Source of the DNA: Eledone cirrhosa
Taxonomy: Eukaryota
Assembly: GCA_964016885.1 (NCBI GenBank)
Contig: OZ024755.1
Coordinates: 15,066,001 to 15,130,000 of the forward strand
Length of the DNA: 64,000 bases
Direction of reading: 5' to 3'
In this document: positions 1-64,000 of the stretch, one piece after another
Numbering within the stretch: the stretch's first letter is position 1
Layout of the letters: every line of letters starts with the position of its first letter
The notes under the pieces: model-generated
What the model saw: only the letters and a program-made list of their open reading frames with translations
Databases searched by the model: none
Told to the model about the DNA's origin: nothing
Position numbers and translations under genes: made by a program

Positions 1-207
1 CTGATGGGCATGACTTAAAGCAGCTAATAAGATTGAATGTCACCAGATATATTAAAACATATCAATACTTCATCTGGATATATCGTTGAATAGGTTTGAC
101 TATCAGATTTTTCACTACTTGCTCTCTGAACTTTCTAAAACGTATTAAGTATTAAGCGATATTGAATATAGTGTAATGTATGATAGTTTATGTACACTCA
201 TCACACA

Positions 208-253
<46 letters not shown>

Positions 254-1486
254 TGGCATCATGAATTTGTGACTTCTGGTGTAAACTAGTTGGGGAATAT
301 ATTGATAATGAAAATGATGCTGCTACTACCTATAATAATACTAATAATAGTGAGAATTATGCGATTAATGAGAATAGCGAGATGAAATTATAAAGAGTGG
401 TTGTCACATGTTATCCAGCACGATGCCGGTGATACTCTGGGGATCCATGTTTTGAGATCGAAATGTTAGGATAGAGGCCATGGTGGCAATGATATCATCA
501 CGTTGTTGCCGTTGGTGGTGGCGATGATGTTTGCGGTGTTAGTGTTTGTTGCAATGTTGCTGTTATTATTGTTGTTAGCGGTGGTAGCGGTTATAATGAT
601 TTTGAATAGCCATTTGCTTCGTTCTTTCCTTGAGTCCTTTTTTTTTTTTTTTTTGAATGTCAACTTATTCGTAATAACAATAAAAGAAAGGTTAAAAGGT
701 GACATTTCAATATTAATAAGTGGAATGGCGATTATATATATTTTTTATCCGAAATATATGAAAAATGAGAATGATCTGGATAAAGCATGCATTAAAGACG
801 ACAAATGAAAGACAAACAAACGAAAGCACTTAGAATAATAAAAATCAAGTAAAGGGCATTAGTATGATGTATTTTTCATGCTACATGTCAAATGTTATGA
901 CACCAATAAATGATATTACTTGTTAGCATATTTGATATATTTTACATTGATCTTTGCTTGATGTTAAATTGTGTTTCTGTTATTTTAGCATTTTGTTATA
1001 GGGTGTTGCTTTTAAAGTTTTTTTTTTCTTCATATTTCGATTGTTCTTGTCTTTTTGTTTAGCGGGGTGGGGCTAATAAAAAGGACAGATTCCTATAAAA
1101 GAATAGACTAAAATAATAATAATAATAATAATAATAATGACAATAATAATAATAATAATAATAGAAATGATGATGATCATAATAACAATAACTGAGAATA
1201 ACAATATAGTTGAAGTCGACATTAATGAAGATGGTTATGTAGAACGAGATAATGAATGAGGATACTGACCTTAGATACACAGACCCATATGCATGTGCAT
1301 GTAATATGTGTGTGTGTCTGTGTATTTGGATGTGTGTGTATGTGTGTTTCAGTACACACTAGGAAGAATGAAATTCAAAGGGATGTGCAGTATTTAAACT
1401 CATAAAAGGAGTAGATTTTCGCTCTAATGATTCTATTAAACTTTCATTGAATGGTTTTTCTACTCGCCAGCATAATAGTAATGATA

Positions 1487-1656
1487 ATAATTGTTTCTAC
1501 TTTTGGCACAAGGCCAGCAATTGTCCCAGTGTATTACTGGTACTTTATTTTATCGACAAAGTTAACCTCGGCGGGATTTGAACTGAGATCATAAAGGGCC
1601 GCAAATCTATGCTGCAAAGCATGGCGTCCGACCCTCTACTGATACTGCCAATCCAC
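1487..1656 (-). mobile_element. tRNA-derived SINE, internally deleted copy
   Basis: Reverse complement matches 42507-42693 (A-box-like TGGCAGTATC, B-box GTTCAAATCC, GATAAAATAAAGTACCAG); possible low-complexity TSD ATGATAATAAT at 1481 and 1657. Confidence 0.8.
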
Positions 1657-1831
1657 ATGATAATAATAATGACGAATAACAATTTCAGTACATGCCATAA
1701 ATTCAGAGGTTGAATGACATTACAAATATTTAAATACAAAGAGTATGTTTGTTATATCCTCTGGTACAAATTCCTCCCGGTACACGTACATACACAGACT
1801 CCCTCCACATACACATATATGTTTGTGTGTT

Positions 1832-1891
<60 letters not shown>

Positions 1892-3989
1892 ATATGTAAC
1901 CATAACAGAAGACATATCAGGAAATATTAATATATTTGTGTGAGTCCTATTATGAACATTTCAACGAAAGTGGAAGGCATTGCATTTTTTCTTTGAACAC
2001 AGAGAAAAAAACTGATAGATTCCCTATACAGATTTTACAACTAATTAGTAGCCTAGTAATCTTATCCTTCTGTGTAATGTATAGTTTTATTCTCAAAGGT
2101 TGGGCGGGTGTAGTCAACAGAGATATCTCTTCGGCAGTTCCAAGAAACATCTGATTTGATTGGAACGTACAATGTTCCAATTCCTGAAGAGGCATCCGAT
2201 TCCATTTGCCCTTGCACTGATATCCATCTGTTGCTAATGCCTACTAAATAAGAGTTTCGAAATGACATCATATAAGATGCACCAGTGCGCTCTGTGGTGA
2301 CAAATTCTCTGGATCATGATCTCAATGTGCTGCTAAAGCTAACTAATGCTTACTAAATATGTGTCATGATAGATGATGAGCTGGTACACTCTGATTTTTA
2401 TTCACCTGAAGGGATTACTGGAGGATAAAACTTAACTGAGTTGCTCTCCCCGTTCATATGATACGTGTTGCACACAGATAGACATTTAGAAAGATAGATT
2501 GAGAGATATATTGGTAAACATGTAGTCGGTAGTTAAACAGATAATTAATAGCTATATAGATACACAGATCGACAGAGAGAGAAACAGACAAATAGACGAA
2601 TTGATAAATAGAGAGTTAGGCAGTTAGATATTTAAAGGCTGTAGTCGGAAGGTAGATAGAAATATAGGTTGTTATAGAAAGCTACTGCCTGGCTACACAC
2701 TGCATTCTCAACACTGAGAGAGAGAGAAAGGGATAACATTAGGGAGGTAGATATCAATCTACTATTACTCAGCCGAAGATGGCATGAAATGGTTATCATG
2801 TGATGCTTGGTTTTCTTTATATACATTTTTTTCTGTTTGTTTTGTCAAACGAAATAATGTTGTACTTCGGTAGATAACGTCAGCTCACTCCAATGGGGTA
2901 TTAAACACATCTCTCAAACAAAACCTTGCCGCACATTCATTTTATGAATTGAATGAGTATGTTACAAAAGTGGGTTTTATGTTGAAATAAATTACGCATT
3001 TTACACAGGGGTATTTGATAGAAAAGCTTCACATCATCTCTTCCTCTCTGATCTCTTCTTTACCTCGAAGTTATGACATGTTCGTTGGTTTCTTTGTACT
3101 TGTAGCTATTATTACCCAGTTTGACAATGTTATTCAGTGGAGATCAAACATGTAAATAAGAGATAGCATTAAAAAAATGAAGAAACTTTGGCATATAGTC
3201 CGAGTGAATGGGTCAAAGTTTGAACATTAAGACATCAGTAACCGAAGTTTTCTGATATATTTTGAATATTTGTATCATCATCATCATCATTATTATTATA
3301 GATAAAGTAATTGCTAGACTACCTTTAAATCCATGCATCAACAGAAATATTGATAGAGCGATCGATATAACCAGAAAAGAAAGAAATTGAAGTAAATGAA
3401 CAAACGGTGTGTGTATATGTATAAACGTGTATAGGTTTGAATATATACGTTTGTATGTATAAAATATACGAAAGAGAATTTCAGACAAAATGATTGCACC
3501 GTTTCCAATATTCTATGAAATATTCCGAAATAAATGCATTCAGTTGTTGAATAGTTTTGCTAAATGCAAATGAAAATTCAAATTTTTTGTCCGCATCGAA
3601 TCTAGTTGAACACGTGAATTAATGGTGGAAATCGGACATATTCACAAGTATGCAAATATGTTCAGTTTATCGATACGTTTGCTTCAGCCCTTAATCCCTC
3701 TCTCAAATATACGCCCTTAGGTATGTATTCTATGCAGCAACATTCATTTCATTCTAATGCAGGAATTTTCCACTTCGGATCTCGATGTAAGCCGTCTATA
3801 TTGGAGAGATATATCGTGAGGCAATTTCAGATGCAAACTAATATGTGACGAGCTTTGAATTGACATCATCTTAATGGAAAACTGCTGCACGAAGACAGAA
3901 GACAAAACTGCTAGTTAGATATATAAATAGGTTTCGATAAATAGAGACGCATACTGATAAGCAAGCACGCAGTGATCTATGTATGTATT

Positions 3990-3991
3990 AA

Positions 3992-4042
<51 letters not shown>

Positions 4043-4105
4043 ATATATATATATATATATAGATATATATATATATACACACACACACATATATCTATAT
4101 ATATA

Positions 4106-4148
<43 letters not shown>

Positions 4149-4190
4149 ATATATGTATATATATATATGTGTGTGTGTGTATATATATAT

Positions 4191-4228
<38 letters not shown>

Positions 4229-4335
4229 TTATATATATATACATATGTGTGTATATATATATATACATATGTATATATATATATGTATATATATATATTT
4301 ATACATATGTGTGTATATATATATATACATATGTG

Positions 4336-4367
<32 letters not shown>

Positions 4368-4849
4368 TATGTGTGTATATATATATATATATACATATGT
4401 GTGTATATATATATATACATATGTATATATATATATATATATATACATATGTGTGTATATATATATATATATACATATGTGTGTATATATATATATATAT
4501 ACATATGTATATATATATACATATGCATATATGTATATATATATATATACACATGCATATATATATGTATATATATATATACATATGCATATATATATAT
4601 GTATATATATATGTATATATAAATATGTATATATATGTATATATATATATATATGTATATATAAATATATGTATATATATGTGTATGTATATATATATGT
4701 ATGGATATATATATATATATTTATATATATATATGTATGTGTATATATATATGTATGGATATGTATATATATAGATAATAATACATATATATATATGTAC
4801 ATATGTATGTATATAAATATATATATATATATAAATATACATATGTATG

Positions 4850-4881
<32 letters not shown>

Positions 4882-4943
4882 ATATACATAAATATATATG
4901 TATATATATGTGTACATATGTATATGTACATATGTATATATGA

Positions 4944-4978
<35 letters not shown>

Positions 4979-5044
4979 TATAGGTATGCATAAATATATA
5001 TATGTGTCTATATATATATGTATGTATATAAATATGTGTATATG

Positions 5045-5098
<54 letters not shown>

Positions 5099-5200
5099 CA
5101 TGTATGTATATATATACATATATATATATATATATGCTAACACACAGTTACACATACATATGTCTACATATGCATACACACTCACACACACATATATATA
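3990..5200. repeat. Compound (TA)n/(TATG)/(TG) microsatellite array
   Basis: About 1.2 kb made almost entirely of TA with TG/CA interruptions. Confidence 0.95.
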
Positions 5201-5608
5201 TGAATCTATTCGTGTAGTTTTACTCTTTTGTACATCTATATACACAAAATAAGATATATGTATGAATTTTATTTACATCCGTGTATACTATGGCGAATAT
5301 ATGCGTGCATATGTAGCAGCCTTGTATGTGATAATGTTAGAGGAGAGAATACGTTACATAATAATACATCTCTCATACAGTATCTATCCCACACACTTAC
5401 ATACATTCTAATACATGATTACATACACACATACATGTGTACAAATATAGAACCATGGAAATATATAAACGCTACCGACAATGTTCGCATTACAACCTTT
5501 GTCTTACGGTTTCTGACTCTCTTAATTATTTTTTCTAATCATAGAATACATTCGCAGACATACACATGCATACAAACAAAACATATGCGCCTGCAAACAC
5601 TATGTATT

Positions 5609-5649
<41 letters not shown>

Positions 5650-5724
5650 TTGTATGTATGTATACATGTTTGCTTGCATGTATCTATATATGTTTGTATG
5701 CAAGTATGTAAAGATTCTTGCATG

Positions 5725-5772
<48 letters not shown>

Positions 5773-5977
5773 GTCTGCGTTTGTGTGTAAACAATTAGTG
5801 CCGGGAAGAGTCATTTTGGGCTTTTACTAAGACACAAAATGACTTAACTATTGAAATAAATGATTTCTATGAAATCAAAGAATTTCTTTTTAGTTTAAAA
5901 ATGGTATGTTCACCTAGAATAGATTTTAGATTCAAATTAGCGATAAATTTAGTTGTCAGACAAATACCTCTCCTCTA

Positions 5978-6036
<59 letters not shown>

Positions 6037-6151
6037 ATATATATATATATTTATATGAGCAAAGGGATATTAAATTTTTGGGGGTTGGTAATTCAACAAA
6101 TATATATATTTATAACTGATTCGAAGCAATGGGCAAGTTTTCTGGGGTATA

Positions 6152-6418
6152 ATATCAATGATATTAATAAATGGAAATTATATTTATTCTATTATACATA
6201 TTTCAAGTGTAGCAGAACCTTGGTACGCTCTCATAAGATAAAATACATAGTTTGTATCTAGGGAAAACTTGAACCGTTAAGATCTCGTTCCTGGGTATGT
6301 CAATATTTATAAAACAAACTTTGTATTTTATCTGATGAGAGCGTACCAAGGTTTTGGTATATAATAGAATAAATATCGTTTTATAAATATTGTTTCCATT
6401 TATTAATATCATTGATAT
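6152..6418. mobile_element. Fold-back element with degenerate hammerhead motifs (related to 61170-61497)
   Basis: Arms about 6152-6255 and 6314-6418 are reverse complements; minus arm reads TATTTTAT-CTTATGA-stemII-GAA-ATATGTAT-A-ATAGAATA; plus arm keeps CTGATGA but lacks GAAA; abuts (TA)n. Confidence 0.7.
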
Positions 6419-6437
6419 ATATATATATATATATATT

Positions 6438-6510
6438 GGGAAAAGTAAGACCCCGGCGGCAGAGCTCAAGCCGTTTCGATGGCCATTTCTGATGTCCAGA
6501 AATAGCCATC
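6438..6510 (+). repeat. Dispersed TA-anchored repeat family A, fragment
   Basis: GACCCCGGCGGCAGAGCTCAAGCCGTTTCGA resembles 56522-56552; starts right after (TA)n. Confidence 0.7.
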
Positions 6511-6789
6511 TATTTCACTGTCAAATCTAGCCCAAAGTTGATGTTATGTACCGCTTGTGCTTTTTCTTTATGGATATATATTGAACGACAAACGACCCAG
6601 GGTTTATGCCTATAGTAATATTAAAGGATCAGTATAAATAACACTTGAGAAAATTGGGTTCATTACTCCTAGATACGGTAAAGATGTGGACAGATTCACT
6701 TCTATCTACGTTTTACAGTCTCCAGTGTCATTTTATACAAGCTTCTCAACTGTTTTAATGATAGCCTATTGTTATTATTAATTCAAGAG

Positions 6790-7250
6790 CGTTTGATTGA
6801 CAGTATTGATAGAGCGTCGGACAACATGCCTTGAGGCATATTGCTATGGGTCATAACGCTTTGAGTTCATTCGTCACCGAGGTTTGCTTTGCATTTCATC
6901 TTATCGGGGTCCATATAATAAAGTACCAGTAAACACACTGAGGTCAATTTTATAGACTTTCACTGAGGTCAATGTTATCTCTTCAAATGCCTGGCGTTGT
7001 GTTAAAAGTAGAAACAATTATTATTGTGAATTTACGGCCGTTGATTTGCGGTAATGACAAAGCGGCGGACACATGTTTTTCGATATTTCCTTAAGACCAT
7101 ACGTCCTGTGTCCAAATATGTCCAAGAATTTATTTGCCATTCATCCCTCCGGTATCTTTAAACTAGTGTACAAGTTAAATAATGGGGTCCATATAATAAA
7201 CGTTTCCCTTCGCTAAAAGTGCTGGCCTTACTGCCAAAGTTAGAAAGAAT
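6790..7250 (+). mobile_element. Two tandem degenerate SINE copies
   Basis: TTTCATC...GGGGTC...AAAGTACCAG and GCTGGCCTT...AAAGTTAGAAA motifs shared with 42507-42693. Confidence 0.6.
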
Positions 7251-7557
7251 TTTTTATAGTTAATCTACATTGTAAATTAACTACGGGTATGTACAGTATA
7301 TGTGTGCATGTGTGTGTGTGTGTGTGTGTGTTTAGATTAACATGATAGAAAAATATTAGAAGCAATCGCGACTCGTTGTATATTGGCAAAACCCCTATTA
7401 TTCTATCTTTTGTACCGTTTTTATATACATATTCGATCACCAATATATACGATATATAAGATATAATGCATCATGGTGGAGTTACCCTACATATTCATTG
7501 ACAGGTTTTATAATAAATATCGTTTATTAAATTTTTTTCATTACCGTCGCTAGGTAT

Positions 7558-7604
<47 letters not shown>

Positions 7605-7760
7605 CATATATATATATTTCATATATATATATTTCATATATAAAGGGACAAGAAAATACATCACGATTAAAGTCTGAGCTGTTTTCTTTTATACTAATAT
7701 TCGCACGCTTTATGGAATCATTATATCGGTCTTCTTGCAGACCAATCATGAGATTCCATG

Positions 7761-7803
<43 letters not shown>

Positions 7804-8578
7804 CATAAAACAACACTTTTCCTCGGAGGAGGGTGCTATTAAAATTATTCCGCTCCAATCGACTGGAAGTTGTAAGCAAGTACGGAAGGGGAAGAAAAAT
7901 GATTCAGGATTGAGCAGTGAATTAAACTGGAAACTACCGAGAAGTTTTGTTGTTTTTACAAAACTACTCTTAGGAGAGTGAATAAACAGAGCACTGAAAA
8001 TCACTGATAAAATGCCATTTATTTTTCTAGTATCTTGTTATTTTTTCCTGTGGTATTTCATATATCAGTACGGCGCGAACTGCTGTTCCGGTTAATGGGG
8101 GATTGCCATGATAGACAGATTTGTGAGAGACTCTACTGCCATAATAAAAATAGTTCGTATCTCATCTACATGTATCATATATGCACAGGAGGTATTATAA
8201 TGAGGCAATTTATATACGATGCCCCAGTCATTCGCCCACAAAACTTATTGATAAATGAATGACTGAGACTGAAGTTTTCTCATGTTTATATTTATTCATC
8301 TAGAACTATATAATAATTTTCCTCGTCTAAAGTTTCCGGCAGGCTAGCAATTTTTTGAAACTCAACTATGGTTAATATGGGGCTTGAAAGAAATTACAAC
8401 TTAATATGTATGTGTGTAATAATGCAATATATATATATATATATATACGCACATACGGACATGTACACACATAAATACATTACGTCCGGTGTGTATGTCC
8501 ATATGTGTGTGTTCATTACGCATACATAATCAAAGTATAAGGAGGATGTGACAGCAAATCAGTTAGATACACACAAGA

Positions 8579-8657
<79 letters not shown>

Positions 8658-9156
8658 GTGCGTGTGCCTGTATGTGAAACAGAGAAGATTGTGTGTATTT
8701 AATTTGTTCATTGTCTGGTACATTTTAAACCCTGTGGTTCTCGGGCTTTGTGTATTAGTTTGGTAGAAAACCCGTTATTCTTTTGTATATGCTTATTTGG
8801 CAAATTTCGTTATCTTCTGTTTCTTTTGTAGATGATAATCGCAAAGCTTAAAGGATAATGTATATGCTTCTTTATAAATAATATATTGTAACTCTTATAG
8901 GGAGGGATTATTTCAAACTCAGACATAGAAACTCGGGACATAAACACTGGGAACAATACTAAATAATGAAGATAGTCTCTATATAATGAAATCACCCATA
9001 ATAACTGCTCATATACTGAACCGATACCATTGCCTTACAAAATAGACGTACACAATTGACTAAACATGCTCAAGTATATAATCGAAAATGTTTCCAATAT
9101 ACATGGTTTAAAACAGATGCAGGAAAGTTTCTAAGTATCTGAAATCTGTATATATA

Positions 9157-9250
9157 TAGGAAAAGAGTCAGGACCCCATCTATTACCCACTCTACTATCC
9201 TAAGTATCGAGTACTCTGGTGCATTATGATCCACTTGGTTCCTTGCCATA
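9157..9250 (-). repeat. Repeat family A, rearranged copy
   Basis: CTATTACCCACTCTACTATCCTAAGTATCGAGTACTCTGGTG is the reverse complement of the 63760-63822 segment; preceded by the family's downstream segment in opposite orientation. Confidence 0.8.
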
Positions 9251-9654
9251 CTTTCTTTGTTTACATATATATATATATAGAGAGAGAGAGAGTGGGAAGA
9301 AAATGAAACAAAGGATTGGAATGGGGAAGCATGTGTGTGCCTAGTAAGTTATGTTTAGGGGCAGTAAATTGCAAAGCAAATTTCAGCTAGTGGCTTTGAG
9401 CAACCATTAACTGAAACTTGTTTTGCATCTAATTGCCATGTGTTGATATATAAATTCCCTCGCTCTACACTACCTAGAGAGATGATCTGCATTTTGATAA
9501 TATTTGTTGCAGCCTGTGTAGGTTTTAAAACGACCATGTTCTATATATGATACCAATTTATTCGGTATTGGGGGCTTATATGCCCTGTTATTAAACTATT
9601 TTGTGTAGCCAAAAATACTGCGCAAACGTTTAATTCAATTTTCCTATACATATA

Positions 9655-9685
<31 letters not shown>

Positions 9686-12600
9686 GTGTGTGTGTGTGTG
9701 CGTGTGTGTGTGTGCGTGTGCGTGTGTGCGTGTGTGCGTGTGTGTAGCTAGGGAAAATTATGATGCGATCTAAATTTACCCAATGGCATGAATTACCCGA
9801 ACTGACAAATATCAAATATTTTTTTGTATTAGATTTTTGACTTACTTCATTTATTGGTTAACGTCATTCACTTAAATAATTTGTTGCCTGATAGAACATT
9901 TGGGCATTATTATAATGGTTCTTTCACTCTCTCCATCTCTCTCTCTCAACAAATGTCCCTCTTACCTACTTAACTGCACCTTCCTTTCATACACCGCCCC
10001 TTTCTGTAATCTCTTACACTGCCCCTTTTCAACGAGTTAGAAATAAATTGGGTAAAATTTCAGATACGATTTTATAAAATGCCGAATAATCTGATTGAGA
10101 AACATGCTTACATTTAAACAGACTTCAAGCTATCCTCAATAATATTAAAATAGGTAAACGTACATTATAGAAAATAGTTCATGAAAGAGGCAGAGGCGTT
10201 AAAGAGAAAATGAAAGAGAGTGTGACCACATTATCTACAGTGATTTGTTTCATTTTCCGTTTATATGTTGCTGGTAGGAATCCAAACTCCATCGTCTTGT
10301 TTGGAAAGTTAGAGGTAAAAGTGCATGCACTAGAAACTAATGTGGATGTTGTTAGTAGGTCATGCTAAAATGAGAGCTGCAGGCAATTTCTCTATAATGT
10401 ATATTTAACAAGAGTTAAGCATTTTTAACGCTAAACTGTATAGAAATAAACGTTTAATTTCTTCGTGATAACCCAGCATCTCTGTGGAGGCACTACTAAA
10501 TATTTTGTTTCTATGAAGGCAATTGCATGATCGAATGGTTGAGTAGATCTCTTTACAATGTCGTTCTCGTTGGTCCAATCACACTGTACAATTTCACCAA
10601 ATTCGCGAGTTAATCCAAACCTTATAATTATAGTTGGGTGAACAGAATTGTGCAGAATCATGTTAGCTAGATTCTAGCTGTAAAATAAAGGACTAGATTT
10701 ACCACATGCTTTGTAATGCTGATTCTGCTTGAAACTGAATTTAATTGTACACGTGCCTGTGGAATACCCAGCCATTTAGATGTTAATACACACCGTCGAA
10801 AGAAACATCCATTTACATAGTTATACATGGAACTCCGTTTACTACAAATCTCTTCAGTCATTGATGACTTTCAGCTAAAGTACAGCAGCACTATCTAGAC
10901 TTTTATAAATATATTTAAAGTATTCTCTGTAGTAGTATTCCTTTACTGTAATTATTCTATACACATAAGAAAAAACGTTTTCCCTATTTTCAATGTATAG
11001 GAAATAGAAAATTATAAGCTCTGCCAAGTCTATTTATATTAAGAGAACTGATCACGCGAACTGAAACTAATCGCATACTCGGTTTATCATAGTACTTATT
11101 CTACTCGATTGCACCGGCCTCATTAGACAAATATTGATCTGTAATATTGGGCCATGCTGTGTATATGTTTAAGGAACTCATAACGAGTTACTACAAGATC
11201 GAGTCTTGCATGCATTAATCATTTATACAACAGTCATTTAAAGTCAAATTCCCCTGGTAAAGCCCTGTAACAAGCTACATATTCTTCATGGGGTCCTATT
11301 TGAAATAATGTCATATGCCTGGATCCTTTACCTGATACCACATTTTTAGGCATCTCTTTCAGCCAACACAGTTACGGTAGGCCTTTTCTAAACCAGATAC
11401 ACACCGTTATTAATATAATAAACACATTAATGTACATGTCAAATGAAATCCTTCCAAAATTTACCGTACCTCTAACAATAAGTCACTTGCCAAAAAACAA
11501 ACATTCTAAATGTAACATATAAAAGGCAACTATTTTCTTTTAACGTCGGTAGGATTAAATCATAAAAGGGAAAGATAAAGGAGAAGCGAAGAGAATCACC
11601 TCTTCTCACAGAACACTGGTTCATCTATCTTTCATATTAACGAAAAATACATTAAAAGGTATCCACAAAATCAACGTTAATATACTAACTAAACAACAGC
11701 GTTGAGTTACAGTTAACTAAATCAATATTATACCTCTTCGATGAAGATTCATGCGTTGTAAAATCGAAGTTAACATAAAACGAAGGAGTTATTGTTTCCT
11801 GTCGTAATTCTATATCACTGTTCAAATTAATTAGAGATATTCTCTGATAGATTTGAACAATGTAGTTTAACAATGTCTGCTACTTAATAATTTACTATTG
11901 CTGCCGTCGGTTTCAAATATAACAGAATTTAAAATTGTTTCATTTCTCTTCTCATTCCACAAAGACGAACAAAATCGAGTTTAAATTGTCCAAGCTTTTA
12001 ACTTCTCTTAACAAAAGGCATTCTTATTTCGTAGAATCGTATTAATCATTGAAGCAAATGAGATTTGAAAGGAATTTGCAGGGCAAGAAATGAAGGAGAA
12101 ATTAAAAGAAATACAATAATACAAAAAGCAACAACAAAGAAAGATTTTAAATTTGATTTAACAGAAATTACGACAGAGTTGCTGTTTCACAGAACTCCAT
12201 TATTCAGGGGATGAGAGGAAATAACTAGAGTTGAAACCGTTTACTGTTTTATTCACATGCTGTTAATTTTCAAGGACACACACATACACATATACAGGCA
12301 TACATACACACTCACATTCTCCAAATTGGTGGCCTCGTGCTTAAATCTGAAGCCAACATTAATAAATTATTTACTGCTATAACATTATATTCTTATTCGT
12401 ACAACAATGAACGGTTGTACACGGCAATGTTTTATTCTTTTCTTTTTTCTTTCTTTTCTACGTGTATTTGTCTGAGAAATGTTAGTAAATTGTACTGAAT
12501 ATTGTGTTTATAAATTTGGGGTCCTCAGCTCATAAGAAAATCATTCTGAATGTACAGTGTTATTATTGACTTGCAGTATTGAAATAAAGCTATTGATCTG

Positions 12601-12757
12601 TGTTAATAAGTAGGATCAGGAGGCAGCTTCACTACTACGGTTTATTTTCCATCCATTATAGTTTGAACTTTTGAAGGAGTTGTAAGGGCATGGCACATAA
12701 AGGCGGAACATTTCCGTCTATGGGTCTGAACACAGCTAATTGTTTGTAGCGAAAGGG

Positions 12758-12760
<3 letters not shown>

Positions 12761-12835
<75 letters not shown>
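12761..12835. repeat. (GA)n microsatellite
   Basis: Pure GA run. Confidence 0.95.
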
Positions 12836-12838
<3 letters not shown>

Positions 12839-15373
12839 TGGAAGGAAAGGATGAGAAAATGATACATACTGAGAGGAGAGATAATGTGAGAAACAAAGTG
12901 AGATAGGTAGATACAGAGATAGATAGTGAGAGAGAGTGGGGCAAGAAGAAGAAGTAGAAGAAATCTCAATGCCAGACTGTTACTATTTATTGAGATCAGT
13001 GGTATTTGAAACCAGAAGAGACGCAGTGTAAACGAATACTGCAGTGAAATCTATCCGCTGTGTTAATATCTTCGCCCATCCGCTGTCTGAATTTCCGAAA
13101 TATATGTGCGCTAATCTTGGAATTAACGCTTGCAGTTCTTTTACTTGAATGGTGGCGTATTATTATCGTAGTAGTTCTCGAGTTAACTCGTGGAATCTTA
13201 TTGGCGTGAAATTCTAGATAAGTACTTTATTCATGTACAATATTATATAGCATCTACATTAACAACATCAGTATCATCATCAACATTATTCTAATAATAT
13301 TACCCATTGTTTTAGAATGAAACTGTTTCGGTTGGATGATTAGGCATTATTCCATAGATGTGAGTTTTCGTTATCTCTCTAAAGCCAATCATTAAGGTCT
13401 CATCTGGTGAAATCGTGCGACATTCAGAATTTGATCAGATAAGTTAGCATGGGGTATTTAAATCTCATTACAGGTGTGTTTCCACATTTGTGTAATCGAT
13501 TCACTTTACACATCCTTACAAATTTAGCATTTTCCCTCCTATGTATTTTTTGCATATGTCGAATATCCTGCATTCATATTCACCCTACGTCAATAAATAA
13601 CATGTTTCGGCAATATTTTTCCCAGTTTTTAGATCAACGAATTAGCCTGCATGTGAACAAAATGAGCAAGTGACTGAAAATTTCTTAGATACTTAGATAA
13701 CGAGTACCTTTTGCGTAAATCTCATGTCGTATCAGCTAGGCAAAGCTGACTCTTTTAGTTACAGGGGATCTCTACCAGATTTATTTCAATCAACAAGCAT
13801 TAACACGGCTTGGGTCAATGTGTAATCCCTAGGTTGATATGGGGCAATCTCACGATGGCAATCTTCTTTAATGTCCCTAATCTGCATCTCATTCATCGAC
13901 TAGTAACGTGATCGATGGTCGTAATTTTCTTCACACCGCAGACAGTTCAGATATGTCTGGAACTAGCTGTTCAACCGGGAAGGAATCAGCCACTGTGTTC
14001 CGACTTTTATTATATATAAATATATTAAGACCCGACCTTAAGCAAGATGACAATCCAACGCATATATATATATATATGCGTTGGATTGTCATCTTGATTG
14101 AGGTCGAGCCTTGTGCTATCATTCTCCGGATACCATATGAAGCCGAGACACACATAGAATTAACGAGTATCTACACATGTGAAAGACTATCATGCTGACT
14201 ATTGTGACGAATGAGGCTTAAGGGACAAAGCGAATGAATTCAATAAATGACAGAGCTAAATCATAATATCCCCAAACAAAACTTTTAGGATTCCAGATTT
14301 ACCTTTTGAAATCAAATTTAAGGGTGTGAATTTGAGATTATTTCTCGGAAAACGTTTGTACAATTCACATGCAAAGCACATTGTGTTGTTGCATATGGCC
14401 GTAGATTGGCGTCTCCTTTAATGATATGTTTGACGAGAGTTCGTAGCAGAGGACATATCGAAATTGAACTTGTGTTGATACAAATATCCACAAATAGTTT
14501 ATTGAGTCTATAAATAGATATGGAATCTGAAGGTATCATCATGATATACGGCATTTCAAACAGACAGAAAGACCCCATCGCTGTCCAAGCTTGACCAAAT
14601 TCCATTTCTTCCGGAGAAATAGAAAAAGAGATGGTATAAAAAGGTTAAGAAACAGAGAATTATCAACACTGAACAGCTAGTGGCATTGTATAAACCGAAA
14701 TCAGAATTGGCACAGATAATGTTGACACGATTGGAAATTTGATCGCCTAAAGCAAGATCGAGTGCACTATCAATTCACCACCAACATTCATAGACACACA
14801 AACACATTTATATACATATACGTAGCAATATCGGGCTAACAGCACACACTGTAAGATCTAGTGGCCTAATATTAGGTATTCTACAACATTAATCACACAC
14901 ACACACCACATACATATATATATATATGCGAAAGGAAAAATATATATATATATTACGAAAGGAAAAACTATTTATTCTTTAGCCTCTTTACTATCTTCTC
15001 AGAATTGTTTGTCTTCATTACTATGTATTTACCCATGTAACTAATTTTCTTCGCTTAGATATTTACTGATATAGGCATTTCTTATTTGAATTCATTCATT
15101 TAGTAAATATACATATAGATTTAGTTATCAAAACATTGGCGTTTACTTGATGTTTGAAAGGGAGAGAAATGCGAACAAACAAAAGAAATAATAGAAGCAA
15201 ATGAAAACATATAATATGAAACGTATGCAAATGTTACTATACTCTATTCTCTGTTTAGAATCATTTATATCACTGCTGTATGAGATATGGTTGTACTTAA
15301 TTTCTTTGATTGTTTATCATTTGTATATCGTTCACTTATAGATAGTAAGTAAATAAACGTTTCTCCATCATTC

Positions 15374-15554
15374 ATATATATATATGTATATATATATATA
15401 TATGTGTATATATAAATATATGTATATATATATATGTGTATATATAAATATATGTATATATATATGTGTGTGTGTGTATATATATATGTATATACATATA
15501 TATGTGTGTGTGTGTATGTATATATATATATGTATATATATATGTGTGTGTGTG

Positions 15555-15585
<31 letters not shown>

Positions 15586-15592
15586 GTGTGTG

Positions 15593-15666
<74 letters not shown>

Positions 15667-15678
15667 TGTATATATATG

Positions 15679-15716
<38 letters not shown>

Positions 15717-15772
15717 CACACACATATACATATATATATATGTATATATATATGTATATGTATATATATATA

Positions 15773-15810
<38 letters not shown>
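15374..15810. repeat. Compound (TA)n/(TATG) array
   Basis: Direct reading. Confidence 0.95.
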
Positions 15811-15811
<1 letters not shown>

Positions 15812-15893
15812 AACGAAGGAACTGTGGTAAGGATCCAGCTGGACCATAACGCATCAGAGTACTCAATACTTGGGGTAGTAGAGGGTAATAGGA
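15811..15893 (+). repeat. Repeat family A copy
   Basis: GGACCATAACGCATCAGAGTACTCAATACTTGGGGTAGTAGAG matches 56459-56501; begins at the end of a (TA)n tract. Confidence 0.85.
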
Positions 15894-16543
15894 AAATGTT
15901 GAACATTTTCCTATATATATATAGAGAGAGAGAGATGTCGGATATAGCAGCCCAGTACTGGGATCGATTTTTCTTCAACTTCTATTTCTTACTTCTTTCG
16001 TATAGGACGCACTCTGGAAGGAACCAGGTTTAATATTCCCAAGACACGCTGGATATTGTTTCTATGCCCACACGACTCCATCAGGTGTTATGGTTCCTTA
16101 CACACTATACAGACATCCGTTTATCCTTTGCAGTTGTGTCTGATTTCGACTATGGAGTGTAAGTTTCTAGATGTTGATATTTATGGTTGGCTTCAGGTTA
16201 CTTGCGCAACTGTTATTAAATTTAGTGTCGTTCTATTTGAATAATTTCTGGTACCGTTGTTCCGTTGAGTATTATTTCGTGATTAATACTAGAAAGAATG
16301 TTTCTTTTCCTTATTGCAACATTTGAATTTAATCTGAAGAATGACGAGTGCCTGGTGATATTGCATTTTTTTGGATTTGTTTGGTTTATAGGCTTTTTCT
16401 GTGTAGGCATGCACACACTCAACCAGACACGTATATTAGGATATATATCAGTATCAATTATATATATGTATGTATACATCGATATATATATATATACTAT
16501 GTGTTTCTCTAACGATATATGGTTATTTTTCTCTCTCAATATG

Positions 16544-16574
<31 letters not shown>

Positions 16575-16575
16575 C

Positions 16576-16613
<38 letters not shown>

Positions 16614-16614
16614 C

Positions 16615-16650
<36 letters not shown>

Positions 16651-17158
16651 GATTTGGTTTCGTAACAGAAGTTGTTCTTTCTTCTTTCCTATATATCAAA
16701 ATAAAGAGAGGCAGAGAAATGAAATGTACGAGAGAAGAGCGTATTTTTCTGGTCTTTTCATTTTGCTTACTTCAATAACTTCCCTGTATTTCTCACTATC
16801 TCTCTCATGCTCATACACACACGCACACGTTTTCACTTTCTAATATCACACGCACACATAAATCTATTTATAGCGGTTTATTTCTTATCTTCTCTTATTC
16901 GGTTTCTGTATTATTCTTTAAAACAGTAACCTTAACAATAACACAAATCCTGTGAAATGTGCTGCGGACAAACTATCATTTGTACAAGAAGAATAGCTAG
17001 GCCACTCTCTATCTATCTATCTATATTTGATGTGAAGTGACAGTCCCGTGACTCTTCTTGGAGTCGTAGGAGCGTCGTAGTTACATGCGATGTCTCTAAG
17101 GCATTTTAAATCATACGGAGCCCATTCCTGTCCAGGCCTTCTATCTCTCGCTCTTTTA

Positions 17159-17193
<35 letters not shown>

Positions 17194-17604
17194 GTCTTCC
17201 AGCCTTCTTGCCTGCACGTCTCTCTGCCTGTCTATATGTATATCTTTCGTGGTAATTGTTATTATAATGCTAATTTCAAGCAGTGTAGGACGGAGTCACA
17301 AACAAATAAACTAAAACTACGAAGACAGCGCGGTCTATTGGTCACAGCTTTTGTCCCATGATCAGGGGCTTGTGAGTTCTTATTCTTACGATGTTCCAGC
17401 CCATTAAATTGTTAAAAATGAATTATATCTGTAATTCAAAGGCCACACTGTTTCGCGATGGATCTCCTTTAGAATTTCGTTATGGGTGCAGGTGTCTGTG
17501 GAATGCTCAGCCACTTGGCAGATTAATTTCAGAAACAAGTTATTCGTACAACTGCTATACTCATAATTGGATGTTTAACAACAACAACAACGACACTTTC
17601 ACAC

Positions 17605-17675
17605 ACATGTATATACGTACACACACACATATATACTTATATATATATATATATATAATATATATATACATATAC

Positions 17676-17717
<42 letters not shown>

Positions 17718-17812
17718 CATTATATATATATACATATATATATATATATACATATACATTATATATATATAAATATATACATATATATATATATACATAT
17801 ATAAATATATAC

Positions 17813-17851
<39 letters not shown>

Positions 17852-17881
17852 CATATACATTATATATATATAAATATATAC

Positions 17882-17912
<31 letters not shown>

Positions 17913-17913
17913 C

Positions 17914-17987
<74 letters not shown>

Positions 17988-18069
17988 ATTAATATAAATT
18001 AATATGTATGTGATGAAACACAGATACCAACACATCTGTATATATATTGCAAAAGAAAAATGTATATAC

Positions 18070-18104
<35 letters not shown>

Positions 18105-18256
18105 CATATATATACATATACACACATATATATATACATATACACACATATATATATACATATATATACATATACACACATATATATATATAAGTATATA
18201 TACATATACACACATATATATACATATATATATATACATATATATATTTACATATA

Positions 18257-18316
<60 letters not shown>

Positions 18317-18349
18317 CATATCTCTATATATACATATCTCTATATATAC

Positions 18350-18415
<66 letters not shown>

Positions 18416-18432
18416 ATACATACATATTTACA

Positions 18433-18466
<34 letters not shown>

Positions 18467-18510
18467 CACATATATATATATATACATATGTCTGTCTGTG
18501 TGTGTGTGTA
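17605..18510. repeat. Compound (TA)n/(TACA) array
   Basis: Direct reading; short unique interruption near 18000-18060. Confidence 0.95.
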
Positions 18511-18774
18511 TACAAATATTCGTGCATCTATATGCATGACGGTGGGCCCTCCTATTGTTTAATATTAGGTTATCACTGAAGAGCATACCTATAATCAAAA
18601 GCGGTTGACTCTGACAAACCTGTTATATACAAGGCATTAGACACCCTGCATTTTATATTTCAATGTATTTTTAAGACAGCACGGTGCGACTTTAAATGTA
18701 TTTGCTCAGCAGGTGATAGCATCATCACCACCAACACGTTGGGTGTGTGGGGTGTTTGCTGCCATGGGATCGTA

Positions 18775-18860
18775 TTTATACATATACATATTTATATATA
18801 TATATATAAACTTACATATACATACATATATATATACACGTATATATATGCATACATACG

Positions 18861-18912
<52 letters not shown>

Positions 18913-19494
18913 TACATATTTGTATATATATATATATATACTTACGTATACATACATACATATACATACGTATATGCATATTTATATATATATATATACA
19001 TATACATATTTATATATATATACCTACATATACATACTTATATATATACATACGTATATATGCATATATATATATATACATATGCATATTTATATATATA
19101 TATACATATTTATATATATATATACTTACATATTTATATATATATACTTACATATACATACATATATATGCATATGCATATTTATATATATATACTTACA
19201 TATACATATATTTATATACTTACATATACATACATATATATGCATATATATGCATAGTTATATATATATACTTACATATATATATATATATATATAAATA
19301 TATGTATAAGTATATTCATATAAATATGCATATGTATGCAAATATACGTATGTTTGTGTATATATCTATATATATATATAAGTATATATATATATAAATA
19401 TGTATATGTATATATGTATCCATATATATGTATATATATATATATAAGTATATATATATAAATATGTATATGTATACATGTATGCATATATACG

Positions 19495-19537
<43 letters not shown>

Positions 19538-19590
19538 GTGTGTGTGTATGTGTATGTATGTGCGTGTTTGTGTGTGAGTGTGTGTGTATT
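18775..19590. repeat. Compound TA array with polarity switch near 19290
   Basis: TACA/TACTTA variants on the left, TGTA/TAAGTA variants on the right. Confidence 0.9.
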
Positions 19591-19919
19591 GCAAAAGAGG
19601 ATAGATAGAGAATGCTAGAAATGAGCAAATAGAATGAGAAAATTGAAAATATAATGCTGAATCGCTTTCTTCAGATAAACATAATTATGACAAACATAAC
19701 CACTCATTCATAAAGGAATAATACTGCCTTGTATTTCCACTGACAGAATTTGCCTCCTTTCACAACGTTTGCTTTGTTTCATCTTTACTGACATCCGCCA
19801 TTTTTTCCTTCCTCTTTACTATAAACCACAAACCTGCAGAGTAAATAATGTTTCATATAGCTGCCTCACACCAACTGAATAACGTTTTAATGACGCCACA
19901 TATACACACGCATCTGGTT

Positions 19920-19957
<38 letters not shown>

Positions 19958-20233
19958 AATACTTACACACAAGAAAATGTAAGAAAATATATGCAGAGAA
20001 ACACACGAACTGACAAAAATATCTAGGGAACGAAAAAATAAAAAAAATAACCACAATACAACCACACGTCAATCAACTCCGAGCTATGCATCTCGTAAAC
20101 ACCCTATAATACACACAAATACACAGTGTTTCCACGTGTATATATACATATACGTGTGTGTATATATGTATACATATTTATTTAAATACATGTATGTATT
20201 ATATATATATACGTGTGTGTGTGTGTGTTTATT

Positions 20234-20317
<84 letters not shown>

Positions 20318-20874
20318 TATAAATATATATAACCGTGTGTGTGTATAGATAGATTTATACGTATATTTATATATATATATATATATATATATTTATGTAT
20401 ACATATTTATATAAACATATATATATATATATACACTCATACAAATATACAAATACAGAACATATTTCTGTTTATATATGCACATATATATATACACACA
20501 TACCAAACGCAAAGAGATACACTCAGAAGGAAAATGCTTGGTGGTAGAAATATATCTGCACACACATAGTTCTTAGATCGTGTTAGTCATCCCGACCAAA
20601 ACCATGCAGTGTTATCGCTCCAAGTGTCAAATGTCATATGTCGCTTATGTCGTCTCAGCCGTATATTGAGAAGTCAAATGTTTTGTTTGGTTCTCAAAAT
20701 GGCGGATTACCACATTGATGGAAACTGATCTGCTATACTAGAGAGGAATGCATGTTCATGGGTAAACACACACATACACACACAAACATACGCACACACA
20801 GACCTTATCACAAACACAGGCCCACAGATACAAACACACGCTCTCACACAACCACACACGCATACTTTCACACA

Positions 20875-20997
20875 CATATACATACGCAGTACATAATGTA
20901 AATCTGCATCAGTGGCACTCATCTTGGAATTCAAACATATACATACACAGCACATAATGTAAATCTGCATCATGACTCTCATCTTGGAATTCAAACA
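20875..20997 (+). repeat. Tandem duplication, about 60 bp x2
   Basis: ACATAATGTAAATCTGCATCA...CTCATCTTGGAATTCAAACA occurs twice in succession. Confidence 0.9.
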
Positions 20998-21213
20998 ACA
21001 GAAATATTTGCATCAAGGCTATTTGATAGCTAAATGTGAGGCGTATAAGAAACAAGGAAAAATGCATATGGAAAAATAGAATAGGAGTCCTTCAAAAGAG
21101 ATTGAAGACAACGTGTGTGGTAGATAAGCTTATGAAACTAAAGGTCTTAAGACTTGGGTTAACTAAAGCAATAAGTCACTGAACGTCAAAGTCTTTCAGG
21201 TGTGACTGACAGG

Positions 21214-21253
<40 letters not shown>

Positions 21254-22779
21254 CACAAAGATTGCTATCTTGGCGATTAATGATCTTCCTAACGCATTGT
21301 TTTGATTTTAAAAATTATTTCAATTTGTGTTTCCTATTCAACAATGCTTCAAAGCAAGCTACAAAACTCTATTTATATATATATATAGATACAGATACAA
21401 ATTACTGGAGATAAGTGTATAAAGTTTAGGATGGAAAGTAAGGATACATTCTCAACTGCCACGAATATTTTCGATTGGTTATAGAAAGAGGTATTATTCT
21501 GACTGATTCACAGGATGAAAATTAAAATTAATATAGTTATTTAGCTTCAAGCAGCTCTGTTTGAAAGAAAACAACTCTGATTGAGGAAACATCGTAACAA
21601 TCGCTTTTGGTGGGGTTTGTAGAACTTCATCGTCTAATATATCCCTTCCTTTCATTAGAAAGAAGCGTGTAGTTTGCGAGAATGTGGCAGCTATTTATCG
21701 GAGCTTGAGTGAGCAAGTTTAATCACCTACATTTTTCCTATAGTGTACAAGTCTTTATGATACACCAATAGAGAGAATTACAATTTCTATGGCATTTTTT
21801 ATAGCACGATTTATAATAGATAGTCCAATTCGTGGAAGAGATTGCGAACCGGAAAATAACTTAAAGCCATACAAGTTTTACGTATGCTAGCAATAAAGTC
21901 GACTTACGCTATGAGTTATACTGCAACCAAGTCAAACGACAAGTAACTATTGTGTTGTCTCATTCATCATTCCGATGTACTAGGAGGATTTCACATTCAT
22001 ATTGTGTAGAAAAAATGAATAAAATATTAAATTTTGTGAGAATGACACACGTAATATATATATAATATATATATTATATATATATATAATATATAAATAT
22101 ATAATATACACACCGACACACACATAATATTTATATATAATATATATGTTATATATATATATATATAATATGTCTATACATTTTATACATACACACACAC
22201 GTATGTATATATATATATATATGGGTGTGTGTGTATGTATGTATGTATATATATATATCTACATACATACATCAAAAGAAAAACATAATTTAATATCTAA
22301 TCAATAATTAACTAAGTTTATCGACTGAAGAGTTCTTTGCTATTTTTCTATTAGTATAATTGTGTACAAAATAAATGTAACTATTTATGTCAACAGACAT
22401 AACTGTAACTAAGCAACCATAGATATACTGCTCTTAAGATTCATACAAAATATCGTAGATTGGGGGCCGAGCACTTAAGGATTTATTGTCAAGGTGAAAG
22501 ACGAGGTAACAGTGGGAACAAAATGCATTTTGTTCACACTGTTACCTCGTCTTTTGTTAATGTGGTTTGTTTTATATTCTGAGTTTAGCTTTCTTAGAAA
22601 TATATCATCATTTACCATCGTTATTAACAGTATTGATATCATCTTTATCATCGTCTTTGTCACCCTTAACATCGTTTCCTTTGTTATTGTCATCGTCTCC
22701 GTCATCATCGATTTGTCCCCTCGTCAACGTCGTCACTATCGTCACCGCCGATATCATTTTCATTGTATGTATATATATT

Positions 22780-22834
<55 letters not shown>

Positions 22835-22965
22835 TATATATATATATGTGTGTGTATGTGTGTGTGTGTGGGTGTGCGTGTGCGTGTGCGTGTGCGTGTG
22901 CGTGTGTGTGTGTGTGTCTGTGTGTGTATGTATGTGCGGGTATATATATATATATACAGAGAGAT

Positions 22966-23021
<56 letters not shown>

Positions 23022-23109
23022 GACGTGAGAGAAAGCGAGGGAGACTGTATGAGGGTGAGGGAGAGAGGGTGAGAATGTTAGAGAGATAAAAGTGGATTGG
23101 ATAGGTATA

Positions 23110-23285
23110 TTCGATAGATAATGGTTTCTATTTTATGCAGAAGTCCATCATCTATCGGAGAGGTAGAGATGTCGATTAGATCGACTCCAATATTTGATTG
23201 GTATGCTTTGTTTACCGACGCAAGAAGGATGAAAAGCAAAGTTGACCTAGACAGGTTTTGAACCCTCCACCGCCCTAATGACTCT
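23110..23285 (-). mobile_element. Degenerate SINE
   Basis: GGATGAAAAGCAAAGTTGACCT core shared with other SINE copies. Confidence 0.55.
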
Positions 23286-23302
23286 CCTAATCCACTTATA
23301 CA

Positions 23303-23490
23303 TAAGATGGTCGGCTGAAAACTTCATAGTCTGACCAAGATACACTCCTGGAATGACTGAATGAGGTTTATTTTTCACCATAATCCTGGGAAAGAAACAA
23401 TGCGGTTAATACGAAGATTTGAAATTAATGCATACAAGATTTCACAGTTCTAGCCTCACCCATTCAGTCTATGAACGTTTCAGTCACACA
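23303..23490. mobile_element. Mariner-type MITE, degenerate (same family as 34413-34615, opposite orientation)
   Basis: Ends GGCTGAAAACTTCATAGTCTGA / TCAGTCTATGAACGTTTCAGTC are inverted repeats; interior is the reverse complement of the 34413 copy. Confidence 0.65.
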
Positions 23491-25644
23491 TTGGAGATGA
23501 TTAACTATTCAAGTATACATAAGTAGAGAGACTGTACAAATTGTAAAGTATGTTTATCTCAGACTAATTTGTGAACGTTGTTTGAAATAATTTTCAGTTT
23601 CATTCCTAGTCGATGTCATAAACCAACTCAATTTCTTTTACAATGAATACATTTATTGATTTCCAATATTTATACAACACAATTTAAACGTCTCTAACTA
23701 TTAAAGACTGGTTGTATTAGGTTAGGCGAAGTCAATATGCGTAATATTTTGATACGTTAACAAGTAATTATTTCGTTTAAGAAAACACATTATTTGAATA
23801 CGCTTTCAGAAAAATATATAGACATGAAAAATGTTAACATTCGTGAAGAAGCAGACAAAAGTACAAATCAGCAATACAGACGAGGGAGTTGAATTAAGTG
23901 AAATTGACTTGTTTAGAGCAAATTAAGTTATGCAAAGGTCGTAATAATAAATAAACTGTAGACGAGACTCATTATTGATGTAAATGGTCGTTGTGTTTAG
24001 AATAATTAAATATTTGCCGAGAAAACTTTTGATATATTAGTGAAGACTGAAGAATGAAGAATGGACATTAAATGTCTGATTAAAGTTCTAACTTTATCAA
24101 TTGACATTGCTTTTGATATCAGTTCTTAATATTGACATCGTAAAAAGATTCGTTTTTATATTTGTAATTAAGTTCAGTGGGAAAACATTACTAAGCTCTA
24201 CTCACCATTGATACGTTGCACAGTACATATTTTAAACGTTATTCCAAATGCCTTCGGTAGGTAAATTCATATTTATATACATGAACACATAGATATATAC
24301 ATACATACGTACATACACACACATATATACATACGTATACATACACGTATACACATATACGTAGACACATACACACATGCATACATTCGTAGAAATATGT
24401 GTTCACACTCTCAAACATACACAAATATACGCACGGTTGTGTAGATAGGGAAATAGGCAAACGGAAGTCGATAAAGTGAGAGAAATATACGTAGGTTTCC
24501 TATCTTCTAAACCGTCGTGTCTAACATAAATAGTGTATACGCACTTAAGTATGTACGTACATACATATATATATACATACATACACACATTCAATAATAT
24601 CCAAAACTGGACGCACATACACACATACACACAGAAACACATATATATATATATATATATATATATCTTGGCGTTGTCTAAATTCCAATAAAAGAGTCTT
24701 AATTCTATGTTAGAAACCGGTTCTCTCAATATTGGGGGAAATTAATAAAATAATACAACCAGAATATGACATAATGTAACATACATACATACATCAAAGA
24801 AGCATTTTTACTCAATATTATAGCGATAATCGTCTCAAGCTTGAATTCTCCAGGTACATATCTGCTACAGACAAGATAACAATGAGAACTGAAGAAGAAC
24901 CGTAGGAAAAGCAATAATTGAGAAATATAAACAGAATCTTATTAGTAGTGTTTATAGAAGAAACCAAAACCATTCAGTACATTTTTATTGAGTTACAAAC
25001 TCAATAGTAACATATTCAATTACTATAAAATCATACAAAATGATGACTATATGAAAAGAATGAAATTACTGCGAGGCGAACTTTACCAACCGATGACAAA
25101 AGAATTTCACCAGCATGCAATATTTGTGGGAAAAGAAAAAGGATTGTGCCTTTCATCTTCAAACTATGCATTGCACAAGGAATGCTACTGGATATTGTCA
25201 AAACACATGCCTGCATATTAAGATGTCAGCATGTTACCTCCCAGTTAACAACAGCATATCATTGAAGTAGATCCAGTCAAGATAATACGTGGAAGTGCGA
25301 AGAATATAAGCAATTATAATCTATTATTAGTATATCAAGCCCATCCACAAGAAGGTATATTTGGTTTGAAATGCATCTACAAATCAGTCAATATATTGGG
25401 GTGAATTGTGTTGGTGTTGGCAGAGTTTAGTGAAATAGGAGGTGGCTATATATAATGGATTAATGTTCCACCAGTTTAGAAATTTAGCGCTAACAACTGC
25501 AACGCTGTACATTCGAATATGTATTATATGCGTATTACACGATAAACAACAAAACAAAATGCGCTATTTCTTTAAACCCAGCAAACCCATCTGAATACAG
25601 CAGATTTCTTCCAGAGAAGGATAGAGAGAGAGAAAGAAATATAG

Positions 25645-25795
25645 TGATAGAATCGACCCCACTAATTGACTGCTATATTTTTTGTTGAACTCCAATGGAT
25701 AAAAGGCAAAGTTGACCTCGGCGTGATTTGAACATAGAGCGAGGAAAGACGAAACGAATACCGTTCTAATGACGCTGCCAATTCGCTGCCTTAAA
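25645..25795 (-). mobile_element. Degenerate SINE
   Basis: AAAGGCAAAGTTGACCTCGGCGTGATTTGAAC and CTGCCAATTCGCTGCC head. Confidence 0.65.
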
Positions 25796-26640
25796 TTTTA
25801 AATAAAGGTATGTACATGAGTTCATATATTCCAACATTCCAAAGGAAATGCGTGGTGAATGGGTGAGGAGGGGTAATTTAAACTTGGGTTGATTTTGTTT
25901 ATATAAATGTTATTTATTTATCATTACCTGATAGTAAAAACAGCAATATAGTCAGTTTGAACTGACACTAACAAAAGATTGACGGCAACTGAATATAGAC
26001 TGACACATTGACAGAGCCAATAAATCCATTTATTTAAATTACTCTACTGCTTTCAAGCAATTATTTTCTCAAAAGTGATTTAAGTCAATTATTTTTCATA
26101 CTGTATATATATGTGTGTGTGTGCGTGTGCGTGTGCGTGTGCGTGTGCGTGTGCGTGTGTGTGTGTGTGTGTCTGTGTGTGTGTGTGTGTATACACATGT
26201 ATATATATATATGTATATATACGTATCTATATATGTATTTATATAGTGTATTTTCATCTAATGCTGATGTTAGGATTAGTTTGAACGCATTTAGTTCATA
26301 CTTTGTTATATATTTTGATCTAAATTCTCTTTGAGCTAATTTATACATTGCTATTCTAAAGCTTAACTCCCCTTTATTTTCCTTCTCAACGTAGTTATTG
26401 TTATAGAAACTTCCTCTACTCAACTATATGTTAAGAGTTTGCTGGGGATTAGATTTAATGCTGTAATAAATAAAATGCTTACGAAGGTTCCATGCCTCTA
26501 TTTAATGGAATAAAAAAGGCTGCATATTCCATCTCCCTTGCAACCATCCGGGTAACACAATTGAAATTCTGTCCTTTGGGAGCCATCAAACAACATCGCT
26601 GCGTTACTGCGATGTTTTGCAAAGACATAAAATAGTATTG

Positions 26641-26690
<50 letters not shown>

Positions 26691-26693
<3 letters not shown>

Positions 26694-27153
26694 TCAAGCT
26701 GTGGCACGCTGCCCAGGCTTTGCTCTTCCTCTCGACTCCATCTTCTCCCGTATTCCCAATCTTTGCTCCCAAATGCAGCAAGTCCCCAAACAAGTCTAGC
26801 GGCTTCCCGCCTACATTAGTAATCCCATCTGGCTTCTCAACCAATCTCTACCAGATATTTCGTCTTAATATCATTCATTCTCAGCCCCACATTCATCGAC
26901 ACAGTCTCAACTTCCTGCATCAAACCGTCTGCATCCTTCACTGCGTTTGTCACCAAAACTATGTCATCGGCAAATTCAGCATCCGATATCTTTTTCACCT
27001 TAACTCTCCTGCTCTAAGACGGTGTTACAGTAACGCCAGAGTCCTGATGTTTCTCCAGTGCAAGGCGCATACAATAGTCCACTATGATTATAAAAAGGTA
27101 GGGAGCCAATGTATCTCCCTGGAGCAAACCAGCAAGTATCTCAAAGATACATT
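26691..27153 (-). mobile_element. RTE-clade LINE, inverted 5' segment (RT domain)
   Basis: GLLQGDTLAPYLFIIIVDY, EFADDIVL, LHLGAKI...RKSKAWAACHSL, with stops and a frameshift. Confidence 0.9.
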
Positions 27154-27573
27154 GCTGTAATGAAGTATGTGGTACTGTACGGGTGTGAGACTTGGACACT
27201 GACCAAGAACCTCACTCAGATGGTGGCTGGGTGCTACACGAGAATGCTGAGGATGGCTCTGAACATCAATCAATATACACTGAGGATGAACAACACAGAG
27301 CTGTATGGGAGCCTCCCAGTAGTCAGCTCAAAAGTGACACAGAGGAGACTGAGGTCAACTGGACATGCTCACCGACATCCAGAGTTGACACTGCACTCAG
27401 TGCTCCTGTGGAATACTCTGCATGGACATACTGGAAGAGGAAGACCGAGGTTAACATATGTTGATGCCCTAAGGACAGTCACTGGTCTGTTGGAGAGGTA
27501 TGACTTGGCAGTGATAATGAGGGACAGAGACCGCTGGAGAGAACACGTCCATGGATCTCGGGGATTTTACCCG

Positions 27574-27576
<3 letters not shown>
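27154..27576 (+). mobile_element. RTE-clade LINE, 3' segment
   Basis: VLYGCETWTL...GCYTRMLR...RRLRSTGH...GRGRPRLTYVD...MRDRDRWR, typical RTE C-terminus; ends in (TA)n. Confidence 0.9.
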
Positions 27577-27625
<49 letters not shown>

Positions 27626-27709
27626 TTGTGTGTGTGTACATATATGTATAATGTTGTTGATTTCCCTAAAATCCAAATAGGAAGAACACTTAATCCGAGT
27701 AACGTGACG

Positions 27710-27760
<51 letters not shown>

Positions 27761-28431
27761 TATCTGTAGAATATGGAGAAGGAAAAACAACTCTCAATGA
27801 CAGAGGATATCGTTCAACACACCTGCATTGAACATGATAATGAAGTAAAAACGAATGTAATCTGCATGAAATACCACACTTTAAAATGGATCCTAGAAAC
27901 AATAAAACATGTAAATTCCTTTTGAATTTCATGCATATAAATTTACTCAATTGAATATATGGTATTTATAAAACAGAATATATGGTATTTATGAAACAGA
28001 ACCGTGCTTTAAATTTTCATAAAAATGAAATTATGAAAAAAAAATAAAGAAGAAATTGGCAACATTTCGTTTTATTGTTACTACGAAAGAACATTTAGTT
28101 TTTGAATTAAACGTATATTTTATTACATGTTAACAATTTTAGCAATTGATTTACTATTTTCATTTTAATCATACATTTATTGTAGAAATGTTCTAAAGAA
28201 TGACCAAGTTCTCTCCTTCAGAATTAATAAACAATTGCCAGCATGATTTTAAATAGAACACGATTAGAAACTTCTCTCCGTGTTATAATAGATATCTGGG
28301 TTTTTTTTTAATTATGCACGCAGTTGCCAATATTTGTGTCAATTTTGTTCTATCTTCCATATATGATCACGTGTATGGTTCATATATAATAAATAGCACC
28401 TGAGAAATACATACGATATTTCATAATGCAT

Positions 28432-28467
<36 letters not shown>

Positions 28468-28818
28468 AAGGCATATATTGCGTTAGAAACTCAAAATAGT
28501 CTCAAAATAGCTCAAAGAAAGAGGCTTTTATACTCGCACAATATTCAGTCTTCTGAGATACTTAGAAGTGGAGGGATTAACAATTTTACACCAACTGAAG
28601 AACAAAGAATTGGAATTTCTTCGCTAATAATTGCGAGATAGCCAACAAAACTGTCTGGGTGCTTCGGCAATTACCATATATAGGTTTTCTTTTTCTTGAT
28701 TTATTATTTTAAATTGAGTCTGGCAAACCATATTGTTAATAGTTAGTATTTTTTTCAACCTGGCGAACTTGGTCCCTTACAATTTGAACACCTGTATGTT
28801 GATCTCTATTTTATATTC

Positions 28819-28878
<60 letters not shown>

Positions 28879-31008
28879 TATAACAAATTATCGTTATAGG
28901 TAATCCAGTTAAACATTTCCCAAGAAACGCCGTATACCAATATGGTACCACTACGATTCTATGAGGAGTTACGGGTACATAATTATATACATAATGTCAT
29001 TTTAGGAATATTGGGATTCTATTTCTTGCAGAACGATTACCCACAAAGTAGCTCATCGTTTCGATACTGACAGTTATGTAAAATGTATTTGTTGGAAAAT
29101 TACATGATTGTCATGATATCGATGTGTATTATTTTACAATGTCATTGGATATCACATTAATTGTGGAGTAAATACGCCATAATATTCGAAATACAAACAC
29201 ATAACAATGTCATTTCTGAAAGATTGTGCTTCTCTGACATTTTGCTGGTTAACTAAATGCAAGAGAATTTTAAACGATAGACTTTCATTTCCAAAGCAAT
29301 TAGTGCACACATGCTAATAGAAATAAACTGAAAACAAACACATCTTATGAATTACATATAAACATATAATATGATTCTAAATAATAGCTAGATTTGTACG
29401 AGGATGGAGATATGCTAGCGATGATTTCTATAGTGTGCAGGTATTTTAAAAATCAATATAAAATATACTTGAGTTTAAAAGCATCTATTTAAATACATTT
29501 CCTAAAGAACATTTTTTAAACATACAATACTACTTTCTTCATAAGATCTTTTGGTAGTAGTAATAGCATTACATATATTAGTTCAGTATTATATTTTAAA
29601 CAAGACATCTTTAAAATCAGCTTAACAAATGAAATGATGATTAACTCTAACATGTACAATAAATATTTTAATCTTGTATTTTGGTTAACGTATCAGAGGT
29701 CTCTAAACTAATACACTCTACTGACGTTGATAAATGGTTCTAATTTCTATGCTATTCAACATAATGAAATATTAAATTTAAAAGCTGAAGTAAAACATAG
29801 ACACTGGCGTAGCTGTGTGGGTAAGGAATTGATTCTGCAACAACGTAATTTCGCTTTACACTTTCAGCCTACCAAACGTCATTCACAGAGCATAGGTCAA
29901 CTAGATACTATAGTAGAATATATTTTGCCAATAGGAAAAAAAATTAGTATTTCAAGGAGTTACTAACACTAACATGTACACAGCTAATTTGAACTGCTGG
30001 AAATTAACACCGAGCCATCCATCTAAACCTCTATTATATTTTAACGACACGATACTCTATTTCTCTTAAGACACATAGTGATGTGAAGTAAAACTTCCAC
30101 GTCAGTCAGTCATTAAATCATTCTCTACAGAGACAATAGAGTCCAACCAAGACAGAAACTTCAAGCTAGAAATACTCAATGCAACTATAAATGATAAAAA
30201 ATACTCTACACTACTCACTAACGTTTGACTAACATTCGGTTTATACATAATGCTATTTGGACAATGTATAATGTTTTTTTAATAATTGATTTAGAAACCT
30301 TATTGTTTATCGATCACCAGATATTGATTTTTGTTTTAAATTGTAAACAGGTTTATGGAAAAAGTCATGAAATAAACCGACCACTAATATTTTATTGAGA
30401 ATTGTTTTATCGACACTTGAGGCATAAATGTTGTAGTGGATTTTAGTAGTCTTTAATCACAGAAAGTAACGAATTACTCGAAGGCATGTAGCACATTGGT
30501 ATTGTAATACAATCGCATACATATACATACATACATACATACATGCACACATACACACACACATATATATATATATATTTAAAAAAAGTAAAAGAATGAC
30601 TTCACTTGGAGGTCTAAACTAGATCTACCAAATCATAATATAAAATTAAATCAAATTGTTTAGAACTACAGGTTAAATCATTCTTTGTCCTTTTTTTAAA
30701 TAGATCTAACTGTACCAAGGCTTTCACACATTTCATATATATTTATATATACTGAATGTGGTCTACCTTACGTGGTAGGATCTATACCGTAGTTAGAACT
30801 GAATGTAATCCGTTAGCAAGTATTTCAGTGAGATCCTGATATTGGTTCCGTCTTTCCTTCAGATACAGAGTCTGAGATATTAGGCAATTTATTTACATAT
30901 ATCTTTCAGTGTTTTACGATCATTTAGGAGGGTTGATTATATTGACTGATCTATAGCATTTATAGAACTGTATACTAGTAGACATGATATATGGGTTTGA
31001 TGATGCCA

Positions 31009-31211
31009 TCTTCTTCGGAAACAATGAAGTTAGAATCTTTATTGGTAGCATATAAACAGGGTAGATATAAGATAAGACATACCATACAAATACATATTCC
31101 TAATCAAAGGAGGCAATCTGGAACATATATTTGAACGGCATGTTTATTCTTATATCTAACCTGCTTTTATACTACCCATAAAGATTCTAACTTCATTGTT
31201 TCCGAAGAAGA
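31009..31211. repeat. Imperfect fold-back, about 90 bp arms
   Basis: TCTTCTTCGGAAACAATGAAGTTAGAATCTTTAT versus ATAAAGATTCTAACTTCATTGTTTCCGAAGAAGA; about 20 bp spacer. Confidence 0.9.
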
Positions 31212-31282
31212 CGATTTGATATGCAGGCGAAATACTAGAATAACAAGACTCACTATTTAGCCTTAATAAATGAATTTGAAGC

Positions 31283-31322
31283 TCTACCTCCGTATTGAGT
31301 AATCTTGTCTCTCAGCCGCCGT

Positions 31323-31372
<50 letters not shown>

Positions 31373-31412
31373 ACGGCGGCTGAGAGACAAGATTACTCAA
31401 TACGGAGGTAGA
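31283..31412. repeat. Perfect palindrome centred on (TA)n
   Basis: TCTACCTCCGTATTGAGTAATCTTGTCTCTCAGCCGCCGTATAC-(AT)n-exact reverse complement. Confidence 0.95.
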
Positions 31413-32418
31413 TCTTTAAATTATATATATAATCAAGGGCCTTCTCATTCCTTTGGGAAGTACACCTTTTTGCCGACACCCAACACCTTCCGTTTCGTTT
31501 TGATGATATCAGTTGTGGAAAGTCTAAAATAAATTTACTTTCTTTGCTCATCTCTGACCATCTGCGTCATTCTTCCTTGAAATTTGCGTTGATTTTACAG
31601 GTATTTTTCTCTCCGTATTAAATTCTATTTAAATAATCTTACCTTACGTAGAGTATAATAGAATCAACGTCTCATCATTCTGTACATTTATCATCATGAT
31701 ATCTAAGTGAGATGAACTTTTATTTAAAAGTATTAATTACATGTATATTTTCATATTTGGGAGAGTTACAAAATGCCTACATTCTGGCGCCATTTGCTAA
31801 TATTATATATTAACTTCATTCGTTTATTGAATCCGGTCTCCTCAGTTAAATCTTAAGTAATATATTCATATTCACGACTATTATATTCACATTTATTTTC
31901 AGATTATCCCAAGTCAGTTGTTTACATCTATAAGTTGGAAAGACATATCACATGAGTATGCGATATGTCTATAAGGTTGTATTTATATAGTTTATGAATA
32001 TTTACGCACATGGTGTGAACATTTATATTCGGCTCGTATACATCCGCTTCAATATCACGAGATATCGGCTTCAGCTTCACTACAAGTCATATTGATAAAT
32101 TATCTCCTACTATTGACTTCGGGTTGACCAATGATTTGCCAGTGAAATATGGAAGATGCAAACTGTGCGGAGGACATATACATATATATATATATAATGT
32201 TTATAACCTGTAAATGATGATAAGTATATTTACAGTTTCACTTTAATGTCGATATTTGGAGAGTTTGTGATATTCTGTATATTCTGTGAGTATTTACATT
32301 TTATGAGTAACCGTTATATTATAGTTTGATTTGCATTTAAGTTTCACGACAAAATATGAGTAAAATATTCCGTAGGTGACGACACCTTTTAGTGGATTAT
32401 AACATCTTTGGCTATGGT

Positions 32419-32452
32419 TCGACCTTTTGGTTAGGTATCAGTATAACATCTG
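32419..32452 (+). pseudogene. Possible decayed U2 snRNA 5' fragment
   Basis: TCGACCTTTTGGTTAGGTATCAGTATAACATCTG versus recalled U2 TCGGCCTTTTGGCTAAGATCAAGTGTAGTATCTG; substitutions are transitions after a gapped alignment. Confidence 0.35.
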
Positions 32453-32499
32453 ACTGAACAAAAGCGTTACGAATAATAATAATTACAACAATAATAATA

Positions 32500-32905
32500 A
32501 AGCAACAGCGTATAGAGGAACGCTAGATAAAGAGACTGAGATAAAATAATTAACTCAAACACTGGCATATACATGGGAATGAATGATCTAGACATGATTC
32601 AACACATCCAAAGACAGAGACAATTAGAAGTGAATACCACAAGCGGATTTGATTAATACTTAAGACAGATCTAAACGCATAAATTTATGGTAATAGGCAT
32701 CAATAAACTAACGAACCCAGTATTAAGCTATAGTTTTAAAGTTCTGAACTGGAAACTTAAACAACTAGAAGGAATGGACAGAAAAAAATAGAGAAATAAT
32801 GACTGTATTTAGAATACACCACACAAAATCAGATGTACGAAGATTACACCTACCACTGTCACAGCATATAAGTGACCTTATGCAACCAGAACACTATTAT
32901 AAAAT
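32500..32905 (+). mobile_element. R4/Dong-clade LINE fragment
   Basis: Frameshifted EYHKRI*LILKTDLN, GINKLTNPVLSYSFKVLNW, MDRK, HHTKSDVRRLHLP (R4/Dong pattern HPKSDVDRLYLPR); preceded by (AAT)n. Confidence 0.75.
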
Positions 32906-34412
32906 CATATATCTAATGAAGAATAATGAAATGTGAATACAAATAACAATGACACATGAACAAATCATTTCAATCATCAGAAAACACAGAACACGAGGCC
33001 AAAAGATGTGCAGAAAATTTAATCCAAATTGAAAACAAATGCTAACATACTATTAAAAGAAACATCCTGCGTGATTACGTCTAATTTTTATTTATCTCCC
33101 GTAAAATAGTGGTTCAACGCTACTAGTTCAACAAATAAATGTCAGACTTGCAACATTAAAGGAGTGATTGGATCATCCAAATCCATTTCAAATGATACCA
33201 CAGTATGACTGCTGTCTAATTGCTGTCATAAGTAAAATTCTATGAGATTAAAAGAAAATATTCGTTATCTCTTTTTCCATCACCGACGGCCTCAGCTTTA
33301 GTTTTGGGTGTCATATGTATTGTAGATGACATATCAGATATTAATTGTACTCATTGAAGGAGATTGGGGAACATGTCAACATTAAAGTTCTTTTCGATGT
33401 TTTAAGATGAGACCAATTTGAAGCTAAATTGAATTTCATCTTTAGATATTAAATACATAGAATTACATTTTCGTTCTTTATTATTGGCATGATGGTGATA
33501 ATTTAGAAATTATACATTTCCTTCAATTGTTTTATAACGGTTAACCTCGTAATTAGGCAGAAAGAGATCAGAGAAAGCAACTAATTTTGATTTCTTCCTC
33601 CGGGGAAATGTTTAATTATAAAATGAAATGATGTGGAATAAGCATGTTTTGCAGTGCATTATAAAAGCATTTTATATCAAAGGTCATTAAAATTAAGAAT
33701 ATTATATTAATAACATGTTATTCATTAAAAATTATTTGAGAAGGCGTTGAATGTTGACTATTAGATTAAAGCCTCCAGCTGGTAGGTTGGCATTCAGGTG
33801 TGTGTTATTATTATTGATTGACTGACAGAGATGGAATGCTAAATTTCACTATTGAAGTACAGAAAGACATTATCCTAATACATTTTGCGATATACACATT
33901 ATTATATTTTTCTAAAAAATAAAGTAAAATGCTAACAAAAGAACTGCGCAACATATTTCCATCAACTTTTAGGGATGCCGACTTTTAGCAGATTATAACT
34001 AACTGCAATTTAGGGAGAAATATAATGTTTAAAAAATGTATTGTTCTTTGAAATCATAACGTTAATATTCTACTGTTATTATGACCATTTATTCTATAGC
34101 TCTAGGCTCCTAAGATTGATACCATGTTATACCAATAGCACGTTAATATTAATGATATAAGGTTATTTTAAATATGAATGCTTCATTGCTCTAACTTCGC
34201 CATGTGTTTTGAACTGAAGGATAGGTTATCATTTCCAAGTAATAAGTTATTAAGTGCTTAACATGTCTTTTGTAGAAATGTGTATGCAGTATTGACGTTA
34301 AATGCACATTACCCATACTCGCATTCATGTTATGTGATGTCACTTGTACGTTTACAGATATCAGCATCAGTGGATATAACCAATTAAATCACATTAAAGA
34401 CATATTAGATGA

Positions 34413-34615
34413 TACGAGGGTCGACAGAAAAGTTCATTGGCTGACTAAGAAGGAGTGATGCTAGAGCTGTGGAATCATGCATACATTAATTTCACCTCAT
34501 CTTATTAATAACTAGAGTTATTAATAACTAGGGACTATGTAGAACAATAAATCTCCTTTGATCATTCCGTGAGGGTGTCCTGTTTAGCCTATGAACGTTT
34601 CAGTGGACAATCGTA
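34413..34615. mobile_element. Mariner-type MITE
   Basis: TA-CGAGGGTCGACAGAAAAGTTCATTGGCTGA ... TTAGCCTATGAACGTTTCAGTGGACAATCG-TA: about 30 bp imperfect TIRs with TA flanks. Confidence 0.75.
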
Positions 34616-34840
34616 TATCATATTGGATTGAAAGTAAATATGATTAATGAAATCTTAAACAAATGTATGAATTCCCTTCGGCATACATATGATACATACG
34701 CCGAATCAATTAAAGGTAAATATTCAAATCTTCATATAATGTAGTAATACTTTAAATAGAATACTGAAATACTCACAATATTTATTTTAAAGCATAGAGA
34801 CGGAAACAATTACATATAATCTTTACATACAGATACCCAA

Positions 34841-34889
<49 letters not shown>

Positions 34890-35259
34890 GAGAGAAGGAG
34901 AGAGAAAACGACAGAGAGAGAGATCGCGGAAGGGAGATAATATATATAAAAATGGACATATATACATATGTATATGTACGCATATATATGTACACACGCA
35001 ACTCCATATATATATACATATACATATAAACATGTGTATGTGTGTGGTTACTTTAACTCATAATCATAAATGATTTTTTTTTTTAACTGGGGAATATAAC
35101 ATTTGGCTCCTACTAAATTAATTATTATTACCTTACCTTTATGAAGATAATGTGTTATTATTGATTATTCAGCCATAAACGTAGTGCCCTTTTTACTGAC
35201 GTAAAAATACTAATGTATTCAGCCTATAAGAAGGGCCCCTTAAGGAATAAACTAATAAT

Positions 35260-35445
35260 TGTTTCAACTTTGGGCACAAGGCCAGCAATTACCCAGTGTA
35301 TTACTGGTACTTTATTTTATCGACCCCCATATGGATGAAAGGCAAAGTTAACCTCGGCGGGATTTGAACTCAGAATGACAAGGGCCGTACTTCTATGCGT
35401 CAAAGCATGGCGTCCGACACTACCGATACTGCCAATCCACCGCCC
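35260..35445 (-). mobile_element. Full-length SINE with 19 bp TSD
   Basis: TAAGGAATAAACTAATAAT at 35241-35259 and 35446-35464; A and B boxes on the minus strand. Confidence 0.9.
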
Positions 35446-35592
35446 TAAGGAATAAACTAATAATGATTTATAGTATAGCCAAAAGTCTAGTAATTTTTTT
35501 TTTGGGGGGGGGGGATTCGATTAAATCAACCCCAGTATGTTACTGGTGCTTTATTTTATCGACCTGTAAGGATGAAAGGCAAATTTAAATTC

Positions 35593-35789
35593 GGCGCTGG
35601 ATTGGCAGTATCGGTAGAGCGTCGGACTGCATGCTTTGACGCATATAGTTACAGCCCTTGCCTTTCTGAGTTTAAATCCCTCTGCGGTTAACTTTGCCTT
35701 TCATCCTTACGTGGTAGATAAAATAAAGTACCAGTAATGTACGGGGTAATTGCTAGCCTTGTGCCAAAAGTTGAAACAATTATTATTAT

Positions 35790-35793
<4 letters not shown>
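35593..35793 (+). mobile_element. Full-length SINE
   Basis: GGATTGGCAGTATCGGTAGAG head, GAGTTTAAATCC B-box-like motif, (ATT)n tail. Confidence 0.85.
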
Positions 35794-35838
<45 letters not shown>

Positions 35839-36065
35839 TATATACATATACATGTATATATATACATATATATATACATATATATATATACACACATACT
35901 TATATACATATACATGTATATATATACATATATATATACATATATATATATATGTATATTTAAATATATATGCATATAGATATATATACATACGTATACA
36001 TATATATATACATACGTATACATATATATATACATACGTATACATATATATATACATACATATAC

Positions 36066-36127
<62 letters not shown>

Positions 36128-36291
36128 ATACATATATATATATATATATATACTCTGGTATACATGTGTATAAATATGTACATGTACATATATATACATA
36201 TGTATACATGTGTATATATATACATATATATACATGTATATATATACATATATATACATATATATACATGTATATATATGCCTGTGTGTGG

Positions 36292-36344
<53 letters not shown>

Positions 36345-36370
36345 CGTGTGCGTGTGTATGTATGTATATA
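35794..36370. repeat. Compound TA array
   Basis: Direct reading. Confidence 0.95.
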
Positions 36371-37153
36371 ATTACGAATAAATAAACCAATCCCCAAAAT
36401 GAATGAAAAATAAATAAATAAAGTTAACTATGCAGGTATTTATATCATTTTCGTTTATAACATTTTCAAAAAGAAAATTAAGGTAAAATAGCATTTGGGG
36501 AGATTTTTAAACGTAGAACCTTTTTCATTAGTGTGATTCCAAATCTGATTTCACAATTTTATCTCTTGAAACCAGTAGTAGAAATAAATAAATAAATAAA
36601 TACATAAATACCAAAAAATAAAAGAACATCAATGATATTTCAACAAGCAAAATAAAATAAATGAAAAATACAGAAACATGATATTCGTAGTGTGTGAATA
36701 ATTATTATGAAGTATTGTTCACATCCATGAAAATACGATTGCACTTCAACGAAATATTACTTCTATCATACTTAACAGATTATTGAACATGATTTTTTTA
36801 ACGTGAATTTCTGGTAATGTCAAAATAAGAGAAGGAAGATTATGAAAAAATGTCGGCATGTCACGATAACTTCAGTATACCCGAACTTCAGTATACTTTA
36901 TAAGAGAAAAAACAAAACATAAAACATGCCCTTATCTGGCGTATCTTTTTCAATGACTTCGTGAGTAAATATGTACATAGTGTACGTACATGTGTCATGA
37001 ACTCGAAATATATGCAATGCACTTTTGGGAAAATATATCTTCATATATATAACTATTTTGTCTCAGATACGCATTACTTTAAAATCCTGGTAGTAAATAT
37101 ATGGTTACTCTTGTGAAATTGTATGTATTGCGATTTTTGTGTCAAACATTTAA

Positions 37154-37220
<67 letters not shown>

Positions 37221-37327
37221 TATAGAAATTTCGTATTTCGAAAGAAATAAAGTTTTAGGAAGCCTTAGCTACACGAACACCGGGGAGCTATCGCCCTCTG
37301 GTGTGGTCCAGCAGAAGGAAGGGGGAC

Positions 37328-37373
37328 AACCGTCTATGCATTTAAGGCTTGACTGGCCATCGTCAGGACGATC
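37328..37373 (-). ncRNA. Minimal type I hammerhead motif with a G12 substitution
   Basis: GATCGTC-CTGACGA-TGGC cagtcaa GCCT-TAA-ATGCAT-A-GACGGTT: stem I pairs, stem III is palindromic, GAA is changed to TAA. Confidence 0.6.
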
Positions 37374-38439
37374 CCTCCCACTGCCCTGCGATTGCTGGAC
37401 TTTAAAACAGCCGAGAATATATAGTTTTCTCGTCTGTGTAAATGAGGTGATTGATGTATGTATGTATGTATGTATGTATGTGTGTATGTATGTGCGTGTG
37501 TGTTCATGAATGGAACAAAAGCACCATCCACGGTTTCAGGAGATTATACGAGTATGAACATAATTAAATAATACAATATTTCTGATCAGCACTGTTTTTC
37601 TTTTTCACACCTATGGATATTACTACATACACACAATATATATATATATATATTAGGTTATGCAAGAAATGCTTAGGATTATCCTGAATGCAGTAATGTT
37701 TAATTACTACACTAGATATAGTCGATGTACGGTCAGGGGTTACTCAACGAGTTACAAAAAAACAGTTAAAGAAACTTGGTTTTCGATTCTTTCATATTCC
37801 GGAATGTAGATAAAGAATGATTAACAAAACAGATAGACATCATAAAAAGGCAATTTAATCCAAGTGTTTACAAATGTGTCTTTAGTAGTTACACAGCCTA
37901 GTCATGCTATATGCAAATTAGTAGTTATTAATTTGCAGATACTCCATTTTCAAATGCTGCTCGTACTACCAAATCGTCAGAACAAATGGTTGAATCATGG
38001 TTTCTTTATATTTCTTAAAGGGAGTAATTGGAGAAGATAGAGTAGAAAAGGAAGAGAGAAAGAAAGGGAGAGGGAGAGATAGATATGTAGGGGTAGGAGA
38101 AATGGGAGAGAGAGGTTTGAAGAATACAGATAGTTTGATTTAAATGCTATGACAGGGATACAAGTGGTTTCATTATACTGCTTACTCTCAAAGAGATAAC
38201 GTAGGCATTTATTGCCACAGAGGGCAGGTTAATAGATGTGGAGAAGGAGGGAGATAGACAGAGAGCGAGAGAGAAGGGATAGAAAAAAGGTTAAGAGAAG
38301 GGGAAGGAAAGGCGATATACACTGAGTTGATAGTTGTAGTTTGCTGATCGTACTAAAGTATACATTTATTACGGTACGTAAGTTACTGATTAGTAGGGGG
38401 GGGGGATATATTTAGCATGTAAGTAATGAGTTAAATTAG

Positions 38440-39772
38440 TTAGCGAGAAAGTAATAGTCTCGGTTTCAAGTTACTTTCATAGTGAGAAAAGTTAGCATTC
38501 AGTTTGTGTTTGCAGTATAACGATCGTTCGATTCTGTCATTTAGTAAATTGTTTTTAGATTTCAAGATATAAAAAAGTTCAAGGTTGCATAATCTGCAAT
38601 ATGCACTAGCGCTGGATAATTTATCCCATTTTAGGTTGAACTGCTGGTTGTGTTCGCGGAGTTGCCAAGTCTTATTAGCGAGTGTAGTTACATAGCGGTG
38701 TTCAGGATGTTTAATCGAAAATCGATGACGATACCAGCATGATTTAAAGGAGGTAGTAGTAGACCCGACGTAATACTATTTCTGGTCGTTTCATTCGACA
38801 GTTCATTGATAAACAATGTTGGGCTCCAGGCATTTATTCTGCAATGGGCATCTCTCGGGTAGGTGATAATTACAGTTTTTGTTATGGGTAAATATCTGTT
38901 CCATGGATAGGTTGGGATAACAGTACAGGTGGGTTTCGTAATACTCGTTTCACATTTGGTGGTTGGGAAGTTGATATTACGTTATGCCCATATGTGTCTA
39001 AAATATTTTATTTTGTAGTGTTGTTTAATAATAGCTTTAAGTTAAGTTTTTTTTATGTGTGCTTCTAGGTTTGATGCAGTGGAGTATGATAGCTTAATAG
39101 CCTTAGAGTTTAAAATGTTACTGTATTTATGGGAATTAGGGAAATGCTTGTTAATTAACTTAAAGAATAAAAGAGATAGTTTTGTACTAATCGAAGCATT
39201 AAAAATGGGATTATACCAGACATACTTCCTGAAACGTAATTTGCTTGAGTTTGGTGATGATTTTTTTATTATTAGTATGTCTGGTGGTACTGCATGTGTG
39301 TGTTTGTATGCCTGTGCCCCGGTTACATATTCTTCGATTCTGTGCGTTGCTATGTGTGCTCTGGTGATTCTTATCAATGTATTCTATTTTATCCCAGTGG
39401 TCGGCATTTCCCAGTGCGCTATTATAGTATTCTGCATGTTCGCTGAAAATCTGAGAGTTAGACGTTAGGCGAGAAATTCTAAGATAAATACTACGAGGAA
39501 CCGATTTAATCATGGAAAGTGGGTGAGTCGAGTTGTAATTAATATAGGTAAGGTTCTCGTTTTTCTTGTGGAAGGGTCGTATCAATGCTGTGTTCAAATT
39601 AAGAGTTACGTCTAGAAAATTAGCAGTTATCAAATTTGATAATAGTTTTCCTGGCCTCTAGAATCATATTAATTTCGCCCTCCGTTAGATCTGAATTGAT
39701 CTTAGCAAACGATAGGGCCTTACGTAAAGTACTGGGTGAGATCGAAGAGTAGTATTCATCTATATCGAATTG
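38440..39772 (-). mobile_element. Penelope-like retroelement (Naiad-like), 5'-truncated, internally deleted pseudo-ORF
   Basis: [19 protein letters not shown]...STHP, RKYVWYNP...KHFP...LSYS, CN(Y)x5CPLQNKC, IVYQ...YYVGST...FK...H (GIY-YIG), CRLCNLE, CKH; stops and frameshifts; 5' end abuts (TA)n. Confidence 0.9.
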
Positions 39773-39783
39773 TATATATATAT

Positions 39784-39880
<97 letters not shown>

Positions 39881-40150
39881 GGCATATATTTGCGATCTAT
39901 AAATCTATGTACGGAATTAAGTTGTAAATCATTAAAATACTAATAATTGTTGTCGTTAATTATTGATTTGTAAAAGAAATTATTACTTCAAATTTGTTTT
40001 CAAATTTATTATTGCCTAGTCACCCCTCTGACAGTTAAATTAAACTGTATCCTTTGCTTGATTGAGCAATTAAAATCTATCACCGCTGCCAAATTAAGAC
40101 ACAGATCTTATTGCAATACATATACACAAATCAAAAAGTCCTTAAATAAC

Positions 40151-41000
40151 TGGATGAGAAAATTTAGAGAGACAGATGCCGTGTAGCATAAACCACGACC
40201 TGGAAGACTAAGTATAATCGATGAAATTTTAGCATCCGTAGAAAGTCCGCGTAAATCAAAATAATGGGTGTCTTTAGATCTGAGTGTTTCAAAATTAAAG
40301 GTGCGTAAAATTCTACAAACGAAACCTCACATGAAAGCCTACAAAATCCAACTGCATCAAATGTCGCTAAAAGAGGAATAATACGCACGATTGGGTTCTT
40401 TCGTCAAACCAAGGAAAAACGTGTCAACGTTGTTTCATTTAATGTTTTTCTATGAAGAAACATTTCGCATTAGTGGTAAATTCAATAAGCGTAACAGTCG
40501 CACAGTGACCTCTCAAAAGCTATGGGAATTTGAGAGCAAGAATAAGATTCTCTGGTGCGTTTTAGGAAACTATGTTTCATGAAACGTCGGCTATTATTGA
40601 ATGTTTTGCTTATTAGGCCCATGTTGATCAGAAACGTACATATTTATAAATATTGCAATATTAGTTTATACTTGAACTGCACCCATTAGAACTGATATGA
40701 GATTTATAAAGTTTCAAGAAAAATATGTATCTTGTTACATTGCTCCCAAATCTAGGGAGTTCATGAATGAAACATTTCCTCACAAATGGTTTGGAAGAAG
40801 ATTGTCTATCTCTTGGAAGCCATACCATTTGACTACTGTTTATTCATGTAAATATCGTTGAGCACCTATAAATCACATGCGGACAGGGATTATTAATGTC
40901 ATTCATAAATCATGTTAGAACTGAAAATCATTCGTTAAATGAATTTCTAGAACTCCATGTTTGTATTAAGGTTTGCATACGTAATATTGGTGAGTATTTT
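40151..41000 (+). mobile_element. Tc1/mariner-superfamily transposase remnant
   Basis: WMRKFRETDAV*HKPRPGR...SPRKS...HMKAYKIQL...FFYEETFRISGKFN (FSDEATF-like) and FMNETFPHKWFGR; multiple stops. Confidence 0.8.
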
Positions 41001-41167
41001 AAAAATAAACAATGAAATGAACATATACTCTTAATTCTACCTAATATATCAGAAAATATACAAATATAATATACACGAGTCCTTTAATAGGGGTCTCTAT
41101 ATTTTTCTCTCTCTATTTATATATATGTATATATATATGTGTGTGTGTCTGTGACAGAGAGAGAGTG

Positions 41168-41199
<32 letters not shown>

Positions 41200-41742
41200 A
41201 TGATCATTCATTTTATGAGGAAATACATTTTTAAAAAAATGTACAGATGTACATGAGTTTTGCCTGTAATTGCTATTACTAAGTAATAGGTTTTAAGGTG
41301 AAAAAGAAAACTATGATCAATAATTGTAGTTTAAATATTTATGTAGGATTCTATAATAATTTTGTGAGAAAGACATGAGTGAAGTGTTATAAATGGATTC
41401 ATGTTTAGATGAGAAAACTCTATATTTTACCACATTTCGTGTTAAGCATATAATGGACGGGAAAATGAAAAGATAGTAAAGGAAATGAAAAAATAGGTGA
41501 GATAGAAAAAAACGATGTCTAGTGAATGATATTATAAAATATAAATGATATTAGTGATGTATAAATTAGAGTGTTATAAAATTACTATAGGTTTATAAGA
41601 TGGTATGAAATTTTGTGCGAGGTGCAATAAGAATAATCGTATACATATATGGGGAAAGTTAAATAGAAAACATAACGTGTCTAGATTACATATATTTTGC
41701 TGTCTGAATAATTGTATCTTCCGTTGTCAACCGCAAACACGC

Positions 41743-41743
<1 letters not shown>

Positions 41744-41778
<35 letters not shown>

Positions 41779-41998
41779 GTATGTATGTATGTATGTATGT
41801 ATGTATGTATGTATGTATGTATGTATGTATGTATGTATGTATGTATGTATGTATGTATGTATGTATGTATGTATGTATGTATGTATGTATGTATGTATGT
41901 ATGTATGTATGTATGTATGTATGTATGTATGTATGTATGTATGTGTGTGTGTGTGTGTGCGTGTGTGTGTGTGTGCGTGTGCGTTTCTCTCTCTCTCT
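41744..41998. repeat. (GATA)n-(ATGT)n-(GT)n-(CT)n compound microsatellite
   Basis: Long pure ATGT run of about 165 bp. Confidence 0.95.
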
Positions 41999-42506
41999 TC
42001 TTTAGAAGCTTTAAGGAAGGTAGAAAAGTAGATATTTTCTTTCGCTCACTTTGTTGTGTTACCAGGTCGAGAAGCTGCTATAAAAGAAACTATATTTATG
42101 CATTGCTTCGTTGAGTAAGTGTGTGTTACGTTGTTCTGAAGACGGCTGTTGTGAATGTAGAGATTTTGAGAAGATTTTCAGTTTGAAGAGCCATATTCAG
42201 TTAAAAACGTGAATTTGGAGCTGCCTAATCATATACTAAAACATAAACTACGTTTTTCTTCCTCAAAGTAAGGTTTCGTTTACTGATATTTCATTAAATG
42301 TGTCGTTGTCCTTATTATACACATAGCCGTTGTTTTATGAGATAGAAACAGAACAACATTCAGATCACCAATGCGCCACTTGAGAGTTTAAAGATCTGCA
42401 TGCTGTTCTTCGACATTTACTATAGAGCAGCTATTACATGATATTGATTGCTGTGCAGGAAACATATATTAACTGACACACACATACAGACATTATAGAT
42501 ATATAA

Positions 42507-42693
42507 CGGTGGATTGGCAGTATCGGAAGAGGGTCAGGCGCCATGCTTTCCAGCATAGTTACGTCCCTTTACGATCTGAGTTCAAATCCCGCCGAGGTTG
42601 ACTTTGCCTTTCATCCTTACGGGGTCGATAAAATAAAGTACCAGTAATGCACTGGGTAATTTGCTGGCCTTGCGCCTAAAGTAGAAACAATTA
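42507..42693 (+). mobile_element. Full-length tRNA-derived SINE
   Basis: A-box TGGCAGTATCGG, B-box GAGTTCAAATCC, CTTTCATCCTTACGGGGTCGATAAAATAAAGTACCAG; ends at (TA)n. Confidence 0.85.
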
Positions 42694-43569
42694 TATATAT
42701 ATATATATTCTTGTATTCCCTGGTGTTGATACACACCTCTACAAAACGCTCACTAACACATTTGAATCGTTGACAGTTTCATTGTAGCAAAATATCTGAA
42801 TAATATTTTTTTCCTGAACAAAGGAGGCCATTTATATGTTAAACTGTCTTTCCGGTAAAATTAGAACTGTCCAGTCCTTAGTCGGATACTTTCCCTTCGC
42901 TATGGTTACTATAGGTTTATGTTGAGTTTTTATTATTTACAGCAATACTGTGCGGTTCTTATCTAGAGTCCTTTTAGTCGCTGTGAAATGATTTTATTCT
43001 ATTTTATGAAACCTTCAAACTTTTATTAAATTAAAAGCCAAGATTTATGACCAGGACATCGAAGCATTCTCAGCTATGATTTAAAAACCAACACTCGCAT
43101 TTACTATAACAAAAGTTATCTAAATTCATTTTTTCTTTTGTGTAATTTTGTGTATAATAAATTATGTAGCTCCTATATTCTCAATTATTTCATTTTCTAA
43201 AACTAAATATCATTCTTCAGATTGAATATTTCAGCACTCTGATCTAAATGCTTGCCGGAGTACCTTACCACTATTACGTACATCTAACAGCATCATAATC
43301 CCTTCCTAAATACTACTAATACATCTACTACTACTACTTATACTACTACTACTACTACTACTATGTATACTACTACTACTACTACAGCTACTACTAATCT
43401 GTCCTCAGGTTTATCACACCTATCATTACTGCCACGACCAATCACATCAAAAATGATCATTACCATGACTACCACCAGAAACAACGCCTCCATCACCTTT
43501 AGCACCTTCCACAGATCCCGGAGGAAAAAGCAAAATTCCGAAATAAGGATAAGAAGGTATTAAGGGAGA

Positions 43570-45129
43570 TGAATAACGATGGTAACGACGATGACGATGA
43601 CGTCAATGACGTTGATAATGTTGCTGAGGATGATGGTGATGATGATAATGAATATGGTGCTGATGATGACGAGGTGGGGGTGGCAGGACTATAGAAACTC
43701 AGTATATTGAAGAAATTAGAGCAGATGATATGATGACAAAAATGTCGATGAGACTGATATAGATGGTGATGTGAATAATGATGATGACAGTGATAATAGT
43801 GCAGCTGTTAATGTCGATGATGATGAGGATGATGATAGAAGAGAGGAGGGAGAGAGGAGAGAGGAGGCGTCAGTATGAAATGAAGGAAATAGAGCAAAGA
43901 CGACAATACCGACGACACGTTGACAATAATGAAGTGGATGATGACCGTGGTTGTGATGATGATGACGACGACGACGATGATGACGATCGCGACGGTGATG
44001 ATGATGATGACGACGATGATGATGAAGATGACGATGATGAAGATGATGACGATGAAGTTGATGACGATGATGATGATGACGATGACGATGATGAAGATGA
44101 CGATGATGAAGATGATGACGATGAAGTTGATGACGATGATGATGTTGAGGATGATGGTGATGATGATGATGTTGGAGGTAGTGGTGGTGGTGGTGGTGGT
44201 GACGATGGGTGTCATAATGATTATGACAATGATGATGATGATGATGTTGGAGCTAATGGTGGTGGTGGTGGTGGTAGTGTTGGTGACGATGGCTGTCATA
44301 ATGATTATGACAATGATGATGATGTTGGAGCTAATGGTGGTGGTGGTGGTGGTAGTGTTGGTGACGATGGCTGTCATAATGATTATGACAATGATGATGA
44401 TGATGTTGGAGGTAATGGTGGTGGTGGTGCTGGTGGTGACGATGGTTGTTATAATGATTATGACAATGATGATGATGATGTTGGAGGTAATGTTAGTGGT
44501 GGTGTTGGTAATGTTGGTGACGATGGCTATTATAATGATTATGACAATGATGATGATGATGTTGGAGGTAATGGTGGTGGTGGTGATGGTGGGGTTAGTC
44601 TTAGTGTAGGTTGTGCGATGGTTGTCATAATGATTATGAAACTGATGATGATGATGTCGGTGGTGGTAGTAGAACTGCTGGTGGTGTTGTAGAAGACAAA
44701 TATTATGATAATTATTATGAGTAACAAGGATGGCAAATATGATGATGATGTATGTATATATAAATCTCTAATTACAGTAATGCTGCTACTGATAATTCAA
44801 CCAGCACCACCTTCAACAACAACAACAGCAGCAGCAGCAGCAGCAACAACAACAACCTAGGGAGTAACGTGTCACATTATATCAGCCCCTTTCTATTGCT
44901 GCTGCCTTTTTATAGCTGTTTTAACTGCTGCAACTGCTACTGGAGCTGTTTCATTTGGATTACTGTTCCTGCAAGGGTTAATGAAACAGTAGTAGTAGTA
45001 GTAGTAGTGATGATAGCGATATTATTAGTGGTTATAGTAGAAGGAAGAGTAGTATTGGTGCTAGTGGTGGTTATAGTGAGAGTAATAGTTGTAGTAGTGA
45101 TATTATTATTGCTGTTATTATTATTATAT

Positions 45130-45179
<50 letters not shown>

Positions 45180-47470
45180 CCAGCAGCAGCAGCAGCAGGT
45201 GTTTTTGTTGTAAGGATTAGGGTGGTTTTGATTACATGGTTGTTGGCGATGGTGGTGATATTGTTCGTGGTGGTAGTGGTGGTGGTTGTTAAAATGGCGT
45301 TGGCGGTGGTGGTGTTGGTGGTTAAAATAGCGTTGGTGGTGGTGGTGTTGGTGGTTCTGTTAATGGCGATGTTGTTAATGGTGATATGGTTAATACAAAG
45401 AGAATGATATTATTTATTTTTCTTTGCAATAGGTGGCCTTCACTGCAGGCAGCGTCTTTAAAAGATATCATTTATGGAAAGGACTCAATTAAAATTTCTA
45501 ATCCGAAAATCTGTGACTAAACACTGATTGCAAAACAGAAATGTATGATGTAATATGTGATGATGATGATGATGATGATGATGATGGTGGTGTGTTGAGG
45601 ATGATGGTGTTGATGATGGCGCTGGTGATGATGATGGTGCTGGTGATGATGATGGTGTTGGTGATGATGATGGTGTTAGTGATGGTGATGATGATGATGA
45701 TGACAATGACGATGATGATAACGATGACGATGATGATTGCGGTAATGGAGGTGGTGTTTGTGGTGGTAGTAATGATGGTGATGATGATAATGATGATAAT
45801 GAGGTTGTTATTGTTTTTGTTGATGATAAAGGATTTGATTCTTCTATAATCAAAATGAAGATGGTTTGGGGTATTGCTGTAAACTACGTTAATAATAATC
45901 AACTCAGTGAATGAGATGATGATGATGATGATGATGATGATGGCGTACATTATATCTCTTATCCATAACTCCCTTTACATTGTCGTTAGGGATGATAGCG
46001 ATGTTACTGTTACTGCTGTTGTTGGTGATGATGATGACAATGCTGTTCATTGTATTGCTTATTAATAACCCTTGCTACCTATTGTTATTAGTGATGATGA
46101 TGATGACGATGACGAGGATGGTGATGATGATGATGACGACGAGGATGGTGGTGGTGGAGATGATGGTGATGATGGCAAATTTATTATTCATGTGGGAGCT
46201 ACTGGCAAAGTTGTTTGTAATATTTAGAGTTAATGTTGCTGTTGTGATTGTTTTTGCGGTAGTAATGATACCTGCAGTAGTGTATGTAATGGAAAGTTTG
46301 TATGTGATGGTGTTAATAGTGGCTGGGGCAGTGATGCTTGTAATGGAAGTTGCCGTAGTGCTAGCTGTGGTTGTTTATGTATTGACGGTGTGGGAGTGTT
46401 TGTAGATGTGTGATAGTTACGGTGGTAGGTGGAAGTTTGGTGGCGATAACTGAAATTGTTTTAATATAGTATAGGCAGTGTGTCTGCTTTTGTAGTTGTG
46501 TTTTTGTTTGCGTTTGCTTTTACTGCTCTGGTTGTGGTGGAGATATTATAATTTGGTGGGGGATAACAATTTATATAGCTATTTTGATATAGACAGTGTT
46601 TGAATGTGTGTAGTTGTGGCTGTAGCTAAGGTTGCGTTTGTGGTTCATTTTAGGTTCATGGTTTAGTTTTGGTGATTATAGTAAAATTTGGTTGAGATAA
46701 GTCAGGCCAGTTTAATAAAGACACAGCGCGAGTGTTTGTGGTTGCGGTTGTATTTTTTAATGATTGTGGATGTTTTATGGGAGTATCTGTGACTATACTA
46801 CTATAATTGGTGGTGTGTGAATGCTTGTAGTTACTGTGTGTTGTGGCTGTCGTTCTGTTCGTAGATGTAATTGTAGATCGTGATGAGAATTGTAGTAGTT
46901 TGGTACGATAATTGTGGTTGTTATAATATAAACAGTGTATAGGTGTTTGCATTGGCTGTCATAGCTGTGGCTGTGGTAATGTAAATGGAAATAGTAGTGA
47001 TAACTGTGGTTGTAGTATTGAAGCTGTATGAGTGTGTGTTTTAGTAGTTGTAAACATGGCTGTGGTGATAATGTTGGTTTGGTGGTGAAAACTGTGGTTT
47101 GCCTAGTAGTTATGGTACGTGTGTGTGTATGTGTGCGAGTGTTTGAGTGTTTGTGTGTGTATGTGTGTATAGTGAATGTGTGTTTGTGTGTATGTATATG
47201 TGCTTGTGTCAGTGTGCGTGTATGTGTGCTTGTGTTTGTGTGTGTGTGAGTGATGACTGAAGTTGTGGTGATGATAATGGAGGTTTCATGATGATAACTG
47301 TAGTTCCATTACTGTTGTTGGCGTATGTGTGTGCGTTTGTGTTAACTATGTCATGGCTGTGGTTGTGGTTGTGGTTGTACTCATGATAATAGAAATGGGG
47401 CAGTGACTGTGTGATGGTTATAGCGATTGTAGTATTGCTGGTAATAAAGGGTGTATTGACAATGGTAATC
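43570..47470. repeat. Degenerate (GAT/GGT/AGT/GTT)n trinucleotide block with an embedded minisatellite
   Basis: About 3.9 kb, G/T-skewed; units of 75-81 bp at 44171-44650. Confidence 0.9.
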
Positions 47471-47966
47471 ATTCAAATGATGAGCTTGGCTGCACATGCA
47501 AATGCTTGTGTGTTACGCTGATGAAACGGGAAAATTCTGGGAGGAAATGAATGGGGAGAGGAATGGGTGGAGTATAACGAGAGTGTTGTAAGATATGAAT
47601 TCAGAAAGCAGGCTAAAGAACTGGCAATGAGATAAATATATAACATCATGTAAACACAAGAGACAGTGTGAAGTGGTGGTGAATAATAGATGAAAGGAAG
47701 GGAGATGAAATGATAAAGTAATACAAAAAAAGAGAGGGTAGTTACGTTACGAGAAGTGATCGAGACGTGAACTTGAAGAATACAACGAGATCTAAGGGAT
47801 AAAGAAGAATACGAGACATGTAATCGGAGGGAGGTGTCGAAATTAAGATATTTATGAAGAAGGGGTGAGCATGGTATCAAGGGATTGGTCGATCGGTGAA
47901 TCAATAGGTGTACTGATATATATATATATATATATAAAATCAAAAGATAGTTAAAAGAGTTCCAAC

Positions 47967-48037
47967 TATTTTATTATGCGCATTTCAAAAACAAATATCA
48001 TCATGGGATGATATTTGCGTTCTCATCAGATAAAATA
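47967..48037 (-). ncRNA. Type I hammerhead ribozyme motif (solo copy of the 61 kb family)
   Basis: TATTTTAT-CTGATGA-GAACGCAAATATCATC ccat GATGATATTTGTTTTT-GAA-ATGCGCAT-A-ATAAAATA; intact core; tail runs into (TA)n near 47935. Confidence 0.8.
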
Positions 48038-49428
48038 TCTGATATATGCATATGTGTACATACACACATATATATATATGTGTGTATGTGTGCGTATGTA
48101 TAAACAAGCTTTGAGCAATGTTGGTTAACAATACCAACCTTAGCCAAATAATGTCAGAACCTGCGTTGTATACATGCACATCGTTACCAATTGTGGATGT
48201 ATCTAGAAAGGTAATTATTTACTAGTATTTAAATTTAGATTTTCTCGAAAGATAATTCCTATCGGTTGAACAAAAGAAAATGTCTCCGTTTCACTATGTG
48301 TTTTCAAATAAGTTTCGAAATAACAGATATGTGACTAACGATTTTAGATTTATTGTCTCGTTCAGAGATTTACAACGAAACGCATGTAGGTTATCATATG
48401 TAAAATATTCATACAGCAATTAATATAGCCAGAAAAACGTATTGGCTTAAGTAATAAGAAACTCCCAGGAGAGATGGATATCAAAATGTCTTCAGAGAAG
48501 AAACCCCCGCCAAGAAAGTGTTTCGGCACTTAACTCCTTAGAGTTATATATATGAGGAGCTAAAATAATTACATAAAGTACAAGTATTCTCGCTATTAAT
48601 ATTTGGACAGCTTTGATTACACTAAAACTGACTTAGTGATAATTAAACTGTCAGATCAAATATATTCGCTCGAAGTTGTAAACTTAAAATTCTTGGGCGG
48701 TGAAGTTTGGTTATGTGTCCATTTAGAGCAGCCAACGCCACTGCGAGAATTACCAAGTCTCCGATAACTTTCCCATATCCTCCCAACAATCTCTTTCTCA
48801 AACAATTCATAAGCAATAAAAAGAAAGAAAAAAAGACATGAAAAAAAAAACTAGAGCGAATTAAATGTATATTTTTCTTAGTTCGAATCGATTAATGTAA
48901 ATATTTATTATAATATGTTTATAGGTTCACATTCAAGCCTGGAAAGTACAATCTATTCCTATGGCAAACACTATATTTCACGATGTTCCAGTACATTAAA
49001 CTGAAAACAAAGAGAATCTATTGTTAGAAGTAGGGCGTTCACACAGCGATGGACTGACGTCTCCTCAATAGGAAAACCTGTACTCTCATTCGCTCAACGC
49101 CAATTCAAGCGAAATATATTCTGGTCTTATAAGCGTGAGATTAAGTTCGACTGTAATACTTGAGAGATCGTGAATTTTATAATCTATAATTCGAAGATAA
49201 AATTATCACTTTCACGGTCCTCGTTCACAAATTGTTACATACACACGCAGTCACACAAAGAAATGCACGCAGATACAAAAATACATAGACACATATATGG
49301 ACACTCATATACACACACACACACACACACACACATATGTATGCATGTACATACATGCACACACACACATATATATTCATGTACATACATACACACACAC
49401 ACAGACATATATATGCATGTACATACAT

Positions 49429-49534
<106 letters not shown>

Positions 49535-52500
49535 ATATATATATGTATATGTATGTATGCGCTGCTGTATATATTCCCTAGTGGGATGTATGTTATTAGA
49601 ATTGTTTGTATCACGTATACATCTATGTATATTAAATACGCTTCAATAGATACATATAGTGATAAACACAACACAATAAACACACCCACCTATAGATCCT
49701 TTTATTGAAATACACATGCTACGAAAACAATAATTTATGCATCCTATATATCTACTTGGCGGATTTATATCCTTCATGCTTACACACACATACATATAAA
49801 TATATATATATATATATACATAAACTATAAACATATATACAGGCAATTGACTTTTATAGATATACACATGTATCTCCCCATACCTCTCTCTCATATATAT
49901 ATATATATATACATGTTATTAATTTATATATATATTCCTATAATATATATATGTAAATATATATGTGTGTGTGTGTGTGTTTGTGTGTGTGTATCAATAT
50001 GAGCGTGTGCATCTGATTGTAGGTGTTTTTATGTATATATAAGCATACAGGTATATATTCAATAGTGTACGTTCATACAAAGTCATTTATAATCAGTCAA
50101 CATTCGGTACGTATTAATATTCAGAAAATGATAGAAGGATGATATAGAAAACATGATTGTAAACCCAGTAACCTGACAGATAATAACATACGTGCTCAAT
50201 TATCCTCATTTTTATTCTCTTCTTTCTTTAACAAATACAGCAATATTCCTAACAATCACTTATACCAGTATTCATTCGAAATCTTTACATTCACGCTGTC
50301 TGTCGGAATAACCTCATGTATTTTACATTTTGTAATCTCTAACCCGTTAGTGTCATGCATATTTCCTCTTATAATCAAACGAAGTAAGCACATTTGTTTA
50401 CAAAATGTATTCATACGCATTAGCTTCTGCATATAAAAGTGTATTTATTCCGACATTAAGAAAATCTCCTTTCGTTCGTTGGATATCTTCTCGGATTTTT
50501 ATGAGAATCTGTCGTAGCAAGCGTTATCAATTTGCAGTGACGTATTCAAAAGGTTCCTTTGATATGTAACATATGCAATTCCCAATTTCCGTATCTTGAG
50601 ATAGGGAAACTTTAACAGAATATTAAAGAGTTCAACCTTTGGCTTAGGTGTCATGCAAAATAATGGTCACGCCTAGAAAGTGGCAAATATTCCTTTTAAT
50701 ATATCTTGTAACAGTTTAAATAATGAAAATAGATAGGGAAATACAAAATAACAGTTAAAAGAAAATAGAATGCCATATTCACAAGCAAATTACCCTCTGA
50801 ATAGCTTGCTACTTATTCTTCCCACCTACTGTGATCCTGTCTTAGGCAGTTACAAAAGTGCAGGTACTTTATTACACATCCACACACACACAGACACACA
50901 CCCATACCACACATAACTATATTCTTATTCTCTCTTTCTCTCTCTTTCTATATAGGAGGGATAGCGACGTATACGTATATCAACCAATGTAGCCACGGAT
51001 ATAGAAGAATAAGAAAGGATGGGTGAATTGGTTGTAAAATTGAGGAGTATAATTGTAGGTGTCTAGATGGGTTACACTGCTCGAAGGAATTCTATCGATG
51101 TTTTGTGATACTTAGGGTTAAGCTGAAGAGTTTGTTGGGACTCGGTGCAAACAATGAATCATGGGTTAGTTGCATGGTAGATAATTTGGGCACCGATTAT
51201 TTGGGAATACTATGGTGGGAAGGGGTAGGATGGAGTATGTTAGGATTCAATTCGTCAGTAAAACATTAGTTTGTTTGCATTTAACTTGGACTTTTTGGCA
51301 ATAGGAATGGAATATACATAGGCACCTGCTTTAGAAAGTAAGGAATAAATAAATTATAAAATCACATATGCAAGATGCTATTCAGTGGTATCGAACCAGG
51401 GATCTCTTAATTTCGAAGCGAACCTAGTAACCACTCACATACGCTTACAGCAGATTCATTAGTAATTGTACGCCAATAGTACATATATCAGCACAAATAC
51501 TTTAACACCAAAGAAACTATCTTAAAACCATATACAATTTGACGACAGGAAAAAAATTATTACAACATAAATCTTTCTTAGCCTTTATAAATAAGCAGCT
51601 TACTACTATGAATTCCATTCCACCAGGAATTTCAAAACCTTTCAGTTTAGATAGTTTATTAAGTCTATTTGATTTAAATATATTTTAAATCCGTCTGCTT
51701 CACATCCACTAATTCCAGCGTAATTTCCATGACTATTATATTCCTGGAAATTTATAAAAGCCGAAAGTAAAAACCTCATTACGTTCCAACATTTAAAGCA
51801 TTGTACGAATAAGATACTAGAGTCGACCTATTTATAGAAGAAAATGTAGTACTACTGTTAGTATCATATATATATATATTCAGTTAACAACTGTGTTAGA
51901 TTTTGGAATAATAATAATATCTTAGCTCATTATTTGTTAAAAGATTTTTTATAATTCACTGGAAAACATCATACTTTTTATTTATTGAAGTTATATTTCA
52001 TTCTGAGAAAAAACAGCAACGTATAAATAAACCGCTGATAGTTAATTTCCCACCTCCAATATATATTGAATATATATACAGTTTTCATACAGTGAAAAAA
52101 TATTTATATGATATTTATATGATATTTTGCAATAATCTAACAAAAGTGTTTCAAATATACATAAATGCGTTATTCTTTTATGGTTCAAACCAGCAGACTA
52201 TGACCATGTTGAAGCAATGGTATCTAAAGTATATTGTGAAGTAAAACCAGTCGTGAACTATTAATATTCTTGTCCCATTTCAAATAAGAATGGATATACG
52301 TAATGTCTAGTTTTATGTTAAAGTAATAGATTCAGAAAACAATAACGCGTACATTTAAATATTTCAGAATATTACTTCTTTTATAGTGGGATGGTTACCA
52401 CTAATATGGACAGAAATATACAGTGTATTAATAATATTTCTTCTTTTATTCATAGGAAGAATGCACAGTTTCATATTTGTCAGTTCTAAGGACAGTTATT

Positions 52501-52628
52501 TTGCTGAGACACAAAGCTATTGTGTGTCTCTTGACACAAGGCTATGTGAATACAAATCAGGATTTGAATACGGATAGATAGGCTGTGAACAAATCCCTGA
52601 CATAGAACACACCATTTAGTAAACCAGG

Positions 52629-52973
52629 AATAACATCGTCAACATATTGTATTGTTTTCAAAACGATAGCCGAACGCATTCACCTAGAGACTCTTTGGAA
52701 CATAGCATAACATGTTGGTATGTTAAATCGGGTTACAGTGAGGTAAATTTCATAAAACGTGTTCCCTCGCAGTTCTCTTCTTTCCAATTTAACATACAAC
52801 GTTTGAGTAAGCTACGTTGATATACAGTGTGTTCCAGCCCAGAACTGTACAATTGTGAAGTAATCGTTATAACCACACAGCTATGTCTGAGTCCTTTTAC
52901 TAAATGTTTCATCAACACTCTCTTGAAGAGCTTTTCAAATACTTTTGAGATGTATTTCAAAGTTGGTAATATC
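52629..52973 (-). mobile_element. Ancient LINE RT remnant
   Basis: ILPTLKYISKVFEKL...KHL...GLRHS followed by QYVDDVI. Confidence 0.4.
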
Positions 52974-53350
52974 GCAGATAATTAATCATATTGTTTAGGG
53001 GATATGAATATCTCGTGAAGCATTTGTTATTTGAGATTGTGTAAATAAAAAAATATATATTCTAGGATTTGTTTAATGAGAAAATCTTGAAAGTTCTTTT
53101 GCAATGATTTGCAGGAATTGCTTCTGTAAATATAAGCTAACTACATGACAATGAATATATACAAACCACTAATTGTCTCTCCTTCCCCAACCACTCTTAC
53201 GTGTTTTGCCTAATTCACTCCGAGTGAAAATATATGAAGTTGTCTGACATCTTGTGACAAATTAAAAATAAGTCTGCTGATTATAGATTGAATTAATGCT
53301 TTATATGTTCATGTAAAGATTACACACACACACACACACATATACCGATC

Positions 53351-53435
<85 letters not shown>

Positions 53436-54304
53436 CTAGTTGTTCTGTTAACAGAGCAGTCTATTCCTGAAATTAGTGTGTAACCACTGAGTACACGTGT
53501 AATTTTAATGGGCATTAGTCACGATATATGTGATAAGGTTGGCTGTTTGACTTAGAGGTACAATCCATCCGGTGGTATTCCAAACTGCTTCGGTCTACCA
53601 AATTGCACTCAAGATGCATAGATCGATCTAAGCCTGCTAATGATGCCATTGCATAGAATCGAACTGAGTACTAATTGATTCCGGATCCAACGTCTTCACC
53701 ATTCATCTATGCTGCGTCATAAAACAAAGTAGTTACTTGCTCGGAGCTATTCATTACTTTTTCGCATAATGACCCTTCTATAAAATATTCGGCAACTTAA
53801 AGAGGCTTTTATAATCAATATGCAAATTATGAAGTATGATGCATATCTAGAGTTTATTATTCATCTGTTTCTTGTTCCCATCAGTCCTCTCGCTCAACCG
53901 TTCGTGTCTGAAGATTTCATAAAGGTTTTAGAATTATTTAGCATTGTTTATTGTTAACGTATTTTAGGTTTTTAATAACAGAAATATTTCACTATAATCG
54001 CTCCTTAAAGCTGAAATATTGATTGAATTTCATTTTGTTTGATTCAGCTTTGTGTTTATTTTGTTTATTTCGATCAACTTCTTTATGAGAAAATTTGAGT
54101 GAAATATCAAACATGTCAACGAACAGATAATAATTAAAAAATTTATACTTGTTACAGATTTTACTTGACTGTTGAGCGATGTTTAACTTATTTCCCAGTT
54201 AAACCTCATGTTAGCACACTGTTGCTACGTACAAACTGGAATGTTGATTTTGTCACTCCTGTGGAAGTAGTATTACCACCGACGGGTGTACGATCAGTTG
54301 GTTA

Positions 54305-54480
54305 GAATTTGTAGATGACACGGTGCTAATTAACTAGTAGGAAAGGTGATCTCCTACATGCAGTGGATAGGTTTGCTGCCGATTCCTGCATGACAAGAGT
54401 GAAAATCAATTCTCGTTCTCTCAGGAAAGCCTGTATGTGAGTGGAGCTACACTGAAGCAGGTGGAAATGTTCATGTATGC
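54305..54480 (+). mobile_element. RTE LINE RT fragment
   Basis: FVDDTVLI, DLLHAVDRFAA, VKIN, TLKQVEMFMY with frameshifts. Confidence 0.6.
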
Positions 54481-54948
54481 TGTGTCCAGCCTAAAAGCCC
54501 TGTCACTAGTCTACGCTCCTATTCCGCTATGCAGAGAACGGCAAATTTCTGCACTCTACACCAGTTGATATCTTTCACAAAAGCATGTACCAGCAACAAT
54601 TTAAACAGATCATCAAGGGTATCGATCTCCCTTTCTTAATGGTGCCCTGTGTGTATAACGATCACTGATCCTTCCTTCAGTTCTGTTAAATCATATTTTA
54701 AAAAATTCTGCATATCAATCACATTGTCAGTCACTCTGAAGGTATACCTAACTTCCGTTCAGACAAACGCTAATCAACTTCATTATAATTCTTTTAAAAA
54801 TATGCTGTGATTTCACCATCTTTTCCATGTCATTACAGAAGCGGCAATAAATGTACAATTACCTCCAGGCTAATTGTGCATTTATTGCCGCTAAAAGTTT
54901 CTTCAAATTAATAAAATGCTATAAACCAAGCAAGCGCATCTCATATGT

Positions 54949-55056
54949 AAGAATATAAACGAATTGGTACAGCTTTAATCACCTACACCATAAGAGTATA
55001 TATATATACTCTTATGGTATAGGTGATTAAAGCTGTACCAATTCGTTTATATTCTT
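54949..55056. repeat. Near-perfect palindrome centred on a short (TA)n
   Basis: AAGAATATAAACGAATTGGTACAGCTTTAATCACCTACACCATAAGAG-(TA)6-reverse complement, one mismatch seen. Confidence 0.95.
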
Positions 55057-55238
55057 CCATAGCTTATTTGGCTCTGGTGGTTAATGGCTTCTTAACCATC
55101 GTCTCAGTTTGTATGACCTTTTTAACTTATGTTTATAGCTCTGGTATCTTCATATCCATGGAGCGCTTGTCTACACATTACGGAAGTTGCGTTTGGCTAA
55201 TTTCTACCCGCCGAAATGCGATTCTCGCTAAATTTATA

Positions 55239-55388
<150 letters not shown>

Positions 55389-55389
55389 C

Positions 55390-55901
55390 TAGTAACATGT
55401 GCCTCCGCCGTATTTGACTAAATAGAATTAAACTGTTAGTTGGGATTAAAAAAAAAACTCTGAATGGAAAAATAGGATGTGTGCGACTGGGTGCGATATG
55501 TAACTATGGGTGGGAAAGAATACAAACAAATATATCATTATATCTACTCTGAAATAATTTTAGTGAAGTTACATAATGAAATGCAGATGTACTATAAATA
55601 CTAATGCTAACTAGATCTGTATACAAGCGCTAATAAAGTATATTATCACATTTCAAGGAGGGCCGGTAGATTGGCAGTACCAGTTGAGCTGTGGGACACG
55701 GACCCACATATTTGGTTTGCCAGGTCAATGAGTACCATTACACCAACAATGGCAACAAATTGGTCCGGCAAACCAAGGATGTAGGTTCGTGTCTCAAGTA
55801 CGTCAATACTCATCCTTTCTTTTTCATTCAGAGGGTATTCTAAAATCCCAAGTAACAGACGAATTCTATTTAGTCGAATATGGCGAAAGCACATGTTACT
55901 A
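55390..55901. repeat. Spaced inverted repeat (arms 55390-55479 and 55811-55901), related to 60362-60598
   Basis: TAGTAACATGTGCCTCCGCCGTATTTGACTAAATAGAATT versus AATTCTATTTAGTCGAATATGGCGAAAGCACATGTTACTA. Confidence 0.8.
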
Positions 55902-56007
55902 TCAAATTTCCAAATTCGCTAGCCGTTTCTAAACAAAGTCTGCTTTGTGTTTCCCTACTTATATATATGCATACACACACGCACACACACACATGATAAC
56001 ACTTACA

Positions 56008-56062
<55 letters not shown>

Positions 56063-56389
56063 CGTATATATATAATGAGCTACGTTAAATGGTAAAGAAA
56101 AAACATTAGTAGAACATATGTTCGATCAAAGACGTAACAGGGTTTCGATTCCATGTAGAATTACATTCAATTTACGGCAGCCAACAATAGATTTGATAAT
56201 ATCACGAAGACTACATAATAGCATATTGTAGAGGAATCAAGCATAGTAGAAGAACTGTGGTGACATATGTGATATTGTGTGCGACTGGGTGCGATATGTA
56301 GCTCTGGGTGGGAAAATAATGGAAAATATAGAAGACAATTGCAATACACTCAGCGGGTGAGTGTATCACTCTCACATTTCACATAGCCA

Positions 56390-56430
<41 letters not shown>

Positions 56431-56625
56431 GCGAAGGAAATGTGGTAAGGAACCAGGTGGACCATAACGCACCAAAGTACTCAATACTTAGGGTAGTAGA
56501 GTGGGTAATAGGAACGAGTAGGACCCCGACGGCTGAGCTCAAGCCGTTTCGACGGTTAATTCTGGACTCAGAATTAGCCGTCGAAACGGCTTGAGCTCAG
56601 GCGTCGGGGTCCTACTCGTTCCTAT
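56431..56625 (+). repeat. Repeat family A copy ending in a fold-back (56508-56625)
   Basis: ATAGGAACGAGTAGGACCCCGACGGCTGAGCTCAAGCCGTTTCGACGGTTAATTCTG followed by its reverse complement; microsatellites on both sides. Confidence 0.9.
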
Positions 56626-56639
56626 ACATACACACACAG

Positions 56640-56692
<53 letters not shown>

Positions 56693-57304
56693 TGTGTGTG
56701 TATGTCTTTGAGTCTATACGTGTGTATATATATATACATGAAGACGTAAATGAATATACAGATACATAGAGACAGAAATAGTTAGAAGATAGACAGTTAG
56801 ACAGATAAATAAAGGGAAAAAATAAGAATAAAGCAGAAACCTTTGTGTATTTATATGCATTGTAGTGAATGTGTATATGGGTATATGTTTGTAAAAAAAA
56901 AAGACAATCCAAAACAACACGTGGGTCTAAACATAAGTCGCTATCAGATTAAGTGTGTCCTTTTACGCCTGTATATTCTAGAAAGTATCATTAAAATAAT
57001 TAGAACTGCAAATCAAAACAGCGGTAGCAGTATATTTGGCTGAGTATTTATTCAACAACAAATACACCAACGTAAAAGCAAAACTAGTCGATAAATCTCA
57101 CCTTCTACTAACTATATACTTGTTTTCAATTCCATTTCCAGGAGATCCTATTTTTGAACAAACATTTACGTTACGTGCAATGGAATTAAACATTACACTT
57201 ACCACCATCTTTAGAGATTTCAACACCTTCACATAGTCTTCTGTCTTTGTTTTTATACACTGCTGTAATGCATACAGTCGCATATATATGTATGTGTATA
57301 CAAA

Positions 57305-57367
<63 letters not shown>

Positions 57368-57495
57368 CGGATATATTTAGATGTATATATATATATGAAG
57401 AGAGAAATAAATATTACTTTATATGTGTATATATATATATATACCTATATATATATATATATATATACATATGTATGTCGATATATATATGTATG

Positions 57496-57540
<45 letters not shown>

Positions 57541-57890
57541 ATGTACGTGTGCATGTACGTGTGCATGAACGTGTGTGCTTGTGTAATTTATGTTTATCGA
57601 AATTTATTTATGTGAAGCCACCCAGAATTATACTTGCTACTTGCATTAAGAAAAATATTATTGTGTTTATCAATCCTTATCTCCACACTCCTTCGTCTCT
57701 CTCTCTCTCTCTCAATCTCTCTCTATCTATCTCTCTCTCTTTTACACAAAAAGTAAAACACACACATATATATGTGGGGTGGAGTATAAATGTAGCATGT
57801 CATGTCTATGTGATTAAAGAGTTCTTTTCCAGCTACGGTGTTATGAGATCAGGACCGATTCGAGGCACCTTTGCCTGCTAGACCACACAT

Positions 57891-57919
<29 letters not shown>

Positions 57920-57922
<3 letters not shown>

Positions 57923-58164
57923 ATTATGTAATAAACAACACAATACAATTATTCCATTTACCAAAGGTTTCACGAAGACAGGCGACCTCAATAGAGACGT
58001 CCGAAATCGTTCATCAGAAAGCAAAATTTAATATGGATATCTTGAATTATCCATATTAAATGTTCCTTTCTGATCGATTTCAGACGTCTCTATTGAGGTT
58101 GCCTATCTTTGTGAAACGTTTGGAAAATGGGATAATTGCATTGTGTTGTTTATTACATAATTAA
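57920..58164. mobile_element. Fold-back element with outward-facing hammerhead motifs (second family)
   Basis: Arms about 120 bp, 8 nt loop, abuts (TA)n. Confidence 0.85.
57952..58024 (-). ncRNA. Type I hammerhead motif
   Basis: CTGATGA-ACGA...TCGT-GAA-ACC ttt GGT-A; stem I imperfect in this arm and better paired in the other arm, whose core has a 3 nt deletion. Confidence 0.6.
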
Positions 58165-58219
58165 ATATCTCTGTAGTATACATAGAGCACTCTTCTTTCC
58201 TTTACTCTTTTTACGGAAA

Positions 58220-58331
<112 letters not shown>

Positions 58332-58609
58332 GCGTGTGCGTGTGTATTTACATATCTAAACTATAATAAAAGAATGTCTGCGGGACTGCGCACTGTTTAT
58401 TTCTTTTAATCCAGTTAGTAAAATAAGTTGGATTACTTTGTATAAATAATTGTTTCTACAATAGGCACAATGAATGAATATTACATAATTTATTTACTAA
58501 ACTTCGTAAACAAAAATAATTTCGTAAAATTAAATAATTTCAAATTGACTTCTTTTCAAAGTTGCACTTCCGGTATATCGTCGCCACCACCACCACTTCA
58601 ACTACCATA

Positions 58610-59180
58610 TATATAGACCAGGTAATACACACATCTTAGACCACATAGAACAAAATGCAGACGAAAGGATGGGAAAACGAGCCGCTACCAGAGCAAGAGA
58701 TAGCAATATAGCGAGGAGCACTGGGAAACCTCTCTAATAATTTTTAGGCAAGCCAGCACGCTCGCAGCGTTACCGGGGTGATGGCGAGGCTAAGGTGCTG
58801 GAACAACCTAGTGCCCTCACGAGCATCAGCAGTTACCTCTGTTTGGTGAGCCGCCAGTGAAGATAATAACCTCGCTGTCAGTAGCCCGACTCCCCCAAAC
58901 GTCTCGAACGTCACAGGCTGGATAATGTAGTTAGCTAACAGAACACGGTATTTTAGGATTTTGTTCCGTTCAGCTGCGGATACTGTAGCTCTCGCCCTTA
59001 CCGCTGCATCGAGAATGTGGGAAGAAGCAAATGAGTCACTAACTGTGACGTCCCAGGTAAGGCACCTGCCTCTTGAACAGGATCACAGAATAAGACCGTC
59101 AAGTCTTTTCCCATCAATTCAGGACAACCCAGACAGTTACAAAATTGCGGGGATGTTTGCCCGGGTCAAAGCTCTTGAGT
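58610..59180 (-). mobile_element. CRE-clade LINE 3' end (restriction-like endonuclease)
   Basis: RALTRANIP...DGKRLDG...TWDVTVSD...AERNKILKY...PVTFETFG...FQHLSLAI.GNAASVL; 3' UTR ends in a short TA run. Confidence 0.85.
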
Positions 59181-59339
59181 GGTAATAGGACAGTGTGCGT
59201 ATGTGCGCGCCCGTGAGTTTGTCGGCGTTCTTAAATAGGAGACACGTGTGTGTGTGTCACTCTATTTAAGTTAGACATATGTGTGTATCCTATTCCTTCC
59301 TTTTTCACACACATACATTCACACAAACACACATACACA

Positions 59340-60020
59340 TTGCGTGATGGACGGGTGGACAGAAGTCCCTCAAATTTATATACATGTGAATGGAGTTCTA
59401 CTGAAGCAGATAGAGAAGTTCAAGACCTTGGAGCCGTGTTCATGAGTGATTGAATGCAGGAGGGTGAATTAAGTGCAAGAATTTCAAAAGCTGATGCAGT
59501 AAAGCGCCAGCCTCAACAATCAGATGAAGGTGGGTAGGTGTAAAAGCCAAACTCGCTGTCTTCCTGGTATTCCTGCCAACTCTTGCCGAGAATCATGAAT
59601 CTTGAGTAATGACCAAAAGAATACAATTGCAAATGAAAGTGGCAGAAATGGGATTCCTCCAAAGGGTCTTTGGAGTAACGTTACTCGATAAAGTGCATAA
59701 CTCAGAGACCAGAGTTTCACTCCTGGTAGAGTAGCTACTTTTCCGAATTGAGAGATCACAACTCCGATACTATGAGCATATGGTTAGAATGTCTCAGTAA
59801 AGAATCGCTGGACACATTTTACAGTCAAAACCAACCAGCAAGAGACCCAGAGGTAGACCCTGAGCAAGATAGTTGGATAACATCCATGAGCTTGGCTGGT
59901 TACGCTTTAGGATCCAGCTGGATCAGTTAGAGATGTTTGCTACTGACAGACTGGAAGGAGTGTTTGAGAAGGACTCTGCCCCCACGATTCTCTAAGAAAT
60001 AAGGGGGTGAAGAAGAAGAT
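59340..60020 (+). mobile_element. RTE LINE 3' fragment
   Basis: LKQIEKFK, LGAVFMSD, VAEMGFL, IERSQLRY, RPRGRP; (GAA)n tail. Confidence 0.8.
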
Positions 60021-60361
60021 ATTATCAATTTACATGTATCTATATGCATATATATTTGCGTATAATACCAATATGCACACTACATATGTCAGCAGAAAAC
60101 CGGCCAAAGGGCGGTTTTTCTACTAGCATATATAAGGATCTTTATTGGGCTCTTTGTTATTAAAAGTCACAGTTTTAATTTGAAGTGTTATATGGTATAT
60201 AGGCTGAACGCTTTATCGTAGTTATACTTTCAAAGTGTATATAATGTTCTAGAGTAGAAGGACAGATGTGGTAAGAGGGAAATTTAGGTATATAAGGAAT
60301 TATATATATATAAGTGTACGTGTGAGTATGTCTCTGTGTGTGTATGCGTATATATATATAT

Positions 60362-60598
60362 ATTATTATAAATGTAAGCTATCGCCGTATTTTGACTAAA
60401 GAGATTAAAGAAATTATTTAGCATGATAGTGGGTTTAAGAACTCTCGGAGAAATGGAAAAAAGATGAGTATTGACGTACATGTAAGTCAATACTCATCTT
60501 TTTCAATTTCTATGAGGGTTCTTAACCTCACTATCAGGCTAAATAATTTCTTTAATTTCTTTAGTCAAGATACGGCGATAGCTTACGTTTCTAATAAT
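60362..60598. repeat. Fold-back with zero-loop centre
   Basis: Arms about 118 bp around TACA|TGTA at 60480/60481; abuts (TA)n. Confidence 0.9.
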
Positions 60599-61066
60599 TT
60601 CAAACCCACTCGGTATTTCGAAAATATTCTTACAAATATATTAAAATATCGAGCCCTCTTTGGATTTACTCTCCAAATTTATTATTATTACTATATATAT
60701 ATATAAACGATTATATTAAATATATATATATACATATATATATATAATAAATAATTCATATCTAGTAACATATATATACATACAGATGCATATCAATGCT
60801 AGCAAATATATAGGTTTTGTCTTAATAACAGTGTGGTTCAATGCATGGGGTTGCAGAACAATAATATAAGAGACGTAAAATAAGAAAATTATAAAATTAA
60901 CTTACTTACTAAAATATCACTTCCAACTAATTAGTTTCTGGAATGGAGTAAATATATTTTCCGAAGAAAAATATTGAGAAGCATTCCGTCGTCAGGAAAG
61001 TCTATTCTCATGTAAGTTTCCAGGCAAATATATATATATATATATATAAATAAACGTATATATTGA

Positions 61067-61137
<71 letters not shown>

Positions 61138-61209
61138 CGTATATATTGAATATATATATATATATATATATAATATAAGATCAAAAGATGGTTAAAGGAG
61201 TTCCATATA

Positions 61210-61276
61210 TTTTATTATGCGCATTTCAAAAACAAACATCATCAAACAATAATATTTGTGGTTTCATCAGATAAAA
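61210..61276 (-). ncRNA. Type I hammerhead ribozyme motif
   Basis: Reverse complement of 61391-61457 with one change in stem II. Confidence 0.75.
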
Positions 61277-61390
61277 CAGGAGAATATGATATGAAGGCTA
61301 AAAAACACTTGTTGATAGTGCAGTTTTAAATCAACATATAAAACTGCACTATCAACAAGTGTTTTTTAGCCTTCATATCATGTTCTCCTG

Positions 61391-61457
61391 TTTTATCTGA
61401 TGAAAACACAAATATTATTGTTTGATGATGTTTGTTTTTGAAATGCGCATAATAAAA
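61391..61457 (+). ncRNA. Type I hammerhead ribozyme motif
   Basis: TTTTAT-CTGATGA(61397-61403)-16 bp stem II-GAA-ATGCGCAT-A(61451)-ATAAAA. Confidence 0.8.
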
Positions 61458-61582
61458 TATATGGAACTCCTTTAACCATCTTTTGATCTTATATTATGCA
61501 TACTCCAGTCCCACAAACTGTAGAGTGCTTCTTATCCGATATCTGCATTGCTTTATTGTACTACAATAAAACTCACCTCCTA

Positions 61583-62655
<1,073 letters not shown>

Positions 62656-63250
62656 ATACATATGTATATTACATACATATATATATATAAACATATGTAT
62701 ATATATAATACATATGTATATTACATACATATATATAAACATATGTATATATATAAACATATACTCACACATATTTATATATATAAATATATATTTGTGT
62801 GTGTGTAAGTGTGTGTAAGTGTGCGTACGTTTGTGTTTCAGTGATTTTGTTTACCACGTACATCAACAACTGTTTTCCACGCTGTCTCTTATGTCTTTTC
62901 AGTTGGGATTTTGCATCCGCTTTTCAAAATAATAATGCTGAAATGAATGCACCTGTTGCTGTCAGCACAACAAAATTAATTATTGGGATGTACAACAAAA
63001 TCGCTTCCTTCCTCAATACTCGGTATCTAACTATAAAAGGTTTCTTTTATCAACGAAAGACAACGTGTTATTTTCTTGATTAACAATGGTAGCCAGGGAA
63101 AACATTCACATACAATATAGTTTCATAAATAATTATATATATATATATAAATATATATAAATATATATATATATATAGATATAGATATATAGATAGATTG
63201 ATAGATTGGTCGATAGATATAGATATATGTGTATACGCATTTATGCCAGT

Positions 63251-63309
<59 letters not shown>

Positions 63310-63756
63310 AACGGATAGATAGATAGATAAGTAGATAATCGTAAATGCTGGTAAAATGCATACAAATAGGATACAGTGTTATAGAGAAAACTATGCTATA
63401 TAGATTTGTTTGTACCAAACACTTACTAGAAGAAATAAATACAAAAAAACTCTTCATCGACGCATACAATAGACACCTTCATATATATGGGTGTGTTTGT
63501 GTGTGTGTGTTTAAAAAAGTATCTTTAAAAACCATGTAGTAAGACTGAACTTTAAGGGGATCTCTTTTTTACCAGCAAATAACAATACAACACACACAAA
63601 CACAGACGTATATATATATATATATATATATATACTATATATATATATATATATATACATATATACATATATATATATATATTATAGCTGTAGGAATATA
63701 TCCCGCTTGAGACGGAAAAACTAACACAGGAGACATATATAACTAAGAAAATGTAA

Positions 63757-63863
63757 TAAGAAACCAGGTGGACCATAACGCACCAGAGTACTCGATACTT
63801 AGGGTAGTAGAGTGGGTAATAGAAAAAGAGTCAGGACCGAGCTCAGCCGTCGGGGTCCTGACT
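63757..63863 (+). repeat. Repeat family A copy with a short inversion
   Basis: Matches 56449-56525; AGTCAGGACC...GGTCCTGACT terminal inversion. Confidence 0.85.
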
Positions 63864-64000
63864 GTGTGTGTTTTGTAGCGTATTATATTTAAAGTAAATT
63901 GCAGATTCTGATAATATTGATAGATATATATTTATATATGTTAGTTATTGGGACAAGATCAAAAAGCCGGTGTTTCGATTCCTGAAGCAGACGGCGTGTG

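Follow-up and report, generated by a model that had tools for sequence, protein, structure and literature searches.

The literature already describes hammerheads in the pseudo-LTRs of Penelope-like elements (PLEs) and their truncated, dispersed copies, along with (TA)n targets, tails and twins in inverted orientation. A dimer model has been put forward for PLE hammerheads (PMC4209133, PMC6765202). The core-closing G10.1-C11.1 pair is highly conserved (PMC4209133), and AUA is a natural cleavage triplet (PMC1636495). In vitro work on a PLE of the anole found internal initiation on uncleaved linear RNA, with a tail that corresponds to the stretch between two start sites (PMC11167929). Hammerhead mutants of the same element had no effect on insertion in vitro (PMC11167929), which speaks against a key role of the ribozyme. 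Here, we analyzed a 64-kb stretch of DNA (the window) and followed one of its hammerhead motifs through the whole genome (3.0 Gb, 1,796 contigs). With high probability, positions 47934–48037 of the window represent a 5′-truncated pseudo-LTR from the 3′ end of a Penelope-like retrotransposon of the Hydra clade. The fragment abuts (TA)n and contains a complete type-I hammerhead, for which cleavage is predicted in the dimer only, so that the solo copy is likely inert.

A descriptor search of the 64-kb window identified a type-I hammerhead on the minus strand at 47967–48037, with every element present and correctly ordered (Table 1), comprising a CUGAnGA and GAAA core, a UH cleavage site and three helices with an open stem I. 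The only other full matches were the two arms of an element at 61 kb (core at 61270, minus strand, and 61397, plus strand), while one weak match at 43660 (stems I, II and III of 5, 2 and 3 bp) lay inside a simple-repeat tract. Folding of the 103-nt stretch gave z = −2.98. Stem II has a predicted energy of −12.9 kcal/mol, compared to −8.4 and −8.1 kcal/mol in the two 61-kb arms. As a monomer, the ribozyme would have a helix III of only 2 bp, whereas stem III scored −10.5 kcal/mol as a self-duplex and +4.7 kcal/mol as a hairpin (ViennaRNA, with the stem III duplex alone being scored). A short palindromic helix III that favors intermolecular pairing is a feature of dimer-type hammerheads, and the predicted energies are in line with the dimer model for PLEs. 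Given these energetics and that model, the solo 48-kb copy, which has neither a coding region nor a tandem partner, is probably inert. We also observed that the minus-strand sequence after the cut (47945–47970) can form a 10-bp hairpin, which competes in the predicted fold with three stem I pairs at the outer end.

Table 1. Features of the 48-kb hammerhead copy and its sister copies (window positions).
Feature	Position	Strand	Basis
Hammerhead stem I, 5′ strand, 8 bp	48030..48037	-	Descriptor search
Catalytic core CUGAUGA	48023..48029	-	Descriptor search
Stem II, 36 nt, subfamily-A type: 3 bp, C-U mismatch, 12 bp, loop CCAU	47987..48022	-	
Core GAA	47984..47986	-	Descriptor search
Palindromic stem III AUGCGCAU	47976..47983	-	Predicted pairing with a second copy
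Predicted cleavage nucleotide A, AUA triplet	47975	-	Place within motif
Hammerhead stem I, 3′ strand	47967..47974	-	Descriptor search
Rest of element end, to 'short' terminus ~45 nt past cleavage site	47934..47966	-	Match to the L061 element 3′ end (97.1% identical across 104 nt)
(AT)10 tract, element 3′ junction	47916..47935		Sequence
Left copy, possible 9-bp target-site duplication	47913..47921	+	Low complexity
Right copy, possible 9-bp target-site duplication	48039..48047	+	Low complexity
Sister copy, subfamily B, short arm of head-to-head pair	61169..61343	-	
Sister copy, subfamily B, long arm with ~85-nt tail	61356..61585	+	

Searching the whole window against Rfam at the gathering threshold returned no matches. 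At E ≤ 10, the region 47850–48150 gave 57 weak matches with no hammerhead among them; these were mostly microRNA models placed on the adjoining TA/TG palindrome. The long stem II is the likely cause of the absent hammerhead match. The core is also closed in an unusual way: the typical, though not universal, G10.1-C11.1 pair is replaced by G-U in the 48-kb copy and, among 202 family copies (described below), by G-U in 56 and A-U in 145, while a related subfamily has G-C at this place. Judging from sequence, a G-U or A-U closing pair may reduce activity.

With its short end, the 48-kb copy corresponds to one arm of a twin, and its truncation point coincides with the outer stem I edge (48037), where homology to the element ends. 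Less than 100 nt upstream of the cut were kept in 8 of 98 position-sampled copies. At its other end, the element runs into (AT)10, bearing out the statement of an earlier note on this DNA that the tail reaches (TA)n. The 9-bp direct repeat at the junction may be a target duplication; it is equally readable as an 8-nt fold-back, with 48036–48043 being an inverted repeat of 48025–48032. In contigs from four of the six sequencing runs, covering organisms A, B and C, the repeat was present in all three organisms and no joint corresponding to an empty site was found. A host function for this copy, for example the cutting of read-through RNA by pairing with the same-strand left arm of the 61-kb element 13 kb away, would fit the intact motif, the 5′ break exactly at the stem I edge and the palindromic stem III common to both copies. 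However, the 48-kb copy is 96–98% identical to the top genomic copies, so its intactness needs no selection, and no host gene was recognized by eye among the ORFs of the window. We therefore regard host use as scarcely credible.

Other repeats in the window deserve mention. A near-perfect inverted repeat with arms of ∼100 nt lies between TA tracts at 60375–60580, without a recognized hammerhead. Another short repeat, at 63750–63870, abuts (TA)n, is often palindromic and recurs beside family copies (L013, L056, L057, L060), where it may represent the terminus of some other PLE family. On the minus strand at 38440–39904, we observed a decayed remnant of a second Hydra-type PLE, with reverse transcriptase (RT) and endonuclease pieces that are 34% identical to the protein P0001 and a TA tract interrupting it. 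No hammerhead was found downstream of this remnant.

Following long family copies upstream led to the parent element, which the earlier note had not identified. At locus L061, a broken frame encoding RT and a GIY-YIG endonuclease is followed by a 3′ UTR of ∼1.3 kb, which terminates in the same hammerhead motif. The translation contains DKT, YRDD, a CxCx5C linker and GIY-YIG with CxxC and CxH, and CCHH is absent. The order of RT followed by GIY-YIG endonuclease, as in EN+ PLEs, is evident from the motifs in L061–L063 and from the alignment with P0001, an intact relative of 726 aa that aligned over RT and endonuclease at 37–43%. A first protein search, with an N-terminal RT piece, returned nothing at E ≤ 1e-10 among longer proteins, a second gave 11 unnamed relatives, and Pfam had no match in four element fragments or in four intact relatives. 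The combination of DKT, CxCx5C linker, CxxC and CxH without CCHH in the translations is that of the Hydra clade, and the position of the Hydra RWK motif reads RLRWI in L216 and L086 and RLGWI in L061 and L215. A (TA)n preference, likewise a Hydra trait, was seen in the TA-rich DNA that follows 184 of 192 short or long ends. The DKT, linker and endonuclease motifs, with the reference proteins compared by eye, point to membership of the Hydra clade, although the element, at ∼3.5 kb, exceeds the length stated for Hydra (<3 kb). Endonuclease position and linker motif excluded Naiad, Neptune and Nematis. As a separate observation, fragments of another type of PLE lie beside family copies at L065:2206-3186, L036 and L037; their linker reads CxxxxCxxC and is Neptune-like when judged by the motif in the literature.

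Pieced together from these loci, the full element measures ∼3.5 kb and consists of a leader of 211 nt between the cleavage site and the start codon (in the loci with an upstream hammerhead), a frame with RT and C-terminal GIY-YIG, and a long 3′ UTR that ends in the hammerhead. Among 30 loci chosen by the 5′ end of their ORF, 13 had a same-strand hammerhead upstream of the reading frame, and in 5 of 13 loci fetched at 7 kb, hammerheads were present at both ends, 3.0–4.4 kb apart. The longest reading frame in 13 loci was 475 aa, and no intact one was found among them. Pseudo-LTRs with a hammerhead, partial tandems, inverted 5′-truncated partners and a tail at one end, which together make up the PLE architecture, were all present.

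Globally, a strict family pattern matched the genome 18,998 times (reversed control: 0), and relaxing it to include sister families gave 43,155 matches. Approximately 22,800 further hammerheads have stem I and the core in common with the family, while their stems II are shorter and unrelated; their stem III variants (for example in L155–L184) include AUAUGUAU, AUAUAUAU and AUACGUAU. A subfamily closed by G-C was linked to a reading frame in L121. For the short-stem sister families, a reading frame match was present in only 1 of 30 loci, and on the wrong side.

Among 98 position-sampled copies, 41 were truncated 120–139 nt ahead of the cleavage site. This strong hot spot coincides with an AT-rich, CATATG-like spot (for example 61330–61356). 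With many short copies, this hot spot and an opposite-strand partner within 270 nt in 42 of the 98, the family could be taken for an independent non-autonomous hammerhead repeat, such as a non-LTR retrozyme or a SINE-like element, rather than for fragments of a coding element. We consider this very improbable: both subfamilies have long coding copies, 41 of the 98 copies extend at least 240 nt upstream, and head-to-tail arrays of short units were not noticed in the loci read. The head-to-tail short-unit tandem that defines non-LTR retrozymes is likewise missing at the 48-kb place, which holds a single copy and no array. A purely non-autonomous subfamily B was ruled out separately, as B loci contain RT and endonuclease.

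Of 201 copies with enough flank, 108 ended ∼45 nt and 84 ∼130 nt past the cleavage site, whereas 3 ran on and 6 ended elsewhere. The two types of end are combined in twins: 52 of 55 head-to-head twins <400 nt apart had one short and one long arm, an arrangement that also applies to the element at 61 kb. If the anole PLE is taken as a guide, the endonuclease of the element would nick AT-rich DNA, and RT would start at one of two internal sites on RNA that is uncleaved through the hammerhead junction. Early termination would then leave fragments such as the 48-kb copy, for which RT would have begun at the +45 site and halted after ∼105 nt at the stem I edge. In full elements, two same-direction hammerheads would pair via their palindromic stems III and excise a unit-length RNA.

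Alternatively, hammerhead cleavage and re-ligation would yield a circular RNA, with RT copying round the circle and also producing ends downstream of the cleavage site, a route proposed in PMC4209133. L061, L191 and L212 start at the +45 point after (TA)n, and L061 and L227 (the same place as L191) also end at +45, one unit long, as expected for copying round a circle. The same ends can, however, be explained by a tandem-derived transcript, and for the anole PLE, initiation in vitro was internal on uncleaved linear RNA and no reads ended at the cleavage site (PMC11167929). A circular route thus appears rather unlikely to us, if worth keeping in mind. Initiation at two internal sites of a linear RNA, the reading we prefer, is matched by the short and long ends and by the twin arms, which correspond to the two-start-site tail of the anole element (PMC11167929). 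Inverted arrangements also exist at a larger scale: pairs whose arms reach from one to several kb, with hammerheads at both outer ends, were observed for example at G000:C1 1138278 and 1142658, in L003 and in L008. RNA running through such pairs would make long double-stranded RNA.

The earlier note had assigned the 48-kb copy to the same family as the 61-kb element, and this held up; the core and stem III are identical to those of the 61-kb arms. Its description of stem II was also accurate: the loop is CCAU at 48 kb and GUUU at 61 kb, and all five changed pairs (two C-G/U-G, two G-U/A-U and one U-A/U-G) retain pairing. It did not mention an A>C change in the left 61-kb arm that breaks one stem II pair, the C-U mismatch at the fourth position of stem II, or the core-closing pair, which is G-U here and A-U at 61 kb instead of G-C. 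From the stem II changes, the note had concluded that the window itself provides evidence that the RNA fold matters. A conserved hammerhead fold is indeed supported, yet this claim was too strong. All five changes are one-sided transitions, with none of 25 pairs changed on both sides, and since 17–18 of the 30 possible stem II transitions keep pairing regardless, five out of five gives p ∼0.06–0.08 under a transitions-only null (0.004–0.006 with the flank spectrum). Furthermore, the five differences are markers of two subfamilies (20 of 63 sampled subfamily-A copies have a stem II identical to that of the 48-kb copy) and therefore inform on the source elements, not on the 48-kb copy.

We therefore turned to the family, using 202 copies with a 36-nt stem II (from 261 unique matches at 136 loci; sister families and length variants excluded). 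Of these, 98 were a position-ordered sample of contig C1 for which an exact core was required, and most of the remaining ones were chosen by likeness to the two window copies. All seven inherited variant sites in stem II kept pairing, being swaps between Watson-Crick and G-U pairs, compared to 8 of 36 rare variants (Fisher's p = 0.0002; transitions only, 0.022). The outcome that the earlier note had named as contradicting its view, stem II substitutions that are random with respect to pairing in a larger alignment, was thus not what these copies showed. This difference between inherited and rare variants makes selection on the fold in the source elements likely, as far as sequences can tell. 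Under this explanation, the pairing-preserving differences would have arisen by selection on source elements and then been inherited by the 48-kb copy.

Mutation bias is the main competing explanation, given that transitions dominate and that A-to-I editing of an RNA duplex would turn A-U into G-U in the DNA copies. Consistent with such a bias, all seven inherited changes are one-sided transitions, five of them A/G, a comparison with three outgroup copies suggests A>G for no fewer than three positions (5, 8 and 11), and the transitions-only null gives p = 0.02–0.03. Conversely, of the 44 inherited flank variants, 12 of which fall at the truncation hot spot and were set aside, 13 of the remaining 32 are transversions, as opposed to 0 of 7 in the stem, and seven of seven sites without a pair break has p = 0.0005–0.0007 under this flank spectrum. 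Position 1 went from G-C (outgroup) to G-U to A-U, which is impossible by editing, and sister families with unrelated stem II sequences hold their basal pairs via two-sided changes. Editing or transition bias could account for part of the pattern; as the explanation of the whole, we judge it improbable, and selection on the source elements remains our preferred reading.

No two-sided stem II change was found within the family (202 copies); such changes occur between sister families only. In representatives of 10 clusters of at least two copies each, the basal three pairs take A-U, G-C, G-U and U-A states. All but one of the 10 representatives have standard pairs there, and every one of them has C-C or C-U at the fourth position. 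In stem III, the four variable central bases were self-complementary in 94 of 100 among the matches listed (hand tally, wider pattern), with GCGC, AUGU, AUAU, ACGU and GUGC as the states seen among them. This self-complementarity includes an inner pair that is impossible for a monomer. Between the subfamilies, identity was 87–90% in the hammerhead, 68–74% in the upstream 3′ UTR and 76–84% in the reading frame. Part of the hammerhead conservation may nevertheless belong to the terminus as a whole, because both sides of the hammerhead, including the adjoining 100 nt, are about equally conserved (83–85% upstream and 84–95% over 37 nt downstream).

By itself, the 48-kb copy is of little importance, being an ordinary case and one of many thousands. 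As a family, these hammerheads bear on what the ribozyme does for PLEs, given that one in vitro study found it to be dispensable for insertion, and the inherited and rare variants are sequence evidence that selection keeps the fold and, in stem III, the dimer register. We found no paper on this hammerhead family in the literature searched (Repbase and Dfam were outside the scope), and the words 'hammerhead' and 'ribozyme' do not occur in the main text of an octopus repeat annotation (PMC13282606). The sequences thus suggest a new family of a known kind of element, and a very large set of PLE hammerheads that is uncatalogued in that literature. The conserved stem II mismatch and the short/long rule of the twins are the parts that deserve specialist attention, although the mismatch may already be described by Lunse et al. 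for dimeric PLE hammerheads. A possible reading, which we offer tentatively, is that of a distinct structural subtype, in which about nine stem II families of unrelated sequence place a near-invariant C-C or C-U mismatch directly above three basal pairs, a closing G-C is dispensable and the center of stem III covaries in a dimer-only register. The mismatch might then make a tertiary contact or allow the protein of the element to switch the ribozyme on, and the short and long arms of the twins would reflect priming at two different internal RNA sites, with both strands of the target nicked and used. If so, the 43,000 copies would be a natural test set for the unsolved insertion mechanism of PLEs.

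How does the family compare with known systems? Non-LTR retrozymes (bioRxiv 10.64898/2026.07.22.740005) similarly combine a type-I hammerhead with a short non-coding repeat related to PLE pseudo-LTRs, but form head-to-tail tandem arrays, whereas we found a single truncated end of a coding element. The Hydra clade, including Hydra-1_Obim (Craig et al. 2021, PMC8557442), agrees with the family in C-terminal GIY-YIG, DKT, the CxCx5C linker, CxxC, CxH and the lack of CCHH. It is also alike in its (TA)n targets, in a type-I hammerhead near the 3′ end that often cuts after A, and in inverted 5′-truncated partners and a tail at one end. In contrast, stem II has 15 bp here and ∼3–7 bp in the Hydra hammerheads listed there, the tail is ∼85 nt instead of 30–40, and RWK reads RWI or GWI. 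The octopus member Hydra-1_Obim has another hammerhead and measures 2,507 bp, compared to ∼3.5 kb here, and is thus a different family. In the supplement of the same paper, four of five family motif strings were absent and the fifth occurred once, in an unrelated coding sequence.

The metazoan PLE hammerheads of Cervera and de la Pena (2014, PMC4209133) are also of type I, with a long helix II and a palindromic helix III, for which action as a dimer has been proposed, and are mostly dispersed single copies from truncated PLEs, with some opposite-strand pairs 100–700 bp apart. Unlike them, the present family lacks G10.1-C11.1 and the extra base between positions 9 and 10.1, has an 8-nt palindrome and, beyond the three basal pairs of stem II, a mismatch conserved as C-C or C-U, and numbers 19,000–43,000 copies instead of 2,000–9,000. 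The Poseidon PLE of Anolis carolinensis, PAc (Frangieh et al. 2024, PMC11167929), belongs to a different clade, and its hammerhead overlaps the ORF start, whereas the start codon follows 211 nt after the cut here. Nevertheless, both have AT-rich targets and two fixed ends downstream of the hammerhead with the tail between them, the ends being ∼85 nt apart in the present family.

Follow-up and report, generated by a model that had tools for sequence, protein, structure and literature searches.

The question raised by this locus, which lies in the 64,000-nt stretch of Eledone cirrhosa DNA analysed here (the window), is whether a long palindrome with a hammerhead ribozyme motif on each strand is a mobile element in its own right or a by-product of a larger one. 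The original prediction, made from the letters alone, described a 328-bp hairpin and proposed either an independent, non-autonomous, TA-targeting retroelement with 3′ ends at both termini or an extreme truncation product of a Penelope-like element (PLE). The hairpin itself is as described: positions 61170-61497 form arms of 159 bp around a 10-nt loop, with mismatches at two positions (61261/61406 and 61285/61382) and a minimum free energy (MFE) of -248.9 kcal/mol (z -49.7), equalled by 0 of 100 shuffles. Its outer limit, however, had been set too short. The element does not end at 61497 but runs on through an 88-nt extension (61498-61585) common to other copies and then meets (TA)n; the whole unit is 61170-61585, with (TA)n at each end. 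Likewise, the 45 nt taken for a tail are the 3′ part of a pseudo-LTR (pLTR), and the true PLE tail is 61498-61585. The notion that 3′ ends of the element lie at both termini of the palindrome did hold. No target-site duplication was readable inside the (TA)n at these insertions. The features are as follows, with pLTR positions counted from +1, the A of TTTTC/ATATG in the 3′ UTR of the parent element.

61081 to 61169, no strand: left (TA)n target, from the sequence
61170 to 61339, minus strand: tail-less arm, pLTR +1 to +170 of the autonomous PLE
61210 to 61276, minus strand (read 61276 to 61210): left copy of the type I hammerhead motif, predicted cut after 61216
61329 to 61340, no strand: head-to-head junction, from the sequence set against long copies
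61340 to 61497, plus strand: tailed arm, pLTR +13 to +170
61391 to 61457, plus strand: right copy of the type I hammerhead motif, predicted cut after 61451
61498 to 61585, plus strand: PLE tail, 88 nt, with an AC-rich run at its end
61586 to 62650, no strand: right (TA)n target, a long imperfect microsatellite whose right boundary is approximate

The tail-less arm starts at 61339, which is +1, the fixed end point considered below, and is 97.7% identical to positions 1-171 of a full-length unit; the tailed arm and tail together (61340-61585) are 98.8% identical to a full-length unit over 251 nt. At the junction the left arm is complete to +1, the right arm begins at +12/+13, and the microhomology is 1 nt. 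An older, 88% identical copy of this hammerhead and end of the pLTR also lies in the window (47932-48035, minus strand); it folds back over a very short length at the 5′ end and is flanked on both sides by (TA)n.

Judged by their sequence, the arms of the hairpin are the pLTR of an autonomous Hydra-clade PLE of the same genome. Twenty regions were fetched in which two ribozyme motifs stood 1-7 kb apart, and several contain a long ORF flanked by an inverted tail-less arm and a tailed arm. Locus L061 has an intact, 821-codon open frame and matches the window arm plus tail at 97% over 251 nt, so the linkage to PLE ORFs that had been proposed as a check came out positive. The single ORF encodes an 801-aa protein with a reverse transcriptase (RT) and a GIY-YIG region. 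Pfam and PDB sequence searches with this protein returned no match; its structural model (pLDDT 82) resembles reverse transcriptases, telomerases standing at ranks 2-5, and its motifs comprise RW, DKT, YRDD, CxCX5C, CxxC and CxH, with a GIY-YIG-like stretch that lacks CCHH. The C-terminal endonuclease is thus a putative GIY-YIG enzyme, assigned by motif. The RW motif reads RWT here and RWK, RWR or RWF in homologues, the only named one (37%) being from a cephalopod. In the available text of PMC8557442, the Hydra clade is defined by RWK and DKT, no GxKF/Y, a CxCX5C linker, no CCHH, and CxxC plus CxH, and the motifs of the Eledone protein would place it there. As in EN+ PLEs, a telomerase-like RT shares one ORF with a GIY-YIG at the C-terminus, and L061-L080 present partial-tandem pLTRs, an inverted 5′ copy and a one-sided tail. 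The full-length unit is 3.66 kb. The 88 nt are 5′ UTR sequence, which tandem copies carry after the pLTR and before the ORF, and therefore they are the PLE tail; exact tail-to-5′ UTR junctions number 210 genome-wide. The window unit is therefore a standard insertion of the "inverted copy plus tail" type, as drawn in Fig. 2 of PMC8557442, without the body.

Several features of the PLE landscape in this genome deserve separate mention. In L061, the 3′ UTR before +1 holds 215-bp sub-repeats (5630-6057), subfamily-dependent in number, which may possibly be promoter or enhancer units. On contig 6 (G000:C6:38068880-38089520; L266-L268, L275), five 3.66-kb units stand in tandem, with an inverted arm at one side and a tailed end at the other; the units differ by 0-7 substitutions and the ORF is interrupted in every one. 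This array was considered as proof of rolling-circle copying and rejected as such, because later unequal crossing-over fits it too. Within the window, a degraded ORF at 38488-39772 (minus strand) belongs to another Hydra-type PLE family, being 35-59% identical in pieces to the L061 protein. Additional inverted repeats occur near several copies (flanks of L062, L063, L069, L076 and L080), which suggests that these (TA)n sites serve further PLE families as well. A fragment at 27094-27651 (plus strand) resembles the C-terminus of a non-LTR reverse transcriptase, one that we take to be of RTE type.

The ribozyme motifs, by sequence, are those of a candidate type I hammerhead, one on each strand (61391-61457 plus, 61276-61210 minus) and both pointing outward, much as originally proposed. 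Each runs in the order UUUUAU, CUGAUGA, a 36-nt stem II, GAA, AUGCGCAU, A and AUAAAA, and in the right copy stem III is self-complementary, which agrees with the minimal, PLE-type hammerhead with palindromic stem III that had been suggested. The proposed 16-bp stem II needs a small correction, since the right arm has 15 pairs and one C-U mismatch and the left arm a second C-U mismatch, at the stem's base. The search with hammerhead models, also proposed at the outset, found no hammerhead family in Rfam at E≤1 across 58000-64000, returning hairpin and microsatellite noise only. The call is made on the motif and its conservation pattern: the core CUGANGA/GAAA/UH, three stems, and variation that follows the structure. 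Across 175 locus ids, a few of which overlap, N7, a free position, is the only one in CUGAUGA to vary at 5% or more, no column of stem I is variable, and pairing survives all 7 common variants of stem II, against 18 variable columns of 83 in the flanks; the two conservation tests put chance at about 0.05 and 0.03. Copies were selected by GAAA and stem III, so that conservation of those two carries no weight. Core and stem I are thus nearly invariant relative to their flanks, contrary to the refuting outcome named at the outset, a core no more conserved than its flanks. In related families the stem III palindrome is altered on both sides and stem II is replaced. Three other hammerhead families, at L013:1079-1214, L064:4105-4171 and L079:3848-3914, have the same stem I and core but differ in stem II and in the stem III palindrome. 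Such conservation indicates selection on the parent lineage rather than on the short copies.

As for how such a ribozyme might act, the predicted MFE structure of the monomer does not adopt the hammerhead fold, and two copies are predicted to pair via stem III (8 bp, -10.5 kcal/mol), which is consistent with the dimer model in the available part of PMC4209133. That the two motifs of the window act as a pair is unlikely, because each strand has only one ribozyme in sense, and in a transcript of the full palindrome that ribozyme is predicted to be hidden within the 159-bp duplex. Moreover, the short copies keep the sequence on both sides of the cut, and therefore their template was either uncut or re-ligated. 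The 5′ ends at the predicted cut are weakly enriched, with no clear signal. By hand count, roughly 30 true junctions were found at +125 among the first 100 of 116 matches listed; the corresponding figures were about 7 of 65 for +126 and about 15 of 16 for +131. As a sign of cleavage these ends were rejected, since ATA microhomology explains the junctions.

Was the hairpin mere debris, as the truncation alternative would have it? The 23-nt ribozyme motif has 22,619 exact copies in this 3.0-Gb genome (0 for the reversed control), which settles the copy-number check of the original prediction, and inverted pairs of the motif are sharply concentrated by spacing: 636 at 169-199 nt, 2,627 at 200-230 nt and 380 at 231-261 nt. 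Random fold-back points do not give 2,627 palindromes within a single 31-nt bin; the end point is fixed to the base, and the debris reading fails. A near-complete census covered contig 1 over its first 97 Mb and took in 71 loci, with one edge locus set aside; 67 of these copies have one tail, 3 none and 1 both. TA targeting, also part of the original prediction, stands: 64 of the 67 one-tailed copies are flanked by (TA)n on both sides, which, with the hammerhead in the pLTR, is the Hydra-clade pattern. Among the 142 arms of the census, 86 stop at +1, 53 are shorter or altered in the motif, and 3 continue past +1, one of these probably by chance. Over the whole genome, +1 to +17 are intact in 11,755 arms (a count that leaves out T at -7), compared with 6,363 in which the bases upstream are native. 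This puts the share of pLTRs that stop at +1 at about 46%; a hand count gave 35 among the first 100 listed.

The behavior of the ORF-linked pLTRs is the most informative contrast. Among pLTRs that continue into the 5′ UTR with +1 kept, the native TC stands upstream in 101 of 105 (Fisher p 5e-22 against the genome-wide figure), and of 30 such loci examined in detail none began at +1. Of the four exceptions, three were inspected, namely L273, L274 and one point variant. Hence +1 is no intrinsic pause, and the long cDNAs that read past it came from a template without an end there.

The base in front of +1 provides a second clue. Where a non-native purine precedes +1, G outnumbers A by 74 to 26 among the first 100 of 3,398 matches listed, compared with 33 to 62 in all 95 at an internal control site (hand counts; p 4e-8). 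An extra G at full-length LINE-1 (L1) insertions has been ascribed to the cap (PMC11702581, in its available part), and Penelope transcription is reported to begin inside the pLTR (PMC2377424, likewise). On this basis, +1 is likely to be a capped RNA polymerase II start. There are complications. Where -2 is C or G, G is not dominant at -1 (G 30, A 36, C 25 and T 9 of 100), and at 281 junctions the G can equally be read as the complement of a partner arm ending at its native -1 C; other possible sources of the extra G are 5-nt duplications and microhomology. Single-base filler, 48 of 50 being C or G, was set aside as a cap signature because it is ambiguous. Two of the exceptional loci link +1 with an RNA that contained the ORF: in L273 the copy opens at +1, preceded by a G, and reaches the ORF start, and L274 spans +1 to +1118, into the ORF. 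L273 (G000:C5, about 21104700-21105070) extends from +1 to +346 and ends in the region of the ORF start codon, which suggests a third, rare priming site used by TA microhomology.

Long perfect palindromes beside microsatellites are prone to artefacts, and one might thus ask whether the hairpin is a fold-back of assembly or sequencing. We give this a negligible chance: the arms differ from one another, only one of them has a tail, and contigs from public runs agree, with summed depth rising from 281,563 at L061:6087 to 632,204 at 6096, across +1, in run X1, and one contig switching strand at +1 in run X6. Both runs come from a single study, and the assembly may have been built from them.

Copies in the thousands, nearly constant in length and bounded by (TA)n on either side, are what one would expect if the whole palindrome transposed as the unit of an independent, non-autonomous family, with a ribozyme on each strand, and this was the first alternative of the original prediction. 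It has become highly improbable, and as a single family it is refuted. All of the sequence is pLTR and tail of the autonomous element; the ribozyme is predicted to be sequestered in a full-palindrome transcript; and junctions vary from copy to copy within one haplotype, so there is no inherited junction as in SINE- or MITE-like families. Nor do the short copies form a lineage of their own. On a tree of 66 stop-at-+1 and 74 read-through loci (140 loci of about 150 nt, with shorter arms and 30 query-selected loci left out), the two kinds are intermixed, with 38 label changes against a shuffled mean of 40.6, and a single clade of short copies is rejected (p-AU 1e-76). There are no private variants in the family sense either, no allele found in 3 or more stop-at-+1 loci being absent from the read-through loci, and nearest-neighbour distances in the comparison of the two kinds are equal (1.97 vs 2.02). 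A comparison of 140 loci of about 150 nt leaves room for small secondary lineages of short copies. The arms stand head to head, not as direct tandem repeats with a hammerhead each, which sets the unit apart from non-LTR retrozymes as well.

The same data bear on a subtler alternative, which leaves the run-off chemistry unchanged and alters only the source RNA: short tailed RNAs might start at +1 in the 3′ pLTR of tailed copies, or from an internal promoter of the palindromes, and be mobilised in trans like SINEs, with the palindrome rebuilt at each insertion. The internal promoter of the Penelope pLTR can drive downstream transcription, according to the available text of PMC2377424, the tailed short copies retain +1 and both start sites, and the limitation of +1 stops to short products would be accounted for. 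Four variants in the short palindromes, private to both arms of one locus (31 others are on one arm only), hint at rare source loci. The intermixing on the tree, the equal distances and the lack of private alleles just described speak against it, however, as do L273 and L274, in which +1 ends sit on RNA continuing into the 5′ UTR and ORF. We consider it unlikely, with perhaps a modest share of the probability.

How, then, are the two arms made? The insertions have two 3′ end points, +170 (tail-less) and +259 (tailed). Informative here are copies in which a partial tail is joined directly to an arm (493 matches, a minority of which read through +1 or are counted twice): 25 of 30 inspected consist of a tail piece, a +1 arm, hammerhead, no tail, and (TA)n. 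Each target end was therefore primed separately, and a single cDNA folding back cannot account for these copies. The arms of one palindrome nonetheless share a source. Among 69 short palindromes, a set that takes in 30 loci chosen by similarity to the window, the arms are identical across the 20 diagnostic columns in 52 and show a single difference in 15, compared with 8% identical at those columns between loci; against this, 4 of 24 long pairs differ at 6-8 diagnostic sites. The matching arms fit one RNA or one source locus, with little later homogenisation.

The near identity of the arms, together with 938 loci that have a perfect palindrome centred on CATATG, might instead be taken to mean that +1 is a pause or snap-back hot spot, with this micro-palindrome on an ordinary long RNA letting the cDNA fold on itself. 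The same sequence is read through in 101 of the 105 ORF-linked pLTRs, filler separates the two +1 ends at many junctions, 25 of the 30 tail-only copies inspected have no arm on one side to copy from, and the one-sided tail is left unexplained. Snap-back is already largely refuted and we regard it as quite improbable.

The simplest reading that joins these observations (identity with the autonomous element, end points at +170, +259 and +1, the excess of G, separately primed pieces and matching arms) is that the hairpin is a pLTR-plus-tail insertion made by twin-primed cDNAs that ran off a probably capped 5′ end and were joined head to head; we put its probability at about 0.72. The element protein would nick both strands of the (TA)n target, and both cut ends would prime reverse transcription near the start of the PLE RNA, at +170 for the tail-less arm and at +259 for the tailed one, with a single uncut RNA probably serving both. 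Both cDNAs would then run off the capped 5′ end at +1 and be joined through ATAT microhomology or overlap, by a blunt join, or with filler. A PLE of the anole provides a precedent, in that both strands are cut and extended, two RT starts bracket the tail, and uncut RNA is the main substrate (PMC11167929, in the part available).

The long copies, in this scheme of twin-primed run-off, would read through +1 from a template without an end there. A linear mRNA starting at +1 should yield full-length copies from +1, and there are almost none, so that a second template is required. The likeliest candidate is a circle arising from cleavage at two tandem hammerheads, to which we would give somewhat less than an even chance; a jump to the 3′ pLTR once the 5′ end of the RNA is reached and read-through transcripts of tandem arrays are open alternatives. 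In the anole work, RNA reads neither began nor ended at the ribozyme site, and mutants of the ribozyme still inserted in vitro (PMC11167929, same part), which weakens the circle step and lends no support to a need for cleavage. More tentatively still, the RNA may have two fates: uncut and capped, it would give palindromic strong-stop insertions; cut at its two tandem hammerheads and circularised, it would be copied around the circle from those priming sites without reaching a 5′ end, giving full-length, partial-tandem and multi-unit copies. If true, a single mechanism would account for the way pLTRs are regenerated, for the tail and the inverted copy, and for what the ribozyme is for.

The hairpin is thus a by-product of a known class of retroelement, and its value is that of a large natural experiment. 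The PLE cycle has been called undefined, with no obvious mechanism for pLTR regeneration, in the available parts of PMC8557442 and PMC2377424, and the +1 pattern would help to test how PLEs copy themselves. The predictions are at base level, namely an RNA start at +1, priming at +170 and +259, ribozyme cleavage following +124 and, for the long copies, a template that does not end at +1. With at least 2,600 to 3,600 long hairpins, the genome would also hold a potential source of double-stranded RNA. The anatomy of an inverted copy plus tail is already in print; in the portions available of the literature accessible without subscription, we found no report of a fixed, G-marked PLE end point and no description of its absence from ORF-linked pLTRs.

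Among known systems, the closest are the complex insertions of EN+ PLEs (Craig et al. 2021, PMC8557442; Schostak et al. 2008, PMC2377424, both from the parts available), which share the inverted tail-less and tailed 3′ ends, the partial tandems and the microsatellite targets; Penelope-13_HM, in the supplement of PMC8557442, even has an inverted copy with a hammerhead on each strand. Truncation is called variable in these insertions, whereas about half of the Eledone pLTRs stop at one base with an extra G, and the upstream pLTRs linked to ORFs, unlike the terminal ones, lack the +1 stop. The tail is 88 nt in Eledone and 30-40 in the EN+ PLE complex insertions. With the Hydra clade, including Hydra-1_Obim, the Eledone PLE has in common RW, DKT, CxCX5C, no CCHH, CxxC and CxH, as well as (TA)n targeting and a hammerhead near the 3′ end; its unit is 3.66 kb, compared with generally under 3 kb, and its hammerhead, with a long stem II, a self-complementary stem III and no closure as a monomer, is unlike all those in the available File S2 of PMC8557442. 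Placed by its motifs, it would be a distinct family within the Hydra clade.

In anole Poseidon PAc (Frangieh et al. 2024, PMC11167929, in its available part), two RT starts downstream of the pLTR likewise define the tail, and both strands are cut and extended at an AT-rich target from an AC-rich start region with uncut RNA as substrate; PAc is of a different clade, and neither a natural capped 5′ end nor palindromic run-off insertions are described in that part. Non-LTR retrozymes (Cervera and de la Pena 2020, PMC7229834; Li et al. 2026, bioRxiv 10.64898/2026.07.22.740005; available portions) are also short and non-coding, with a type I hammerhead and pLTR-related sequence. They are, however, direct tandem repeats with circular RNA intermediates and families of their own, whereas the Eledone palindromes are head to head, have no lineage of their own and keep the sequence upstream of the cut. 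Finally, in L1 twin priming (PMC11702581, in the part available), both target ends prime, producing an inversion, and a G likewise marks the full-length 5′ end. The L1 inversions are essentially non-overlapping, with variable break points, whereas in the Eledone PLE the two priming sites are fixed and the same 170 nt are usually copied from both.
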